A stretch of 64,000 nt of DNA from Candidatus Cloacimonadales bacterium (GTDB lineage: Bacteria > Cloacimonadota > Cloacimonadia > Cloacimonadales > JAFGVF01), in NCBI GenBank assembly GCA_963663475.2, contig CAXXJV010000001.1, positions 1,408,001 through 1,472,000 on the forward strand, written 5' to 3'. This document shows, one piece after another, positions 1 through 64,000 of the stretch. Positions within the stretch are counted from its first letter, which is position 1. Each line of letters starts with the position of its first letter. Both the position numbers and the translations under genes were made by a program. The notes beneath the pieces are model-generated. The model ran no database searches. It saw nothing but the letters and a program-made list of their open reading frames with translations, and was not told the origin of the DNA.

Positions 1-673
1 ATTGAAAATGAATGCAATAGCAGAAATCAGACATTGATATCTTTGCAATTAAGAAGGGCAAATTTCCCAATATTAAAGAATTTTGATGAGTTCGATTTTA
101 AATATCAGCATTCAGTAACTAAAAGAATGATAACAGAGTGGAAGGAGTTTAATTGGATCGATAACAGAGAAAACAAAATATTAATGGGACCTCCAGGGGT
201 TGGTAAGACGCATATATCTATTGCCTTGGGATATGAAGCTATTTTGAAAGGATACAAGGTAATATTTTACAATATGAATGAATTAATCGATGAAATGATT
301 ATAGCCAATAATGAAAATGATTTTAAAAAGTGGATATCTAAATTAGTAAAAAATGATTTAATCATTATTGATGAAATAGGATATTTACCTATTAAGGCAG
401 TTAATGCAAGTTTATTCTTTAAGCTTGTTAATGAACTTTATGAATTCAGATCAGTCATAATAACCTCAAACAGACTTTTTCAAGAATGGGGAGAATCTTT
501 TGGAGATAATGTTATCACTACAGCAATAGTCGACAGATTAGTCCATCATGCTGAAACTATCCTGATCGATGGAAATAGCTATCGAATGAAAGGAAAAATG
601 TAGAAAAAAAATGTTTACAACAGTGTACCAGTTATGACTTCCAAAAGTGTACCAGTTTAAACTTCCATTGACA
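1..673 (+). mobile_element. Right part of an IS21-family element
   Basis: istB ORF followed by tandem terminal repeats (GTGTACCAGTT..ACTTCCA twice, 623-667) ending in ...TTGACA at 673, typical of IS21 ends. Confidence 0.85.
34..603 (+). CDS. istB: IS21 helper ATPase IstB (5' end lies outside the window)
   Basis: Walker A GPPGVGKT, LIIIDEIGY, ITSN, AIVDRLVHH, GNSYR motifs. Confidence 0.92.
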   Translation: MISLQLRRANFPILKNFDEFDFKYQHSVTKRMITEWKEFNWIDNRENKILMGPPGVGKTHISIALGYEAILKGYKVIFYNMNELIDEMIIANNENDFKKWISKLVKNDLIIIDEIGYLPIKAVNASLFFKLVNELYEFRSVIITSNRLFQEWGESFGDNVITTAIVDRLVHHAETILIDGNSYRMKGKM

Positions 674-878
674 CCAATTAAGCGACTTCCGACAAGTTTG
701 CCCACGGCTGAGGAACTCGGTCTCCAATTCAGCCATTTCCGACAAGTTTCTTCGCCCGAAGTCCCTTGCCTAGGGCTGAGGAATTCCGGTCTCCAATTAA
801 GCGACTTCCGACAAGTTTTTTCTTTCTTTCTTTCGCCCGAAGTCCCTTGCCTAAGGCTGAGGAACTCAGGTCTCCCAC
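674..878. repeat. GC-rich tandem ~55-80 bp units (TTCGCCCGAAGTCCCTTGCCTAGGGCTGAGGAA..GGTCTCCAATTAAGCGACTTCCGACAAG)
   Basis: About 3 imperfect copies visible; same family recurs at 55740-55938. Confidence 0.8.
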
Positions 879-926
879 ATGGCAGTTTAAATAAGTCAAA
901 AATGGCATTTTAAAAGTGCCAAAACT

Positions 927-970
927 TGTCAAGTACCAATATAGTGGAAACCTTTTTTATGTATCCTGAG
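927..970 (-). mobile_element. Orphan right end of the IS3-family element found at 58385-59837
   Basis: TGTCAAGTACCAATATAGTGGAAACCTTTTTTATGTATCCTGAG is the reverse complement of 59794-59837 with one mismatch. Confidence 0.85.
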
Positions 971-984
971 GGGATAAGTCTTGA

Positions 985-1254
985 ATCCCCAAAAGGGGAT
1001 AAATAGTTTAGCCCAGGGTAAATTCCTGAAGGGAATGCAACCCTGGGTACTGGTGATGAAAAACAAAGCCTAACCCTGAAAGGGTTAAATAACATCATAT
1101 ATACCATAGACTTATTTTAATTCCAAATAATGCATTATTTATCATTTTATTAAACCCTTACAGGGTAATATCTTTGGGCTAGCCATCATAACCCAGGGTT
1201 GCGATACTTTCAGCATCTTACCCTGGGCTAAATTATTTTATCCCTTTCAGGGAT
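985..1254. repeat. REPIN-like non-autonomous element: two inverted REP-like arms with no transposase
   Basis: Arms (GGGATAAATAGTTTAGCCCAGGGTAA...GCAACCCTGGGTA, CCCTGAAAGGG hairpins) match those flanking the Y1 transposase at 55969-56719. Confidence 0.75.
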
Positions 1255-1579
1255 TTTTGATGAATCAATATTCTAATGAAACATTCTCATTCTCCTATAT
1301 TATTCCCACACCAGACTTGAACTTGAGCCTAATAAACACAAATTAACACTAATAATCAATATCTTAAAATCCTTAACATAGAGTTTTTAAGAGAAGGAAA
1401 AGAAGAAGGAAGTAAATTGCCACCGAAAACACTGAAAACACCGATATTAATGTCTCCCCGTCTTTGAGTAAAAGCTCTTTCATTTTTCACTTTTAGCGAA
1501 AAACTTTTTAAAAAAGTGACTATTTGAGGGAAAATGGACTCTATATATAAGTGAAGGGTATAAATATATTTTCAGGATT

Positions 1580-1745
1580 TAACCTCGATAATGCAGTAGC
1601 TTTTTGTTAATCGCTCAATATTATTCAGCAAAAGTAAGATCCATAATTTCTTCCAATATATATATTATATGCATTAAAATTCTATAACTATTTTTTCTAG
1701 AATAATCTGCACTCTTCATCAAAGTTCTACAGCATCTTAAGATTA
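1580..1745 (+). repeat. ~165 bp MITE-like repeat, degenerate copy
   Basis: TAACC..ATAATGCAGTAG...GCAAAAGTAAG..CATAATTT...TCTGCACTCTTCATCAAAGTTCTAC. Confidence 0.8.
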
Positions 1746-1883
1746 AAATACATAATGACCCAAAAAAAGTAACCGCCTTAGTAACAACATTTTAAGGCTT
1801 TAAGGTTTGGATGAAGTATGACTAAAATTCAACTAGGCTAGCAGTCTATATATCCTTTTTTAGGAGTAAAAGCAAAAAAAATA

Positions 1884-1910
1884 TTAGCAAACGAACTTTT
1901 TGTTTGACAG
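1884..1910 (+). promoter_or_regulatory. Degenerate CIRCE-like site overlapping a TTGACA -35 box
   Basis: TTAGCAAAC-N9-GTTTGACAG upstream of hrcA. Confidence 0.5.
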
Positions 1911-1939
1911 TTTTTATAAATAAATTATTTTGTCATTAA

Positions 1940-1966
1940 TTAGCAGATAATTAAAAGGATTGCTAA
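1940..1966 (+). promoter_or_regulatory. CIRCE-like HrcA operator
   Basis: TTAGCAGAT-N9-GATTGCTAA, 27 bp geometry, immediately before the hrcA RBS. Confidence 0.75.
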
Positions 1967-1975
1967 AGAGGTGAT

Positions 1976-3025
1976 ATGAAAAAAAATGAAATAAGATTGA
2001 ATGTTACTTTAAAGAACCTGATAGATGAATATATCTTGAATAACGAAGAGATATCTTCAAGAATCTTGTTTGAGAAGTATATGAATAATGTTAGCTCAGC
2101 CACTTTAAGAATTGATTTAAATAAATTAGAGCAATGTGGCTATATATGGCAACCTCATACTTCCGCTGGGAGGATTCCGACAGTGAAAGGATTCAAGAAG
2201 TATGTTGAGATGCTTGGAGATGATTTATCAGAGATAGCTTATCCTAGGTTAGAAAATTTAAGGGAGCTTTTAATAAATAATTATAAAGATACTCCTTTAG
2301 GCCTTCATTATATAATTCAGATCTTAGCACAGGAATCAGATCAACTTTCTTTCGTAGCAGAACCTGAAATATCAAATGGAACACTTTCCAACATCGAAGT
2401 CTTTAATATAGGCAAGAATAAATTATTATTTGTTGTTAGTTTAGATTCTGGTATGGATAAAACAGTAATTTTAAACTGTAAATATGACATCAATGAGCAA
2501 CAGCTAAAGAAGTTAGTCAAATATGTGAGAGATGAGTATTTAGGTTTAAGAATCTATGATATCATAAATAAATACTTATCTGAAATGTTAGAAGAGAAAG
2601 ATGAACCAGCTAGTTTATTAAATCTTTTCTTAACTGAGCTTCATAAAGCATTAGTTGAAATAAGTGGTTATTTCATTCATTTCGATGGCAACATGGCCTT
2701 TATAGAACAGCCTGAATTTGATAGTAAGGAGAATATTATGAAGTTTTTCAATATTATTCAAAGACAGGATTTATTAATTAATACAATGCAAGAAAATGAT
2801 GATAATAATGAATATGAAGTTTTAATGGGAGATTCTTTAAACGATGGATTATGGCATGAGTTTGTTTTAATCTATGCTAAATATGAACTCTTTGATATTC
2901 CTGGATATTTAGGAATAATAAGTCCACTCCGAAATGATTATAGAAAGAACATTTCTATGGTTAGAGATATTGCTAAAACTATTACAGAGACTACTAGGAG
3001 AGGTAGGATTGTACCGAAGTTTTAA
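1976..3025 (+). CDS. hrcA: Heat-inducible transcription repressor HrcA
   Basis: VSSATLR..L..LE..GY..QPHTSAGRIPT motif; first gene of the dnaK operon. Confidence 0.95.
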   Translation: MKKNEIRLNVTLKNLIDEYILNNEEISSRILFEKYMNNVSSATLRIDLNKLEQCGYIWQPHTSAGRIPTVKGFKKYVEMLGDDLSEIAYPRLENLRELLINNYKDTPLGLHYIIQILAQESDQLSFVAEPEISNGTLSNIEVFNIGKNKLLFVVSLDSGMDKTVILNCKYDINEQQLKKLVKYVRDEYLGLRIYDIINKYLSEMLEEKDEPASLLNLFLTELHKALVEISGYFIHFDGNMAFIEQPEFDSKENIMKFFNIIQRQDLLINTMQENDDNNEYEVLMGDSLNDGLWHEFVLIYAKYELFDIPGYLGIISPLRNDYRKNISMVRDIAKTITETTRRGRIVPKF

Positions 3026-3109
3026 CCCATGTAATGTTTTAGAAACTTATAAAGGGTAGAATATTCTTCAGTAAAATAATTTTAATAATATTGATTAAGG
3101 AGAAAAGAG

Positions 3110-3760
3110 ATGGCAAAAAAGAAAGTTAAGAAAAAGAAAGAAGATAAAAAAATAATAAATAAGGATAGAGAAGCTAAAATGGTGGATGAAAAAGAGAAAA
3201 AGGCTAAAGATTTAGATTCTCAAATTGAGGATCAGGAAATCAGAGAAGAACAAGAACCTGAAGAAGTTGATAGGGAAAAACAGCTTGAAGATGATATAGC
3301 TCATTGGAAAGATAAATATGTTAGATCTATGGCTGAGTTTGAAAACTATCGCAAAAGAACCTTAAAAGAGAAATCAGATTGGATTAAGAGTTCAAATGAA
3401 AGTATCTTATTATCAATATGTGATATTATGGATAACTTTGAAAGAGCAATGAGTCAGATGAAAGAAAATCATCAAGATGATCCATTTATAAAAGGAATTA
3501 TCCAGATAAAGCAACAGTTAGATAATCTTTTAGAAAAAGAACATGTTCAAAAGATTGAAACTGAAGGAAAGGATTTTAATCCTGCTTTACATGAAGCACT
3601 TGCACACATTCCTTCAGATTTAGAAGAAGATAAAATTGTAGCAGTTATTCAAAATGGCTACAAATTATATGATAAAGTTATAAGAACAGCAAGAGTAGCT
3701 GTTTCCAATGGACAAACAGTCCAAGCCCAAAACCCAGAAAATAATAAAAATAATGAATAA
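3110..3760 (+). CDS. grpE: Nucleotide exchange factor GrpE
   Basis: AEFENYRKR, FNPALHEA, GYKLYDKVIRTARVAV. Confidence 0.96.
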   Translation: MAKKKVKKKKEDKKIINKDREAKMVDEKEKKAKDLDSQIEDQEIREEQEPEEVDREKQLEDDIAHWKDKYVRSMAEFENYRKRTLKEKSDWIKSSNESILLSICDIMDNFERAMSQMKENHQDDPFIKGIIQIKQQLDNLLEKEHVQKIETEGKDFNPALHEALAHIPSDLEEDKIVAVIQNGYKLYDKVIRTARVAVSNGQTVQAQNPENNKNNE

Positions 3761-3773
3761 ATGGAGGTAGAAA

Positions 3774-5732
3774 ATGGGAAAAATAATAGGAATAGATTTA
3801 GGAACAACTAATTCATGTGTTGCAGTTGTTGAAGGTGGAAAACCAGTAGTTATTACAAATGCTGAAGGTTCAAGAACAACTCCTTCAGTAGTTGGTTTTA
3901 CTAAAGATGGAAACAGAGTAATAGGTAAGTTAGCTAAAAACCAAGCAATTACAAATCCGCATAACACTGTTTATTCAATCAAGAGATTCATGGGTAGAGG
4001 ATTTGATGAAGTTTCAAATGAAATTGCCCAAGTTCCTTATAAAGTAAAATCTGGAGTTAGAAATCAAGCTGCTGTACATGTAGATGTAGAGAATAAAGAT
4101 TTTACACCTCAAGAAATTTCTGCCTTAATCTTAACTAAAATGAAAGAAACTGCTGAAGAATATCTAGGTGAGAAAATTACTGAAGCAGTAGTAACAGTAC
4201 CTGCTTATTTCAATGATGCCCAACGTCAAGCAACGAAAGATGCAGGTAAGATTGCTGGATTAGATGTAAAGAGAATTATCAATGAACCTACTGCTGCAGC
4301 TTTAGCTTATGGTGTAGAAAATAAAAAAGAACAGAAAATTGCTGTATATGACCTTGGTGGCGGTACCTTCGATATTTCTATTTTAGATATTTCAGATGGT
4401 GTTGTAGAAGTTCTTTCAACTAATGGTGATACTCATCTTGGTGGAGATGATTTTGATAAAAGAGTAATTGACTGGATGCTTTCAGAATTCAAGAAACAAG
4501 AAGGCATTGATTTAGCAAGTGACGCAATGGCTATGCAAAGATTGAAAGAAGCTGCAGAAAAAGCAAAGATTGAATTATCAGGAACTCAATCAACTAATAT
4601 TAATCTTCCATTTATCACAGCTGATGCTTCTGGTCCTAAGCACTTGAATCTAAACTTAAGTAGAAGCGAGTTTAATAGATTAGTGTCTGATCTTGTTGAT
4701 AGATCACTTGAGCCTTGTAAAAAAGCTATGAAAGATGCAGGTATTTCAATTAGTGAAGTAAATGAAGTTCTTTTAGTTGGTGGATCAACTCGTATTCCAG
4801 CAGTGCAAGAAGCTGTTGAAGGATATTTTGGAAAGAAAGCTAACAAAAGTGTTAATCCAGATGAAGTTGTAGCTATTGGTGCTGCTATTCAAGGTGGTAT
4901 CCTTGGTGGTGACTCTAATATGAATGATGTGCTTCTTCTTGATGTAACTCCACTTTCTTTAGGTATTGAAACTCTAGGTGGAATCTCAACAGTTCTTATC
5001 CCTAGAAATACTACTATCCCAACCAAGAAAAGTCAAGTATTCTCAACTGCAGTAGATAATCAACCTGCTGTTGACATCAGAGTTCTTCAAGGTGAAAGAA
5101 AGATGGCTAATGATAATAAGGTACTTGGTAATTTCCAATTGGTAGGTATTGCACCTGCTCCACGTGGAGTACCTCAAATCGAAGTTACCTTCGATATTGA
5201 TGCTAATGGAATCATTAATGTAACTGCTGCTGATAAGGGTACAGGTAAAAAACATTCAATAAAGATTGACAGAGCAGGTACTCTTTCAGAAGATGATATC
5301 GAAAAAATGGTTAAAGATGCAGAGTTACACGCTGATGAAGATAAAAAGAAAGCTGAAAAAATTGTTGCCCGCAATGAATTAGATTCTGTTATCTTCTCAA
5401 CTGAAAAAGCTATCAAAGATTATGGTGACAAAGTTTCTCCTGAAGATAAGAAACAAGCTGAAGATGCCGTAGCAGAAGCTAAAAAGGTACATGATAATGC
5501 AGACTTATCAGTTGAGGACTATACTAAAGCTAAAGAAGAATTAGCTCAAAAAGCTCAAAAGATAGGTGAAGCAATGTATGCTGATATGCAACAACAGCAA
5601 GGTGGACAAGGTGGAGTAAACCCTGAAGATTTCGCCCAACAACAACAGCAACAACAAGCTGATCAATCTGAAAAAGATGGACCTATGGATGCTGAATATG
5701 AAGTTGTTGATGACGACGAAGATGATAAATAA
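3774..5732 (+). CDS. dnaK: Chaperone DnaK
   Basis: [35 protein letters not shown]. Confidence 0.99.
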
Positions 5733-5749
5733 ATAAATTATAGATTATT

Positions 5750-5782
5750 TCAGAGAAGGGTCTTATGATCCTTCTCTGATTT
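5750..5782 (+). terminator. Hairpin after dnaK
   Basis: TCAGAGAAGGGTC-TTAT-GATCCTTCTCTGA. Confidence 0.55.
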
Positions 5783-5965
5783 CAACAAATCATTAATGAT
5801 GAATAATGATAAGAAAATTGATGGTTTGTTTATCAATATTCATTAAACCAAGAAAAGACTGTAGTCCTTTGAGAACAGCAGAAGATTCTTACTTGTATTG
5901 GTGTAATTAAAAAGTAGGTTCTTAAAGGTACTATAAGTTAATTTAGGTTAAAAAAGTGAGGAAAG

Positions 5966-7126
5966 ATGGCAAAAAGAGATTATTATGAAGTTCTGGGAGT
6001 GGAAAAAAATGCTTCCGATTCTGAGATAAAAAAAGCTTATAGAAAATTAGCAATGAAATACCATCCTGATAAAGCAGGAGACGATAAAGAAGCAGAAGAA
6101 AAATTTAAAGAGGCCTCAGAAGCTTATGAGGTGCTAAGTGATAAAGATAAGAAAGCAAGGTATGATCAATATGGTCATGCAGGGCTAGAAGGAGCCTTTG
6201 GTCAAGGTGGTTTCTCTTGGAGTGATTTTACTCATGCTAGTGATTTCTCTGATTTATTTGGAGAAGGTGGATTCTCTAGTATCTTCGAACAATTCTTTGG
6301 AGGTTTCGGAGGTGGTAGCGGAAGAAGCAGAAGTCAGAGAAGAAATAGGGGTGAAGATCTCCAACTAGAAATTTCCATATCCTTAAAAGAAGTTAATGAT
6401 GGTGCTGAAAAAAAATTAAAAATAAAAATAAAAGATACTTGTGATAGCTGTAATGGTTCAGGTTCAGCAGATGGTTCATCTGAAACTTGTCCACAATGTA
6501 ATGGCCAAGGTCAAGTAAGACAGGTAAGGCAATCACTTTTTGGTCAAATCCAAACTGTGGGAGAGTGTCCTACTTGCCATGGAAAAGGTAAAATAATCAA
6601 GAACAAGTGTAGTAAATGTAATGGATCAGGTAGAGTTGATACATTTAAAGAGATTAAGATAAAAATACCTGCTGGAATTGATGACGGACAATATTTCCGT
6701 CTAAGAGGTCAAGGTAATGTTGGACTAAACAATGGGGAAAGAGGTGATATAATAGTTTTAGTACATGTCAAGGAACATGACCTGTTCGAGCGTGAAGGAG
6801 CAAACCTAATACTTGAATACCCAATATCTTTCTCACAAGCTGCTCTTGGTGATGAAGTGAAAGTTCCAACTATCAATGGAAAAATTAAACTTAAAGTACC
6901 TGAAGGTACTCAATCTGGAAAGGTATTGAGATTACGTGGACAGGGATTACCTCATGTTAATTCTACCTATAAAGGTGATTTGTATATTAAATTGATGGTA
7001 ATTACCCCTACCAAACTTTCCTCAAAGGAAAGAGAATTACTCAAAGAACTACAAGCTTTCGATAGTGAAAAAAAACTTAAACCAGGGAAAGGCTTCTTTG
7101 ATAAACTAAAAGAATTCTTATTCTAG
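5966..7126 (+). CDS. dnaJ: Chaperone DnaJ
   Basis: J domain with HPD, G/F-rich region, four CxxCxGxG repeats. Confidence 0.99.
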
Positions 7127-7138
7127 TAATAATTTGAT

Positions 7139-7177
7139 ACCCTTGCCCAGTTCTTATATTGGCAAGGGTCTCTTTTT
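7139..7177 (+). terminator. Intrinsic terminator after dnaJ
   Basis: ACCCTTGCC...GGCAAGGGT followed by a T tract. Confidence 0.65.
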
Positions 7178-7198
7178 CAAACAAGCTAAGGATATATT

Positions 7199-7915
7199 AT
7201 GCCATGTTTTTATGCAGCCAACTTAACCAAGCAAAGCAAGCTGATTGAAATATCTGCCTCTGAACACCACCATATTACAAGAGTATTTAGATTTACTGAA
7301 GGTAAAGAAATTTTCCTTAATTCTGGTAAAGGTGTTTATGCAAAAGCTCTGATAAAAGAGATAAGTAAAAAACATTTGACTTGTCAGATCTTAGATTTTA
7401 TTCCTAAAGAAAAATATCAGCCGGATATTGCTCTTGCTTTCTCTCTACTTAGAAATAAAAATGACCATCTGCTTGTGGAAAAGCTTACTGAGCTGGGAGT
7501 GGCTGAATTATTCCCCTTTGAATCAGATTATTCTGTTAGAAAGGCATCCAATAATACAATTGAAAAGTTCAATATAAGTGCAATTGAAGCAATAAAACAG
7601 TGTGATAATGGATATTTACCTCTGATCAATCAAGTTAAGAAGCTGAAAAATCAGATTGAAGAAATTCAAAATAAAGGTTATGAAATTCTAATTGCTTCTG
7701 AAAAAGAAAAAAAAATTAGCCTAAAAGATATAGTGACAAAAGAGAATCTAAAACCTATCTGCATTCTTATCGGGCCAGAAGGTGGCTTTTCTCAAGAAGA
7801 ATTTGACTATTTTGCTGAAAAGAACTTCAAACAATACAAGCTAGGGTTAAATATTTTAAGGGCTGAAACTGCAGGAATTTGTGCTGTTTCACAAGTAATC
7901 AATATATTACTTTAA
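7199..7915 (+). CDS. rsmE: 16S rRNA m3U1498 methyltransferase
   Basis: EKLTELGV, IGPEGGFS, LG.NILRAETA. Confidence 0.95.
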   Translation: MPCFYAANLTKQSKLIEISASEHHHITRVFRFTEGKEIFLNSGKGVYAKALIKEISKKHLTCQILDFIPKEKYQPDIALAFSLLRNKNDHLLVEKLTELGVAELFPFESDYSVRKASNNTIEKFNISAIEAIKQCDNGYLPLINQVKKLKNQIEEIQNKGYEILIASEKEKKISLKDIVTKENLKPICILIGPEGGFSQEEFDYFAEKNFKQYKLGLNILRAETAGICAVSQVINILL

Positions 7916-8542
7916 GGTATTTAAGTTTCTTACTTTTCCTAAAAGGGCAGCTAGTGTGGGGTAGATGTCCATATTCTCAACTACTACATTATCTGGTACT
8001 TCCAGCTTTTTAGGAGTAAAATTCCAGATTCCTTGAATTCCTGCTGCTATCATTTCGTTAGTTAGTTTTTGTGAATTTTTGGCTGGAGTAGTTAAGATTG
8101 CTATCTTAACTTCTAAAATTTCTATTACATCTTTCAGTTTTTCAATTGGATAGATTTTTATATTGTTAATTCGCTTATCTACCTTCTCTGGGTCATTATC
8201 AAAGGCAGCTACTATTTGCAGGCCAGATTGGGCAAAACCTTCATAATTTAATAAGGCATTTCCCATGTTTCCAACACCTACTAAGCAGGCATCTGTAAGA
8301 TTATCCCAATCAAGAAACTCTATACAAGCTTTAAGCAATGAATCAACTTGATGTCCGCGTTTAGGAATACCACGAACTCCTGTTAATGCTAGATCTTTTC
8401 TTATCTGGGTATGATGAATATCTAAAAAACGAGATAACTCTGATGCAGAAGTATATTCTTGACCTTTTCTCTGCATGGAGCGTAATATATATATATATTT
8501 TGGAAATCTTCTTAATGTTAAATCTGAAATTTCTTGAGACAT
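7907..8542 (-). CDS. rex: Redox-sensing repressor Rex
   Basis: TLRRFPKY..., QIRKDL, GVGNMG Rossmann motif, GIWNFTP. Confidence 0.92.
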   Translation of the reverse strand: MSQEISDLTLRRFPKYIYILRSMQRKGQEYTSASELSRFLDIHHTQIRKDLALTGVRGIPKRGHQVDSLLKACIEFLDWDNLTDACLVGVGNMGNALLNYEGFAQSGLQIVAAFDNDPEKVDKRINNIKIYPIEKLKDVIEILEVKIAILTTPAKNSQKLTNEMIAAGIQGIWNFTPKKLEVPDNVVVENMDIYPTLAALLGKVRNLNTLK

Positions 8543-8763
8543 AAGTTGAGTACTCCTTTTGTTAATTATAAGAATTATATATCGATATTATATGTCAAGA
8601 ACTTTTTTAAACTTTTACTCAAAGAATAATCACTCTTGTCTTTAGTTCTACTGATTATTTATCACAAATAGCCTAGTAGACCGTTAATGAATAGTGCTGA
8701 AGAAGATGTAGCTATTTTCAAAGACCTACTGAATTATTTGGACTGATATAGAAACTAAGATAA

Positions 8764-8791
8764 AAACCTATATGCCAAAATGGCATATAGG
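8764..8791 (-). terminator. Terminator after the ADH gene
   Basis: ACCTATATGCC-AAAAT-GGCATATAGGT with adjacent A tract. Confidence 0.65.
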
Positions 8792-8817
8792 TAACTAACA
8801 AGAGAGATTTATTCGAA

Positions 8818-10029
8818 TTAACTCATTGGAGATAAACTTTTACGATATATATCTCTGATTATATCGTCGCTTGCTTCAATAGGAGCAATAGCGATTAATC
8901 CACCCAATGAAGGAGTTTCTTTTACTAATTGAACAAGTTTATCAAGATTATCTTCACTAAAGCCTTCATCAGAAAGTTTTTGAGTTACTCCCATTGAGAA
9001 TAACCATTCTTCAACACCTTTGGCTAATTCATGAGCTTCCTCAGCTTTACCTTCTAAGTTTGGAACAATAGGCCTATATATATCAGCTAAGACTTCTGGG
9101 CATGCTGGATAAATTGTTTCCAAAACTGCTGGAAGTATCATTGCTAAGCCTAAGCCATGAGCTAAGTCTGGTTTTAAGGCACTTAGTGGGTGTTCAAGCG
9201 CATGGGTAAAGTGGAGTAAACCATTATCAAAAGATATTCCGCCTAAAGCTGAAGCATAAGTTAAGAAATAACGAGCTTCCATATTAGTAAGATCTTCTTT
9301 TATAACAGGAAGGTATTTATGAACTAATCTAATTGTTTCTTGTGCAGTTAAAATTGAGTATGGACTTGCAACTTTTGTAGTAGCAGATTCTGTTACGTGA
9401 TTAAGTGCATCAATGGAAACATAGAGAGTTTGATGAAGTGGTAAATCTTTCATTAAACCTGGATCATCAATAGCCCAAGTTGGATAAATACAATCGTAAG
9501 CTATTGCTGGCTTATAGTCTTTAGCAGTGATAGTAACAACAGCAAATCTGTTTACTTCTGTACCAGTTCCATGGGTTGTGTTTATTGCTAAAATTGGAGC
9601 AGCTTTACTTGGTGTAAATACTGCTTCATATAGCTCAGCACAGGTGTTTGAAGGATATTCCATCATAATTGCTACACTTTTAGCTGTATCAATTGGAGAA
9701 CCACCACCAATACCTATCACAGCTTGTGCACCGAAATCTAAGGCTAGTTTTGTTGCTTCATCTACAGCTGTATCTGTTGGGTTAGGAGTGACTTTAGCGA
9801 AATTAATATATTCAATGTTATGTTCTTTTAATGACTTTTCAATAACATCCCAAGCTCCACAAGTTTTGTATGAGCTTCTACCTGAAATTACGATAACTTT
9901 ATTAATTCCTCTAGCTATCATTTCATCTGCAATAGTGTCAATTTTGTTAATAGCTCCAACACCAAAATAGTCTTTAACGGCTGTTCTGAGTTCAAACACG
10001 GCATTGATATCAGTCTTTTTTTCGTACAT
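8818..10029 (-). CDS. Iron-containing alcohol dehydrogenase
   Basis: GGGSPIDTAK, TTHGTGTE, DALNH, H..EH....HG iron ligands. Confidence 0.92.
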   Translation of the reverse strand: MYEKKTDINAVFELRTAVKDYFGVGAINKIDTIADEMIARGINKVIVISGRSSYKTCGAWDVIEKSLKEHNIEYINFAKVTPNPTDTAVDEATKLALDFGAQAVIGIGGGSPIDTAKSVAIMMEYPSNTCAELYEAVFTPSKAAPILAINTTHGTGTEVNRFAVVTITAKDYKPAIAYDCIYPTWAIDDPGLMKDLPLHQTLYVSIDALNHVTESATTKVASPYSILTAQETIRLVHKYLPVIKEDLTNMEARYFLTYASALGGISFDNGLLHFTHALEHPLSALKPDLAHGLGLAMILPAVLETIYPACPEVLADIYRPIVPNLEGKAEEAHELAKGVEEWLFSMGVTQKLSDEGFSEDNLDKLVQLVKETPSLGGLIAIAPIEASDDIIRDIYRKSLSPMS

Positions 10030-10283
10030 TTTGCACTCCTTTTTATCTTTTAATATTATTTAATCAATATCTATATATCGAAAAAACTAAGTTATAGAAT
10101 TTCTGTCAAGAAAAATAATTGCATAAAATACATTTATTTAAGGGGATATATCAGAAAAGCTTTAGTTAAGCACTTTCATAAGATAAATATAAAAGAATAA
10201 TTATATATCGATATAAGAATATGAGTTAGTAAATACAGTAAATAATCTATTGACTAATTAAAATCAGATAATATTTTGATAAA

Positions 10284-11051
10284 ATGAAAATAAATTATTT
10301 AGATGAGTATATTAATATAAGAGTAGATGAGCTAGAAATCCCTATTCAAATCAAGAGGTTTTCTTCTTCTAGAGGGTTAAAAATCCTAGGTAAGGGTAAG
10401 AATATCAGAGTTACTGTACCGATGAATTTATCTCAGGCGAGGATTGCTGAAATACTAAGACCTTACTTCGGACATATAAAAAAACTGTATATTGAAGGTT
10501 TAGCTCAAGAGAGTCAGCTTGAAGACAAGAAGAAAAATCTTGATTTAAAGGTATATCTAGAAGGGATAATAGTACCACTTCGTTATCTTAATGATGAAAG
10601 GCAAAGTCCAGGACTTCTTTTTGATGAAGATTGTCTTAATATTAATCTAGGGCCTGAAGCTTTAAATTATGAAAATGTTTATTATTATTTAGACAAGTTA
10701 TTTGAAGTTTTAGCTAAGCAATACTTAACAGAGTCTTTTGATGAGATGTTAGAGTTTTTTTCATTAGCAGAAAAACCTAAGCTCATTCTGAAAAAGCTGA
10801 AGACACAGTGGGGAAACTGCAAGAAATCTGCAAGTAGGATAGTTTTAAATTCACATTTGATTAAAATACCTCCGACTTTAAGAGATTATGTAATATTTCA
10901 TGAGATAAGTCATTTAATCCATGCAAACCATGGTCCTGGATTTTATCAGATTATAAATAGTGTTTTTCCTAATAGGGAAGAACTTGATCAAGAGTTAAAA
11001 AAATGGGCTTTTGTCTTAAGAGATAATTATGTAGAGGAGTATTTAGGATGA
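10284..11051 (+). CDS. YgjP/DUF45-like zinc metallopeptidase
   Basis: QWGNC, DYVIFHEISHL.H.NHG..FY. Confidence 0.85.
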   Translation: MKINYLDEYINIRVDELEIPIQIKRFSSSRGLKILGKGKNIRVTVPMNLSQARIAEILRPYFGHIKKLYIEGLAQESQLEDKKKNLDLKVYLEGIIVPLRYLNDERQSPGLLFDEDCLNINLGPEALNYENVYYYLDKLFEVLAKQYLTESFDEMLEFFSLAEKPKLILKKLKTQWGNCKKSASRIVLNSHLIKIPPTLRDYVIFHEISHLIHANHGPGFYQIINSVFPNREELDQELKKWAFVLRDNYVEEYLG

Positions 11052-11920
11052 AGAATCCCACTAAGAAAGTTTGTGCTATTCATGATTTAGCAGGACTAGG
11101 TCATGTATCATTGAATGAAGTAATATCAATTTTAAGTTCCATGGGGCAGCAGGTAGTATCATTACCTACAGCAGTTTTATCATCAAACACAGCCTATAAA
11201 AACTATAGGTTTTTAGATTTAACAGATCAGATGCCAGGTTTTATAGAGCATTGGAAAGAGTTAGGAATAGTTTTTGATGCTATTTATAGTGGTTTTTTAG
11301 GTTCACCTCGCCAGATAGAGATAGTAAAAAACTTAATCAGGGATTTTAAGAATCCTAATATGTTTGTAGTTGTTGATCCTGTATTTGGAGATGATGGTGA
11401 ATTATACTCTTCATTTGGTTTAGAGATGGTTGAGGAGATGCGGAAATTAATTGAAGTAGCTGATATTATCACGCCTAATATTACCGAAGCCTCCTTCATA
11501 TTAAAAGAAGAATACCCCAGAACAATCTCGGTTGAAAAAGCTAAGCAATGGTGCAAACAATTAGCAGATAAAGGGCCTAAGGTTGTTGTACTGACAAGTC
11601 TTCCTGATGAATGTGTTAAAAATAGAACAGGAGTTATAGCTTATAATAGGGAAGAAAAGAGGTTCTGGAAAGTCTCATGTGATTATATTCCTGCAAGTTA
11701 TCCAGGGACAGGAGATGCTTTTACTAGTGTTTTATTAGGTTCTTTGTTACAAGGAGATAGTTTACCTATAGCTTTAGATAGGGCTGTTCAATTTATCTCT
11801 ATAGGAATTCGTTCCACCTATGGTTTCAAGCATGATATAAATGAAGGCATATTAGTAGAAAGAGTTTTAAATTATCTCAAAGCACCTATACCAATGAGTT
11901 CCTTCGAGGTATTGGATTAA
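11048..11920 (+). CDS. pdxK: Pyridoxal/pyridoxamine kinase
   Basis: YSGFLGS, VDPVFGD, ITPNITEA, GTGDAF. Confidence 0.88.
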   Translation: MKNPTKKVCAIHDLAGLGHVSLNEVISILSSMGQQVVSLPTAVLSSNTAYKNYRFLDLTDQMPGFIEHWKELGIVFDAIYSGFLGSPRQIEIVKNLIRDFKNPNMFVVVDPVFGDDGELYSSFGLEMVEEMRKLIEVADIITPNITEASFILKEEYPRTISVEKAKQWCKQLADKGPKVVVLTSLPDECVKNRTGVIAYNREEKRFWKVSCDYIPASYPGTGDAFTSVLLGSLLQGDSLPIALDRAVQFISIGIRSTYGFKHDINEGILVERVLNYLKAPIPMSSFEVLD

Positions 11921-11922
11921 TT

Positions 11923-12744
11923 ATGAAAAAGATTGTATTTACTGATTTAGATAGAACACTTTTTACACAAGACTCTCAGATATCTCAAAGGAATTATGAT
12001 TCTTTAGTTAAACTCGGACAGGCAGGTATTATAAGAGTAATAGTGACAGGTAGGAATCTTTATTCTGCTCAATCTGTTTTGCCTTCAGATTTTCCCATAG
12101 ATTATTTGGTGATATCTTCTGGGGCGGGAATAATAGATTTCAAGACACAAAAATTAATTACTAAAAATGAGATAGACAATAAATTAGTGAGGAGAGTTAT
12201 CCTATTTTTGCAGGAATTAGATGTTGACTTTATGATTCATCATCCTATTCCTCAGAATCATTTTTTTCATTATTATAAAGCTACAAATCCTTGTCGAGAT
12301 TCAGCTAAAAGAATCAACCATTATCAAGGATTTGCTTATGAGATAAAAGGAGAATATGACCAGAATGCAAGTCAATTATTGGCTATAGTTGAAGAAGACA
12401 AGGAAGATTTAGTAGAGCATGTCATAGAGAATTTACCAGATCTTTCCATAATTAGGGCTACTTCTCCCTTAGATCACAAATCAGTTTGGATAGAAATATT
12501 TCCTAAGGGAATTAATAAAGGATATGCTTGTAATAAATTATTAAGCGATTTAGGATTAGCTACAAGTCAGGCCCTAGCAATTGGTAATGATTATAATGAT
12601 ATCGCTATGTTAGAGTCATTTACAGATTCATATGTAGTTGGAAATGCTCCTCAGATTATGAAGGATATTTATAAACTAGTAGCTAGAGATAGAGATGATG
12701 GTTTTACAGAAATGCTAAGCAAACATTTTAATTTTATAAAGTGA
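11923..12744 (+). CDS. Cof-like HAD hydrolase
   Basis: DLDRTL, TGR, KG, GNDYND motifs. Confidence 0.88.
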   Translation: MKKIVFTDLDRTLFTQDSQISQRNYDSLVKLGQAGIIRVIVTGRNLYSAQSVLPSDFPIDYLVISSGAGIIDFKTQKLITKNEIDNKLVRRVILFLQELDVDFMIHHPIPQNHFFHYYKATNPCRDSAKRINHYQGFAYEIKGEYDQNASQLLAIVEEDKEDLVEHVIENLPDLSIIRATSPLDHKSVWIEIFPKGINKGYACNKLLSDLGLATSQALAIGNDYNDIAMLESFTDSYVVGNAPQIMKDIYKLVARDRDDGFTEMLSKHFNFIK

Positions 12745-12751
12745 GGTAAGG

Positions 12752-13834
12752 ATGAAAATAAGAGAGTTAAGCAGTGAGTTAGCAAAAATAATGCCTACTA
12801 ATATTGCTTTTGAATGGGATAATGTTGGTCTTTTAATTGGGGATGGACAGAATCAAGTCAAGAAGGTTCTGTTAACTTTAGATGTTACAGAAAATGCTGT
12901 AAAGAAAGCCATTGAACAAGATTGCAATTTAATAATATCTCATCATCCAATTATTTTTGGTAAGCTATCTTCTTTAAATAATCCTTTACATCTTAAATTA
13001 ATCAGAGCAAATATTGATGTGATATCTATGCATACTAATTTAGATTCAATAGCAAGTGGAGTAAACAGAATTTTATCTGAGAGGTTAAACTTAAAGAATC
13101 TTAGATTTATAAGTTCTGAGGGGGGAAATAAGGTATATTGGGTAAAAGTATTTGTTCCCGTATCCCACTCCGAGATTCTCCAACAAGAGATTATCAATGC
13201 AGGAGGAGGGCTTTATGAAAAGTATGATTCTTGCATGGTAAGTAAGGAAGTCAGGGGCTCATTTGTGGCTAAAGAAGGAGCTAAACCTCATATTGGTCAG
13301 ATAGATAAAAGACAAGTGGTTGATGAAATTGAATTGCAATTTAGGGTAGATAAGGCGAATTTAAATCAGGTAATTACTCGTATAAAGTCTATTCATCCTT
13401 ATGAAAGACCAGTTTACCATTTTTATGAAATTACAGATGATAATATAAATTATGGTTCAGGAATGGTGGGTGACTTAGATAGAGAATATTCCTTAGATGA
13501 ATTTGCTAATCATGTTAAAGCTAGATTAAAAGCACCTTTTGTTAAATTATGGACTGCTGGTTTGGCAGATAAAAAAATTAAAAGAGTTTCTGTATGTGGA
13601 GGTTCAGGTTCATTTTTAATTAAGAGGGCTAGTGCAATTAGTGATCTTATTGTAACAGGTGATGTTACTTATCACACAATGCTAGATTCTCCTTTACCTA
13701 TTGTAGATGCAGGTCATTTCTTTACTGAGAATCCAGTATTAGATTATCTAGGTGAATTACTTAAATCATTCAATATTGGCTATTGCCTTCTAAGTCAAGA
13801 AGAGCATGAGATCAAAAACCTCAGTATAAAGTAA
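12752..13834 (+). CDS. Nif3-like dinuclear metal centre protein
   Basis: WDNVGL, SHHP, HTNLD, HPYE, TGD..YH, DAGHF.TE. Confidence 0.92.
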   Translation: MKIRELSSELAKIMPTNIAFEWDNVGLLIGDGQNQVKKVLLTLDVTENAVKKAIEQDCNLIISHHPIIFGKLSSLNNPLHLKLIRANIDVISMHTNLDSIASGVNRILSERLNLKNLRFISSEGGNKVYWVKVFVPVSHSEILQQEIINAGGGLYEKYDSCMVSKEVRGSFVAKEGAKPHIGQIDKRQVVDEIELQFRVDKANLNQVITRIKSIHPYERPVYHFYEITDDNINYGSGMVGDLDREYSLDEFANHVKARLKAPFVKLWTAGLADKKIKRVSVCGGSGSFLIKRASAISDLIVTGDVTYHTMLDSPLPIVDAGHFFTENPVLDYLGELLKSFNIGYCLLSQEEHEIKNLSIK

Positions 13835-13844
13835 GGATTAGTAT

Positions 13845-15026
13845 ATGAAAAGAATGTTTAAAATGGTGAATAAAATTCAGGACTATGAGTGGGGAACACA
13901 GGATTATATAGCTGAGTTAATAGCTCTTGAGAAAAAAGATGATAAGCCTTGGGCTGAACTTTGGATGAGCTCTCATGAAAAAGCACCATCTTACCTTCCA
14001 GAGCTTGATATGACTTTGGATAAAGCTATAGCCAGGAATCCCCAATACTTCCTTGGTAAGGAGACTGCTGAAGAATATAATATGAAGTTACCTTATCTTT
14101 TTAAAGTGCTTAGTTCAAGTAAAGCTTTGTCTATCCAAGCCCACCCGAATTTAGATCAAGCTAAGACTGGTTATAAAAAAGAGAATGAACATGGAATTGC
14201 TTTGGGTGATTATAAGCGCAACTATAAAGACGATAATCATAAACCGGAATTAATTTGTGCTTTAACTGATTTTCATGCTATGTGTGGCTTTAGACCAAGC
14301 TGGGAAACAATTAATTATTTCTCTGAGTTAGATTTACCTTCTATTTTTGAAAATTTTTATCAGTTTAAAAAGCTGGGTGATTCTGTTAGCTGGGCAAAGC
14401 TATTTAATGAAATCTTACGGGTATCAGGAGATAAAAAGCAAGCAATTCTTGAGAGAGTAAGAAAAAACCTGTCTTCATTAACTGATCAATATACTAGTAG
14501 TTGGTTAGCTAAATTATTAGATTTTTATCCTAATGATATTGGTGCTATCTCTCCTCTTTTCTTAAACACTTTTATGCTGAAACCAGGTCAGGCTATTTTT
14601 CTAGAAGCTGGTCTTCTTCATGCTTACTTGCAAGGAAGTGGAATCGAGATAATGGCAAATTCAGATAATGTACTAAGAGGTGGACTTACTCCTAAGAATA
14701 TTGATGTAGATGAATTAACTTCAATATTAAAATGGGATATGAAGAAAGCAGATATCCAAAATTATCCTAGTGAGCAAGAATTAATCAATTATGAAATACC
14801 CATTAGCGAGTTTAGTTTGAGAAAACTTAATTTACATGGGATTTACAAGCTTGTAAATGGAAAACCAACCATGCTCTTACTTGTCTCAGGCAACTTAGTT
14901 GCTAAAACTGCTTCTGAAATACTAAGAGTTGAAAAAGGAGAATCAATATTTCTCACTGGTCAAGCTAAAGATGTTGAATTATCTGGACAAGCTTTGGTAT
15001 TTATAGCATCAACTGGAACTAACTAA
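13845..15026 (+). CDS. manA: Mannose-6-phosphate isomerase, class I
   Basis: YEWG, AELWM, LSIQAHP, YKDDNHKPE, EIMANSDNVLRGGLT. Confidence 0.95.
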   Translation: MKRMFKMVNKIQDYEWGTQDYIAELIALEKKDDKPWAELWMSSHEKAPSYLPELDMTLDKAIARNPQYFLGKETAEEYNMKLPYLFKVLSSSKALSIQAHPNLDQAKTGYKKENEHGIALGDYKRNYKDDNHKPELICALTDFHAMCGFRPSWETINYFSELDLPSIFENFYQFKKLGDSVSWAKLFNEILRVSGDKKQAILERVRKNLSSLTDQYTSSWLAKLLDFYPNDIGAISPLFLNTFMLKPGQAIFLEAGLLHAYLQGSGIEIMANSDNVLRGGLTPKNIDVDELTSILKWDMKKADIQNYPSEQELINYEIPISEFSLRKLNLHGIYKLVNGKPTMLLLVSGNLVAKTASEILRVEKGESIFLTGQAKDVELSGQALVFIASTGTN

Positions 15027-15039
15027 AAACTATTCAAAT

Positions 15040-15080
15040 AAAAAAAAGAGGACTTAGCTAGCTAAGTCCTCTAGTTTTTT
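15040..15080. terminator. Bidirectional terminator between manA and the RRM gene
   Basis: A tract-AGAGGACTTAGCTAGCTAAGTCCTCT-T tract. Confidence 0.7.
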
Positions 15081-15132
15081 AAATAATTCTTTATCAAAAT
15101 CTCACTTCTGAGCGAGATAAACAAATTCTAAA

Positions 15133-15408
15133 TTAATATCTGTTTGTTCTGCGTCTTGGTCTTTCTTCTCTAGGACGAGCTTCATTAACTTTGATGCCTC
15201 TTCCCATTATTTCTTTGTCATTTAAACTGTCGATAGCTTCTTGACCAGCTGCATTGTCAGCCATTTCAACGAAACCAAAACCTTTAGGACGACCAGTTTC
15301 TCTGTCTTCAATAATTTTAACTGAAGTAACTTCACCAAATTCCGCAAATAATTCTCTTAATTCTTCTTGTGTCATAGTATATGACAAGTTTCCAACGTAA
15401 ATATTCAT
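15133..15408 (-). CDS. RRM RNA-binding protein (start revised to ATG 15408)
   Basis: MNIYVGNLSY (RNP2), KGFGFVEM (RNP1), VNEARPR; GAGGA RBS upstream. Confidence 0.93.
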   Translation of the reverse strand: MNIYVGNLSYTMTQEELRELFAEFGEVTSVKIIEDRETGRPKGFGFVEMADNAAGQEAIDSLNDKEIMGRGIKVNEARPREERPRRRTNRY

Positions 15409-15744
15409 TAATTCCTCACATTCTAACTTCTTATACAGAAGTCTATTTGACCTAAAAATATAAAAGTGTAATTTACTGTCAATCTTTATTTTATTTATTT
15501 TCTGTAAATTGATAAAAATGTGAGTAAAAAGTTGGCGATAGGTGGTATTAATCATATGTTAGACACAAGTCTAAGGAATTAGAGAAAAACAAAAAATATA
15601 TTTTCTTAAGGAGGTTTAATACTTGTTTTTAAATTAATATACTTCTTAATCTCCAAAATTTAATCAAGATGGCACTTATAGCAAAAAGGATATTGATAGA
15701 GATGTTTCTTGACATAATAGACCCAATATTTGGAATGGTCTAGT

Positions 15745-15895
15745 AACTGGTTCACAAATGTGCTAAGATGGAATTCGGTGAAAAACCGAAACAGCCCCCG
15801 CTACTGTAATTAGGAACGAAATAGTCGAGACCACTCTCTTTGGAGGGGAAGGTACTAGAGTAGGTAGCCTATTAGTCAGGAAACATGCCAGAGAC
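15745..15895 (+). ncRNA. Cobalamin riboswitch
   Basis: GGAAttcGGTGaaAAtCC-like element, GCCCCCGCTACTGTAA, CCACT...GGGAAGG, AGTCAGGAAACATGCC B12 box; TTGACA at 15709. Confidence 0.9.
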
Positions 15896-15991
15896 AATAC
15901 TATAAAATAACTTTCGGGTGGAAGGTTAGATTTATTACCCTTTGTAATACAATCTATAATTTTCATCTGGAGAAGTAAGGAGTTTGTACCT

Positions 15992-18667
15992 ATGTGTAGT
16001 ACTTTGGACTTTTCTGGATTTATGAAATCCAAATTCATGATTTTACTGTTACTTTTGAACCTTAGTTCATTGTTTTCTTTCTCATTTGACGATGTCCAGT
16101 TTTGGGCAGGTCAGGGTTCTTCTCAAGCAATTCTGGTTATTGATTGGCAAGATGATTATCCAGCTCTTGTTTGGGGTTACAGGTTTTCCTACATGACCTC
16201 AGGAGCTGATATGCTTAATGCAATTGCTGAAGCTGATGAGAGACTTTCTTTTAATGGTTCAAGTTTTGTTAATGATTTATCTTACATTGTTGAAGGGGTG
16301 AACCAGCATTCTGGAATGCATGGTGATCCTAATTACTGGAGTCTTCACCAGGCTACAGTTGAAGGAGATTCTTTAGACTGGTCACACTTAGCTGGTTTAA
16401 ATTTTACAATTCAAGCAGGACAAGCTTTAGGCTGTTCTTATGGAATTGACAATCCCACAAATGATTATAACAACTTAGAAATAGTCCAAGTTCCATATGA
16501 AATACCAGAAGAACCTACAATGGCTGATATTGATTATTGGGTAGGAAGTGGAAGTAATGAGGCAGCTTTAGTTATTGACTGGTTTGATGGTTTAAATCCA
16601 CGCTCCTTAGTTTGGGGGTATCGTTGGGATGGAGAAGCTAATGGACTGGATATGATTAATGCTATTGCTGAAGCAGATATCCGTCTCTCTGGAGATTTTG
16701 ATGCAATGGTATCCCAAGTTCAATACGATTTGGACAATAATGGATTAATTGATGAAAGTGACCATAATATGGGAATGAATGAATATCCATCAGGCTATTG
16801 GAGTTATTTTTTAAAGGCAGAATCCACGCAAGATTGGACTTATGCTTCTACTGGTGTAGCAGGTAGAATTCTCACTGATGGTTGTTGGGATGGTTGGGTG
16901 TTTGTTACAGATTGGTCAATTTCTGAGTTTCCATATCCTGCACTCCCCGCTGAAGCTCCAATTACAAATGAAAGTCCTATTAGTTTTGAAGAAATTAACT
17001 ACTGGATTGGAGAAGGTAATCAAGCTGCCCTCTTAATCATTGACTGGAATGATGATAGTACTAACCCTTCTTTAGCCTGGGGTTATAGATTTAATTCTGG
17101 AGATAGTGCAAGTGGGGCAAGTATCTTAGAAGCTATCTCTGCAGTAGATAATAGACTTGATGTTGAGATGACTTCAATGCTGGATGAAATAACTTATAGT
17201 GTAGATGGACAAGTAGAAAATACTTCAATTGATGGGGGAGATTGGTGGTCAACATGGACCTGGACAGAAGATTCAGCTTGGGAAATGAATTCAGGTATAT
17301 CAGCTAATATTTTAGATGGTCAAATATTTGCTTGCTCATACGGCTTTACTCCTCACGCAAGTGCGCCTGATAATCCTATAGCAGTTGACGAGTATATTAT
17401 TCAGGGGGATAGTCCTCTTGCAGTTGATGATAACTATTATATCCAGAATGACATCATGTATCAACTTCACATTCTTAATAATGACTCTGATGATATTGAA
17501 ATCAATCCGACATCTATTATTATTGTTAATGATGCTAGTTATGGTAACTTAACTGTGACTACTGATGGCCATATTGAATATATTAGTGAAGTAGCTTATG
17601 AAGGTCAAGATAGTTTTTCATATCAAATTTATGATTATGATAACATGGTTTCAAATGAAGCTGTAGTGAATCTACATATATATGCTGCTTTTACAGGAAA
17701 TGCAGATGCTGAAAACACTTTAGCTATTTCAAATGAGTCTGCAGAGATTAAAGCTTGGGCAAGTGGTATTGAACTAGTCAGAGGTCCTCAAAATATCTCA
17801 GATGAAAATTCTCCTTTAGCTTCTTACGGGTCAGAAGAAAATGCCTTAGGTTTTGCAGAAGGTAGCTCAACTGAAGTAGTCTCTCTAGGTGATGGAGGTA
17901 GTGCAACACTTACTTTTACTAATCCTATTATTGATGGTCCAGGTCCTGATTTTGCTGTTTTTGAGAATGCTTTTTTGGATACTAGTCTTGAGTTAGCTTT
18001 CGTAGAAGTAAGCTCTAATGGCATTGATTTTGTTAGGTTTCCTGCTATTTCTCTGACTCAGAATGAAGTTCAATTAGGTAATTCTGATGGTATTGATTGT
18101 AGGTCAATTCATAATTTAGCGGGAAAATATAGACAAGGTTATGGCACTCCTTTTGATTTAGCTCAACTCGCAGAGTTTCCTGAATTAAATCTTAACAATA
18201 TAATGTATGTTAGAATTATTGATGTTGTAGGTTCAATCACACCTGAATATGCTAGTTATGATTCAAATGGTAATATTATAAATGATCCATTTCCAACAGA
18301 CTTTGAATCTGCTGGATTTGACTTAGATGGAATAGCTGTTATTAATGAATGGGAAGAAGTTTCTAATGACAACAATATTATTGGATCTTTAGTAACTACT
18401 TTAGGAGATGCCTATCCAAATCCTTTTAATCCTGAAACTACAATTAGTTTCTCTATCCCAGAAAGTCAAAAGTGTATTCTGCAAATATATAACTTAAAAG
18501 GACAGTTAGTTAAAAACATTGTTAATAATCATTTAACTAAAGGAAGTCATGCTTACACCTGGAATGGTAAGGATAATAAAGGTAAAACTGTTAGCTCTGG
18601 TATTTATTTGTATGAATTAAAAACTACCAATAGGTCTTTTGTTAAAAAGATGATTCTGCAAAAATAG
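15992..18667 (+). CDS. Secreted multidomain protein (three repeats, Ig-like domain, FlgD-Ig C-terminal domain); candidate corrinoid-binding protein
   Basis: Signal-like N-terminus; 3x I.YW.G.G...A.L.IDW...L.WGYR; SLGDGG..GPDFAVFENAF domain; YPNPFNPETTISF...KKMILQK; lies behind the riboswitch. Confidence 0.75.
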   Translation: MCSTLDFSGFMKSKFMILLLLLNLSSLFSFSFDDVQFWAGQGSSQAILVIDWQDDYPALVWGYRFSYMTSGADMLNAIAEADERLSFNGSSFVNDLSYIVEGVNQHSGMHGDPNYWSLHQATVEGDSLDWSHLAGLNFTIQAGQALGCSYGIDNPTNDYNNLEIVQVPYEIPEEPTMADIDYWVGSGSNEAALVIDWFDGLNPRSLVWGYRWDGEANGLDMINAIAEADIRLSGDFDAMVSQVQYDLDNNGLIDESDHNMGMNEYPSGYWSYFLKAESTQDWTYASTGVAGRILTDGCWDGWVFVTDWSISEFPYPALPAEAPITNESPISFEEINYWIGEGNQAALLIIDWNDDSTNPSLAWGYRFNSGDSASGASILEAISAVDNRLDVEMTSMLDEITYSVDGQVENTSIDGGDWWSTWTWTEDSAWEMNSGISANILDGQIFACSYGFTPHASAPDNPIAVDEYIIQGDSPLAVDDNYYIQNDIMYQLHILNNDSDDIEINPTSIIIVNDASYGNLTVTTDGHIEYISEVAYEGQDSFSYQIYDYDNMVSNEAVVNLHIYAAFTGNADAENTLAISNESAEIKAWASGIELVRGPQNISDENSPLASYGSEENALGFAEGSSTEVVSLGDGGSATLTFTNPIIDGPGPDFAVFENAFLDTSLELAFVEVSSNGIDFVRFPAISLTQNEVQLGNSDGIDCRSIHNLAGKYRQGYGTPFDLAQLAEFPELNLNNIMYVRIIDVVGSITPEYASYDSNGNIINDPFPTDFESAGFDLDGIAVINEWEEVSNDNNIIGSLVTTLGDAYPNPFNPETTISFSIPESQKCILQIYNLKGQLVKNIVNNHLTKGSHAYTWNGKDNKGKTVSSGIYLYELKTTNRSFVKKMILQK

Positions 18668-18746
18668 CTTGGATCTGTTTTATTAATTAGAATAATAATC
18701 CTTTAAGAGAGTATTGAGAAAATCAGTACTCTCTTTTATTAACCTT

Positions 18747-19116
18747 TAACCCCGATAGTGCAGTAGAGCTTTGCGAATAGCAGAATCTTTTTTTGCAAGA
18801 GTAAGCTACATAATTTTCATGAATATATATATTAGGCTCAAGTTCAAGTCTGGTGGGAATAATATAGGAAAATGAGAATATTTCATTACTATATTGATTC
18901 ATCAAAAATCCCTGAAAGGGATAAAATAATTTAGCCCAGGGTAAGATGCTGACTTGTGAAGGCGTAGCTTTAGCGAAGACTCAAAGTATCGCAAGCCTGG
19001 ATAATGATTGCTAGCCCAAAGATATTACCCTGTAAGGGTTTAATAAAATGATAAATAATGTATTATCCCAAATAATCTGCACTCTTCACCAAAGCTCTAC
19101 TACACTATCTGGGTTT
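18747..19116. repeat. MITE split by an inverted REP-arm composite
   Basis: MITE 5' part 18747-18832 and 3' part ~19070-19116; the intervening DNA is the reverse complement of ~1128-1333. Confidence 0.75.
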
Positions 19117-19280
19117 TAAAATAAAGATTCCTGATAAAGTAATGGAGAAGAAAGTCTTATTACCGAAAATCAATGCCCTATTCGAGTTTAACTGACTTTC
19201 CAAAGAACTTTATAGCTACTAAACTAGTTAGATATTGACATATTTTATTAAGAAAAAAACATAGCAAAAAGGAAGGTAAA

Positions 19281-19775
19281 ATGGAAAATACAAATGATTT
19301 GGCAAAAAAAGCTTATGATTTAGCAAGTAAATATTACTTAGAACATGGTGGCTGTCCTCAATGTGTTCTAATGGCAGTAAAAGAAACCATAGGTTTTGTG
19401 ACTGATGATTTGATTAAGGCTTCTCATCCTCTTTCTGGAGGGGTAAGTCTGCTTGGTAAAGGAACATGTGGAGCTTTAACTGGTGGTCTGTTAGCTCTTG
19501 GTAGCAAGTATGGAAGAGATTTAGCTAAAGCAAGTCATGTTAAAACTAAGAAAAGCTTAGAAATGGGGAAAGAGCTTATTGAACGTCACGAAAAGGAACT
19601 TGGCTCATTTACATGTCATGGCTTTCAAAAACAAATTCACAATAAAACTTTCGATATGTGGAATCCTGAAGAGCTTGAGCAAGTGAAAAATGATAAGTTT
19701 GTTAAAAATTGTGCTCATATTACTGGAAAAGTTGCTCAGTGGTGTGTGGAGATGATATTGCAAGAATCAAGATAA
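19281..19775 (+). CDS. C_GCAxxG_C_C family putative redox protein
   Basis: CPQCV, GTCGALTGG, later C and C. Confidence 0.85.
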   Translation: MENTNDLAKKAYDLASKYYLEHGGCPQCVLMAVKETIGFVTDDLIKASHPLSGGVSLLGKGTCGALTGGLLALGSKYGRDLAKASHVKTKKSLEMGKELIERHEKELGSFTCHGFQKQIHNKTFDMWNPEELEQVKNDKFVKNCAHITGKVAQWCVEMILQESR

Positions 19776-19875
19776 TAAGCTAATGCTAAAAAATCTAAAA
19801 AAATAGCTATCATAATATCTGAATGATTTGTTACTTGACATTAATAAAAACAAAAGTATTGTGGATACAAAATAA

Positions 19876-20967
19876 GTGGGAGATACAATGATAGATAAAA
19901 TATCTGTTTCTGGTTATAAATCTATTAAAAAAACTGAGTTATTACTTAAAAACTTAAATGTTCTAATTGGACCTAACGGAGCTGGTAAAAGTAATTTTTT
20001 ATCTATCTTTAAAATGGTTAAAAGTATTATTAATGAGGATTTCCAGAAATGGGTTATTAAAAATGGAGGAGCTAATAGGATATTACATTTTGGAGAGAAG
20101 GTTACTAGTCAGATATCCCTTGAACTATGTTTCGGGAGGGATAAATACCAGGCAGACCTGATTCCTGCTAGAGATACTCTTTTGATAGGTAAAGATACTC
20201 TGTATTATACATTTTTTAGTGGTTATGAATATGATATACCATCTACGAAACAAGCTCCTGAAAGTTGTATCCGTAAAGAAGCTCTTTTACACCCGAATAA
20301 GATTGCTGATAAAATGTTAAAAAAGATGAGTGATTGGCAAATTTTCCACTTTCATGATACTAGTGATTCTTCTCCAATGAAAAGATATAATGACATAGTT
20401 GGTAATGATAAACTCCTAAGCGATGCTGGAAATATTTCAGCATACCTATATTTTTTAAAAAGAAAATATCCTAAGAATTATTTTTTAATTGAAAATACTA
20501 TCCAATTAATCGCTCCCTATTTTAAGAGATTTGTAATAGAACCAACTTTAGAAAATGATAATTTGGTAAGGCTAAAATGGATCAGTCATTCTTATGATTA
20601 TGTAATGGATATTGATGATTTTTCAGATGGTACTTTAAGATTTATATGTTATGTAGTTCTACTACTTCAACCTTCAGAATTAATTCCAGAGACTATTATT
20701 ATTGATGAGCCAGAATTAGGTCTGCACCCTAAAGCCCTCGAAACTCTAGTATCAATGTTAAAAGTAGTTGCTGAAAACAAACAAGTGATTATTTCAACCC
20801 AGTCTGTTGAACTAATCAACTATTTCGATATTGAAGATTTGATTGTTGTTGATAGACTTAGAGAAGATAGTAACTTTAAGAGATTGAAGAAAGCAGATTT
20901 TGAAGCTTGGCTAGAAGATTATTCTTTAGGAGAGATGTGGAACAAGAATATAATTGGAGGACAATAA
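19876..20967 (+). CDS. ABC-type (AAA_15/AAA_21) ATPase; probable start ATG 19888
   Basis: GYKSI, GPNGAGKSN, SDGTLRF, IIIDEPELGLHP, STQS. Confidence 0.88.
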   Translation: MGDTMIDKISVSGYKSIKKTELLLKNLNVLIGPNGAGKSNFLSIFKMVKSIINEDFQKWVIKNGGANRILHFGEKVTSQISLELCFGRDKYQADLIPARDTLLIGKDTLYYTFFSGYEYDIPSTKQAPESCIRKEALLHPNKIADKMLKKMSDWQIFHFHDTSDSSPMKRYNDIVGNDKLLSDAGNISAYLYFLKRKYPKNYFLIENTIQLIAPYFKRFVIEPTLENDNLVRLKWISHSYDYVMDIDDFSDGTLRFICYVVLLLQPSELIPETIIIDEPELGLHPKALETLVSMLKVVAENKQVIISTQSVELINYFDIEDLIVVDRLREDSNFKRLKKADFEAWLEDYSLGEMWNKNIIGGQ

Positions 20968-21642
20968 ATGCTCAGACTTGCAATTCATGTTGAAGGTCAA
21001 ACTGAAAGGAGCTTTGTAAGTGAACTTTTAGCCCCATATTTTCTCCAATTTAATATTTTTGTCCAACCTATAATCATTTGTACTAGTAAAGATCATTGTG
21101 GTAAAAAGCATCTTGGTGGACTTACCAGAAAATCATACAACAATAATGTAAGGAAAGAACTGATAAGACTTCTAAATAGCTTCGATTTTGTTACAACTTT
21201 ATATGATTATTATGGTATTCCTAGTGATTTCCCTGGTTTTGATAGCCAAGAAAAAAATGCAGATAAACAAATTGATAACATTTGTAAGGCTTTAGAAAAA
21301 GACCTTAACAAAAAGAATTTCTTTCCTTTTCTAATTAAACATGAATTTGAAAGTTTATTGTTCACAAAACCAGAATCTGCCAGTCTTATAGATGAAGACC
21401 TTGCTTTAGAAATGAAAAAAATATTAATGGAATTTAATAATCAACCTGAAATGATAAACAATAATAAAAATACTTCACCATCTCATAGGATAATAGCAAC
21501 ATTCCCTTCATATAAAAAGGTTTTACATGGCAACTTAATTGCCAAAGATATTGCACTTGATAATATGCTAAACATGTGCCCACATTTCTCTTCTTGGATT
21601 GAAAAAATTAAAGATTTAGCTAATCAAATCACTTATCTATAG
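20968..21642 (+). CDS. DUF4276-family TOPRIM-like protein
   Basis: VEGQTE, DYYG, HEFESLL, PE.IN, CPHF..W; start codon abuts the ATPase stop. Confidence 0.8.
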   Translation: MLRLAIHVEGQTERSFVSELLAPYFLQFNIFVQPIIICTSKDHCGKKHLGGLTRKSYNNNVRKELIRLLNSFDFVTTLYDYYGIPSDFPGFDSQEKNADKQIDNICKALEKDLNKKNFFPFLIKHEFESLLFTKPESASLIDEDLALEMKKILMEFNNQPEMINNNKNTSPSHRIIATFPSYKKVLHGNLIAKDIALDNMLNMCPHFSSWIEKIKDLANQITYL

Positions 21643-21795
21643 CAAGTGCAACCTTTGTTATTGTCTTGCTACTTAATCTTGCTTGAAAGCTGATTCTAAA
21701 ATAAGAAATATCTATTAAATAAAAAAGGTGATAAGCCATCTTTCAATCTATGTCTTACCACCGAAAACTACTGCACCATTTGGTTAAAAACTATT

Positions 21796-21906
21796 GACTC
21801 AAGTTCAAGTTTGGTGGAAAAAACTCAAGTAAATCAGAATGTTTTATTAGAATTGAGATTTAACAAAAATCCCCCTTGGGGAATTAAGACTTATCCTTTC
21901 AGGATT
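21796..21906 (-). repeat. Fragment of the REP-arm outer flank
   Basis: Similar to the reverse complement of 56697-56787 and to 963-1000. Confidence 0.6.
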
Positions 21907-22034
21907 GCGTTTTTTTCGCAAGCAAAACCTACTCCTATCAGTAAAATTATACTTGTAACATTTTATCATTCAATTAATATGCCATACTAAAAGTCTCTTT
22001 TTAACCATCAGTCTTGAACTTGGGCCAAACTATT

Positions 22035-22451
22035 TTATCTTTTTATCACTAAGCAGTTAGCCATTTTATCATGAAGAGCTTGTTTTTGGTCAGTAAAGGC
22101 TGCCATAAGATAGCCAATCATAAGGATAAAAGCTGAAACTATTTTACCAAAGTGTCTACCTGTAGCCCTTAAGAAACCTATTCTCCTACCATAAATATCA
22201 ACAACTTTAAGTCCCAGAATGAATTTTCCTAGAGAGGCTTGCATAGGAGAGCTTTCCAAGATAGAGAAATATAACCAGAAGATTAAAGTGTTCATTAAAG
22301 TAATTGGTGAATTTAAGGCATCAAAATAAGTTTGATCAATACTAAAAGCTGGGGCATCAAATCCCATTAAGAGAAGTCTTGAAATTAAGGTAATAATAAT
22401 TGAATCAATGATTGCTGCAAAAAATCTAAGCCAAAAGCCTGCATATTTCAT
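22035..22451 (-). CDS. RDD family membrane protein
   Basis: YAGFWLRFFAAIID, QASLGK..LGLKVVD, QALHDKMA. Confidence 0.92.
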   Translation of the reverse strand: MKYAGFWLRFFAAIIDSIIITLISRLLLMGFDAPAFSIDQTYFDALNSPITLMNTLIFWLYFSILESSPMQASLGKFILGLKVVDIYGRRIGFLRATGRHFGKIVSAFILMIGYLMAAFTDQKQALHDKMANCLVIKR

Positions 22452-22579
22452 AGTAATACTCCATATTTTTTTAACAAACTTAAGGTTTATTTTTATTTTG
22501 TCAAGTATAAAAGCAAGTAATTCAGATTTTTTTCAAGAAATACTTTATATCTTTAACTCAAATAATTAAGTAGGTCTTT

Positions 22580-22746
22580 GAACCCAAATAATGCAGTAGA
22601 CCTTTGTGAACAGCACTATATTCTTCTGCAAAAGTAACTTCCATAATTTCTCCGAATATATAAAATACATGCGTCAAAATTCTGTAAGCTATTTTGCTAG
22701 AATAATCTGCACTCTTCACTAAAGCTCTACTACACTATCTGGGTTG
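22580..22746 (+). repeat. MITE copy
   Basis: AACCCAAATAATGCAGTAGA...TCTACTACACTATCTGGGTT. Confidence 0.85.
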
Positions 22747-22982
22747 AAAATAATTGAATATTCATTTGTAAAACTAACTTTTATAAATCTCCCTACTATA
22801 TATTTTGTCTGCATTTAAACTCTTCAAGTTATTTTTTACAAGAACTTGCATTTTTCTCTAAAGCTCGAATGCCTAATTTGGGATTATAGTAAATTCATTC
22901 TGCTGTAATCCAACTATGCCGTAATTTGGGGAAAGAAAAAACCCTTCCTGAGAAGGGTTTATATAATCCGGGAAATATCATC

Positions 22983-23300
22983 CTATAAATAGGCTTGAAT
23001 TTTCTTAATAAGCGTACTTTTATTGACTAAGCCAACAGTCTGTTCCTTAATTTGGCCATCTTTAAATAAGATAAGGGTAGGGATAGACATAACAGAATAT
23101 TTTCCTGCTATTGCTGGAGCTTCATCAATATTAATTTTAACTACTTTAAGTTTTCCTTCTAATTCTTGAGCTATTTTTTCTACAGTAGGGGTTAAAGCCT
23201 TACAAGGACCACACCAGGGAGCCCAAAAATCTACTAAAACAGGGATATCTGAATTTTCAACGATTTCGGTAAAGTTTGTTTCGTTTACTTCAATCATCAT
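22983..23300 (-). CDS. trxA: Thioredoxin
   Basis: DFWAPWCGPCK, SIPTL. Confidence 0.96.
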   Translation of the reverse strand: MMIEVNETNFTEIVENSDIPVLVDFWAPWCGPCKALTPTVEKIAQELEGKLKVVKINIDEAPAIAGKYSVMSIPTLILFKDGQIKEQTVGLVNKSTLIKKIQAYL

Positions 23301-23572
23301 TACTCCACGATAGCAAGAATATCTGAACGGGAAATGATTAGATATTTCTCACCATCAAGTTCAACTTCGTTTCCACCATACTTAGCGTAAAGTACAGTAT
23401 CTCCAACTTTAACAATTTCTTGCAAATCTTCGTCATTACCAACAGCAATGATTTCACCCATTTGTGGTTTTTCTTTTGCACTGTCTGGAATGTATAAATT
23501 TCCAACTTTTTTCTCTGTAGGTTTTTGATCTAATTTAATCACTACACGATCATCAATAGGTTTAAGTATCAT
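23300..23572 (-). CDS. groES: Co-chaperonin GroES
   Basis: LKPIDDRVVI, IPDSAKEKPQ.G, VKVGD.VLY.KYGG, DILAIV. Confidence 0.96.
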   Translation of the reverse strand: MILKPIDDRVVIKLDQKPTEKKVGNLYIPDSAKEKPQMGEIIAVGNDEDLQEIVKVGDTVLYAKYGGNEVELDGEKYLIISRSDILAIVE

Positions 23573-23618
23573 CTTATACCTCCGTTTTTTTGATTTATTT
23601 TTATTTAAAGTTCATTAT

Positions 23619-23645
23619 TTAGCAAACATATTTTCAGACTGCTAA
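23619..23645 (-). promoter_or_regulatory. CIRCE-like operator upstream of groES
   Basis: Minus strand TTAGCAGTC-N9-GTTTGCTAA, just downstream of TTGACT. Confidence 0.75.
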
Positions 23646-23708
23646 ATTTAGTCAAGATTTTTTTTAGTTAAATTTTAAATTCTTTTTTATTCTTATGCAT
23701 CCCTAATA

Positions 23709-23765
23709 CTTCCTTTACACTCTTTCGATGAAAGGCGGACTTTCATCGAAAGAGTGTAAAGGAAG
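23709..23765. repeat. Perfect 26 bp-stem palindrome
   Basis: CTTCCTTTACACTCTTTCGATGAAAG-GCGGA-CTTTCATCGAAAGAGTGTAAAGGAAG; second copy at 54874-54943. Confidence 0.85.
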
Positions 23766-24015
23766 GCTTAAGGATCCTAGAGGCAAAATTGCTAAGAAAT
23801 ATTAGAAATTTAAGTCTAGCAAAAATCTCAAGAATCATGAGTGAATCTTTATGAAGTCGAGTTTTTTCTAATAAGAGAGGAAGAATAAAATCAGTCTTTA
23901 TTTCAAAAATATAAGATAAAAATAAATCTAACTCCCTATATTGAAGAATGTTAACTGATTAGCAATAGTGGGAAAATAAGGTTTGACATTAGGTTAAAAT
24001 TGAGTATCTTATATT

Positions 24016-24210
24016 TAACCTAAATAATGCAGTAGATCTTTGTGAAATGCAGAATATTCTTATGCAAAAGCATCTTACATAATTTTCATGAATATATATT
24101 ATATGCTTTCAAATTTTGCAAATTATTTTGCTATAATAATCTGCACTCTTCACCTGTGATACCTAGCTTTAGCCAAGTATTACTAAAGTTCTAAGCATCA
24201 TCTAGGATTA
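24016..24210 (+). repeat. MITE copy carrying a 30 bp insert
   Basis: MITE consensus with extra ACCTGTGATACCTAGCTTTAGCCAAGTATT at 24152-24181. Confidence 0.8.
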
Positions 24211-24229
24211 ATTTCGTAAAGGAGAAAAA

Positions 24230-25693
24230 ATGCCTAAAGAAAAAAATAATACAAAAGCTGAGATTAAAACAAAAGATAATAAGAAGGTTGATCAAATAAA
24301 GCAAGCTGTCTTGGAAAATGATGAAATTTTGTTACACACTCGTGATCATGCAGAATTTCATAATGCTTATACTTTGGAATCTGTAAAGAAAGGGATTAAG
24401 TTTCTAAAGGTAGTATATGGAGAAAAACTCAAGTTAGATGAAAATAATGTTGATCATAATATGATTGACCAGCTTAGAACAATTGGAAAGGATATTTACT
24501 TCTTTATTTCTTCTCTTACAGCAGGCACAACTCCTGAAATATATATCAAGAGGAAATATGAATTTATTCGTAACCTATCTCAAAAAGCTCAAATAGGTGC
24601 TAATAATAAAGAAATGTTCTATCTTGCTTGGAATGGTCTTATCACAAACGATAGTTTTAAAAGATTAATTAGACAAAAGTTTGGTCTTGAACAATTTTGG
24701 GATGATTTATGCCCACAAAACATACCTTCACGAGGTAGTGAATTAACCAGATATAGGACAAAATTCGTTTTAGCCTTAGATATGGCTAGTAGGCAAGATG
24801 GTAGTCGTCGTCTGGAAGGTAGGCAATTAGATGATGGATCAGGTTTGATAATGAAGGAGAGGATAATTTGGCTACCTAACGGTAAGGCTATGCCCTTATA
24901 TCCTAACGCTTATGTCCCATTGAATCAAACCCAGGTCATATTGATTAGACATGGTAAATCTATTCATGAATCTGGAGGTTCTAATCCTGAATTTGTTGGT
25001 TCTGGCTATTGGGATTCTTGGCATAACAATAGAAGGGTTTCTTATTCTGTGGGAAATTCACTTAAAGAAGAAGGGATTGAAACTGCTAAGTCTTTAGGCT
25101 TAGATTTCAAAGTGGCAGTTGATGCTTTGCAGAATGAAGGATATCGTTTTTGGGCATATTCTAAAGAAAACCCCATAAATGTATTTGGAAGTGAATCTGA
25201 GAATACTGAACAAACTTCCCGATATTTTCTCTCTGGAGCTGAATACACAAACATTAATTTTAAGGCTATTTACGGGCTTAACTCTCAAAAGTATGGAGCT
25301 TTGACTCATAAATATAAGAATGATATTTTTAAGGAAGTAGTAGATATATATGGTCAAGACTGGCCTGGAAACGAGTCTGATAAAATCAAGAAAGCTAAGG
25401 CTATGTTAAAAAATAGATTTTATCATTATCCTGAAGGAGAGACCTTAATAGAGGCTGACTGGAGAATTGGCTATAGTTTTATTCAGCTTTTGAAAGAAAA
25501 TCAAGGTAAGAGAATCCTGCTTTGTGATCATTCTGGTGCTATCAGAGTCTTTGAAGCTATTATTAGAACCCTTGATTTTGCTGATTATTCTTCATTAAAA
25601 GAGGGACAAGATTCTATTATGGCTCTTATATATCAGCCAGGAATGAATATTCGCTATGATTATTTACAGAAGAAAGAATTCAAACTTAGGTAA
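24230..25693 (+). CDS. Histidine phosphatase superfamily protein with a long N-terminal extension
   Basis: ILIRHG, YPEGET, LLCDHSGAIR motifs in the C-terminal half. Confidence 0.65.
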   Translation: MPKEKNNTKAEIKTKDNKKVDQIKQAVLENDEILLHTRDHAEFHNAYTLESVKKGIKFLKVVYGEKLKLDENNVDHNMIDQLRTIGKDIYFFISSLTAGTTPEIYIKRKYEFIRNLSQKAQIGANNKEMFYLAWNGLITNDSFKRLIRQKFGLEQFWDDLCPQNIPSRGSELTRYRTKFVLALDMASRQDGSRRLEGRQLDDGSGLIMKERIIWLPNGKAMPLYPNAYVPLNQTQVILIRHGKSIHESGGSNPEFVGSGYWDSWHNNRRVSYSVGNSLKEEGIETAKSLGLDFKVAVDALQNEGYRFWAYSKENPINVFGSESENTEQTSRYFLSGAEYTNINFKAIYGLNSQKYGALTHKYKNDIFKEVVDIYGQDWPGNESDKIKKAKAMLKNRFYHYPEGETLIEADWRIGYSFIQLLKENQGKRILLCDHSGAIRVFEAIIRTLDFADYSSLKEGQDSIMALIYQPGMNIRYDYLQKKEFKLR

Positions 25694-25740
25694 ATAAGTT
25701 TTAAAAAATGTTTGAATAAACAACTTGAAAAGATTGGAAA

Positions 25741-25771
25741 AAAAAGCCTCTATCGAATAAGATAGAGGCTT
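25741..25771. terminator. Hairpin terminator between convergent genes
   Basis: AAGCCTCTATC-GAATAA-GATAGAGGCTT with adjacent A tract. Confidence 0.65.
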
Positions 25772-25782
25772 AAATTATTATT

Positions 25783-25949
25783 TAACCCAAATAATGCAGT
25801 AGACCTTTGCGAATAGCACTATCTTCTTTTGCAAAAGTAAGCTACATAATTTTCAGGAATATATATTATATGCCTTCAAATTCTGTAACTTATTTTGCTA
25901 AAAGAATCTAGCACTCTTCATCAAAGTTCTACTGCACCATTCGGGTTTA
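25783..25949 (+). repeat. MITE copy, near-identical to 45678-45846
   Basis: Terminal inverted repeats AACCCAAATAATGCAGTAGA / TCTACTGCACCATTCGGGTT. Confidence 0.9.
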
Positions 25950-25954
25950 ACAAT

Positions 25955-27289
25955 CTAATTTTTTAATTCTTTGATTAGAGATTCTAAATCTACTCTTAAA
26001 TCATTATCTTTATTGAACTTATTTTCTATCATTCTCTTGGCATGGAGAACAGTAGTGTGGTCTTTTCTATTAAAGTACAAGGCAATTTCTTTTAAAGATG
26101 TTTGAGGAATTAAGAGACAGATTAGATACATGGCAACCTGACGCGGGAAGGCAATTGTTTTAACTCTAGTTTTATCCATAATCTGTTTTCTGGTAATACT
26201 ATAAAACTTGCAAACTTTATCAATAATAGAATCCATGTTAATATCTTTAGGCTTATCAGTAATCATGTCTCCTAAAATATCTAGTACCATAGTTTTATTG
26301 ATATCTAGAGGGTTGACTTTATTATAAGATGCATAGGCTAAGATTCTAATAAGAGAACCTTCCAAGGCTCGAACTGAGCTTGTAATACCTTCAGCAATAA
26401 ATTCAATTATATCATTCTGTAAGACAATATTTTGATTATCAGCTTTCTTCTTGAGAATAGCAACTCTTGTTTCAAAGTCAGGATTTTTTAAATCTGCCAG
26501 AAGGCCTGATTCAAAACGAGTAACTAATCTATTTTCAAGATCAGGAATATCCTTAGGAGGGCGGTCACTAGTCAAGATAATTTGCTTTTTTGAGGATAGA
26601 AGGGCATTAAAAGTATGGAAGAACTCCTCCTGAGTCCCTTCTTTCTTAGCTAAAAAATGAATATCATCCACTAAGAGGACATCTACATGACGAAACTTCT
26701 GTCTGAATGTGGTCATACTATTGCCCCTAATAGATTCAATCATTTGATTAGTGAATTCTTCTGAACTAATATAATAGATGGTTTTGTTTTTATCAATTTC
26801 AAGGAGATAATGGCCAACAGCTTGCATTAAATGAGTTTTGCCCATTCCCGATTCACCGTAGATGAAGAGAGGATTATATGTAGAACCAGGAGATTCGGCA
26901 ACTGCCATGGCAGCAGAATAAGCAAAATTGTTATTCTTACCAACAACAAACTGGTCAAATGTATAAAACTCATTTAGAGGAGGTAGGTCGTAATTGTCTC
27001 CTAATCCACTCTTTTTGATTTTATGAGTAGGTCTTTTTTTCAAGGAAGAATCATCATTAAGGAAACGAATATCAAACTTCTTATGATATAGATTAAATGC
27101 CAGTTCAGAAATCATACTAGCATAATTCTTGTTAAGAAAATCTGAGGCAACTTTTGTAGGTGTCATTATATAAAGTGTTTCATCCTCAAATTTAACTAGT
27201 TTAGTTTCGCTAAACCATGTATTAAAACTCTGTTTTGCTACATGTTCTTCTAATTCATCTAATATATTTTGCCAAATATCTTGATCCAT
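25955..27289 (-). CDS. dnaA: Chromosomal replication initiator DnaA
   Basis: YNPLFIYGESGMGKTHL, QEEFFHTFN, RKDHTTVLHA. Confidence 0.99.
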   Translation of the reverse strand: MDQDIWQNILDELEEHVAKQSFNTWFSETKLVKFEDETLYIMTPTKVASDFLNKNYASMISELAFNLYHKKFDIRFLNDDSSLKKRPTHKIKKSGLGDNYDLPPLNEFYTFDQFVVGKNNNFAYSAAMAVAESPGSTYNPLFIYGESGMGKTHLMQAVGHYLLEIDKNKTIYYISSEEFTNQMIESIRGNSMTTFRQKFRHVDVLLVDDIHFLAKKEGTQEEFFHTFNALLSSKKQIILTSDRPPKDIPDLENRLVTRFESGLLADLKNPDFETRVAILKKKADNQNIVLQNDIIEFIAEGITSSVRALEGSLIRILAYASYNKVNPLDINKTMVLDILGDMITDKPKDINMDSIIDKVCKFYSITRKQIMDKTRVKTIAFPRQVAMYLICLLIPQTSLKEIALYFNRKDHTTVLHAKRMIENKFNKDNDLRVDLESLIKELKN

Positions 27290-27315
27290 ATCTACCTTTT
27301 CTGTGTTTTAAAAAA

Positions 27316-27800
27316 TTATTATTTATCTATCTTATCCACGATATGTGGATAAGTATTTTTTAGTGTATAAAATTCCTCTATTTCAAGTATTTAACTGAGT
27401 TATCTTGTGGTTATTATAAATTTATCCACAAGTTATCCACTTAGTGAAAAGCAAACTTACATATCACCCCAGATTACTTATTTATGAGAGGTAGGATTTA
27501 AAATATTCTGAACTTTTATCTTGTCAAGTATCTATATTTAAGCTTAATTCTTAAGAAATTATAGTAACTTAAAAATTAATAGTGATTTACTAGAATTACC
27601 AGCTAACTAAGGATAAGTAATAGTGATTCTTTAATTAGTTATGAGATAATTATTTAAGAAATTGTTAATTATTTTTTAAGAAATAACATTTTCTTATTCT
27701 TTTTATGATTTATTTTAGAATAAACTTATTTGACTTTTGGAAAATTTACTATAAAATAGAAATTACTAAAAACAATCTTGTCACTTTGTCTATCAGACTC
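27316..27800. other. Probable oriC / dnaA promoter region
   Basis: DnaA boxes TTATCCACG 27332, TGTGGATAA 27344, TTATCCACA 27422, TTATCCACT 27433, followed by a very AT-rich tract. Confidence 0.7.
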
Positions 27801-27883
27801 TACTTAAAAAATAAAATAATCACTTGCCAAGAATCTTCATATTAATATTTTTCATTTATATGATAATTTTTTAGGAGTCATTT

Positions 27884-30757
27884 ATGAAGAAAGTTTTTAT
27901 CCTTGTAGCACTAACTTTATGTATAATTAGTATATATTCCCACCCCAGATTAGACCTTAGTTCAAGAAGATTTTTTGATCAAAATAAAGAAAATACTAGA
28001 ATAGATTCCTTACATGGTTTTGATGTAATTAGCTATTATGTCGATATTGAAATAGATGATCAAGAAAACTATATAGAGGGTTATGTACAAACAGAACTCC
28101 TAGCCCAAGAAAACTTAGAGTATGTTGAATATAATTTGGTTGGTCTTGAAGTTGAAAGTGTGCTTATTGATGGTGTTAATGCCAACTATACCTATGAGAA
28201 TGATATTATTTCTATACCTGTTGATGTGGAAAATAATCAACAGTTTACTAGTAAAGTTTTCTACTCTGGTTATCCTCAACTTTCAGATGATGGCTATAAT
28301 ATTGGAATGGTATTCAGACCTAACATGGTCTTTACTATTTCTGATCCTAACGCAACAAGAAATTGGTTCCCTTGTTATGATCATCCCTGGGATAAGGCTA
28401 TTGTAAGTTTTAATGTTACTTGTAGAGATGATTGGGTAGCTGCTTGTAATGGACTTCAGGGTCAAACAATTGATAATGGCGATGGTACTAAAAGCTATGA
28501 ATGGCTAGGAGAAAATCCTATGTCCACATATCTAGCGGTTATTCATATTGCTCCCTATTCCTTAATTGAACAAACTTTTACTAAAGAAAATGGACAAGTT
28601 ATCCCAATCCAACACTTTGTCCAAAATAATATTTATGAAGATTGCTTGGTTGATTTTGAAAGAGTTCCTGAAATGATGCAGGCTTATAGTGATGCTTACG
28701 GAGAATATCCCTTCGAAAAGTATGGACAAGCTATAGTTAACATGCAAACCTATGGGGCTATGGAACACCAAACAATGACAACTTTAGGAGTTTCATATAT
28801 AGATGGTTCTCCTAATGATCCTGAATATACTGTTGCCCACGAACTTTCTCATCATTGGTTTGGTAATTGTCTTACTCCTTTTACCTGGAAAGATGTTTGG
28901 CTATCAGAAGGATTTGCTACCTATTCAGAAGCTGTCTGGGCTAATTATTTGCTTGGTTATGATGCAATGATTGAGTATGTTAATATTAATATTCAGAATT
29001 ATTATAAAAATTGGCAAAACTCTGCAGGACCTCAGGTAATTTATGATCCTGAATATCTAGAATATTTTACTCCACCATCTTACGAAAAAGCAGCCTCTGT
29101 TTTGCATATGTTAAGACTGGAATTAGGAGATGAAGTATTTTGGAATATGATTCAGACTTGGTATGCAGATAACCAATATGGAAATATTGTTACCGAAGAA
29201 TTTATTGCACATTGCCAAGATATCTCAGGACTAGACTTAAGCCAGTTCTTTGAGCAATGGATTTATTCATCAGGTATTCCCTCTTATGAGTATGCTGTTT
29301 TAAGAAATCCAGAAACAAATCAGATAAAATTCTATAATAATGTTACTTCTGATAGTGGAAATGACTTCTATCTTACAATTCCTTTTCATCTTGGACAGGA
29401 TTCAGATTCTCTGAGAACAGTCTTTACGCCTGGTTTTAGTATGACTCCTGCCATTTCAGTATCAAATGTAGATTTACCAGTACATGTAGATCCAGATTCA
29501 TGGAATCTAATCGAAGGTTCACAGGAATTAACCTTAGAAATGATAAGTGCTTACGCTGGAGATGGCCAGGCTTTAATAACTTGGAATTCCTTTGCTAATG
29601 AAGAAGACTTTGCAGGATATAAGCTATATATGAAGGAAGTTACCGAGAGTCAATGGACTTTAGTCAATCAAGAAGTTATTAATGCTAGATCATACTTAGT
29701 TGATAATCTTGAAAATGGTATAGATTATCATTTTTATGTAGTTATTGTTGATGCTACTGGTTTTGAATCTTATCCAACAAATAGTTTAGATATGATAGTC
29801 ACTCCTCAAGCAATAGAAGCTAGTCAGTCAATTCTAATTATTGATGATAGTGCTGATGGAATAGGGGCTTTATTAAGTCCTTCTGATCAAGAAATAGATA
29901 ATTACTATAATAATATGATTTTTCAAGGTTATCAAGTATCTAACCTAGATTTAAACCAAGAAGAACTTACTTACCCAGTTTTGGCTGATTATGATGTTGT
30001 TATCTGGCATAATGATACTGTCTCTTCAAGTGATTTACCTGATTATGAGAACATGCTTGGTAATTATTTACTCTCTGGTGGTAAATTAGTAATTTCAGGT
30101 TGGAAGACAGTTTTAGATTTATCCCCATCATTCCTTGAACTCTTTATGGGAGTTACAGGTTTTGAACTTTATAATTCACCTATAATGAATTCAGCTCAAT
30201 CTACAAGTGATTTATATCCTGATTTGGTAACAGATAGTAGTCTGTTACCTGGTCCTTGGAATGGTAATATTTCTATGATAACAAGTTTTGAAGTTGCTTC
30301 TGCTAGTGAACTCTATACTATCTCTGATCCTGAAGCAATTGTTGCAGTGACTTCTGGCTCAGATAATACTTGGGAAACTTACTTCTTTGGCTTTCCTCTC
30401 TATTATTTCAATGCCCAAGAGGTAAGAACTATGATGCTATCAATTCTAAGCAACACTAATCCTCCTGTTGATAATGAAAATAATGAGGTTGAACTTGCTC
30501 AAGAAACTTATATGATATATCCTAATCCAGTTGGAAAAGACTTAAATATTCAATCTAATATAAAATCAGACAAAAGTTTAAATATCACACTCTATAATAT
30601 TAGAGGTCAGAAAGTGCTTACTGAAAACAATAGCTACATGAAAAATGGCTTATTAAGATTAAGCTTTGCAGAAAAAAAATTAGCAAATGGAGTATATTTT
30701 ATTAAAATTTCAAGTAAAGATAATGAAGAATTAAGAAAACTTCTAATTTTAAAATAA
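27884..30757 (+). CDS. Secreted M1 aminopeptidase with FN3-like and C-terminal sorting-type domain
   Basis: Signal peptide, GAMEH, HELSH..WLSEG, YEKAA, C-terminal YPNP...YNIRGQKV...GVYFIK. Confidence 0.88.
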   Translation: MKKVFILVALTLCIISIYSHPRLDLSSRRFFDQNKENTRIDSLHGFDVISYYVDIEIDDQENYIEGYVQTELLAQENLEYVEYNLVGLEVESVLIDGVNANYTYENDIISIPVDVENNQQFTSKVFYSGYPQLSDDGYNIGMVFRPNMVFTISDPNATRNWFPCYDHPWDKAIVSFNVTCRDDWVAACNGLQGQTIDNGDGTKSYEWLGENPMSTYLAVIHIAPYSLIEQTFTKENGQVIPIQHFVQNNIYEDCLVDFERVPEMMQAYSDAYGEYPFEKYGQAIVNMQTYGAMEHQTMTTLGVSYIDGSPNDPEYTVAHELSHHWFGNCLTPFTWKDVWLSEGFATYSEAVWANYLLGYDAMIEYVNINIQNYYKNWQNSAGPQVIYDPEYLEYFTPPSYEKAASVLHMLRLELGDEVFWNMIQTWYADNQYGNIVTEEFIAHCQDISGLDLSQFFEQWIYSSGIPSYEYAVLRNPETNQIKFYNNVTSDSGNDFYLTIPFHLGQDSDSLRTVFTPGFSMTPAISVSNVDLPVHVDPDSWNLIEGSQELTLEMISAYAGDGQALITWNSFANEEDFAGYKLYMKEVTESQWTLVNQEVINARSYLVDNLENGIDYHFYVVIVDATGFESYPTNSLDMIVTPQAIEASQSILIIDDSADGIGALLSPSDQEIDNYYNNMIFQGYQVSNLDLNQEELTYPVLADYDVVIWHNDTVSSSDLPDYENMLGNYLLSGGKLVISGWKTVLDLSPSFLELFMGVTGFELYNSPIMNSAQSTSDLYPDLVTDSSLLPGPWNGNISMITSFEVASASELYTISDPEAIVAVTSGSDNTWETYFFGFPLYYFNAQEVRTMMLSILSNTNPPVDNENNEVELAQETYMIYPNPVGKDLNIQSNIKSDKSLNITLYNIRGQKVLTENNSYMKNGLLRLSFAEKKLANGVYFIKISSKDNEELRKLLILK

Positions 30758-30793
30758 ATAGTTTAATTCATTTTAGCAAAAAGGGGATTTTCT

Positions 30794-33109
30794 ATGCAAG
30801 ATGAAAAAAAGATTCCACGGACTTTACCTGTTTTGGTAAATCCTAACTTGGTATTATTTCCATTTATGATAATGCCACTAATTGTTGCTGATCCAGAGAA
30901 GATAGCAGTAGTTGATTATGCCTTAACCCATGATAAATCTCTTGGACTTTTTCTCCAAAAGGAGAATCAAGAAAGTGAGGATGTTGAAGTTTATGAATAT
31001 GGAACTGCAGCTTCAATAATAAAGATGGTTAGAAACAAAGATGGATCACTTTCAATTCTTTTACAGGGTAATTCTAGGATTAGGATAGAGAAAATTATCC
31101 AACATGAACCAATCCTTATGGTAGAAGTTGAGTCTCTTGGCGAAAGAAGTGATGATTCACCTAAAATACAAGCCTTAAGGAAGATAGCTTTAGAACTTTT
31201 AGAAACTGTGGCTAATGAGAGTAATCTTCCAGGTAAAGAATTCCTTCCCTCTATAAAACAGATTCCTCAAACAAGTAGGGTAGCTGATTTAATTGCTGAG
31301 AATACTGATATCAAAACACTAGAGAAACAGGATATTCTATCAACTTTAGATTTAGTTTTTAGATTAGAAAAGCTCAATAAGTATTTAGCAGATTTAATAA
31401 AACAGTTACAGCTAGAGAATAGAATTCGTTCTAATGTCGAGCTAGAAATGTCTGAAGATCAACGGAAATACTACTTGCGTGAACAGTTAATGGCTATTCG
31501 TAAAGAGTTGGGTGAGAGTGATGAGGTTGAACAGGAAATTGGTTCTTGGGAAGAGAAAATTAAAAAGGCTAAATTACCTGATTATGTCCTAGAAGCTGCA
31601 GAAGAAGAGCTTACAAAGATGAAGACTATGCAACCAGCTTCTAGTGAATATAGTGTGATAAGAAATTATCTAGACTGGATAGTAAACATTCCTTGGAGTA
31701 AGAAAACTAAGGATAATTTTAATTTAGATAAGATAGACAAGATTCTTACTAAAGACCATTATGGTTTAGATAAAGCCAAAGAAAGAATTATTGAATTTAT
31801 TGCTGTGAAGAAACTTAAACAGGAAATAAAAGGCCCAATCTTATGCTTTGTTGGTCCTCCTGGTGTAGGTAAAACATCAATAGGAAGATCTGTAGCTAGA
31901 GCACTTAATCGAAAGTTTATCAGAATGTCCTTAGGTGGTGTGCATGATGAAGCAGAGATTAGAGGTCATAGAAGAACTTATATAGGAGCAATGCCTGGAA
32001 AAATTATTACAGAACTCAAGAGAGTTGGATCATCTAACCCAATTTTTATGCTTGATGAAATAGATAAGTTGGGGAGAGACTTTAGAGGAGATCCAGCCTC
32101 AGCATTGTTAGAAGTTCTTGATCCAGAACAAAACTTCTCTTTTGTGGACCACTATATTAACTTGCCTTATGATTTAACTGATGTAATGTTTATTACAACA
32201 GCTAACTCACTTAGTACTATACCACAACCCCTGTTAGATAGAATGGAAATCATAGAGTTCTCTTCATATATAGAAGATGAAAAGATTGAGATAGCCAAGC
32301 GTTATCTGATTCCTAGAGAGATAGAAAATAACGGTATTAAGAAAGCTCACGTTACAATGACAAAAAGTGCTTTACAAGAAATTATTCGTTATTATGTCAA
32401 GGAAGCTGGAGTTCGATCTTTACAAAGAACTATAGGTACAGTTATGCGTAAAATAGCTAGAAAGGTAGCTGAAGGCCATGATTCTCCTGTGCGTGTTACC
32501 AATAGCAATATTAAAGATTTTCTTGGCTTTAGGAAGTTCTCAACTGAAATGAAGAATAGAAAAGCTGAAGTTGGCATAACTACAGGTTTAGCTTGGACAA
32601 GTTTTGGGGGAGAAATCTTATTTTGTGAGGCAATTAAGATGCCTGGTAAAGGTAATATTAAACTTACAGGTCAGCTAGGTAAGGTAATGCAAGAGTCTGC
32701 TCAGATTGCTCTAAGCTACCTCCAAGCAAATCACAAGAAGTATAATATCTCTCCAGATATCTTTAGTCAGAATTCAATTCATATTCATTTCCCTGCTGGT
32801 GCTATACCAAAAGATGGACCATCTGCAGGAGTAACTTTAACAACAACTTTAGCTTCACTACTTATGGACAAAAAAGTTAAGCATGATATTGCCATGACAG
32901 GTGAGATAACCCTATTGGGTAAAGTATTGCCAATTGGAGGCTTGAGGGAGAAAATACTAGCTGCCAAAAGAGCTGGGATTAATCATGTTATTGTGCCTTT
33001 TGATAACCAAGATAGTATTGAAGAATTACCTGATTATATAAAGACAGGTATTAGAATAGATTATGCTAAAAACGTAGATGATATTCTTAACCAAGTACTG
33101 GTGGATTAA
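30794..33109 (+). CDS. lon: ATP-dependent protease Lon
   Basis: GPPGVGKTS, DEAEIRGHRRTYIG, PKDGPSAG. Confidence 0.98.
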   Translation: MQDEKKIPRTLPVLVNPNLVLFPFMIMPLIVADPEKIAVVDYALTHDKSLGLFLQKENQESEDVEVYEYGTAASIIKMVRNKDGSLSILLQGNSRIRIEKIIQHEPILMVEVESLGERSDDSPKIQALRKIALELLETVANESNLPGKEFLPSIKQIPQTSRVADLIAENTDIKTLEKQDILSTLDLVFRLEKLNKYLADLIKQLQLENRIRSNVELEMSEDQRKYYLREQLMAIRKELGESDEVEQEIGSWEEKIKKAKLPDYVLEAAEEELTKMKTMQPASSEYSVIRNYLDWIVNIPWSKKTKDNFNLDKIDKILTKDHYGLDKAKERIIEFIAVKKLKQEIKGPILCFVGPPGVGKTSIGRSVARALNRKFIRMSLGGVHDEAEIRGHRRTYIGAMPGKIITELKRVGSSNPIFMLDEIDKLGRDFRGDPASALLEVLDPEQNFSFVDHYINLPYDLTDVMFITTANSLSTIPQPLLDRMEIIEFSSYIEDEKIEIAKRYLIPREIENNGIKKAHVTMTKSALQEIIRYYVKEAGVRSLQRTIGTVMRKIARKVAEGHDSPVRVTNSNIKDFLGFRKFSTEMKNRKAEVGITTGLAWTSFGGEILFCEAIKMPGKGNIKLTGQLGKVMQESAQIALSYLQANHKKYNISPDIFSQNSIHIHFPAGAIPKDGPSAGVTLTTTLASLLMDKKVKHDIAMTGEITLLGKVLPIGGLREKILAAKRAGINHVIVPFDNQDSIEELPDYIKTGIRIDYAKNVDDILNQVLVD

Positions 33110-33115
33110 ATTTTA

Positions 33116-33150
33116 AGTAAGCTTGCTTACCAGTCCTAGGCAAGCTTACT
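33116..33150 (+). terminator. Hairpin after lon
   Basis: AGTAAGCTTGCTTA...TAGGCAAGCTTACT. Confidence 0.5.
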
Positions 33151-33224
33151 AGCTTATTGAAGATTTAAACCCATATAATGCAGTAGATAATTTTGGTTGA
33201 AAATTCGTAAAATAAAAGGATATA

Positions 33225-34703
33225 ATGCAAAAAAAACTTAAAAACAAACTTAACATTCTCTTAGATATTGATGAGAACTTTTACAATAAAGCAGAGTATG
33301 TCTTTAGAAGCTATTGTACTATTTTGCAAATTATACCAGTTTTCTATTATGGTAGCACAAGAAAGAAGATTGATATTTATTATGGTAGTAAGGTAAATAC
33401 TTCTTATCCAGTTACTATCAAATATAAGGAAGGAACCAGCGATTTCTTCCAGGCTAATAAATATTATCCTCAATTTAAGGTGAGGTTTAATAACTATAAA
33501 AATGAAAAGATACCTTTTTTCTTTTCAAGTCCAGGAGCTATATTTTCAGTTGGACGAGAATCTTATAGTATTAATAAGGATATCATTGCTTCTGGATTTT
33601 ACTTCCTTTCTTGCTGGAAAGAGTATGTTAATAAAAAAAACACAGATCCTGATATTAGATTTAAGTATCAAAACTCAATGCAATATAAGTGGGATTTTGC
33701 TGAGATCCCAGTTGTTGATGCCTACTGTGATATTCTGGATAATATCCTTGATTTGAGTCTAGTAGATTATGAAAAAAGCTTCCGGTGGCGTCATGAGCAT
33801 GGCTTTTGTGTAACCCTTTCTCATGATATAGATTATTGGGATGTGTGGAGCAAAGACCAATATAAGGCTATTATGAAGTATAATCAGGGCCGTCTTTTAA
33901 AAGATCCTTTCAGATCATTATATAAAATAATTGGGCATACTTTAACTAAAAATTTCTATAATCCTGAGAAAGCAATTAAGAAAATTCTTAATAAAGAAAA
34001 GAGGTTAGGGGTAAGATCTACTAATTTTATTCTTGTACAAGATAATTCAGAAGACAGAAGAAGAAATTACTTTTCTGATGATAAATATAAATCAGGGGTA
34101 AAAAAGGTTTTTTCTCCTCAGAATGTAGGTTTGCACGGTTCGCCAGATTCAGCATATTTTATTAAAGAAACTAAAAAAGAGCTGGAGAGATTACAGAAAA
34201 TCTTTCCAGACCAATTGGGTTATCGTTCTCATAAGCTTTCTTTTCAATATCAAAGTTCTTATGATATATTAGAAAAGATGAATTTAAAGTATGATGCTTC
34301 CCTTGGGTATTGGGAACATATAGGTTTCAGAGCTGGAATATCATTTCCTTTCTATCCTTATGATATAGATAATGATAAACCTTTCAATATCTTAGAAATT
34401 CCTTTGATTGTAATGGATACAACCCTAATTTCTAAATTGGGTATGGGACATAATCCATTTGTAGCTTCATATAGATTAGGTAAGTTAATTCAAAGGGCTA
34501 AGAAATTCCAATCACATATCTCACTTCTCTGGCATAATAATACTTTTGACTCTATAGATTACCCTGCTTGGTCATGGCTCTATTGGTCAACTATTAGAAA
34601 AGCAAAAAGAATGAGTGCTATGGTATGTTCAACTGATGATTTATATGACTATTGGATAAGGCGAATGGCCAATAATCAAGAATCAGATAATAATGATAAT
34701 TAA
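33225..34703 (+). CDS. Polysaccharide deacetylase-like protein
   Basis: SHDID, GLHGS, RSH.L, YDASLG, GFRAG..FPF, EIPLIVMD, LLWHN. Confidence 0.8.
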   Translation: MQKKLKNKLNILLDIDENFYNKAEYVFRSYCTILQIIPVFYYGSTRKKIDIYYGSKVNTSYPVTIKYKEGTSDFFQANKYYPQFKVRFNNYKNEKIPFFFSSPGAIFSVGRESYSINKDIIASGFYFLSCWKEYVNKKNTDPDIRFKYQNSMQYKWDFAEIPVVDAYCDILDNILDLSLVDYEKSFRWRHEHGFCVTLSHDIDYWDVWSKDQYKAIMKYNQGRLLKDPFRSLYKIIGHTLTKNFYNPEKAIKKILNKEKRLGVRSTNFILVQDNSEDRRRNYFSDDKYKSGVKKVFSPQNVGLHGSPDSAYFIKETKKELERLQKIFPDQLGYRSHKLSFQYQSSYDILEKMNLKYDASLGYWEHIGFRAGISFPFYPYDIDNDKPFNILEIPLIVMDTTLISKLGMGHNPFVASYRLGKLIQRAKKFQSHISLLWHNNTFDSIDYPAWSWLYWSTIRKAKRMSAMVCSTDDLYDYWIRRMANNQESDNNDN

Positions 34704-34721
34704 TTATAATATAGAGGAGTA

Positions 34722-36992
34722 TTGATGAATTTAACAGACAACGCGAAAGTAGTGCTTGAAAAGAGGTACTATAAGAAAAATGACAAAGGAGAAATAGTAG
34801 AAAAATGGGAAAATCTTATTAGCCGAGTTGCTGATAATATTTCTCAGGGAGATAAAAAGAAATTTGACCGTTACTACAAACTTCTAGATTCTGGTAATTT
34901 CTTACCTAATTCTCCAACTCTTATGAATGCAGGCAATGATTTACAACAACTATCAGCCTGCTTTGTCCTTCCTCTTGAAGATTCTATGGAAGGTATTTTT
35001 ACCACAATTAAGAATGCTGCCATGATTCATAAAAGTGGAGGTGGAACAGGATTTTCTTTTAGTAAATTAAGAGAGACAAATGCAAGAGTCCGTTCTACTA
35101 ATGGTGTCTCTTCTGGTCCTATTAGCTTCTTGAAAGTATTTAACTCTGCCACAGATGCAGTAAAACAAGGTGGTACTAGAAGAGGGGCCAATATGGCTAT
35201 TCTAAGTGTTCAACACCCACAAATTATAGACTTCATTACCTGCAAAGAAGATACATCTGAACTCAATAACTTTAATATTTCTGTTGGTGTAACTGAAGAT
35301 TTTATGAAAGCAGTAAGAAATGATGATGATTTCCCTCTCATTTCCCCTCATGATCATGAAGTTAAAGAAACTTTAAAAGCTAGAGATATTTTTTCTTTAA
35401 TTGTTGATAAAGCCCATAAGAATGGAGAACCTGGTATTATTTTCTTAGATAGAATTAATAAGCATAATCCTACTCCACATATCGGGGAAATTGAATCAAC
35501 AAATCCATGCGGAGAACAACCTCTTCTTCCTAATGAAGCATGTAACTTAGGCTCAATCAATCTCGATAATTTCTACTCTCCTCAAGGCATTCAATGGGAT
35601 AGCCTTAAAGAAGTGATTTATGATTCAGTAGAATTCCTTGATGATGTGATTAATGTCTCTAATTTCCCACTTCCTGAAATTGATGAGATGGTTAAAGCAA
35701 ACCGTAAAATCGGCTTAGGTATTATGGGTTGGGCAGACTTACTCTTCCAAATGGGAATACCTTATAATAGCCAAGAAGCTGTTAGCTTAGCCAGAGATAT
35801 TATGGAGTTTATTGACTACCATAGTAAGGTTAAATCAATGGAACTAGCTAAAGAACATGGTTCTTTCCCTAATTTCACAGGTTCAATTTATGATAAAATG
35901 TCATTAATCAGACAAGATAATAAGTTCAAATGGGAGCAATTGAAAAGTCAAATAAAAGAAAATGGCCTCCGTAATGCTACTGCAACTACAATAGCTCCAA
36001 CAGGTACAATTTCTATGATTGCTGATACTTCTAGTGGCATAGAACCTCAATTCTCACTTGTCTATGTTAAATATGTTATGGACGGTGAAAAACTTATCTA
36101 TGTTAATAAACATCTCAAGGCTAGATTGCTTAAGGCTGGAATATACAGTGAAGACCTAATGGAGAAAATTTCAGAAGCAGGTGGACTAACCCATATAGAT
36201 GAAATTCCTCAGGATATCAAAGACATATTTGTAACTTCTCATGACATAGCTCCAGAATGGCATATTAGAATGCAGGCAGCCTTCCAAGAATATACTGATA
36301 ATGCTGTTTCTAAGACTATTAATTTCAAGAATGATGCTAGTCCAGAAGATATCAAAATGGCTTATGAACTTGCCTACGAAACAGGTTGTAAAGGTGTTAC
36401 TGTTTACCGTGATGGTTCACGCCAATTCCAAGTACTTAATGTAGGTAAAAAGATTAATGAAGAGAAAGAAAGTCAGCCTGCCAAACGTTCACCAAGAATT
36501 AGACCTGAGATTACTACTGGATTTACTCAAAAAATAGAAACTGGTTGTGGTCATATGTATGTTACTATCAATTCTGATGACCAAGGTGCTTGTGAAATGT
36601 TTATCCAAATGGGTAAGGTTGGTGGCTGTGCTTCAGCTCAGTTAGAAGCTCAAGCTCGCCTCATATCTATGGCCTTAAGAGCTGATATAGATATAGAATC
36701 TATCACAAGACAACTTAAAGGTATTAGATGTCCTTCGCCAATGTGGAACAAGGGTAAGTTAGTAACTTCTTGTTCTGATGCTGTTGCAACTGCTCTCCAA
36801 AAGTTTATGGAAATTAATGAATTAAACGATATAGCTAAGATCAATATTCAAACAGGTCCAGAAAAAGGCGGAGAAAGTATAGAAAAACCAAAATCAAATA
36901 CTGCTATTAAAACCTGCCCTGAGTGTGGCTCAACTGTCTATCATGAAGAAGGCTGTTTAAAATGCCATGCCTGTGGTTGGTCTAAGTGCTAG
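34722..36992 (+). CDS. nrdJ: Vitamin B12-dependent (class II) ribonucleotide reductase with TSCPD and Zn-ribbon C-terminus
   Basis: PNSPTLMNAG, SACFV, TNPCGEQPL, IAPTGTIS, CPECG...C..CGWSKC. Confidence 0.93.
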   Translation: MMNLTDNAKVVLEKRYYKKNDKGEIVEKWENLISRVADNISQGDKKKFDRYYKLLDSGNFLPNSPTLMNAGNDLQQLSACFVLPLEDSMEGIFTTIKNAAMIHKSGGGTGFSFSKLRETNARVRSTNGVSSGPISFLKVFNSATDAVKQGGTRRGANMAILSVQHPQIIDFITCKEDTSELNNFNISVGVTEDFMKAVRNDDDFPLISPHDHEVKETLKARDIFSLIVDKAHKNGEPGIIFLDRINKHNPTPHIGEIESTNPCGEQPLLPNEACNLGSINLDNFYSPQGIQWDSLKEVIYDSVEFLDDVINVSNFPLPEIDEMVKANRKIGLGIMGWADLLFQMGIPYNSQEAVSLARDIMEFIDYHSKVKSMELAKEHGSFPNFTGSIYDKMSLIRQDNKFKWEQLKSQIKENGLRNATATTIAPTGTISMIADTSSGIEPQFSLVYVKYVMDGEKLIYVNKHLKARLLKAGIYSEDLMEKISEAGGLTHIDEIPQDIKDIFVTSHDIAPEWHIRMQAAFQEYTDNAVSKTINFKNDASPEDIKMAYELAYETGCKGVTVYRDGSRQFQVLNVGKKINEEKESQPAKRSPRIRPEITTGFTQKIETGCGHMYVTINSDDQGACEMFIQMGKVGGCASAQLEAQARLISMALRADIDIESITRQLKGIRCPSPMWNKGKLVTSCSDAVATALQKFMEINELNDIAKINIQTGPEKGGESIEKPKSNTAIKTCPECGSTVYHEEGCLKCHACGWSKC

Positions 36993-36997
36993 TAGTT

Positions 36998-37195
36998 TAA
37001 AGCCAATAATGCTGGAGATCTTTGAGTATCCAGAATATTCTTTTGCAAAAGTAAGATTCTTAATTCTACCGTATATATATATATTATATGCGTCTGAATT
37101 CTGTAAGTTTTTTGCTAAAAGAATCTGCACTATTCACCTGTGATACCTAGCTTTAGCCAAGTATTACTAAAGTTCTACTCCATCATTAGAGTTTA
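36998..37195 (+). repeat. MITE copy with 30 bp insert
   Basis: MITE consensus; insert at 37136-37165. Confidence 0.75.
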
Positions 37196-37233
37196 AAAAT
37201 AAAGTAATGTAAGAAATTAATTAATTAAGCTAT

Positions 37234-37268
37234 AAAAGCTGAATCTTCTAGTAAGATTCAGCTTTTTT
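37234..37268. terminator. Intrinsic terminator
   Basis: AAAAGCTGAATCTT-CTAGT-AAGATTCAGCTTTTTT. Confidence 0.7.
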
Positions 37269-37422
37269 GCTTTTACCCAAAAGCTTTGTTTGAACAAAAT
37301 CCCAAATAATGCAGTAGATCTTTGAGTATAGCAGAATATTATTGTATTAGAAGATTTATATTGACAAGTATAAATTAAGTCATATTGTACGTAAAACATT
37401 TGAGAGAAAGAGGTTTAAGATT

Positions 37423-40400
37423 ATGGCTGAGAAGAAAAATTTACTATTTTTACTACTAACTTTTTTAATAACTATCTTAAATTGTCAGATTTATATCAAT
37501 GAAGTTGTAGCTTCTAATCAGACGATTATAGCAGACTATTATGGAGAGTATGGCGATTGGATAGAGCTCTATAATAATTATGACTATGATTTTGATTTAA
37601 GTAACTATTTTTTATCTGATGATCAAGATGAACTTGAACAATGGCAATTCCCAGAGATAACTATTCCTGCCCAAACTTTTATGCTAATCTGGGCTGACAA
37701 CAATGATGAGATTGACCCTCAAGGTTATCTTCATACAAATTTTAAAATAGGCAGTGATGAAAGTGTCTTCTTGTCTTCACCCGATACCCTTATTATCGAT
37801 ATGGTTACCTTGCCATCACCACCTTCAGATTATTCTTATGGTAGAGAAAGTGAAACATCTAATGAGTGGTTTTTCTTCCCTCAACCTACACCAAATCAGC
37901 CTAACTCAGGAGGATATGCTGGCTTTTTGGATAATCCCACACCCTCACATGAAGCTGGATTTTATGATTCTTCCTTTGCTCTAAGTTTCACTAATATTGA
38001 AGAAGGAGCAGTTTTATACTATACCCTTGATGGCTCAGAACCAGTAATTGGGGGAGAAAATACTTTTGTTTATAATCCTCAGGAAACCTTAATTATCGAA
38101 GATTTAAGCAATCAAGCTAATAATCTATCTGAGATTAGAACAACTGTGGAAAACGATGATAATCATTGGACTGATCAGTGGTTTCCTCCTGCAGGACTAG
38201 TGAAAAAAGCTAGGATTATTAGATGTCAAGTACTGAAAGCTAATCATTTACCTAGTGACCAACTATACCTAACTTACTTTGTAGGGCAAGACTTCTCAAC
38301 TGATTTTGCTGGAATTCCTTTAGTCTCTTTAATAACTAACCCTAGTGGTTACTTTGATGACTATGAGGGTATTTATGTTCCTGGAAAAGATGAAAATGGA
38401 GACCCAATAACTGAGTCCTTACAAGCACATTATCAAGAAAACTGGGAAAGACATACCTTCTTGCAGATGTGGGAAACTGATAGAAATCAGGGCTTTACTA
38501 CTCAATGTCTATCAGAAATACACGGTTCTGCCTCAGCAAGACTGATGAGGAAAGGTTTGAGAATGGGCTTTAAAGGTTCTTTAGGTTATGAGGATTTAAC
38601 CTATGACCTTTTTCAAGATAACATTACTGAAACATATAACTCTATTATTCTAAGAGCTTCCGGTCAAGATGCTCAACATACACTCTTTAGAGATGGTTTA
38701 GGACAGGTAATTTTTGAAAAGCAAGGCCTTGGAACTTCACCCTTTAAACCAGTAATCTTGTTCATTAATGGAGAATATTGGGGTATTCATAACTGGCGTG
38801 AAAGATCTGACGAAGAATATGCTGAGAGATTATATGGCGTTGATGTAGATGAAATGGATTTTCTGGAAAATAGTGGCTCTGCTAACCCAGAAGAAAGAGT
38901 TGGTAGCAGAACTAGGTATTCTTCAATATTGAACTATGTTAAAAATAATGATCTAGATATCAGCCAGAATTATCAAGAAATCACAGAAATGATTGATATC
39001 GAGAATTATATCAATTATTATATAGCTGAGATTTTTGTAGCTAATTCAGATTGGCCAGCCTATAATGTAAGAATGTGGAGACATAAAACAGAAATCAACA
39101 ACCCTAATATCTTTTTTAATCCTGATGCTAATAATCCTTATGAAGATGGCAGGTTTCGCTGGATGATATACGACCTTGATCAAGCTTTAGGACGTTTCCA
39201 TAATTATAATAGTAATACCCTACAAACTGCTGCAAGTGTAGGTTCTTGGAATGATAACTTTTTCTTACTTTTCCGAAAGCTTATTGGTGCTAGTGATGCT
39301 AATGGCTTAACTGTTACTGATAATAATGGACTCTATTCTAACGGAAGTCAAGACTTTAGAGATAGATTTGTTAGGACATTTTGTGATGCCCTAAATACCT
39401 ATCTCTTACCGCAAAGAACTAATGACCTCCTCCTAACTACTAGAGACCTCTACTCTCCCTATATGGAAGAACATGTGGCTAGATGGGGTCTGCCTGAAGA
39501 TGTAAGCGACTGGAATAGCTATGTCAATGGCTTAATGGATTTTCTTAATAACAGACCAAATGTTATCAGAAATCAGTTAGCTAATAAGTTTCAGTTAACT
39601 AATGGCTCAAGTAATCTAACAGTTAATATAAATAATGATCAAATGGGCTATGTTATCTTGAATTCTATTAAAATTGGGGCGGATGTGGATTATGAATCTG
39701 CTCCATTTACAGGACAGTACTTCAATGGCTTAACCTTACACTTACAAGCTATAGCAAAGCCTGGTTATAGATTCGTTAGCTGGGCAGAAAATCGAAATAC
39801 AAGTGATTCTCTGGAGATAACTTTTACCGAAGATACCAGCCTAACTGCTATTTTTGAGCTTGATGATGGAGTCTTTCAAGGCGATTTAATGAATCCTCAA
39901 GCATGGGATTTAAACAATGGTCCTTATCAATTATTGGATTTTTCTCCTGAAACACCTGCAGGACAATATCCCAATAATATGAGATTCTTAATAACTTCAT
40001 TAGTAGATCCTAATATAGATGCTGAATTGACTAGCTATTATTCCTCACCCTATAATATGGACTCTAAATCAAGAATTAATGGACTTGACGGAGACGGTAT
40101 CTCATTTATTAACACAAGCACTCCAGCAATAAATGGCTTAGAAACAAGTGGCTATATGGGAGCATGTATTTTGGCTTTAAATACTAGTGGACTGTCTGAT
40201 ATAAAACTAAACTATACTGTTGAAACTATGGAAGCTAATAGTCGCCTATATGGACTTTCATTATTATATAGAACCAGTATTAATGGTAACTGGTTACCTG
40301 TCCTTGCTAATAATGAACCTATCACTTATCAAGCAGGAGAAGATGGACATGTTAAGAGCTACTTCAGCCTGCAACTTCCTCCAGATTTAGCTGATAAACC

Positions 40401-41181
40401 TTATTTTCAATTATGCTGGCGCTATCATTATCTCTCAGGTGATAGTGGTTCCAGAACAATGTTAAGATTGGATGACATTCTGGTATATAATAATGCTTTA
40501 GACGATATCAGTAATATTAGGATAAACGAAGTAATGTCTGATAATGAAAACTTTGAACATGATTTGGCTATTGATGATTTGGGTGACAGGTCTGATTGGA
40601 TTGAGCTTTATAATGCTAGTAGCCAAGATATTAACCTCTTAGGATCTTACCTCAGTGATGATGAAGAAAAATATGGCCAATGGTTACTTCCTAATCTAAC
40701 CCTAAGTCCTGACCAATATCTTCTTGTCAGAGCCTCTAAAAGTAATAGACAGAATCCTAATCAAATCTTGCATACTAACTTTAGTCTCAAAGCTTCAGGA
40801 GAAGCTCTATATCTTACTGATTACCAAGGAAATCTTATTGATTCTATGCCAGAAATTGAGATACCTCAAGATTACTCTTATGGTAGATTACTAGATAATC
40901 CTGCTGAATGGTCTTTCTTTATAATCCCAAGTCCTGCTAGCCCTAATCAAATAATAGCTATTTCAGCCCCAAGTAATGTGGCAATAACTTATCAGAATGC
41001 TAGCTTAACCCTGGTCTGGGATAGTCTTCCTAATGCTACTAGTTATAAAGTTTATAGTGCAGATGAACCTCATGCTGAAGATTGGTACTTGGAAAGTGAA
41101 AATATACTTACCCCTTCTTATAGTATAAATAATCTAGAAGTAACTAGTAAAAAGTTTTACAAGATTATAGCTCTTTATTAA
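37423..41181 (+). CDS. Secreted CotH kinase family protein with two lamin-tail domains
   Basis: INEV..N...DWIELYN twice, YYTLDGSEP, INGEYWGI, DWP..N, RWMIYDLD. Confidence 0.85.
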   Translation: MAEKKNLLFLLLTFLITILNCQIYINEVVASNQTIIADYYGEYGDWIELYNNYDYDFDLSNYFLSDDQDELEQWQFPEITIPAQTFMLIWADNNDEIDPQGYLHTNFKIGSDESVFLSSPDTLIIDMVTLPSPPSDYSYGRESETSNEWFFFPQPTPNQPNSGGYAGFLDNPTPSHEAGFYDSSFALSFTNIEEGAVLYYTLDGSEPVIGGENTFVYNPQETLIIEDLSNQANNLSEIRTTVENDDNHWTDQWFPPAGLVKKARIIRCQVLKANHLPSDQLYLTYFVGQDFSTDFAGIPLVSLITNPSGYFDDYEGIYVPGKDENGDPITESLQAHYQENWERHTFLQMWETDRNQGFTTQCLSEIHGSASARLMRKGLRMGFKGSLGYEDLTYDLFQDNITETYNSIILRASGQDAQHTLFRDGLGQVIFEKQGLGTSPFKPVILFINGEYWGIHNWRERSDEEYAERLYGVDVDEMDFLENSGSANPEERVGSRTRYSSILNYVKNNDLDISQNYQEITEMIDIENYINYYIAEIFVANSDWPAYNVRMWRHKTEINNPNIFFNPDANNPYEDGRFRWMIYDLDQALGRFHNYNSNTLQTAASVGSWNDNFFLLFRKLIGASDANGLTVTDNNGLYSNGSQDFRDRFVRTFCDALNTYLLPQRTNDLLLTTRDLYSPYMEEHVARWGLPEDVSDWNSYVNGLMDFLNNRPNVIRNQLANKFQLTNGSSNLTVNINNDQMGYVILNSIKIGADVDYESAPFTGQYFNGLTLHLQAIAKPGYRFVSWAENRNTSDSLEITFTEDTSLTAIFELDDGVFQGDLMNPQAWDLNNGPYQLLDFSPETPAGQYPNNMRFLITSLVDPNIDAELTSYYSSPYNMDSKSRINGLDGDGISFINTSTPAINGLETSGYMGACILALNTSGLSDIKLNYTVETMEANSRLYGLSLLYRTSINGNWLPVLANNEPITYQAGEDGHVKSYFSLQLPPDLADKPYFQLCWRYHYLSGDSGSRTMLRLDDILVYNNALDDISNIRINEVMSDNENFEHDLAIDDLGDRSDWIELYNASSQDINLLGSYLSDDEEKYGQWLLPNLTLSPDQYLLVRASKSNRQNPNQILHTNFSLKASGEALYLTDYQGNLIDSMPEIEIPQDYSYGRLLDNPAEWSFFIIPSPASPNQIIAISAPSNVAITYQNASLTLVWDSLPNATSYKVYSADEPHAEDWYLESENILTPSYSINNLEVTSKKFYKIIALY

Positions 41182-41374
41182 ACCAAGATAGTGTTGTAGA
41201 ACTTTAGTAATACTTCGCTAAAGCTATGTGTCACAGGTGAAGAGTGCAGATTATTCTAGCAAAATAGCTTACAGAATTTCGAGGCATATAATATATATTC
41301 GGAGAAATTATGGATCTTACTTTTGCAGAAGGGTATTCTGCTATTCACAAAGGTCTACTGCACTTTTTAGTTAA
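41179..41374 (-). repeat. MITE copy in reverse orientation, with 30 bp insert
   Basis: Reverse complement of the MITE consensus; insert at 41209-41238. Confidence 0.8.
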
Positions 41375-41512
41375 ATTATTCTTCTTAGATAATTTTACTA
41401 AATCCTATTCCTTATTCAGGATTTATAAAAAAAAAGCTTGCCTTCTAAAAGTAGTTTTTTAAAACTTACATGTTATAATAAACATAAATAATATTTAAAT
41501 AAAGGAGAAGCT

Positions 41513-43066
41513 ATGTCAGCTACCTTACAGAAAATTCAAGAGCTTAAAGCTCGTGAAGCTAAAGTAGAAATGATGGGCGGTGAAGCTCAAGTAGCAAAAC
41601 AACATAATAGTGGAAAACTAACTGCAAGAGAGAGAATTAACCTCTTGTTTGATGCTGGAACTTTTAGAGAAATTGATAAATTTGTTGCTCATCGTTGCAC
41701 TAATTTCGGAATGCAAAAAGTAGATATTCCTTCTGATGGTGTGATAACAGGTCATGGATTAGTGAATGGCAGACCAGTATTTGCTTACTCACAAGATTTT
41801 ACTGCTAGAGCAGGTTCTCTTGGTGAAATGCATGCTGCTAAAATCACTAAAGTAATGGATATGGCTATGAAATCAGGTGTACCTGTAGTGGGTATGAATG
41901 ATTCAGGTGGAGCTCGTATCCAAGAAGGAATTGATGCTCTTAAAGGTTACGGTGATATATTCTTTAGGAATTCCAGAGCTTCTGGTGTAATACCTCAGAT
42001 TTCCTGTATCATGGGACCATGTGCTGGTGGAGCTGTGTATTCTCCAGCAATGACAGATTTTATCTATATGGTAAAAAATTCTTCCTTTATGTTCATTACT
42101 GGCCCAGATGTAATTAAAGCTGTGACAGGTGAGATGACAGATAAAGAAAGCTTAGGCGGAGCAATGGCTCATAATGAGTCTTCTGGAGTAGCTCATTTCG
42201 CTTGTGAAACTGATGAACATGCTATTAATTCTATCAAAGAACTCCTTTCTTTCCTTCCTAATAATAATATGGAAGAACCACCATATGTAGCAAGCTCTGA
42301 TCCTGCTCATAGAATCTGTGAAGACCTTAATACTATAATCCCTGATAATCCTAGCAAACCCTATGATGTAAAAGATATTATCAGATCTATTGCTGATGAT
42401 AGCCACTTCTATGAACCACATGAATACTATGCAAAGAATATTGTGATAGGTTTCATCAGACTCAATGGTAGGTCTGTTGGTATTATAGCTAACCAACCTA
42501 TGGTACTTGCTGGCTGTCTTGATATTGATGCCTCAGATAAAGCCTCTCGTTTCATTAGATTCTGTGATGCTTTCAATATCCCTCTTCTCTCAATAGTAGA
42601 TGTTCCAGGTTACTTACCTGGTGTACACCAAGAGCATAGTGGTATTATTAGACATGGTGCTAAATTGCTTTGGGTTTATTCTGAAGCTACAGTTCCTAAA
42701 TTAACTTTAGTTACTCGTAAGAACTATGGTGGCTCATATATAGCTATGTCTTCAAGACACTTAGGTGCGGATATGGTATTTGCATGGCCTACTGCTGAAA
42801 TTGCTGTTATGGGAGCTAAGGGTGCAGCTAATATTATCTATAGAAAAGATATTATGAAAGCTGAAGATCAAGATGCAAAAAGAGCTGAATGTATTAATGA
42901 ATACGAAGAACTATTCAATAACCCATACGTAGCTGCTTCACGTGGTTATGTTGACGCAATTATTGAACCTAAAGAAACTAGAATGAGACTCATTGAAGCT
43001 CTGGAAATTCTTTCTACAAAGAGTGAATCACTTCCTCCTAAAAAACATGGTAACCTTCCAGTATAG
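41513..43066 (+). CDS. Acyl-CoA carboxyltransferase (methylmalonyl-CoA carboxyltransferase 12S / PccB / MmdA-like)
   Basis: GKLTARERI, DSGGARIQEG, GPCAGGAVYSPA, DVPGYLPG, KKHGNLP. Confidence 0.93.
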   Translation: MSATLQKIQELKAREAKVEMMGGEAQVAKQHNSGKLTARERINLLFDAGTFREIDKFVAHRCTNFGMQKVDIPSDGVITGHGLVNGRPVFAYSQDFTARAGSLGEMHAAKITKVMDMAMKSGVPVVGMNDSGGARIQEGIDALKGYGDIFFRNSRASGVIPQISCIMGPCAGGAVYSPAMTDFIYMVKNSSFMFITGPDVIKAVTGEMTDKESLGGAMAHNESSGVAHFACETDEHAINSIKELLSFLPNNNMEEPPYVASSDPAHRICEDLNTIIPDNPSKPYDVKDIIRSIADDSHFYEPHEYYAKNIVIGFIRLNGRSVGIIANQPMVLAGCLDIDASDKASRFIRFCDAFNIPLLSIVDVPGYLPGVHQEHSGIIRHGAKLLWVYSEATVPKLTLVTRKNYGGSYIAMSSRHLGADMVFAWPTAEIAVMGAKGAANIIYRKDIMKAEDQDAKRAECINEYEELFNNPYVAASRGYVDAIIEPKETRMRLIEALEILSTKSESLPPKKHGNLPV

Positions 43067-43275
43067 TGAGGTTGAAAATGAATTCAAATACTAAGAAAAA
43101 AATGGTTGCTGCTTTAAGTGGAGTTATCCAATATTTGGAAGAAGAAAAACAAGAATCTCGCCAGATATCTGCTCCTATGACTCCGCAAAATACTTCATCT
43201 GCATGGACTTCTTACGGCCGTCAAACTACTATGATGAATGGTCAGATGATGCAAAGAAGAGTAGTTAGAAGATAA
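43066..43275 (+). CDS. Small accessory (epsilon-like) subunit; probable start ATG 43078
   Basis: KKKMVAALSGV..YL..E...SAW..YGRQ..M, located between carboxyltransferase genes. Confidence 0.6.
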   Translation: MRLKMNSNTKKKMVAALSGVIQYLEEEKQESRQISAPMTPQNTSSAWTSYGRQTTMMNGQMMQRRVVRR

Positions 43276-43321
43276 AATTGATAATTAATAAATAAAAGAT
43301 AGAAAATCGGAGGATTTAATA

Positions 43322-45613
43322 ATGTTTGATACACATGGTGTAGTTAAAATGGCTGATATGAAATATGGAAAAGATCGCCCAAAAGCTTCTAATCCTATCA
43401 AAATTCAAGACCTCTCTTTCCGTGATGGTCATCAATCTCTCTTTGCTACTCGTGGCAGAACTGAAGACCTCTTGACTGTTGCTGAAAAAATGGATCAAGC
43501 AGGTTTCTACTCTATGGAAGTATGGGGTGGAGCTACCTTTGATGTTATGCACAGGTACCTTAATGAAGACCCTTGGCAAAGAATTAGAACACTTAAAAAA
43601 CACATAAAAAATACTAAATTCTCAATGCTCTTGAGAGGACAAAACTTAGTTGGCTATAGAAACTATGCCGATGATGTTGTTGAAGCCTTTGTGCAAAGAG
43701 CTTGCGATAACGGAATTGATATTTTCAGAGTTTTTGATGCCCTCAATGATTTTAGAAACTTTGAAGTTGCTCATAAAATAATTAAGAAAAATAATAAACA
43801 CTTCCAAGGAACTATCTGTTATTCTCTTACTGAGATGAGAATGGGAGGAGATGTTTATAATCTAGATTACTATATCAATAAAGCTAAAGAGTTAGATAAA
43901 ATTGGTGTAGATTCTATCTGTGTGAAAGATATGGCGGGACTGGTTTCCCCTTATGATGCTTATAACTTAGTTAAAGCTCTTAAGGAAACTGTCGATGTAC
44001 CAATTCATCTTCATACTCACTTCACCTCAGGTATGGGGGATTTAGCTCTCTTTAAAGCTATCGAAGCTGGAGTTGATATCATTGATACATGTATGGCACC
44101 TTTTGCCTACCGTACTTCTCATGCAGCTGTTGAACCTTTAGTGGTTTCTCTGTTAGGAACTAATAGAGATACTGGTATGGATATTAAACTTCTGAATGAA
44201 ATTGATAAAGAAATTGAGAAATTTATCCCTAAGTATAAACATTTGGCTAATGATACCAAGTTCTCTGTTATCGACCCTGAAGTTATTATTCACCAAACTC
44301 CTGGTGGAATGCTTTCAAACTTAGTAAATCAACTCAGACAAATGGATGCACTTGATAAAATTGACCAAGTTTTTGAAAAATTACCTGAAGTGCGTAAAGA
44401 CTTGGGTACTGTTCCACTTGTAACACCAACAAGTCAGATTGTCGGTATTCAAACAGTTAATAATGTGCTTTTTGATGGACAAGGTGAGAGATATCAAAGA
44501 TTTACTGAACAAGTTAAAGACCTTTGTTTCGGTTTATATGGTAAGACAACTCTTCCAATGAATCCTGAAGTCCAAGCTAAAGCTCTTGCTAATTATCCTC
44601 GTGGACAAGAACCAATCACTGTTAGACCAGGTGCTATATTAGAACCTGAATTACCAGAGATTAAAGAATCTGTTAAAGGCCTAGCTAAAGATATTGATGA
44701 TGAACTAATAGTCGCTCTTTATCCTGTAACAGGTAAGAGGTTCTTAGAATGGAAATATGGATTAAAAGAAGCTCCAGCTGAAGTTAAAGCTAAGACTTTA
44801 GCTGAAGTTAAGGCTGAAGAAGAACTAGTTAAAAAAGCTCTATCTGGCCAACTAACTGCTAAGAAAGCTAGTCCTGAAAAACCAGAAAACTTAAGAAAGT
44901 TTGATGTTTATGTTGATGGAGAATACTTCCAAGTTGAAGTAAATGCTGAAGGTGGTATGAATGCTATCCCTGCTGGGACATATGTTCAACCACAAACACC
45001 AGTAGTTAGACCAGCCAAAGCTGCAGTTCCTAATCCTGCACCAAGTAATCCAAGTCCACAAGTAACAAGTCCTCAGCCTACAGGAGGAGAGCAAGTTATT
45101 AAGTCTCCAATGCCTGGCATGGTATCAGCTTATAAAGTTAATGTTGGTGATCATGTTAAAAAAGGTGATACTGTTCTTATTCTTGAAGCTATGAAGATGG
45201 AAAATAATATTCCAGCTCCTTGCGATGGTGTGATTAAGAGTATTCCTAAGAGTGGAGGTGATAATGTTGCAAAAGATGAAATCTTGATTGTGATAGGTCA
45301 AGAAGCTTCTGCACCACAAGCAGCAGTTCAGAGTCAGCCTCAGGCACAAGCACCTGCTCAAAGTCAACCTCAAGCTCAAGTTCAGGCTTCTACAGCTAGT
45401 GGTAATCCTGTAAAAGCACCTATGCCTGGTATGATTATGGCTTATAAAGTTAAAGTTGGTGATCAAGTTAATGCTGGCGATGTTGTACTAGTTCTAGAAG
45501 CTATGAAAATGGAAAATAATATTCCTTCTCCTGTAAGCGGAAAAGTGCTTGAAATTAGTAAGTCTGCTGGTGATAATGTTAGCAAAGACGAAGTAATGAT
45601 AGTAATAGGATAA
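43322..45613 (+). CDS. Pyruvate/oxaloacetate carboxyltransferase (5S/PycB-like) fused to two biotinyl domains
   Basis: RDGHQSL.ATR, EVWGGATFD, KDMAG, HLHTH, VTPTSQIVG; EAMKMEN twice. Confidence 0.9.
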   Translation: MFDTHGVVKMADMKYGKDRPKASNPIKIQDLSFRDGHQSLFATRGRTEDLLTVAEKMDQAGFYSMEVWGGATFDVMHRYLNEDPWQRIRTLKKHIKNTKFSMLLRGQNLVGYRNYADDVVEAFVQRACDNGIDIFRVFDALNDFRNFEVAHKIIKKNNKHFQGTICYSLTEMRMGGDVYNLDYYINKAKELDKIGVDSICVKDMAGLVSPYDAYNLVKALKETVDVPIHLHTHFTSGMGDLALFKAIEAGVDIIDTCMAPFAYRTSHAAVEPLVVSLLGTNRDTGMDIKLLNEIDKEIEKFIPKYKHLANDTKFSVIDPEVIIHQTPGGMLSNLVNQLRQMDALDKIDQVFEKLPEVRKDLGTVPLVTPTSQIVGIQTVNNVLFDGQGERYQRFTEQVKDLCFGLYGKTTLPMNPEVQAKALANYPRGQEPITVRPGAILEPELPEIKESVKGLAKDIDDELIVALYPVTGKRFLEWKYGLKEAPAEVKAKTLAEVKAEEELVKKALSGQLTAKKASPEKPENLRKFDVYVDGEYFQVEVNAEGGMNAIPAGTYVQPQTPVVRPAKAAVPNPAPSNPSPQVTSPQPTGGEQVIKSPMPGMVSAYKVNVGDHVKKGDTVLILEAMKMENNIPAPCDGVIKSIPKSGGDNVAKDEILIVIGQEASAPQAAVQSQPQAQAPAQSQPQAQVQASTASGNPVKAPMPGMIMAYKVKVGDQVNAGDVVLVLEAMKMENNIPSPVSGKVLEISKSAGDNVSKDEVMIVIG

Positions 45614-45640
45614 AAGATAAATATTAGTATATAAAGCCCT

Positions 45641-45666
45641 GAAGCCCTGCTAGCAGGGCTTTTTTG
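45641..45666 (+). terminator. Intrinsic terminator
   Basis: AAGCCCTGCTAGCAGGGCTTTTTT. Confidence 0.75.
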
Positions 45667-45677
45667 TTTGAGCTGTT

Positions 45678-45846
45678 TATCCCAAATAATGCAGTAGACC
45701 TTTGCGAATAGCACTATCTTCTTTTGCAAAAGTAAGCTACATAATTTTCAGGAATATATATATTATATGCCTTCAAATTCTGTAACTTATTTTGCTAAAA
45801 GAATCTAGCACTCTTCATCAAAGTTCTACTGCACCATTCGGGTTTA
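45678..45846 (+). repeat. MITE copy
   Basis: Near-identical to 25783-25949; its right end abuts the stop codon of 45844-46428. Confidence 0.9.
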
Positions 45847-46428
45847 TAATTTAGGGAAGTTAATAATTTTAGATTTTCTTGTTTTATCTGCTTGTATTTC
45901 ACTTTCAGCTTCCAAAAAGTTTGGGAAAAAGATTATTAACAAGTCCAACATTTCCTCGTAGTAAAAATCATAAGTATAATAAGCAATATCTCTTATATTT
46001 TCACATCTCTTTCGGAAGTCTTCAAGTAAGTCATGTTTGTCTATATATCTAAGAAAATCAAAAAGAACATTAATTGCACTGGAGAAAAGTTTTTCTCCGA
46101 AGTAATCATAATCATAAGCATAGGAGGTAGCATTTTCAACATAAACTAGCATTAAATCGGCAGTTAAAAGATGACTTGCATTAAACTTTTTAAAATCAGA
46201 AATAGCTTTTTTAGCTTCTGTTAACTTCAACTTGTTGCCATGTCTAGGATAAAAGCATTCAACTATTATTGAATGATATTTATCATAAAGCTCTTGTTCG
46301 TTAGGTTTTAACCAAAAATCTAAGTAATCTTTATTAGTTTTGTTTAGTTTATATAGCTGGGCAATTAAACTAACTAATTCATCTGTTTTTAAAGCTTTAA
46401 TTTTACTTTTTAATTCTCTTAATCCCAT
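45844..46428 (-). CDS. Hypothetical protein (DUF6155-like)
   Basis: L...EL..LI..LYK, I..CFYP, AKKAISDFKK, ADLML.YVE. Confidence 0.6.
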   Translation of the reverse strand: MGLRELKSKIKALKTDELVSLIAQLYKLNKTNKDYLDFWLKPNEQELYDKYHSIIVECFYPRHGNKLKLTEAKKAISDFKKFNASHLLTADLMLVYVENATSYAYDYDYFGEKLFSSAINVLFDFLRYIDKHDLLEDFRKRCENIRDIAYYTYDFYYEEMLDLLIIFFPNFLEAESEIQADKTRKSKIINFPKL

Positions 46429-46454
46429 CTTATCTCCAATGTTTTTATAGAATA

Positions 46455-47738
46455 TTAATCTTTTTTTAGTTGTTTTTGTTTCAATTTATCCCACCATTCC
46501 AATCTTTTAGTAATTTCTTTTTCAAAACCAAAAGGGGAAGGACTATAGAGGTCTATTTCATCTAACTGATCAGGGAAGTATTTTTGATAAAAATAGCCAT
46601 AATCGAAGTCATGTGAATATTTGTAATTCTCGCCATAACCTAAATTTTTCATTAGTTTTGTGGGAGCATTTCTTATATGCATAGGTACTCCTAGGTGAGA
46701 AGTTTTCTTAGCTAAGTCTCTAGCAGCTTTATAGGCAGTATAAACTGAGTTACTCTTAGGTGCTGTTGCAAGATAGACCACTAATTGAGAAAGGGCAGTA
46801 CTTGCTTCTGGCATGCCTAAGAAATGAATAGCTTCTTTACAGGCAATAGCTTGAGTGAGAGCATTAGGATCAGCTAATCCAACATCTTCACTAGCAAAAC
46901 GGACTAATCTTCTAACAATATACATAGGATCTTCTCCTGCTTCTAGCATTCTAGCCAACCAATACAAAGCAGCTTGTGGATCAGAGCCTCTAAGTGATTT
47001 ATGGAGAGCAGAAATGACATTATAATGTTCTTCTCCATTCTTATCGTAGAACATACTTTTTTGTTGAAGAATCTTTTCAATATCCTTGATAGTTAGTTTA
47101 TCTAAGTCTCCATAAGATCGTAACATATCTAAGTTATTCAAAGCCTTACGTCCGTCTCCACCACTTATCTCTACCAGGTAATCAATTGATTGGGTATTTA
47201 AACTAGGCAGATATAAAGCTTTAGCTTTGAGGATTATTTGTCTGATATCTTCTTCATCTAATGAATTAAGGACAAAGACACTTGTTCGAGAAAGTAGGGC
47301 TGAAATAACTTCAAAAGAAGGGTTCTCAGTTGTAGCCCCTAAGAGGATGATAGTGCCAGACTCAACATAGGGGAGAAAGGCATCTTGTTGAGATTTACTA
47401 AATCTATGAATCTCATCTATGAACAGAATTGTTTGTTCTTGAGTAAGATCAAATCTTTGTTGAGCTTCTTGCATGACCATTTTTACTTCTTTGATACCAG
47501 ACAATACAGCTGAGAACTGAACAAATTCTTTCTTAGTTTTGTTTTCGATAATCTTAGCTATAGTGGTTTTACCACAACCAGGAGGTCCCCAGAGGATAAT
47601 AGATTTAAGATTATCATTTTCAATCATTTTATGTAACATAGAATGAGGGTTAACAAGGTGCTTTTGTCCGATAATATCGCTTATTTCTTGGGGTCTCATC
47701 AGTTCAGCTAAAGGGATATTTTTTTGCATATTTTCCAC
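46455..47738 (-). CDS. rarA: Replication-associated recombination protein A
   Basis: PLAELMRP, GPPGCGKTT, FIDEIHRF, ISALHKSLRGSD, EDVGLAD. Confidence 0.96.
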   Translation of the reverse strand: MENMQKNIPLAELMRPQEISDIIGQKHLVNPHSMLHKMIENDNLKSIILWGPPGCGKTTIAKIIENKTKKEFVQFSAVLSGIKEVKMVMQEAQQRFDLTQEQTILFIDEIHRFSKSQQDAFLPYVESGTIILLGATTENPSFEVISALLSRTSVFVLNSLDEEDIRQIILKAKALYLPSLNTQSIDYLVEISGGDGRKALNNLDMLRSYGDLDKLTIKDIEKILQQKSMFYDKNGEEHYNVISALHKSLRGSDPQAALYWLARMLEAGEDPMYIVRRLVRFASEDVGLADPNALTQAIACKEAIHFLGMPEASTALSQLVVYLATAPKSNSVYTAYKAARDLAKKTSHLGVPMHIRNAPTKLMKNLGYGENYKYSHDFDYGYFYQKYFPDQLDEIDLYSPSPFGFEKEITKRLEWWDKLKQKQLKKD

Positions 47739-47746
47739 AAGTCCTC

Positions 47747-48715
47747 TCAGTAACCAATCTTAAGGTCTATACCAGGTAAATTTGGCTTAGTTTCAATTTT
47801 CTTGAGTAAGCTAACCAGTGCTTCAACTCTAAAATCCTCATTCTCTGACATTCCTAATCCTCCTGCTCTATGAGGACTCATGATTACATTATCAAGGGTA
47901 TGGAAAGGGAAGTTAGCAGGTTGAGTAAATGTTCTCTCTTCAGGGTTTACAGGATACTTGTACCAGACATCTAAGGCAGCTCCTCCAATCAATCTTTTTT
48001 CTAAAGCTGTGAAAAGACTTTCTTCATCTACAGTAGAAGCTCTTCCTACATTAACAAAATATGAGCTTGTTTTCATTGCCTCAAAGGTCTTCTTATTAAA
48101 GACAGCTTTGGTTTGCTCAGTTGCTGGTAGTAGGTTAATAATATAATCATAATTACCCACAATAGAATCTAGATCATCTAGGGAATAGATTCCTTCTTGG
48201 GGATTAATATCTTTTCTTTTTATTTTATCGATAGTGACTTCATAAGGAAGCAGAAAACTTTCTAGTAACTTTCCTATATGGCCATAACCACAGATAAGAA
48301 GTTTTTTCTGATAAAGTAAACTAGAAGGGTTAGCTTGGTATCTAATAGACCAATCGTGTTTTCTAAAGTCTCGATCAGCAGGAATAATATGTTTAATCCC
48401 AGTAAGCAGCAGGGCCATAACATTCTCAGCCACTGGTCTAGCATTATGGTGTATATTCAAAAGCTTTATATGGGGATAGTCTTTCAAAAGCTGGGAAGTA
48501 GCTTGAGGAACACCTACAAAAGGAATTATTAGATATTTTAAATCTATGAGACTAGCCAGCTTTTCAGCAGTAGGGTAGGCTAAAATTAGTACTTGGGTAT
48601 CACTAGGTATAACTTTACCAAGAGTAATTCTATGTGACCTACCTAAAGCCTTTTCTAGCTTGTCTTGAATATCCTTATTATTTTCTCGGTAATAGTGAGT
48701 TTTTAGCTTAGGCAA
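47747..48715 (-). CDS. D-2-hydroxyacid dehydrogenase family protein
   Basis: GYGHIG, VNVGRA, GAALDVW, SPHRAG. Confidence 0.88.
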   Translation of the reverse strand: MPKLKTHYYRENNKDIQDKLEKALGRSHRITLGKVIPSDTQVLILAYPTAEKLASLIDLKYLIIPFVGVPQATSQLLKDYPHIKLLNIHHNARPVAENVMALLLTGIKHIIPADRDFRKHDWSIRYQANPSSLLYQKKLLICGYGHIGKLLESFLLPYEVTIDKIKRKDINPQEGIYSLDDLDSIVGNYDYIINLLPATEQTKAVFNKKTFEAMKTSSYFVNVGRASTVDEESLFTALEKRLIGGAALDVWYKYPVNPEERTFTQPANFPFHTLDNVIMSPHRAGGLGMSENEDFRVEALVSLLKKIETKPNLPGIDLKIGY

Positions 48716-51101
48716 TTTCTTTCCTCTTTTTTATCACATCTAGATAAATACCAGCCAAGAGAATTATGAGAGAAAGACTGATACCAGCAAGAGAAAGTTT
48801 AGTACTTAAGTAGTAGCTTTCAGGAGCAAAAACCATTTCTACTTTCTCACTACCAGCAGGAATAACAAGTCCGCGTAAAATATGATTTACAGGGTAAATC
48901 TCACTTTCTTTTCCATCAATATAAGCTTTCCAGCCAGCAGGGTAATAGGTTTCACTAATAACCAGGAAGCCATCTTTATCTAAATCACTAATTTTGAAGG
49001 CAAGCTTGTGCATATAATCTTCTTGAGGAATTTGTTCAATTTTTCCCACACCCAAAGGCATCTTTAATGGTATTTCAGTTTCAACAATTGCTTGACTTCT
49101 TGGTCTGAAAGCGTTACTATTCATAAAATTAATTCTTTCTTGACTTGATTCTATCACATGTAAACCTCTAACAAACCAAGCTCTATCTAGGGCATCTGGA
49201 TTATAGTATAGTCCTACAAGATCTCCAGCTTTTTTCATAGTAACTAAAGGTGATTGTCCAATATTATCTTTAGAGATAAAGTATTTAGCATTTAGCATAT
49301 TAATTACATTTAAGTTCATTGCTTGATTAATTACATCGTTATATCTAAGCAATTTAGCGCCATGATAGCCACCAATTATTTGTAAATGAGCAGACCAAGA
49401 TACATCATTCATGTTATCAAAGGAGAATACTCTATAAGTTCCTTTTGCTTGCTTAGTGTTTAGATAAGTATCTATCTTGTTCATAGCAATTTCAGTATTT
49501 TCTTGTGGAGGATAAAGAGTTTGGAAGTAGGCTCTGTTTACAAGCATTAAATCTGATATCATAAAGACACCTATTAGGATGATAAAGACCTGTTTTGATA
49601 ACATTTTTTTGCTATAAAAGAAGATGATACCAAAGCCTAAAGCTAAGAAAAAGAGTCCATTACGAACAGAATTAACTGTCAATGTTAATCTTTCAGCCTT
49701 CAAGTTTTGTATATGACTCACTAATTGAGGACTTCCTTGATATTGTTGCCATTGGGCCATTTCTCCAGCAGAAGTAAACTGCATTCCTGAGAAGAGGCTT
49801 TTACCTCCTACTAAATTAAAGAGGAAGAGGGCAATTACTACAATCATACCAATTCTCATTCTTTTGGCAAACTTCTCATCACCTACTTTTTTGATAACTT
49901 CTCTTAAACCAATGGCTGCTAAGGGAATCAAAAGCAATTGGGCTATTACTAGATGAGTAGCTGGTACTCTAAATTTATTAAAGCCAGGTAAGTAGTCATG
50001 GAGAAAATTTGATAAGAGGGGGAAGTATTTGCCAAAAGACATAATAACTGCTGCTAAGATACCAATTCCAAAGACTTTTGAATACTTACTCTTAGCCAAG
50101 AAAAGACCTATTATTGCTAAAAGAAGAATAATTACACCAGTATAATGATAAGCTTGTGTGAAAGACATCCAACCCCAGTAATCTTGATTAATTCCTCCAA
50201 AAAAGTTAGGGAAAATCAAAGATACTAGTTCTAGTGGGTGCATTGACCAACCTTGGGCATACTCTTTGGTTAAACCATTTTCTCCACCTCGCATGGAATA
50301 GTGAGAGTATTCAAGGTTAGAAAGATGAGGATTCATAACAGCTAAACTTGCAATTCCCACAGCTAATATTAAAAGTAAGGAGAAGATGATAAAGGGCTTA
50401 AAGTCTTTACTCTTAATAACATTGACTAGTTCAAATATCCAAAAAATACCGATAAAAAGGAAGAAATAGTAGCTTATTTGCAAATGGTTAAGTCTAAGCT
50501 GGGTAATTAAAGCAACAGCAAAGAAGCCTAAACCAAGTAAATTTCTTTTGTCACGCAGGTACAAGAGGGCATAGAGTAGCCAAGGTAAAATCATAATTAC
50601 CTGAAATTTAGTATTATGTCCCATCTCAATTAGTGCTACAAAATGTGAGGAAAGGGCAAAGCTTAATCCTAAAATTGTTGAGGTTAAGACTCCCATTTTA
50701 AGATATCTCAGTAAGAAAAAGCCTCCTATAGCTCCTAGCATTAAGAAAGATAGTTTCCAATTTATTAATGGGTTAATAGCCATGAGAAGATTGTTTATGA
50801 AGGGATACTTAGTGGGGAAACTAATTAAATAATTAGGCATTCCTGAAAAGATATTGCTATTCCACAGGGCAGGATCAGAATGACTCTTGTTATATTCAAT
50901 AGATTCATTGGCAGTGTATCTCCACTGATTAGTGTCATGGGCAATTGGTTCATAACCTAAAAAACCCAATTTAAAGAAGGAAATAGATAAGAAAATTAGA
51001 ATTATTAAGATGCCTATCCAATTTTTGGTCAATAAATTATCTATGTTACTAGCAACTTTTACATCTTTTGTCTGACTTGTAAGATTCTTCTTTTTGGCCA
51101 T
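48708..51101 (-). CDS. YfhO-family membrane protein (GT-C-like)
   Basis: LWNS.IFSGMP, NKFR.P, GYHGAKL.RY, SETYYPAGWKAYIDG. Confidence 0.85.
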   Translation of the reverse strand: MAKKKNLTSQTKDVKVASNIDNLLTKNWIGILIILIFLSISFFKLGFLGYEPIAHDTNQWRYTANESIEYNKSHSDPALWNSNIFSGMPNYLISFPTKYPFINNLLMAINPLINWKLSFLMLGAIGGFFLLRYLKMGVLTSTILGLSFALSSHFVALIEMGHNTKFQVIMILPWLLYALLYLRDKRNLLGLGFFAVALITQLRLNHLQISYYFFLFIGIFWIFELVNVIKSKDFKPFIIFSLLLILAVGIASLAVMNPHLSNLEYSHYSMRGGENGLTKEYAQGWSMHPLELVSLIFPNFFGGINQDYWGWMSFTQAYHYTGVIILLLAIIGLFLAKSKYSKVFGIGILAAVIMSFGKYFPLLSNFLHDYLPGFNKFRVPATHLVIAQLLLIPLAAIGLREVIKKVGDEKFAKRMRIGMIVVIALFLFNLVGGKSLFSGMQFTSAGEMAQWQQYQGSPQLVSHIQNLKAERLTLTVNSVRNGLFFLALGFGIIFFYSKKMLSKQVFIILIGVFMISDLMLVNRAYFQTLYPPQENTEIAMNKIDTYLNTKQAKGTYRVFSFDNMNDVSWSAHLQIIGGYHGAKLLRYNDVINQAMNLNVINMLNAKYFISKDNIGQSPLVTMKKAGDLVGLYYNPDALDRAWFVRGLHVIESSQERINFMNSNAFRPRSQAIVETEIPLKMPLGVGKIEQIPQEDYMHKLAFKISDLDKDGFLVISETYYPAGWKAYIDGKESEIYPVNHILRGLVIPAGSEKVEMVFAPESYYLSTKLSLAGISLSLIILLAGIYLDVIKKRKEIA

Positions 51102-51784
51102 TACTCAACTCCTATATTGCAAAAATTTAATAATACTAATTCAGCTTGATCGCAAGATTTATCATCCTCGCAATCATAATTGGCATATTCTTTAACTCTT
51201 GTATCTTCTTGGAGATTTCTCTCTAACATCTTAGACCCTTCAACATAATTTAATTCAGGATGGAATTGGACACCCCAGACCGGGAAGTCTTGCCACTGAA
51301 AAGCTTGGATTTTAACTTTATCATTCTTAGCAATGATTTTAAATGAATCATCTAAATCTACTACTTCATCAAAGTGAGATTGCATGAAAATTGCTTTGGT
51401 GATTCCCTTAAAGAGAAGATTATCCTCAATTTCTAGCTTGGTAAAACCAAATTCAGGTGTCTTTGCAGGAATACAGGAATGGTCTCCACTGAGTAGTCTT
51501 GCTAACATTTGATGGCCATAGCAGATGCCTAGGACTGGCTTGCCTGCAAAAATAAAGTCACTCATGATAGAAAAGACTTCCTTTTGTTCTATATGCTGAC
51601 TTGAGGCAGATAACTCTGAACCAGATATGATTAATTTATTATATTGACTATAATCTAGGTTTAAGTCATTATTATATATTCTTTTAAAAACGTATTTATA
51701 ATTATCTTTCAAAATTCTCTCTATACTCTTTCTAAAGCGAAAGGAAGCATCATCATTTTTGATTGTATCTAAAACTAATATCAT
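51101..51784 (-). CDS. Type 1 glutamine amidotransferase
   Basis: GICYGHQ, QSHFD, GVQFHPE. Confidence 0.88.
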   Translation of the reverse strand: MILVLDTIKNDDASFRFRKSIERILKDNYKYVFKRIYNNDLNLDYSQYNKLIISGSELSASSQHIEQKEVFSIMSDFIFAGKPVLGICYGHQMLARLLSGDHSCIPAKTPEFGFTKLEIEDNLLFKGITKAIFMQSHFDEVVDLDDSFKIIAKNDKVKIQAFQWQDFPVWGVQFHPELNYVEGSKMLERNLQEDTRVKEYANYDCEDDKSCDQAELVLLNFCNIGVE

Positions 51785-51986
51785 AATTACCTCTTATTAT
51801 AATTCACAAAAAATAGGAAAAGTTATTGTTTTTTCAATCCATAATCTGTAAATCAACAATTTTTCCTAACCTTATCTAATATTACTAACTAACTGTCAAA
51901 TAAAAAAAACATTTGACAGCTACTAACTTTATAATTTTGATAAATAGATTATAAAAGATCTTATAAATAAAGGAAAAATATAAATT

Positions 51987-53519
51987 ATGCAACTACATCA
52001 GAGATTTATAGAGATTGCTAAACAGTATCCAAATGATATCGCAATTATAGATGTTTCAGCTGGTAAGTCAGTTACTTACTCTAAACTACTCTTAGCAGCT
52101 CTTATACTTTCTGAAAAGTATAAGAAATTCCCTGAGAAAAATATTGGTGTTATGATACCTACCTCATTCGGCTGTTTGGTGACTACCATAGCCTTGCTCA
52201 TGGCAGATAAAACACCTGTTATGATTAACTACTCAGTAGGAGCCTTAGAAAATCTACGTTATGCTCAAGATAAATGTAACTTCATGACTACTATTACTAC
52301 TGAAAAACTTTTAGATAAATTGAATATAAAAGCCATAGAAGGAATGATAAACATTGAAAATATTTTGGCTAACATTAATTTAATCGACAAAGTTAAAGGA
52401 ATGGCTATTTCTAAATTACCTGCTAAAATGATTCAAAATATGGTTCATAAGGGTTCAAGAGATGAAAATGCTGTTATTCTTTTTACAAGTGGTTCAGAAA
52501 AAGACCCTAAGGCTGTTCAACTCTGCCATCGTAATATAATGCACAATGTTAAGGGCTTTACGACTGTCGTAAAGGATATTAAGAATGAAATATTCTTGGC
52601 AAACCTCCCTCTTTTCCATGTTTTTGGTATTACTGTTACCTTCTGGACACCCCTTCTCTATGGTGGTAAAACTGTTACTATAGCTAATCCTCTGGACTAT
52701 AAACTAGTCTGCCGTTCTATCAAAAAGCATCAAGTTACCCTCATGGTCGGAACACCTACCTTCTACCATGGCTATTTACACAAATCAGAAGCTGGTGATT
52801 TTGCTTCTGTAAATATTGCAATTTCTGGAGCAGATAAACTTCCCAAGCAAATTAGAGATGAATACTTACAAAAACATAATTTAGAACTTTTTGAAGGCTA
52901 TGGTGCAACCGAGACTAGTCCTGTGATTTCTACTAATTACCAGGGAAATAATAAAGTTGGTACAGTAGGAAAGCCTCTACCAGGTACTCAGGTGAAAATA
53001 GTTGACAGGGTTACTGGAAAAGAAGTTAATGCTGGAGTTGAAGGTAAAATTCTGGTTAAGGGTGATCTAGTAACAATTGGTTATTATAATGATTACGAAG
53101 AGACTTCTCTCAGGATTAGAGATGGTTGGTATGATACTGGCGATATGGGAGTTATTGATAAAGATGGTTTTATAACTCATCGGGGCCGACTTAGAAGATT
53201 TGTTAAGATAGGAGGGGAGATGGTATCCCTAACTAAAGTTGAATCAGTATTAGAAACAATTCTCCCTGCAGAAACCCTTTGTTGTGTGGTTGAAGTACCA
53301 AACTTAAAGAAAGGGGCTGAGATCGTGGCTGCTGTAACTACTAAAGAAATCGAAGCTAAGCAAATTCATAAATATATGAAAAAAGAACTGCCAAGTCTTA
53401 TGGTCCCTCGCGAATATTATGTCTTAGATGAACTTCCCTTAATGCCTTCAGGAAAAGTGAATTTCAGAAAAGTTGAAGAAATTATTCGAGAAATGCATAA
53501 TGTGAAGAAGAAAAAGTAG
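51987..53519 (+). CDS. Aas-like acyl-ACP synthetase / AMP-binding enzyme
   Basis: FTSGSEKDPK, EGYGATETSP, WYDTGD, KIGGEMVSL. Confidence 0.88.
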   Translation: MQLHQRFIEIAKQYPNDIAIIDVSAGKSVTYSKLLLAALILSEKYKKFPEKNIGVMIPTSFGCLVTTIALLMADKTPVMINYSVGALENLRYAQDKCNFMTTITTEKLLDKLNIKAIEGMINIENILANINLIDKVKGMAISKLPAKMIQNMVHKGSRDENAVILFTSGSEKDPKAVQLCHRNIMHNVKGFTTVVKDIKNEIFLANLPLFHVFGITVTFWTPLLYGGKTVTIANPLDYKLVCRSIKKHQVTLMVGTPTFYHGYLHKSEAGDFASVNIAISGADKLPKQIRDEYLQKHNLELFEGYGATETSPVISTNYQGNNKVGTVGKPLPGTQVKIVDRVTGKEVNAGVEGKILVKGDLVTIGYYNDYEETSLRIRDGWYDTGDMGVIDKDGFITHRGRLRRFVKIGGEMVSLTKVESVLETILPAETLCCVVEVPNLKKGAEIVAAVTTKEIEAKQIHKYMKKELPSLMVPREYYVLDELPLMPSGKVNFRKVEEIIREMHNVKKKK

Positions 53520-53521
53520 TT

Positions 53522-54595
53522 ATGAAAAAAAAACTAGTTTTTCTAATCTTATTATTAGTTACTAATCTTTTCTCACAAGCTATTAATTATCAGAGAGTTA
53601 AGCATTGGTTTTTCTTTCCGCTTTTTGCTTATAATCAAGAGACATCCCTTGTTTATGGGGGAGTGGTTATTTATGATACTGCCAAGAGTAAAGAAAGCTT
53701 TGACGGACAGTGGTCTAATGTTATTCAACACTCCTTAAAAAATCAATTCCGTTACCTTACAAAAGCTCAATTTGCTTTTAAAAAGAATTACTCTACTTCT
53801 TTCGCCTTAAGAATGAGAAATTGGCCAACAAGTATCTATGAATTTGGTAATGATAGCAACAAGAAATCTGAAACTAAATACACAGAAAAAGAATATTCTT
53901 TTGAATTTGACCTTTATCGTAGGTTATATCAACAAGTCTTTTTAGGAATTAATGCTGAAATTGGTAATCTGCAAGTTATCAAAAGACAAGAAAACAATTA
54001 TATCGATTGGGAAAATACTCTTGGTAATGCCGGTGGTTGGCTCAATGGTATTGGCTCTGTCCTAAAACTAGATACCAGAAACTTGATTAATTATCCATCT
54101 AAAGGACTCTACTACCGTCTTTCTTATAGAAATTATGATGAGAAATGGGGAAGTGATTATAATTTTGCTATGACCGAAATAGATCTTAAAAACTATTTCT
54201 CCTCAAATCCCAATCTAATTTTAGCTACCCACCTGGATGCTAAAATTACCCATGGTCATGTGCCTTTTCAAAGATTAGCTAAGCTAGGGGATAGATTACG
54301 AGGTTATTCTTCTAGAAGGTTTATGGATAATCATAGAATTGCTGGAAGAGCAGAACTGAGAACCTCTCCTTTCTCAAACGGATTAATCACTAGGGCTGGA
54401 TTTGTTCTCTTTGTGGAAGCTGGAAAAGTTGCCCATGATTTAGATCAACTTAACCTAAAAGATTTAAAACTTTCCTACGGAACTGGATTACGATATAAGT
54501 TAACTAACTCAGAAGATAAACTCAATGTAAGATTTGATATAGCCTTTACTGAAGAAGGACATTCTATCGGTATTTCAGCTTATGAAGAGTTTTAA
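53522..54595 (+). CDS. Omp85 (BamA/TamA-like) beta-barrel protein
   Basis: Signal peptide, DTRN...YPSKG, LRGY...RF.D, G.GLRY, terminal F. Confidence 0.8.
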   Translation: MKKKLVFLILLLVTNLFSQAINYQRVKHWFFFPLFAYNQETSLVYGGVVIYDTAKSKESFDGQWSNVIQHSLKNQFRYLTKAQFAFKKNYSTSFALRMRNWPTSIYEFGNDSNKKSETKYTEKEYSFEFDLYRRLYQQVFLGINAEIGNLQVIKRQENNYIDWENTLGNAGGWLNGIGSVLKLDTRNLINYPSKGLYYRLSYRNYDEKWGSDYNFAMTEIDLKNYFSSNPNLILATHLDAKITHGHVPFQRLAKLGDRLRGYSSRRFMDNHRIAGRAELRTSPFSNGLITRAGFVLFVEAGKVAHDLDQLNLKDLKLSYGTGLRYKLTNSEDKLNVRFDIAFTEEGHSIGISAYEEF

Positions 54596-54634
54596 CCCAA
54601 AAATTAAGTGAATTAACACTCAAAATCAACATAT

Positions 54635-55277
54635 AATAATGCAATAGACCTTTGCTAATAGCAGAATCTTCTTTTGCAAAAGTAACTTACATAATTCTTC
54701 CGAATATATATATTATATGCGTCAGAATTCTACGAGCTATTTTGCTAAAAGAATTTGCACTCTTCTGAAAAGCTCTATTGCACCATTTGAGATTATCAAA
54801 GTTCTACTCTACCATTAGGATTGAAGAAGTCCGATCAACTATTGGCTAACAAATGGCCTTTCCTTGCATGTTCCTTCCTTTACACTCTTTCGATAAAAGT
54901 CAGGATTTCATCGAAAGAGTGTAAAGAAAGGATTAGGGATGCAATAGTCTATATTATGAGTTTATCCCAGACTTATCTTAGCCCTGGAAGGAGGACATTA
55001 TCCCAAATAGTGCAATAGATCTTTGAGAATAGCAGAATATTCTTTTGCAAAATAGGACCATTTTGAAAAAAATGGACCCTTAAAGATTATGAGGGCTTGT
55101 TAAATCCAAATAATGCAGTAGAATTTAGGGAAAAAGCGAATAGCAGAATATTCTTTTGCAAAAGTAAGCTACATAATTTTCAGGAATATATATATTATAT
55201 GTCTTCAAATTCTGTAACTTAATTTGCTCAAAGAATCTAGCACTCTTCATCAAAGTTCTACTGCACCATTCGGGTTA
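54635..55277. repeat. Repeat cluster: MITE copies (54635-54794, partial 54999-55051, 55100-55277) and long palindrome (54874-54943)
   Basis: Direct sequence matches to the other copies. Confidence 0.8.
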
Positions 55278-55316
55278 AAAAACTTCAAGAAAATCTAAGA
55301 AAAGGAGGATAAAGCA

Positions 55317-55898
55317 ATGGTTATTATTGAATTTAAAATACCACATGGATTAAAAGCCAAAGCTAGAAGAGAGGGATATTCTCTAGTAAAATATTCAAAT
55401 CAGCCATTTTATCACCTCCGAAAAAAGAATTCTCCTAAAATAGGGAAAAATCATCATAAGTTCGGCAATACCATGCAAGAACTAAAAATATCTTATCGAA
55501 AGCTTAATGATGCTGAAAAGCAAGCACTGAAAGAAAGGAGAAAAAAGGAAGGAAGTACTAAGTCAGACTGGATTCAATTTGTCAGAGAATATTATAGAGG
55601 GATTAGTCGTCAAACTCTTAAAGAAAAAAGACAAGTAAAAGCTCAAAACAAGAAAGATCAAGTTAACAAGCCACAAAAAGGAAGTGAAAGTAAGAATTTA
55701 AGAGAAAAACACTTATTACCCAAACTGGCAAGATCTATATTCGCCCGAATGACGGGACTTTCTCACGGAGTAGCGACTTCAGACAACTTAACTTTCTTTC
55801 GCCCGAATGACGGGACTTGCTCACGAAGTAGCGGCTTCCGAAAACTCTCCGAAGTCCCTTGCCTAGGGCTGAGGAAGTCCGGTCTCCAACTCGAATGA
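55317..55898 (+). CDS. Hypothetical basic protein whose C-terminus reads through the GC-rich repeats
   Basis: AGGAGG RBS and open frame; no recognisable family. Confidence 0.45.
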   Translation: MVIIEFKIPHGLKAKARREGYSLVKYSNQPFYHLRKKNSPKIGKNHHKFGNTMQELKISYRKLNDAEKQALKERRKKEGSTKSDWIQFVREYYRGISRQTLKEKRQVKAQNKKDQVNKPQKGSESKNLREKHLLPKLARSIFARMTGLSHGVATSDNLTFFRPNDGTCSRSSGFRKLSEVPCLGLRKSGLQLE

Positions 55899-55938
55899 CG
55901 GGACTTGCTCACGGAGTAGCGACTTCTGAAAACTCTCC
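55740..55938. repeat. GC-rich tandem units related to 674-878
   Basis: GAATGACGGGACTTGCTCACGGAGTAGCGACTTC three times plus GAAGTCCCTTGCCTAGGGCTGAGGAA. Confidence 0.8.
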
Positions 55939-55968
55939 TAAAGTTCTACTATACTATCTAGCTTTAAC

Positions 55969-56719
55969 AACAAATATCCCTGTGAAGGGATAAATAGTTT
56001 AGCCCAGGGTAAAAGCCTGAAAGGCTTGCAACCTTGGGTAAGATGGCTTCCATCTTAGAAATTCCCTGTAAGGGATACATAAATAAAATTATCTAACAAA
56101 TAATGAATATTGAATTAATATTTTTTAATTAATATAAGGTGGTAATATCAATGGCACAGTCAGTATCTCAAATTTATATGCATCTTGTCTTTTCTACCAA
56201 GAATAGAGTACCTTTTTTCAAAAATTCTGATATTCGTGATCCATTATATTCATATATTGCCAAAATAATCTACGAAAATGATTCATATCCGATTTGTATT
56301 GGTGGGTCTGAAGATCATATCCATATTTTTTTCAATTTATCAAAGAATATTTGTTTTAAAGATATAATAGGAGAGATTAAGAGATCTACTTCTAAATTGA
56401 TAAAGACTAAGGGTGATGAATATTCAAACTTCTACTGGCAAGCTGGTTATGAAGGATTTTCTGTAGGTCAACAACAGAAGCAAAAAACAATCAATTATAT
56501 TAACAAGCAAAACGAACATCATAAAAAAGGCTCTCCAAGAAGAACTCAGAATGTTCATGACGAAAAACAAAATGAGAATCAATGAATGTTATTTGTGGGA
56601 TTAATTAATTTAACCCTTTCAGGGTAGAGGCTTTATTTATGCTGTCGTACCCAGGGTTGCAAGCCTTTCAGGCTTTTACCCTGGGCTAAACTATTTATCC
56701 CTTTACAGGGATATTTGTT
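55969..56719 (+). mobile_element. REP-associated Y1 (HUH) transposase locus with 72 bp inverted arms
   Basis: 55969-56040 and 56648-56719 are inverted with 2 mismatches and are hairpin-rich. Confidence 0.8.
56151..56604 (+). pseudogene. tnpA: IS200/RAYT-type Y1 transposase with a frameshift near the C-terminus
   Basis: HLVFSTKNR, EDHIHI (HUH), F.WQ.GY..FSV, YI.KQ.EHH; family-like tail LQEELRMF...YLWD* is in another frame ending at 56604. Confidence 0.75.
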
Positions 56720-56881
56720 AAATCACAATTTTAATGAAACATTCTGATTTACTTGAGTTATTTCCACCAAACATGAACTTGAGCCTAAAAAAAAGAAGAT
56801 AATAATCTATCCACAAATTATTTCGTGATGATTACAGAGATAGAACAGGTAATTTGAGAGTGAAAGCATCCTTGCTTATAG

Positions 56882-57260
56882 TCACGAATTCTTCTTCAAC
56901 GATTGCTTGACCAAACTCATGATATACTCAAAATCCTCATCATCTTTCAGATTAATCTCATAATCTCCATTTCCCTGATGTCCGACCTGAGAAACATCTC
57001 TCATTATCCCCTTAGGATCATCTAAGTCCCCCTTACGTAGATTAATAAAGAGCTTCAAAGATTTTCTCTGAATAGAAATATCCACAACATTAGTCTTAGA
57101 TACAAAGGCAATATAGAACTTCAAAACTTTGATTTCAATAGAATCAAGATTTAATATCATATTTTTTAATTTTTCATATAAAGCACAAAATTCTTCAGAA
57201 CCCTTGCTCAAATGGTCTTCCTCTCTATATACCTTTATTTCTTTATCAACAATATTACTT
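56882..57260 (-). pseudogene. DUF5655-like domain fragment, apparently 5'-truncated
   Basis: KFYIAF, LDDPKG..RDVS.VGH.GNGDYEI; frame extends upstream (KVYREEDHL) to a stop with no ATG or RBS. Confidence 0.55.
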
Positions 57261-57345
57261 TATTTATTGGTAGAAATGATGTTCACTAAATCACTAAAAT
57301 GGGTTTGAATTGTGTTCATAACAATCACTTCAGATTAGTAATTAT

Positions 57346-57945
57346 CTAATTTAAATCATTCTCCATAACAAATTTAGTTACTGTGAATCTATGAACTTTC
57401 AAATATCTGGCAATAGCACTAATAGATACTCCAGCTTCGACCATCTCTTTAATGATTTTCTCCTTCCCGGTGAGTTTAACTTTAGCAGATTTCCTGCCCT
57501 TAGGACGCCCTAAAATAACTCCTTCGGCTTTCTTTCTAGCAAGAGCTTCTTTAGTTCTTTGAGAAATCAAGTTTCTTTCAATCTCAGCTGCTAAGCCAAA
57601 AGCGAAAGCTAATACTTTGGAATTTATATCATTACCTAATCTATAATTGTCTTTAATTGTCCAGATATTAACCTCTTTTTTCATACAATCATTTAAAATA
57701 CTCATAATCATTAAAAGATTTCTACCTAAACGGGATAATTCAGTGCAAATTAAAATATCATCCGCTTTCATTTTATTTAACAACCTTCCTAATTTTCTTT
57801 TATTTACTTCCTTTGCCCCTGAAATAGTCTCTTCTATCCATTTATCAATTACAATATCTTTCTTTTTACAAAATTCTACTATCTCAAATCTCTGATTTTC
57901 GACTGTCTGTTTATCTGTACTCACCCTAATATAGCCATAAATCAT
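57346..57945 (-). CDS. Mpi-family serine recombinase (DNA invertase)
   Basis: MIYGYIRVSTDKQTVENQRFEI, ELSRLGR, AFAFGLAAEIERNLISQRTKEAL, LGRPKG, C-terminal HTH. Confidence 0.92.
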   Translation of the reverse strand: MIYGYIRVSTDKQTVENQRFEIVEFCKKKDIVIDKWIEETISGAKEVNKRKLGRLLNKMKADDILICTELSRLGRNLLMIMSILNDCMKKEVNIWTIKDNYRLGNDINSKVLAFAFGLAAEIERNLISQRTKEALARKKAEGVILGRPKGRKSAKVKLTGKEKIIKEMVEAGVSISAIARYLKVHRFTVTKFVMENDLN

Positions 57946-58052
57946 TGTTATCTCCTACTAATATTTTAATAATGACAATTATTTAATTAATGAATAATTA
58001 ACAATAATAATTAATTACTAAGATTATAAAACAAGCGAAGATTAGTTTATAT

Positions 58053-58116
58053 GACCTATTTTACGTGGCAGGGATATTAAAAGATATAGAGCTGAATTTG
58101 CGGACTTGTGGTTGAT
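58053..58116 (+). repeat. IR1: 64 bp perfect inverted repeat (partner 60964-61027)
   Basis: GACCTATTTTACGTGGCAGG...GACTTGTGGTTGAT, encoding PILRGRDIKRYRAEFADLWL. Confidence 0.97.
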
Positions 58117-58297
58117 ATGCACTTTTCCGAGTAAACGAATTGATATAGAAAACTATCCAGCAGTTAAAAATTGGCTAAAATCTTTTGGACAAAGATTAGA
58201 ACAGACTGGAAAAAGTTATGAAGACTCAACTGGAAGACTAATAAAATGTAGAAAAAAAACAAATAATAAATGGTTTGAGACACAAGATAGTATAGGA

Positions 58298-58327
58298 TAT
58301 TGGGAGGAATTTAATAGACAGAAAATT
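58298..58327 (+). repeat. IR2: 30 bp perfect inverted repeat (partner 60735-60764)
   Basis: TATTGGGAGGAATTTAATAGACAGAAAATT, encoding YWEEFNRQKI. Confidence 0.97.
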
Positions 58328-58436
58328 GTGTGGAAGGCAGTTGGTCGAAATCTAGGAATATCAATAGTAGATGCTGGGATATATTGTGTCGTTCCATAAA
58401 AGTGGACTAGAAAATTAAACAAACTAGGAGCTTGAA

Positions 58437-58859
58437 ATGGAAAGAAAAAAGAATATGACTCATAAGATTCAAAAGACCTATAGTGAAAGTTTTAAAATTA
58501 AAGTTGTTGACGAAATAGAGAAGGGAGATTTAACTCAAGCTGGAGCTTGTAGACTTTACAATATTTCAGATAGCAATGTGAGTAGATGGGTTGCCAATTA
58601 TGGTATGAATGAACGAGTGGGAAAAAAGGTGGTAGTTATGACCGATAGAGAAATACGTGAATCTGACCTTTTAAGGAAAGAGAATAAGCAGTTAAAACGA
58701 GCATTAGAAGATAGTCAGTTCTCCAACGAAGTTCTAGAGAAATATATTCATTATATTGCAGAACAAAATGGTATTGATTTAAAAAAAAAGATCGATTCAG
58801 GTTTATCAGAAGATACTCAGAAACTCTTGATTTCAAGGTTGCTAAAAGGTCAGGAATAA
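58437..58859 (+). CDS. IS3 OrfA (HTH)
   Basis: YSESFKIKVV...YNI....V.RW; A9G slippery run at 58781-58790. Confidence 0.88.
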   Translation: MERKKNMTHKIQKTYSESFKIKVVDEIEKGDLTQAGACRLYNISDSNVSRWVANYGMNERVGKKVVVMTDREIRESDLLRKENKQLKRALEDSQFSNEVLEKYIHYIAEQNGIDLKKKIDSGLSEDTQKLLISRLLKGQE

Positions 58860-58864
58860 GCCAA

Positions 58865-59650
58865 ATGTGTAGTTTATTACAAGTATCTAAATCAGGTTAC
58901 TATAAATATCTTCAAACTGTCTCCCAGAGTTCTACAAATGACTCCCTATGTCTTTCCAGAGTTAAACAATATAGAAAAATTCAGCCTTATGCAGGCACTT
59001 ATAAATGTTGGAAAATGCTACATAATGATGGTTTTAAAATTGCGAGAAATCATCTTAACTGCCTGCTTAAAGAACATAATATGTTGATCAGGAAGAAGAA
59101 GAAATATTGCAAAACTTCAATATCAGATGGTAGTAAGGTATATCCTAATTTACTTAAAGATACCGAAGTAAAGAGGAAAAATCAAGTTTGGGTAACTGAT
59201 ATTACTTATATTTCTAAAGGCAAAGGGTTTTATTATTTGTTTTTGCTAAGTGATATGTATACTAGACAGATATTGGATTATGAAGTTTCTTCTAATATGT
59301 TGACTGATAATCATATAAGGATGTTAAAAAGACAGCTAAACTATGTTGATAATGCTAACGATCTTATTCATCATTCAGATCATGGTTCTCAATATACAAG
59401 TAATGAGACTATTAGCCTTCTGAAAAAGCATGGTATAAAGATTAGTATGACTGGTGATGGTAAATGCTATGATAACCCTATTGCTGAAAGAATAAACTGC
59501 ACAATGAAGCATGAATTTGGTTTAAATCGGACATTTAGCACTATAGAAAGTCTTAAAAAAGCTACTAAAGATGCAGTAATGATCTATAACTCTCAGAGAC
59601 TTCACAAAAGTTTGGGGTATTTTACTCCAAATGATTTTGCAAATCATTAA
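58865..59650 (+). CDS. IS3 OrfB DDE transposase, in the -1 frame and open from the slippery site
   Basis: WVTDITY, HHSDHGSQY, DNPIAERIN, YN..R.H.SLGY.TP. Confidence 0.92.
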   Translation: MCSLLQVSKSGYYKYLQTVSQSSTNDSLCLSRVKQYRKIQPYAGTYKCWKMLHNDGFKIARNHLNCLLKEHNMLIRKKKKYCKTSISDGSKVYPNLLKDTEVKRKNQVWVTDITYISKGKGFYYLFLLSDMYTRQILDYEVSSNMLTDNHIRMLKRQLNYVDNANDLIHHSDHGSQYTSNETISLLKKHGIKISMTGDGKCYDNPIAERINCTMKHEFGLNRTFSTIESLKKATKDAVMIYNSQRLHKSLGYFTPNDFANH

Positions 59651-60350
59651 AAGAGGTTACCAGATGATGAACAGATACTTAGCTGAATGTATTTTCTTTT
59701 GGAAAATGCGACTAAATTACGAATGCAAAATGGAGTCGACAAAAGAACTCAAAAGTATGAGTAAATGTCTCATTTTTCAAAAGAGATACATGACTCAGGA
59801 TACATAAAAAAGGTGTCCACTATATTGGTACTTGACATATTTATCAGCCCCAGCAGCTTTTATTACATCTAATTGCAATGAATACTTGTTAATGTTTCTT
59901 CTCAGTAATTTTAGTAAATATTACATATATAATCACTCAGATAAAACAGGAGCTGGAGATTTAATGCTCAATATACAATCTCTTATCAAGCTGCCAATTC
60001 CAATAATCTCAGAAGAAATTAATGATTACTTTGTAAAGTTGAATAGTCAAATCATTTCAAATTCTCATAACCTTGCTAATATTGAGATTTTTGTAAATGC
60101 TTTAATATATAAGCTATTCAATTTTAATAAAGAGGAAATTGATTTAATTGACATAGAATTTACAGATTGTTTAACAAGCTTGAAAATTAATTATAAACAA
60201 TATGAAAATATGAGTATTAAAGAAATTGCGCAATACTGCTCAGAATTTGATTATAGAAAAGAAAGTGATTATTATAACTCTTAAATCCCCAAAGGGGAGA
60301 ACTAATTTAGCCATTTTTGGAAATTAGTAGAGTTAAGACATAAGCTAATA

Positions 60351-63300
60351 TCATTTGTATGATTTCAGAAAGGATATATCTTCTTTTGACAACTTGTATA
60401 ATTGATTAATTTTAATATCAATTTCATTTTTGATTGTCATATTTTCATACTTACTTGCTAATGCATTAATATTCTGGGTAATTTCATTGATAATGCTCAT
60501 CGGTGCTTTATATACTGGCAATTTAACTAATGCATGTTTATTGTATTGGTATCCATTTACTCCTAGTTCAATACTGGAATATAATCTTTTGTATGCAAAT
60601 TGAAAAAGTCTTGAGTTAAGTGTCCCAAGTAAATATTCAGGATTTTCAGCTATTATCATGAAACAAGTTTTATCTATCATAAACTTATTATCATCTAATG
60701 CAAATTCAGCTTGCTGTACAGTCTCAGGATATATAATTTTCTGTCTATTAAATTCCTCCCAATAATTTGCACCCCACCTCTGCAAAGCGTACCATTCATA
60801 ACGTATTCCAGTCTCAGATTTGTTTCTATTAGATAGTTGTTCTTTGTAACTTAGTAAATGTCCATAAATAGCTGGATATTGCTCTTGAAAAGCTTGCTCA
60901 GCTATTGGAGAAGCTCCTTTTATATTTGGATCATTTTGTAGAGGAAAATGCCATGGTACATAGATCAACCACAAGTCCGCAAATTCAGCTCTATATCTTT
61001 TAATATCCCTGCCACGTAAAATAGGTCGTATAATTTCAGCAGATTTTGGGTCTTGTCTGATGAGTTCATCTTTCTTAGCTCCACTAATAATAAAGGCTTC
61101 ATTAAATCCTGTTAGAATTCCTCTATTAATGTTTACATCCCAATCTTTGAGGGGAGTACCTATTCTTTCAATTTTTTCTTTGATTCTCATTTCTTCTTGA
61201 GAAGAGATGATAAGGCTTTCTTTACTAAAATTATTGATTACTACAGTGTTTTCAACAAAATAATTGGATAGGTTGCTGTCTTTTAAATAATCTGATCCAA
61301 TAGTACAGGCTTGTAAATAGTGTTTATGGGTAATTTTCTTCTGAGAAAGCAAAATATTGGTATCAACTGTAGCAGAATCAAATACTTTGAAACCTCCAAA
61401 ATCTATTAGTTTAATTGGGTTAGTGTATTTCGCAAAATAATCGCGTAATTTCTCTCCATATTTCGCTCTCATCCATTTATTAGATGTTATGAAGCATAAT
61501 AAACCATATTCTGATAGTATTTGAACTCCTCTTTCATAAAAAATACAATATAGGTCTCCTGTTTTAGCAAAGGAGAGATATTTTTGATTTTCATAGGTTT
61601 CTTGAATTTTCTGACCTGATAGAGTTTGAATTTGAACATACGGTGGATTCCCAATCACAATATCAAAACCTCCATTTTCTTTAAAGACATCAGCGAAGTA
61701 GAGATGCCAGGGGAAGAAGGGTCTAATTTTATCTTTTTTAGTAAACTCGTGAAGTTGAGCTTCAAGTTCTTGGTAGTCAAACTTATATTTTTTCTTTAAC
61801 TGAGCACTTTCTGCTTGGATGTAAGCTTCTCTTTGTTCATGAGTAGGCAGTTGATTTGCAGTGGATATCATCTGATTATAGGCTTGGAAGTATTCTTCTT
61901 TGTCATTCTCAATGCGAGTTTTAAAGATTTTGACGATAGTATCTTCAATTTCATTGCGTAGGGATACTTTTTGGTTTTTATCATTTTCTTTGTAAAGTTT
62001 TTCTTGGAGGTAGTGAAGCTGATCAATCATCTGGTCTTCTTCTAAGAGTAAGGAGTTTTTATTTAATTGTGTAGCCAACTTCTTTTTATCGTTAGTTAGT
62101 GTTTTTTTCTGTTTTTCCAGAGCTTTAATTTGGTCTAAGAAGTCTTGATTTTGGACTGAAGTTTCAGTAAATTCTGCAAAGAACTTCTTTTGAATCATTT
62201 CTACTTGCTGGTTGATATCTGCGATTTTGTTTGTAATTTCTTCATCTTTTTTCTCAAGATCGGAGTACTTTGTTCTTACTTGATTAATATTGATATCCCC
62301 AAATGATTCAATGAGGGAGTTACCTTGCATGAACTTATAATCGAAGTTGGGGAGAGCTTCAGGTATTTCAGCATCAACCACAAGTGATAGCCAGAAACGG
62401 ATTTTAGCAATTTCGATAGCACCATTATCAATATCTACACCATAAATACATTTTTGAATTGTTTCTTTTTTAAGTTTATAGAGGCTAACATGTTCATTGA
62501 GAAATTGATCTTTAATGTAGGAACGAATAGAGACAATCTCGTGGAGGATTCCCATTGGGAAGGCACCTGAGCCAACAGCAGGGTCTGCAATCTTAATATT
62601 AACAAGTAGCTTGTTTACTTCTTCTACAATATCATAGAGTTCATCGAATTGCTTTTCAAATTCTTTTTCCTGTTCATCGTTAGCAAAGTCACCCTTGTTT
62701 AGATAGAGATCTTTATATTCAAAGAGGTGGTCTAGTTTCTCTTCGATATTTTCTTTATCCTGTAGTTTAGTAATCAAGAACTGTTTCAGACTTTCTCTTG
62801 TCATATAATTAACTATTTCTCGTGGAGTATAGAAAGCACCTTTACCTTTTCGGTTTATATCATCTAGTAAATTTTCAAAGACTTTACCCAGCATTTCCGG
62901 GTCGATGGCAATATCTTGTTCAAAGTAAGTATTTTCATCTATGGTGAAGTTATATTGATCAAAGATATCGAGAATACCTGTATTCTTATCATTGGAGAAA
63001 AGCTCATTACTTGGAGCAAAAATAATAGTCTCATCATATTCATAAGGGCATTCAAAGAGACCACCATTTAGATAAGGTATTTTTAAAAAAGCATCATTAA
63101 ATTTAAAGGAATCACCTACTTGGTTTAAACCTTCATAGAAGAGTTTTTCTAAGAACTTATCGAAATAATTATATCCCTCTTTTTGGCATTTTTTAAAACC
63201 CCAACGGAGGAAGTCTTGTCTGCCGTCTGTCCAATCATTGGTATTGCTAGGGTCTCCACCTAACCATCTTTTCTTTTGGAGGAAGTAAAGGAAGGTAATC

Positions 63301-63962
63301 TGACCTAATAATTTACGGGCAAAGATATCAGAGTTAAAGCCTTCGGTTTTAGACATTACTATTTTGAAGTTGTTAGACTTTTCAAACTCATTTATTACTA
63401 AATCATAGAGTTCTTTATATTTATTAAAGAACTCTTTGGTAACTGGTTCAACAGCAAATCTACCCACTAAATCAGCAAAATCTTTTATTTTTGCTGTTCC
63501 GTTTATCTGTTTAGCTTTTACTAATTTATCAAAGAGTGTTCCTAGTTTAGCTTCATTTCCCAAGAGATAGGAATAACGTCTGGGATTTGAGAAAAATTTC
63601 TTAGTCTTTTTATTATCTAATTCTAAATCTATTGTTATCAAGGATAGTCTATAGTTGGCTAAATTAGCTGATGTAAAGAAAACTATGGCTCTATTCTTAT
63701 TGAAAGTAGCTAATATTTTGAAGGCATCACGGGAGATAGTAACACGAGGGTCATTTTCAGAATCATGATGCATCTCAAAAACAGCTAAATCTAAGACTTT
63801 TGAACTTCCTAATAAAGTAACTTGATTTATCTTATTAGCTTTGAAAGATAATTGATCAGTTACATCTTGGATATCTATTTCAAAATCATCTGGTAATAAA
63901 TATGTTTTTAAAAAATCTAAATATTTATCTCTATTGTATTTTTCACTGAATAATGAAATCAT
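60351..63962 (-). CDS. Eco57I-like type IIG restriction-modification enzyme (amino-methyltransferase with C-terminal TRDs)
   Basis: YLNGGLF, GAFYTPREIV, DPAVGSGAF (motif I), GNPPY (motif IV), TaqI_C-like tail. Confidence 0.9.
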   Translation of the reverse strand: MISLFSEKYNRDKYLDFLKTYLLPDDFEIDIQDVTDQLSFKANKINQVTLLGSSKVLDLAVFEMHHDSENDPRVTISRDAFKILATFNKNRAIVFFTSANLANYRLSLITIDLELDNKKTKKFFSNPRRYSYLLGNEAKLGTLFDKLVKAKQINGTAKIKDFADLVGRFAVEPVTKEFFNKYKELYDLVINEFEKSNNFKIVMSKTEGFNSDIFARKLLGQITFLYFLQKKRWLGGDPSNTNDWTDGRQDFLRWGFKKCQKEGYNYFDKFLEKLFYEGLNQVGDSFKFNDAFLKIPYLNGGLFECPYEYDETIIFAPSNELFSNDKNTGILDIFDQYNFTIDENTYFEQDIAIDPEMLGKVFENLLDDINRKGKGAFYTPREIVNYMTRESLKQFLITKLQDKENIEEKLDHLFEYKDLYLNKGDFANDEQEKEFEKQFDELYDIVEEVNKLLVNIKIADPAVGSGAFPMGILHEIVSIRSYIKDQFLNEHVSLYKLKKETIQKCIYGVDIDNGAIEIAKIRFWLSLVVDAEIPEALPNFDYKFMQGNSLIESFGDININQVRTKYSDLEKKDEEITNKIADINQQVEMIQKKFFAEFTETSVQNQDFLDQIKALEKQKKTLTNDKKKLATQLNKNSLLLEEDQMIDQLHYLQEKLYKENDKNQKVSLRNEIEDTIVKIFKTRIENDKEEYFQAYNQMISTANQLPTHEQREAYIQAESAQLKKKYKFDYQELEAQLHEFTKKDKIRPFFPWHLYFADVFKENGGFDIVIGNPPYVQIQTLSGQKIQETYENQKYLSFAKTGDLYCIFYERGVQILSEYGLLCFITSNKWMRAKYGEKLRDYFAKYTNPIKLIDFGGFKVFDSATVDTNILLSQKKITHKHYLQACTIGSDYLKDSNLSNYFVENTVVINNFSKESLIISSQEEMRIKEKIERIGTPLKDWDVNINRGILTGFNEAFIISGAKKDELIRQDPKSAEIIRPILRGRDIKRYRAEFADLWLIYVPWHFPLQNDPNIKGASPIAEQAFQEQYPAIYGHLLSYKEQLSNRNKSETGIRYEWYALQRWGANYWEEFNRQKIIYPETVQQAEFALDDNKFMIDKTCFMIIAENPEYLLGTLNSRLFQFAYKRLYSSIELGVNGYQYNKHALVKLPVYKAPMSIINEITQNINALASKYENMTIKNEIDIKINQLYKLSKEDISFLKSYK

Positions 63963-64000
63963 TTTTTCTCCTTATAGGGTAAATTAATTCTTGAATTAGT

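Follow-up and report, generated by a model that had tools for sequence, protein, structure and literature searches.

We describe a locus, at positions 57346-63962 of a 64,000-nucleotide window of DNA from Candidatus Cloacimonadales bacterium (GCA_963663475.2, CAXXJV010000001.1, 1,408,001-1,472,000, forward strand), that we interpret, with a probability of roughly 0.8, as a programmed-inversion ('shufflon') switch for the recognition domain of an Eco57I-family adenine methyltransferase, adjoining an Mpi-family invertase and damaged by an insertion sequence (IS). A first-pass annotation of the same DNA had proposed a gene-altering inversion locus targeting the end of an Eco57I-family enzyme that recognizes DNA, a proposal supported by the layout of the locus in a congener and in 8 of 55 loci collected around relatives of the invertase.

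Architecture of the locus

The expressed gene (60351-63962, minus strand) encodes a 1203-aa protein that matches Pfam Eco57I (126.5 bits) and TaqI_C (55.6 bits) as well as the PADLOC model REase_MTase_IIG (547.8 bits). Its translation holds the motifs DPAVGSGAF and GNPPY, and aa 755-1172 align to the solved adenine methyltransferases 8cxz and 7lni; a single chain holds both the recognition domain and the motifs of a gamma-type adenine methyltransferase. The TaqI_C domain occupies aa 980-1150, and the domain match and the alignment to a solved adenine methyltransferase place the two variable segments, V1 (allele A, 60765-60963, minus strand) and V2 (60354-60734, minus strand), as its two halves. 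V1 and V2 are therefore not the two target-recognition domains (TRDs) of the first-pass reading but both halves of a single domain, unlike HsdS. HsdS as the target of a type I shufflon was rejected, as neither copy has a Methylase_S domain and both are TaqI_C. BREX PglX was rejected on 69.5 bits against a cut-off of 500 for NF033452, and on 61.3 against 400 and 58.2 against 900 for other PglX models; the scanned neighbours include no BREX partner genes.

The enzyme had been labelled type IIG. The combination of methyltransferase and recognition domain in one chain is in keeping with this, but the label is uncertain, given that the N-terminal domain has no conserved catalytic nuclease residues and that a co-oriented PLD+SNF2 gene precedes the methyltransferase gene. 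In a 14-sequence alignment, no acidic or lysine residue is invariant within the first 135 residues. A structure model of aa 1-360 (pLDDT 80.1) matches the MmeI spacer and methyltransferase start over residues 138-343 (Z 8.8), and for residues 1-169 the resemblance to nuclease-like folds is weak (Z 4.0-4.8; 9y1l, DrdV 7lo5, BpuSI 3s1s and 3ijm). The PLD+SNF2 helicase gene (1087 aa; PLDc_2, SNF2-rel_dom and Helicase_C; L001 1348-4611) is on the same strand as the methyltransferase gene. Between the two, a domain scan of the neighbours found a 125-aa KilA-N ORF (63959-64000, minus strand, running off the window; L001 959-1336) whose 3' end overlaps the methyltransferase start. The methyltransferase most likely partners the helicase-nuclease encoded upstream.

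Only the 3' part of the methyltransferase gene is duplicated, as a shorter inverted partial copy, and the repeats overlap the coding sequence. A repeat search placed the arms of IR1 at 58047-58116, near the invertase, and 60964-61033, in the expressed gene (70 nt, one mismatch, 99% complementary), with a perfect 64-nt core at 58053-58116 and 60964-61027; a 64-nt contig in run X18, covering 60964-61027, fits this core. The arms of IR2, nested inside IR1, lie at 58298-58327 on the silent-cassette side and 60735-60764 on the expressed-gene side (30 nt, 100% complementary). By an arithmetic estimate (about 1e-10), chance would not produce a perfect 30-nt inverted repeat in 8 kb. Both repeats are in frame, IR1 encoding PILRGRDIKRYRAEFADLWLI and IR2 encoding YWEEFNRQKI, and the two copies are only 25% identical in V1, between the repeats, and 28% in V2, beyond IR2. 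The lone IR1 mismatch, at 58052, reads TGA in the silent copy and CGA in the expressed copy, and therefore closes the silent frame just upstream and leaves it without a start. The first-pass annotation had recognized the nested repeats (64 and 30 bp), their in-frame peptides, the divergence between and after them and a start-less plus-strand cassette facing the expressed gene, all of which stand; it overlooked an IS at 58385-59837, and the cassette is not continuous. Its first piece (58055-58384, plus strand) is an open frame without a start, matching TaqI_C weakly (E 0.0096), that runs from the IR1 peptide through V1 allele B (58117-58297) and IR2 to codon 19 of the silent V2. The second piece (59841-60284, plus strand) carries the remaining silent V2 and a stop, and is colinear with the expressed C-terminus once the IS is removed.

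The invertase gene (57346-57945, minus strand; 199 aa, intact) starts 101 bp outside IR1, close to the 100 bp first estimated, and the Mpi-like assignment made at that stage is upheld by a score of 339.8 bits on NF009949 (Mpi family; cut-off 272), with residues 1-196 on profile positions 1-196 of 203. The N-terminal resolvase domain PF00239 matches residues 2-143 (123.7 bits). The translation begins MIYGYIRVSTDKQ and contains a YxRVS-type motif, the serine of which we take to be the catalytic serine. We propose that this enzyme would recombine IR1 arm with IR1 arm and IR2 arm with IR2 arm; a flip would then swap the C-terminal TaqI_C domain, in full or in its distal half only, with the promoter-less, start-less cassette, and the exchange would alter the DNA motif that is methylated and protected.

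Allele exchange among relatives

One comparison is with a congener (G006, locus L014), in which the gene order is identical to that of the genome under study (G000): PLD-SNF2, methyltransferase, inverted cassette and invertase (88% identical). The repeats are also present, IR1 over 70 nt at 97% and IR2 over 38 nt at 100%. V1 allele A, expressed in G000, is silent in G006 (98% identity), and allele B, silent in G000, is expressed in G006 (95%) and in a metagenome contig, L072 (97%), so that the comparison of related genomes called for in the first-pass annotation finds the alleles in swapped positions. Three V2 segments, mutually just 21-27% identical, occur as partners of allele B, and exchange has therefore occurred in nature, at the IR2 boundary in particular and across both repeats overall. 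The IR2 arms differ at two positions between G000 and G006 and are identical within each genome, which amounts to concerted evolution of the arms.

More widely, at 16 of the 55 loci anchored on invertase relatives the DNA next to the invertase matches either the body or the TRD of the enzyme. The complete arrangement, with gene, inverted TRD and invertase all present, is seen at 8 of the 55, in other phyla, and a partial one at 8 more. L017, L027 and L065 have repeats at both of the peptide motifs, and an IR2-type repeat is present also in L026, L056 and L021.

Alternatively, the stretches that encode the conserved peptides could let gene and cassette exchange through gene conversion or general homologous recombination, with the invertase serving some other target. 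In support of this, the repeats coincide with the most conserved TaqI_C peptide motifs, at 64-70 nt IR1 would suffice for RecA-type exchange, and a comparison of both repeats found no sub-motif common to IR1 and IR2 as a candidate shared invertase site. IR2, however, at 24-38 nt in all loci, is a short substrate for homologous recombination, the invertase is the only NF009949 match in the whole genome, and its position and orientation beside cassettes are kept in the 8 complete and 8 partial loci. Mpi-family recombinases are, in addition, statistically enriched as neighbours of inversion targets, according to the accessible text of Milman, Yelin and Kishony (2023, NAR; PMC9881135). We therefore consider recombination independent of the invertase highly improbable, and favour inversion at both repeats, with the invertase as the probable catalyst.

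The insertion sequence and possible present-day flipping

The element in the spare cassette (58385-59837, plus strand; 1453 bp) has TG..CA ends and imperfect terminal inverted repeats, and its ends are defined by eight full copies of at least 99.4% identity. orfA spans 58437-58859, the orfB frame is open from 58778 and an A-run lies in the overlap. The domains are HTH_Tnp_1 and rve, NF033516 (IS3 transposase) scores 241.2 bits against a cut-off of 160, and a TAT target duplication flanks the element (58382-58384 and 59838-59840). With orfA/orfB, a DDE (rve) domain, TG..CA ends, a 3-bp duplication and multiple copies, it is an IS3-family insertion sequence. Removal of the IS and one TAT in silico leaves a single uninterrupted frame of 258 aa that is colinear with the C-terminus of the expressed gene. 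A contig of metagenome run X1 joins 58380 to 59837, the IS being absent and the cassette otherwise near-identical, and a related strain in that run thus carries an IS-free cassette. Because the copies are at least 99.4% identical and the X1 cassette lacks the IS, the insertion is recent; its presence also implies that selection on the cassette is at least relaxed.

The IS changes what inversion could produce. Four TRD1/TRD2 combinations had been anticipated, but the silent V2 is broken by the IS and full-length protein is therefore predicted from only two of the four arrangements, the present form (allele A with V2, 1203 aa) and the product of a double flip (allele B with V2, 1197 aa). A single flip at either repeat in silico gives 1093 or 1099 aa, ending 4 codons into the IS, and such a truncated enzyme would presumably be inactive. 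A change of specificity would now be obliged to pass through an OFF intermediate.

Evidence on whether flipping still occurs comes from four runs of this organism or close kin (X1, X17, X18 and X19). The mixed orientations across IR1 and IR2 suggested as a check in the first-pass annotation did not appear: no flipped junction is listed in the assembled contigs of these runs, a source from which rare variants are dropped. In X18, contigs at 58087-58432 and 59809-60993 read through the two IR2 arms in the same order as the reference; those of X17, X19 and X1 end at the IR2 and IR1 edges, the only joint listed being the IS-free one. Among 5.8 billion proteins there is no near-identical long protein to the first silent piece, the best being the G006 enzyme at 88%, and no same-species product with allele B expressed is therefore on record. 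An orthologue of the methyltransferase in G003 shares 81% identity across aa 1-992, and 88% across aa 1-875 in a tblastn search, and no invertase was found within the 14-16 kb examined around the orthologues in G003 and G027, indicating that the switch is dispensable.

These observations (the IS in the spare cassette, the single arrangement in contigs and database proteins, and orthologues lacking the switch) would also fit a frozen relic, in which a switch that worked in an ancestor has stopped flipping in this strain, the IS marking the first step of decay. Against this, the invertase gene is complete and its product exceeds the family cut-off, the repeats are nearly intact (one mismatch in 70 nt for IR1, none in 30 for IR2), and the IS is both recent and missing from the near-identical X1 cassette. 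We regard a relic as unlikely and a switch that may still operate as the better account.

With the IS in place, the locus might serve mainly as an ON/OFF phase switch for the whole defence module, a single flip silencing methylation and restriction together. The predicted products agree with this, in that either single flip truncates the enzyme and the other full-length form requires two, and comparable unstable '1-inversion' intermediates are described for PglX in the accessible text of Milman 2023 (PMC9881135). The truncated forms are predicted products, however; accident is a simpler account of the insertion than adaptation, and a close relative has an IS-free cassette. A main role as an ON/OFF device is thus quite improbable, and we retain the specificity switch, now IS-damaged, as our reading.

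Tentatively, we raise the possibility that the TaqI_C halves are freely combinable modules, each reading part of the target, that the methyltransferase, its nuclease lost, acts as an exchangeable specificity and methylation subunit of a PLD-SNF2 motor nuclease, and that the IS-broken cassette makes a switch with an obligatory OFF state. If so, methyltransferase and PLD-SNF2 would together make up a restriction system of two components, unlike classical Type IIG. The basis cited for independent halves is the joining of allele B to three unrelated V2 partners and the two-repeat design across phyla.

Relation to known inversion systems

The invertase belongs with Mpi of Bacteroides fragilis by NF009949 and is likewise a small serine recombinase of about 200 aa. 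Mpi is the master invertase of B. fragilis polysaccharide promoters and flips many promoters genome-wide; the invertase here neighbours one coding-sequence target. No further copy of IR1 or IR2 occurs in the 3.3-Mb genome; the enzyme may yet act on other targets through a shorter recognition core. Cj0031 of Campylobacter jejuni is a phase-variable Type IIG enzyme switched ON and OFF via a polyG tract. By description, it too is a large single-chain methyltransferase of restriction-modification (R-M) type, but the change proposed here would come from inversion rather than polyG.

The novelty hoped for at the outset has been overtaken, since the architecture was confirmed by long reads in 2023. 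As described in the accessible text of Milman 2023 (PMC9881135), Eco57I-domain proteins are enriched as inversion targets, and a Cj0031-like Type II RM gene of Bacteroides ovatus (CP083813.1:5322008-5329826), preceded directly by a PLD+SNF gene, is confirmed by long reads to undergo programmed inversion; this locus has homologues in three phyla. By that description, the two loci share a large Eco57I-type methyltransferase target, an inverted promoter-less copy of the 3' part only, an upstream PLD+SNF2 gene and an adjacent recombinase; ours differs in the KilA-N ORF between helicase and methyltransferase, the Cloacimonadota host and the IS in the cassette. The BREX type 1 pglX inversion of Lacticaseibacillus rhamnosus, as summarized there, is similar in its two nested inversions, non-functional single-flip intermediates and large Eco57I-related target, although the methyltransferase here is not PglX. 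Invertible hsdS loci, such as pneumococcal SpnD39III, are alike, as far as the accessible text of a survey (PMC7672463) describes them, in that inverted repeats within the coding sequence swap recognition modules between an expressed gene and silent partial copies to give alternative specificities. Those loci target a separate HsdS subunit with two TRDs, whereas the target here is a single-chain methyltransferase with one TaqI_C domain in two halves; their recombinases, in the same text, are mostly of the tyrosine type, with six serine-recombinase loci.

The locus is a sound, ordinary further example of the design described in 2023, and it opens no new question, as the class, the PLD+SNF2 partner and the Mpi-family link have been published since then. 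It adds a documented Cloacimonadota case of a defence methyltransferase whose specificity would be rewritable by inversion, a natural instance of an IS crippling half of a repertoire, and comparative evidence that the recognition-domain halves are shuffled independently. The host is a Cloacimonadota bacterium, associated with anaerobic and wastewater-type habitats.

Nested repeats, silent cassette and invertase

The first-pass annotation of this locus as an invertible type IIG specificity shufflon rested on a sound observation and its general reading is correct; three corrections are required, namely that the cassette is broken by an insertion sequence (IS), that the variable segments form one domain in two halves, and that a nuclease is not demonstrated. 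The nested inverted repeats are real. IR1 (58047-58116 / 60964-61033) spans 70 nt with one mismatch and includes a 64-nt perfect core, and IR2 (58298-58327 / 60735-60764) is a perfect repeat of 30 nt; a search of the 3.3-Mb genome revealed no further copies of either. Both repeats encode a peptide that is in frame in both copies, PILRGRDIKRYRAEFADLWLI for IR1 and YWEEFNRQKI for IR2. The segment between the repeats (V1) is 25% identical between the expressed and silent copies (66 vs 60 aa), and the segment after IR2 (V2) is 28% identical. The sole IR1 mismatch, at 58052, replaces the gene's CGA with TGA in the silent copy, and therefore the silent frame is shut just upstream and lacks a start, as had been proposed for this plus-strand cassette.

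The convergent stops of the silent cassette and the expressed gene are separated by a short hairpin-forming dispersed repeat (60273-60312) with 12 other copies in the genome at 87-91% identity, which explains the raised contig depth and loose ends seen there in the sequencing runs. A promoter and terminator scan was uninformative (26 sites vs 22.5 expected).

The serine invertase (57346-57945, minus strand) starts 101 bp outside IR1, close to the previous estimate of about 100 bp, and its Mpi-like character is borne out by a match to NCBIfam NF009949 (339.8 bits; cut-off 272). It is the sole family member in the genome. A core common to IR1 and IR2 was not found in four loci, the best candidate matching at 10/14 positions and being inconsistent across loci, and the Mpi consensus of B. 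fragilis was not evident by eye in IR1 or IR2.

An IS3-family insertion and the available arrangements

The plus-strand cassette is present but not continuous, since it is split after its first piece (58055-58384) by a 1453-bp IS3-family element (58385-59837) that the first-pass annotation had missed. The element ends in TG..CA, contains orfA and orfB (HTH_Tnp_1 and rve domains) and scores 241.2 bits against the IS3 transposase model (cut-off 160); a TAT target duplication lies on either side (58382-58384 and 59838-59840). Eight full copies on host contig C1 are at least 99.4% identical, and the insertion is therefore recent. Removal by script of the IS and one TAT yields one open frame of 258 aa that is colinear with the expressed C-terminus. 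In X1, a metagenome run that contains a close relative, one contig links 58380 straight to 59837; an intact cassette therefore exists in nature.

By flipping at IR1 and/or IR2 we derived in silico four ARRANGEMENTS of the locus. The present form joins V1 allele A to V2 (1203 aa); an IR1 flip would join allele B to the truncated silent V2 (1093 aa), an IR2 flip would join allele A to the truncated silent V2 (1099 aa), and both flips together would give allele B with V2 (1197 aa). Both truncated products stop four codons inside the IS. Hence, of the four TRD1/TRD2 combinations envisaged earlier, only two are full length because the silent V2 is broken by the IS, and switching between those two would go via a truncated form.

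For alternative arrangements we turned to assembled Logan contigs of four runs from the organism or close kin (X17, X18, X19 and X1), among which no flipped joint is listed. In X18, contigs run across both arms of IR2 and show the reference arrangement; in X17, X19 and X1 they stop exactly at the IR2 edges. We read these breaks in light of how Logan contigs are constructed, and rejected them as a sign of recombinant words in the reads, as one sequencing error could do likewise. A loose end in X1 is not a flipped junction either, since the 24 letters following 58053 correspond to a repeat found in the window in three approximate copies. Another stretch of X1, 30 letters following 58333, matches none of 79 loci and may represent a further V2 allele of another strain. 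A metagenome scan with the IR2 pattern returned one 1000-bp contig, L072, which was rejected as a same-strain flip and is of use for comparing alleles. Among the 120 best protein matches to silent piece 1 there was no near-identical long allele-B protein from the same species, the best match being the enzyme of the congeneric genome G006 (88%). Most of these matches (97 of the 120) are 198-678 aa long, nearly all annotated with TaqI_C only; many such short proteins are probably silent cassettes called as genes in error, or fragments from contig ends.

Swapped alleles and relatives

Matches to the methyltransferase occur in 23 of 41 related genomes. Comparison with related genomes, a check that the first-pass annotation had proposed, supported the general reading: G006 repeats the full layout (PLD-SNF2 gene, 1106-aa methyltransferase, inverted 224-aa cassette and invertase), with V1 alleles A and B in swapped positions. 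Allele A, expressed in the window, is silent in G006 (98% identity), and allele B, silent in the window, is expressed in G006 (95%) and also in L072 (97%), a contig that shares 92% identity with the window in its enzyme body. The G006 invertase is 88% identical to its counterpart; the arms of its own IR1 pair at 97% over 70 nt, and those of its IR2 at 100% over 38 nt. The IR2 arms differ at two positions between the genomes and are identical within each. Allele B is attached to three V2 segments that are mutually 21-27% identical, and thus V1 and V2 have separate histories with a junction at IR2.

The enzyme of G003 shares 81% identity over aa 1-992 (by tblastn, 88% over aa 1-875) and differs at its C-terminus; no invertase was found in the 14-16 kb examined around the G003 and G027 orthologues. 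The methyltransferase gene has a mosaic structure, and the switch module seems to travel among distinct enzyme bodies. Between the window and G006, the N-terminal two-fifths of the methyltransferase is 36% identical over aa 5-551, far less than the invertase (88%), IR1 or the V1 alleles (95-98%).

Close invertase relatives occur in only 4 of 232 genomes of the phylum. For the invertase relatives at another site in G003 and in G202, no enzyme or TRD match was found within their short loci of 3.0-3.6 kb. The nearest invertases outside the phylum, in records titled Flavobacteriaceae, Runella, Emticicia and Balneola, are 77-78% identical, and the module has probably moved horizontally. An enzyme or TRD match lies next door in 16 of 55 invertase-anchored loci, eight of the 55 having the full layout, and at least one repeat was present in 10 of 15 loci checked. 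Repeats occur at the same two peptide motifs as in the window in L017, L027 and L065, and L026, L056 and L021 contain an IR2-type repeat as well. Two Bacteroidia records (L032 and L033) carry, beside a related invertase, an inverted repeat of 35 and 57 nt, respectively, at the GNPPY methyltransferase motif; the inverted fragment there spans a portion of the catalytic domain, and a switch of the same kind is cut at a different point.

The enzyme, known systems and neighbouring genes

The expressed gene (60351-63962, minus strand) encodes a 1203-aa protein with Eco57I (PF07669) and TaqI_C (PF12950, aa 980-1150) domains. IR1, V1, IR2 and V2 all lie inside the single TaqI_C domain, the last 224 residues by themselves covering profile positions 2-118 of 118, and aa 755-1172 align to the solved adenine methyltransferases 8cxz/7lni, which places the two repeat peptides on conserved stretches. 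V1 and V2 thus represent the two halves of a single recognition domain, together with a C-terminal tail, rather than two TRDs of the HsdS type, as the labels TRD1 and TRD2 had implied.

The protein matches the PADLOC REase_MTase_IIG profile (547.8 bits), but the type IIG assignment is uncertain as to a nuclease in the same chain. In the predicted structure of aa 1-360 (pLDDT 80.1), residues 138-343 resemble the MmeI spacer region (Z 8.8) and residues 1-169 resemble nuclease-like folds only weakly (Z 4.0-4.8); Foldseek of this N-terminal model against the PDB gave no match at E 0.001 or better, and in a 14-sequence alignment none of the first 135 positions holds an invariant acidic or lysine residue. 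Cleavage may instead sit in the PLD-SNF2 partner, a 1087-aa PLD, SNF2 and helicase-C protein encoded upstream on the same strand. BREX was rejected because PglX models fell far under cut-off, and DISARM because DrmMI and DrmD matches were partial only; the neighbours (ars genes, Lon and IS elements) also disfavour both.

The design of the locus is already known from work that describes long-read-confirmed inversions in Cj0031-like Type II RM genes (Milman, Yelin and Kishony 2023, PMC9881135). One B. ovatus inversion locus there has a PLD+SNF gene immediately upstream, with homologues in three phyla; PMC7672463 and PMC11741434 give wider background on invertible specificity genes.

Also upstream on the same strand, a 125-aa KilA-N ORF overlaps the methyltransferase gene start. 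Divergent from the PLD-SNF2 gene, just past the right end of the window (4760-8200 of host locus L001), lies an ars cluster with an ArsR-type regulator, an ArsP-type permease, an LMW phosphatase-type arsenate reductase and an SBF/ACR3-type transporter, followed by Lon protease. The invertase is followed downstream by a DUF5655 fragment and an IS200-type gene. The DUF5655 ORF (56882-57211, minus strand, 109 aa) covers only positions 196-301 of 302, the last third, of the PADLOC candidate-defence profile PDC-S18, and is probably a truncated remnant. The IS200-type Y1 transposase ORF (56139-56585; PF01797), within 56000-56688, is bracketed by 44-nt inverted repeats (56000-43 / 56645-88, 95%), a layout like that of a REP-associated (RAYT-like) transposase; full or partial copies of the 44-mer number about a dozen genome-wide, and two of them form another pair some 650 bp apart (C1 2619030-2619720).
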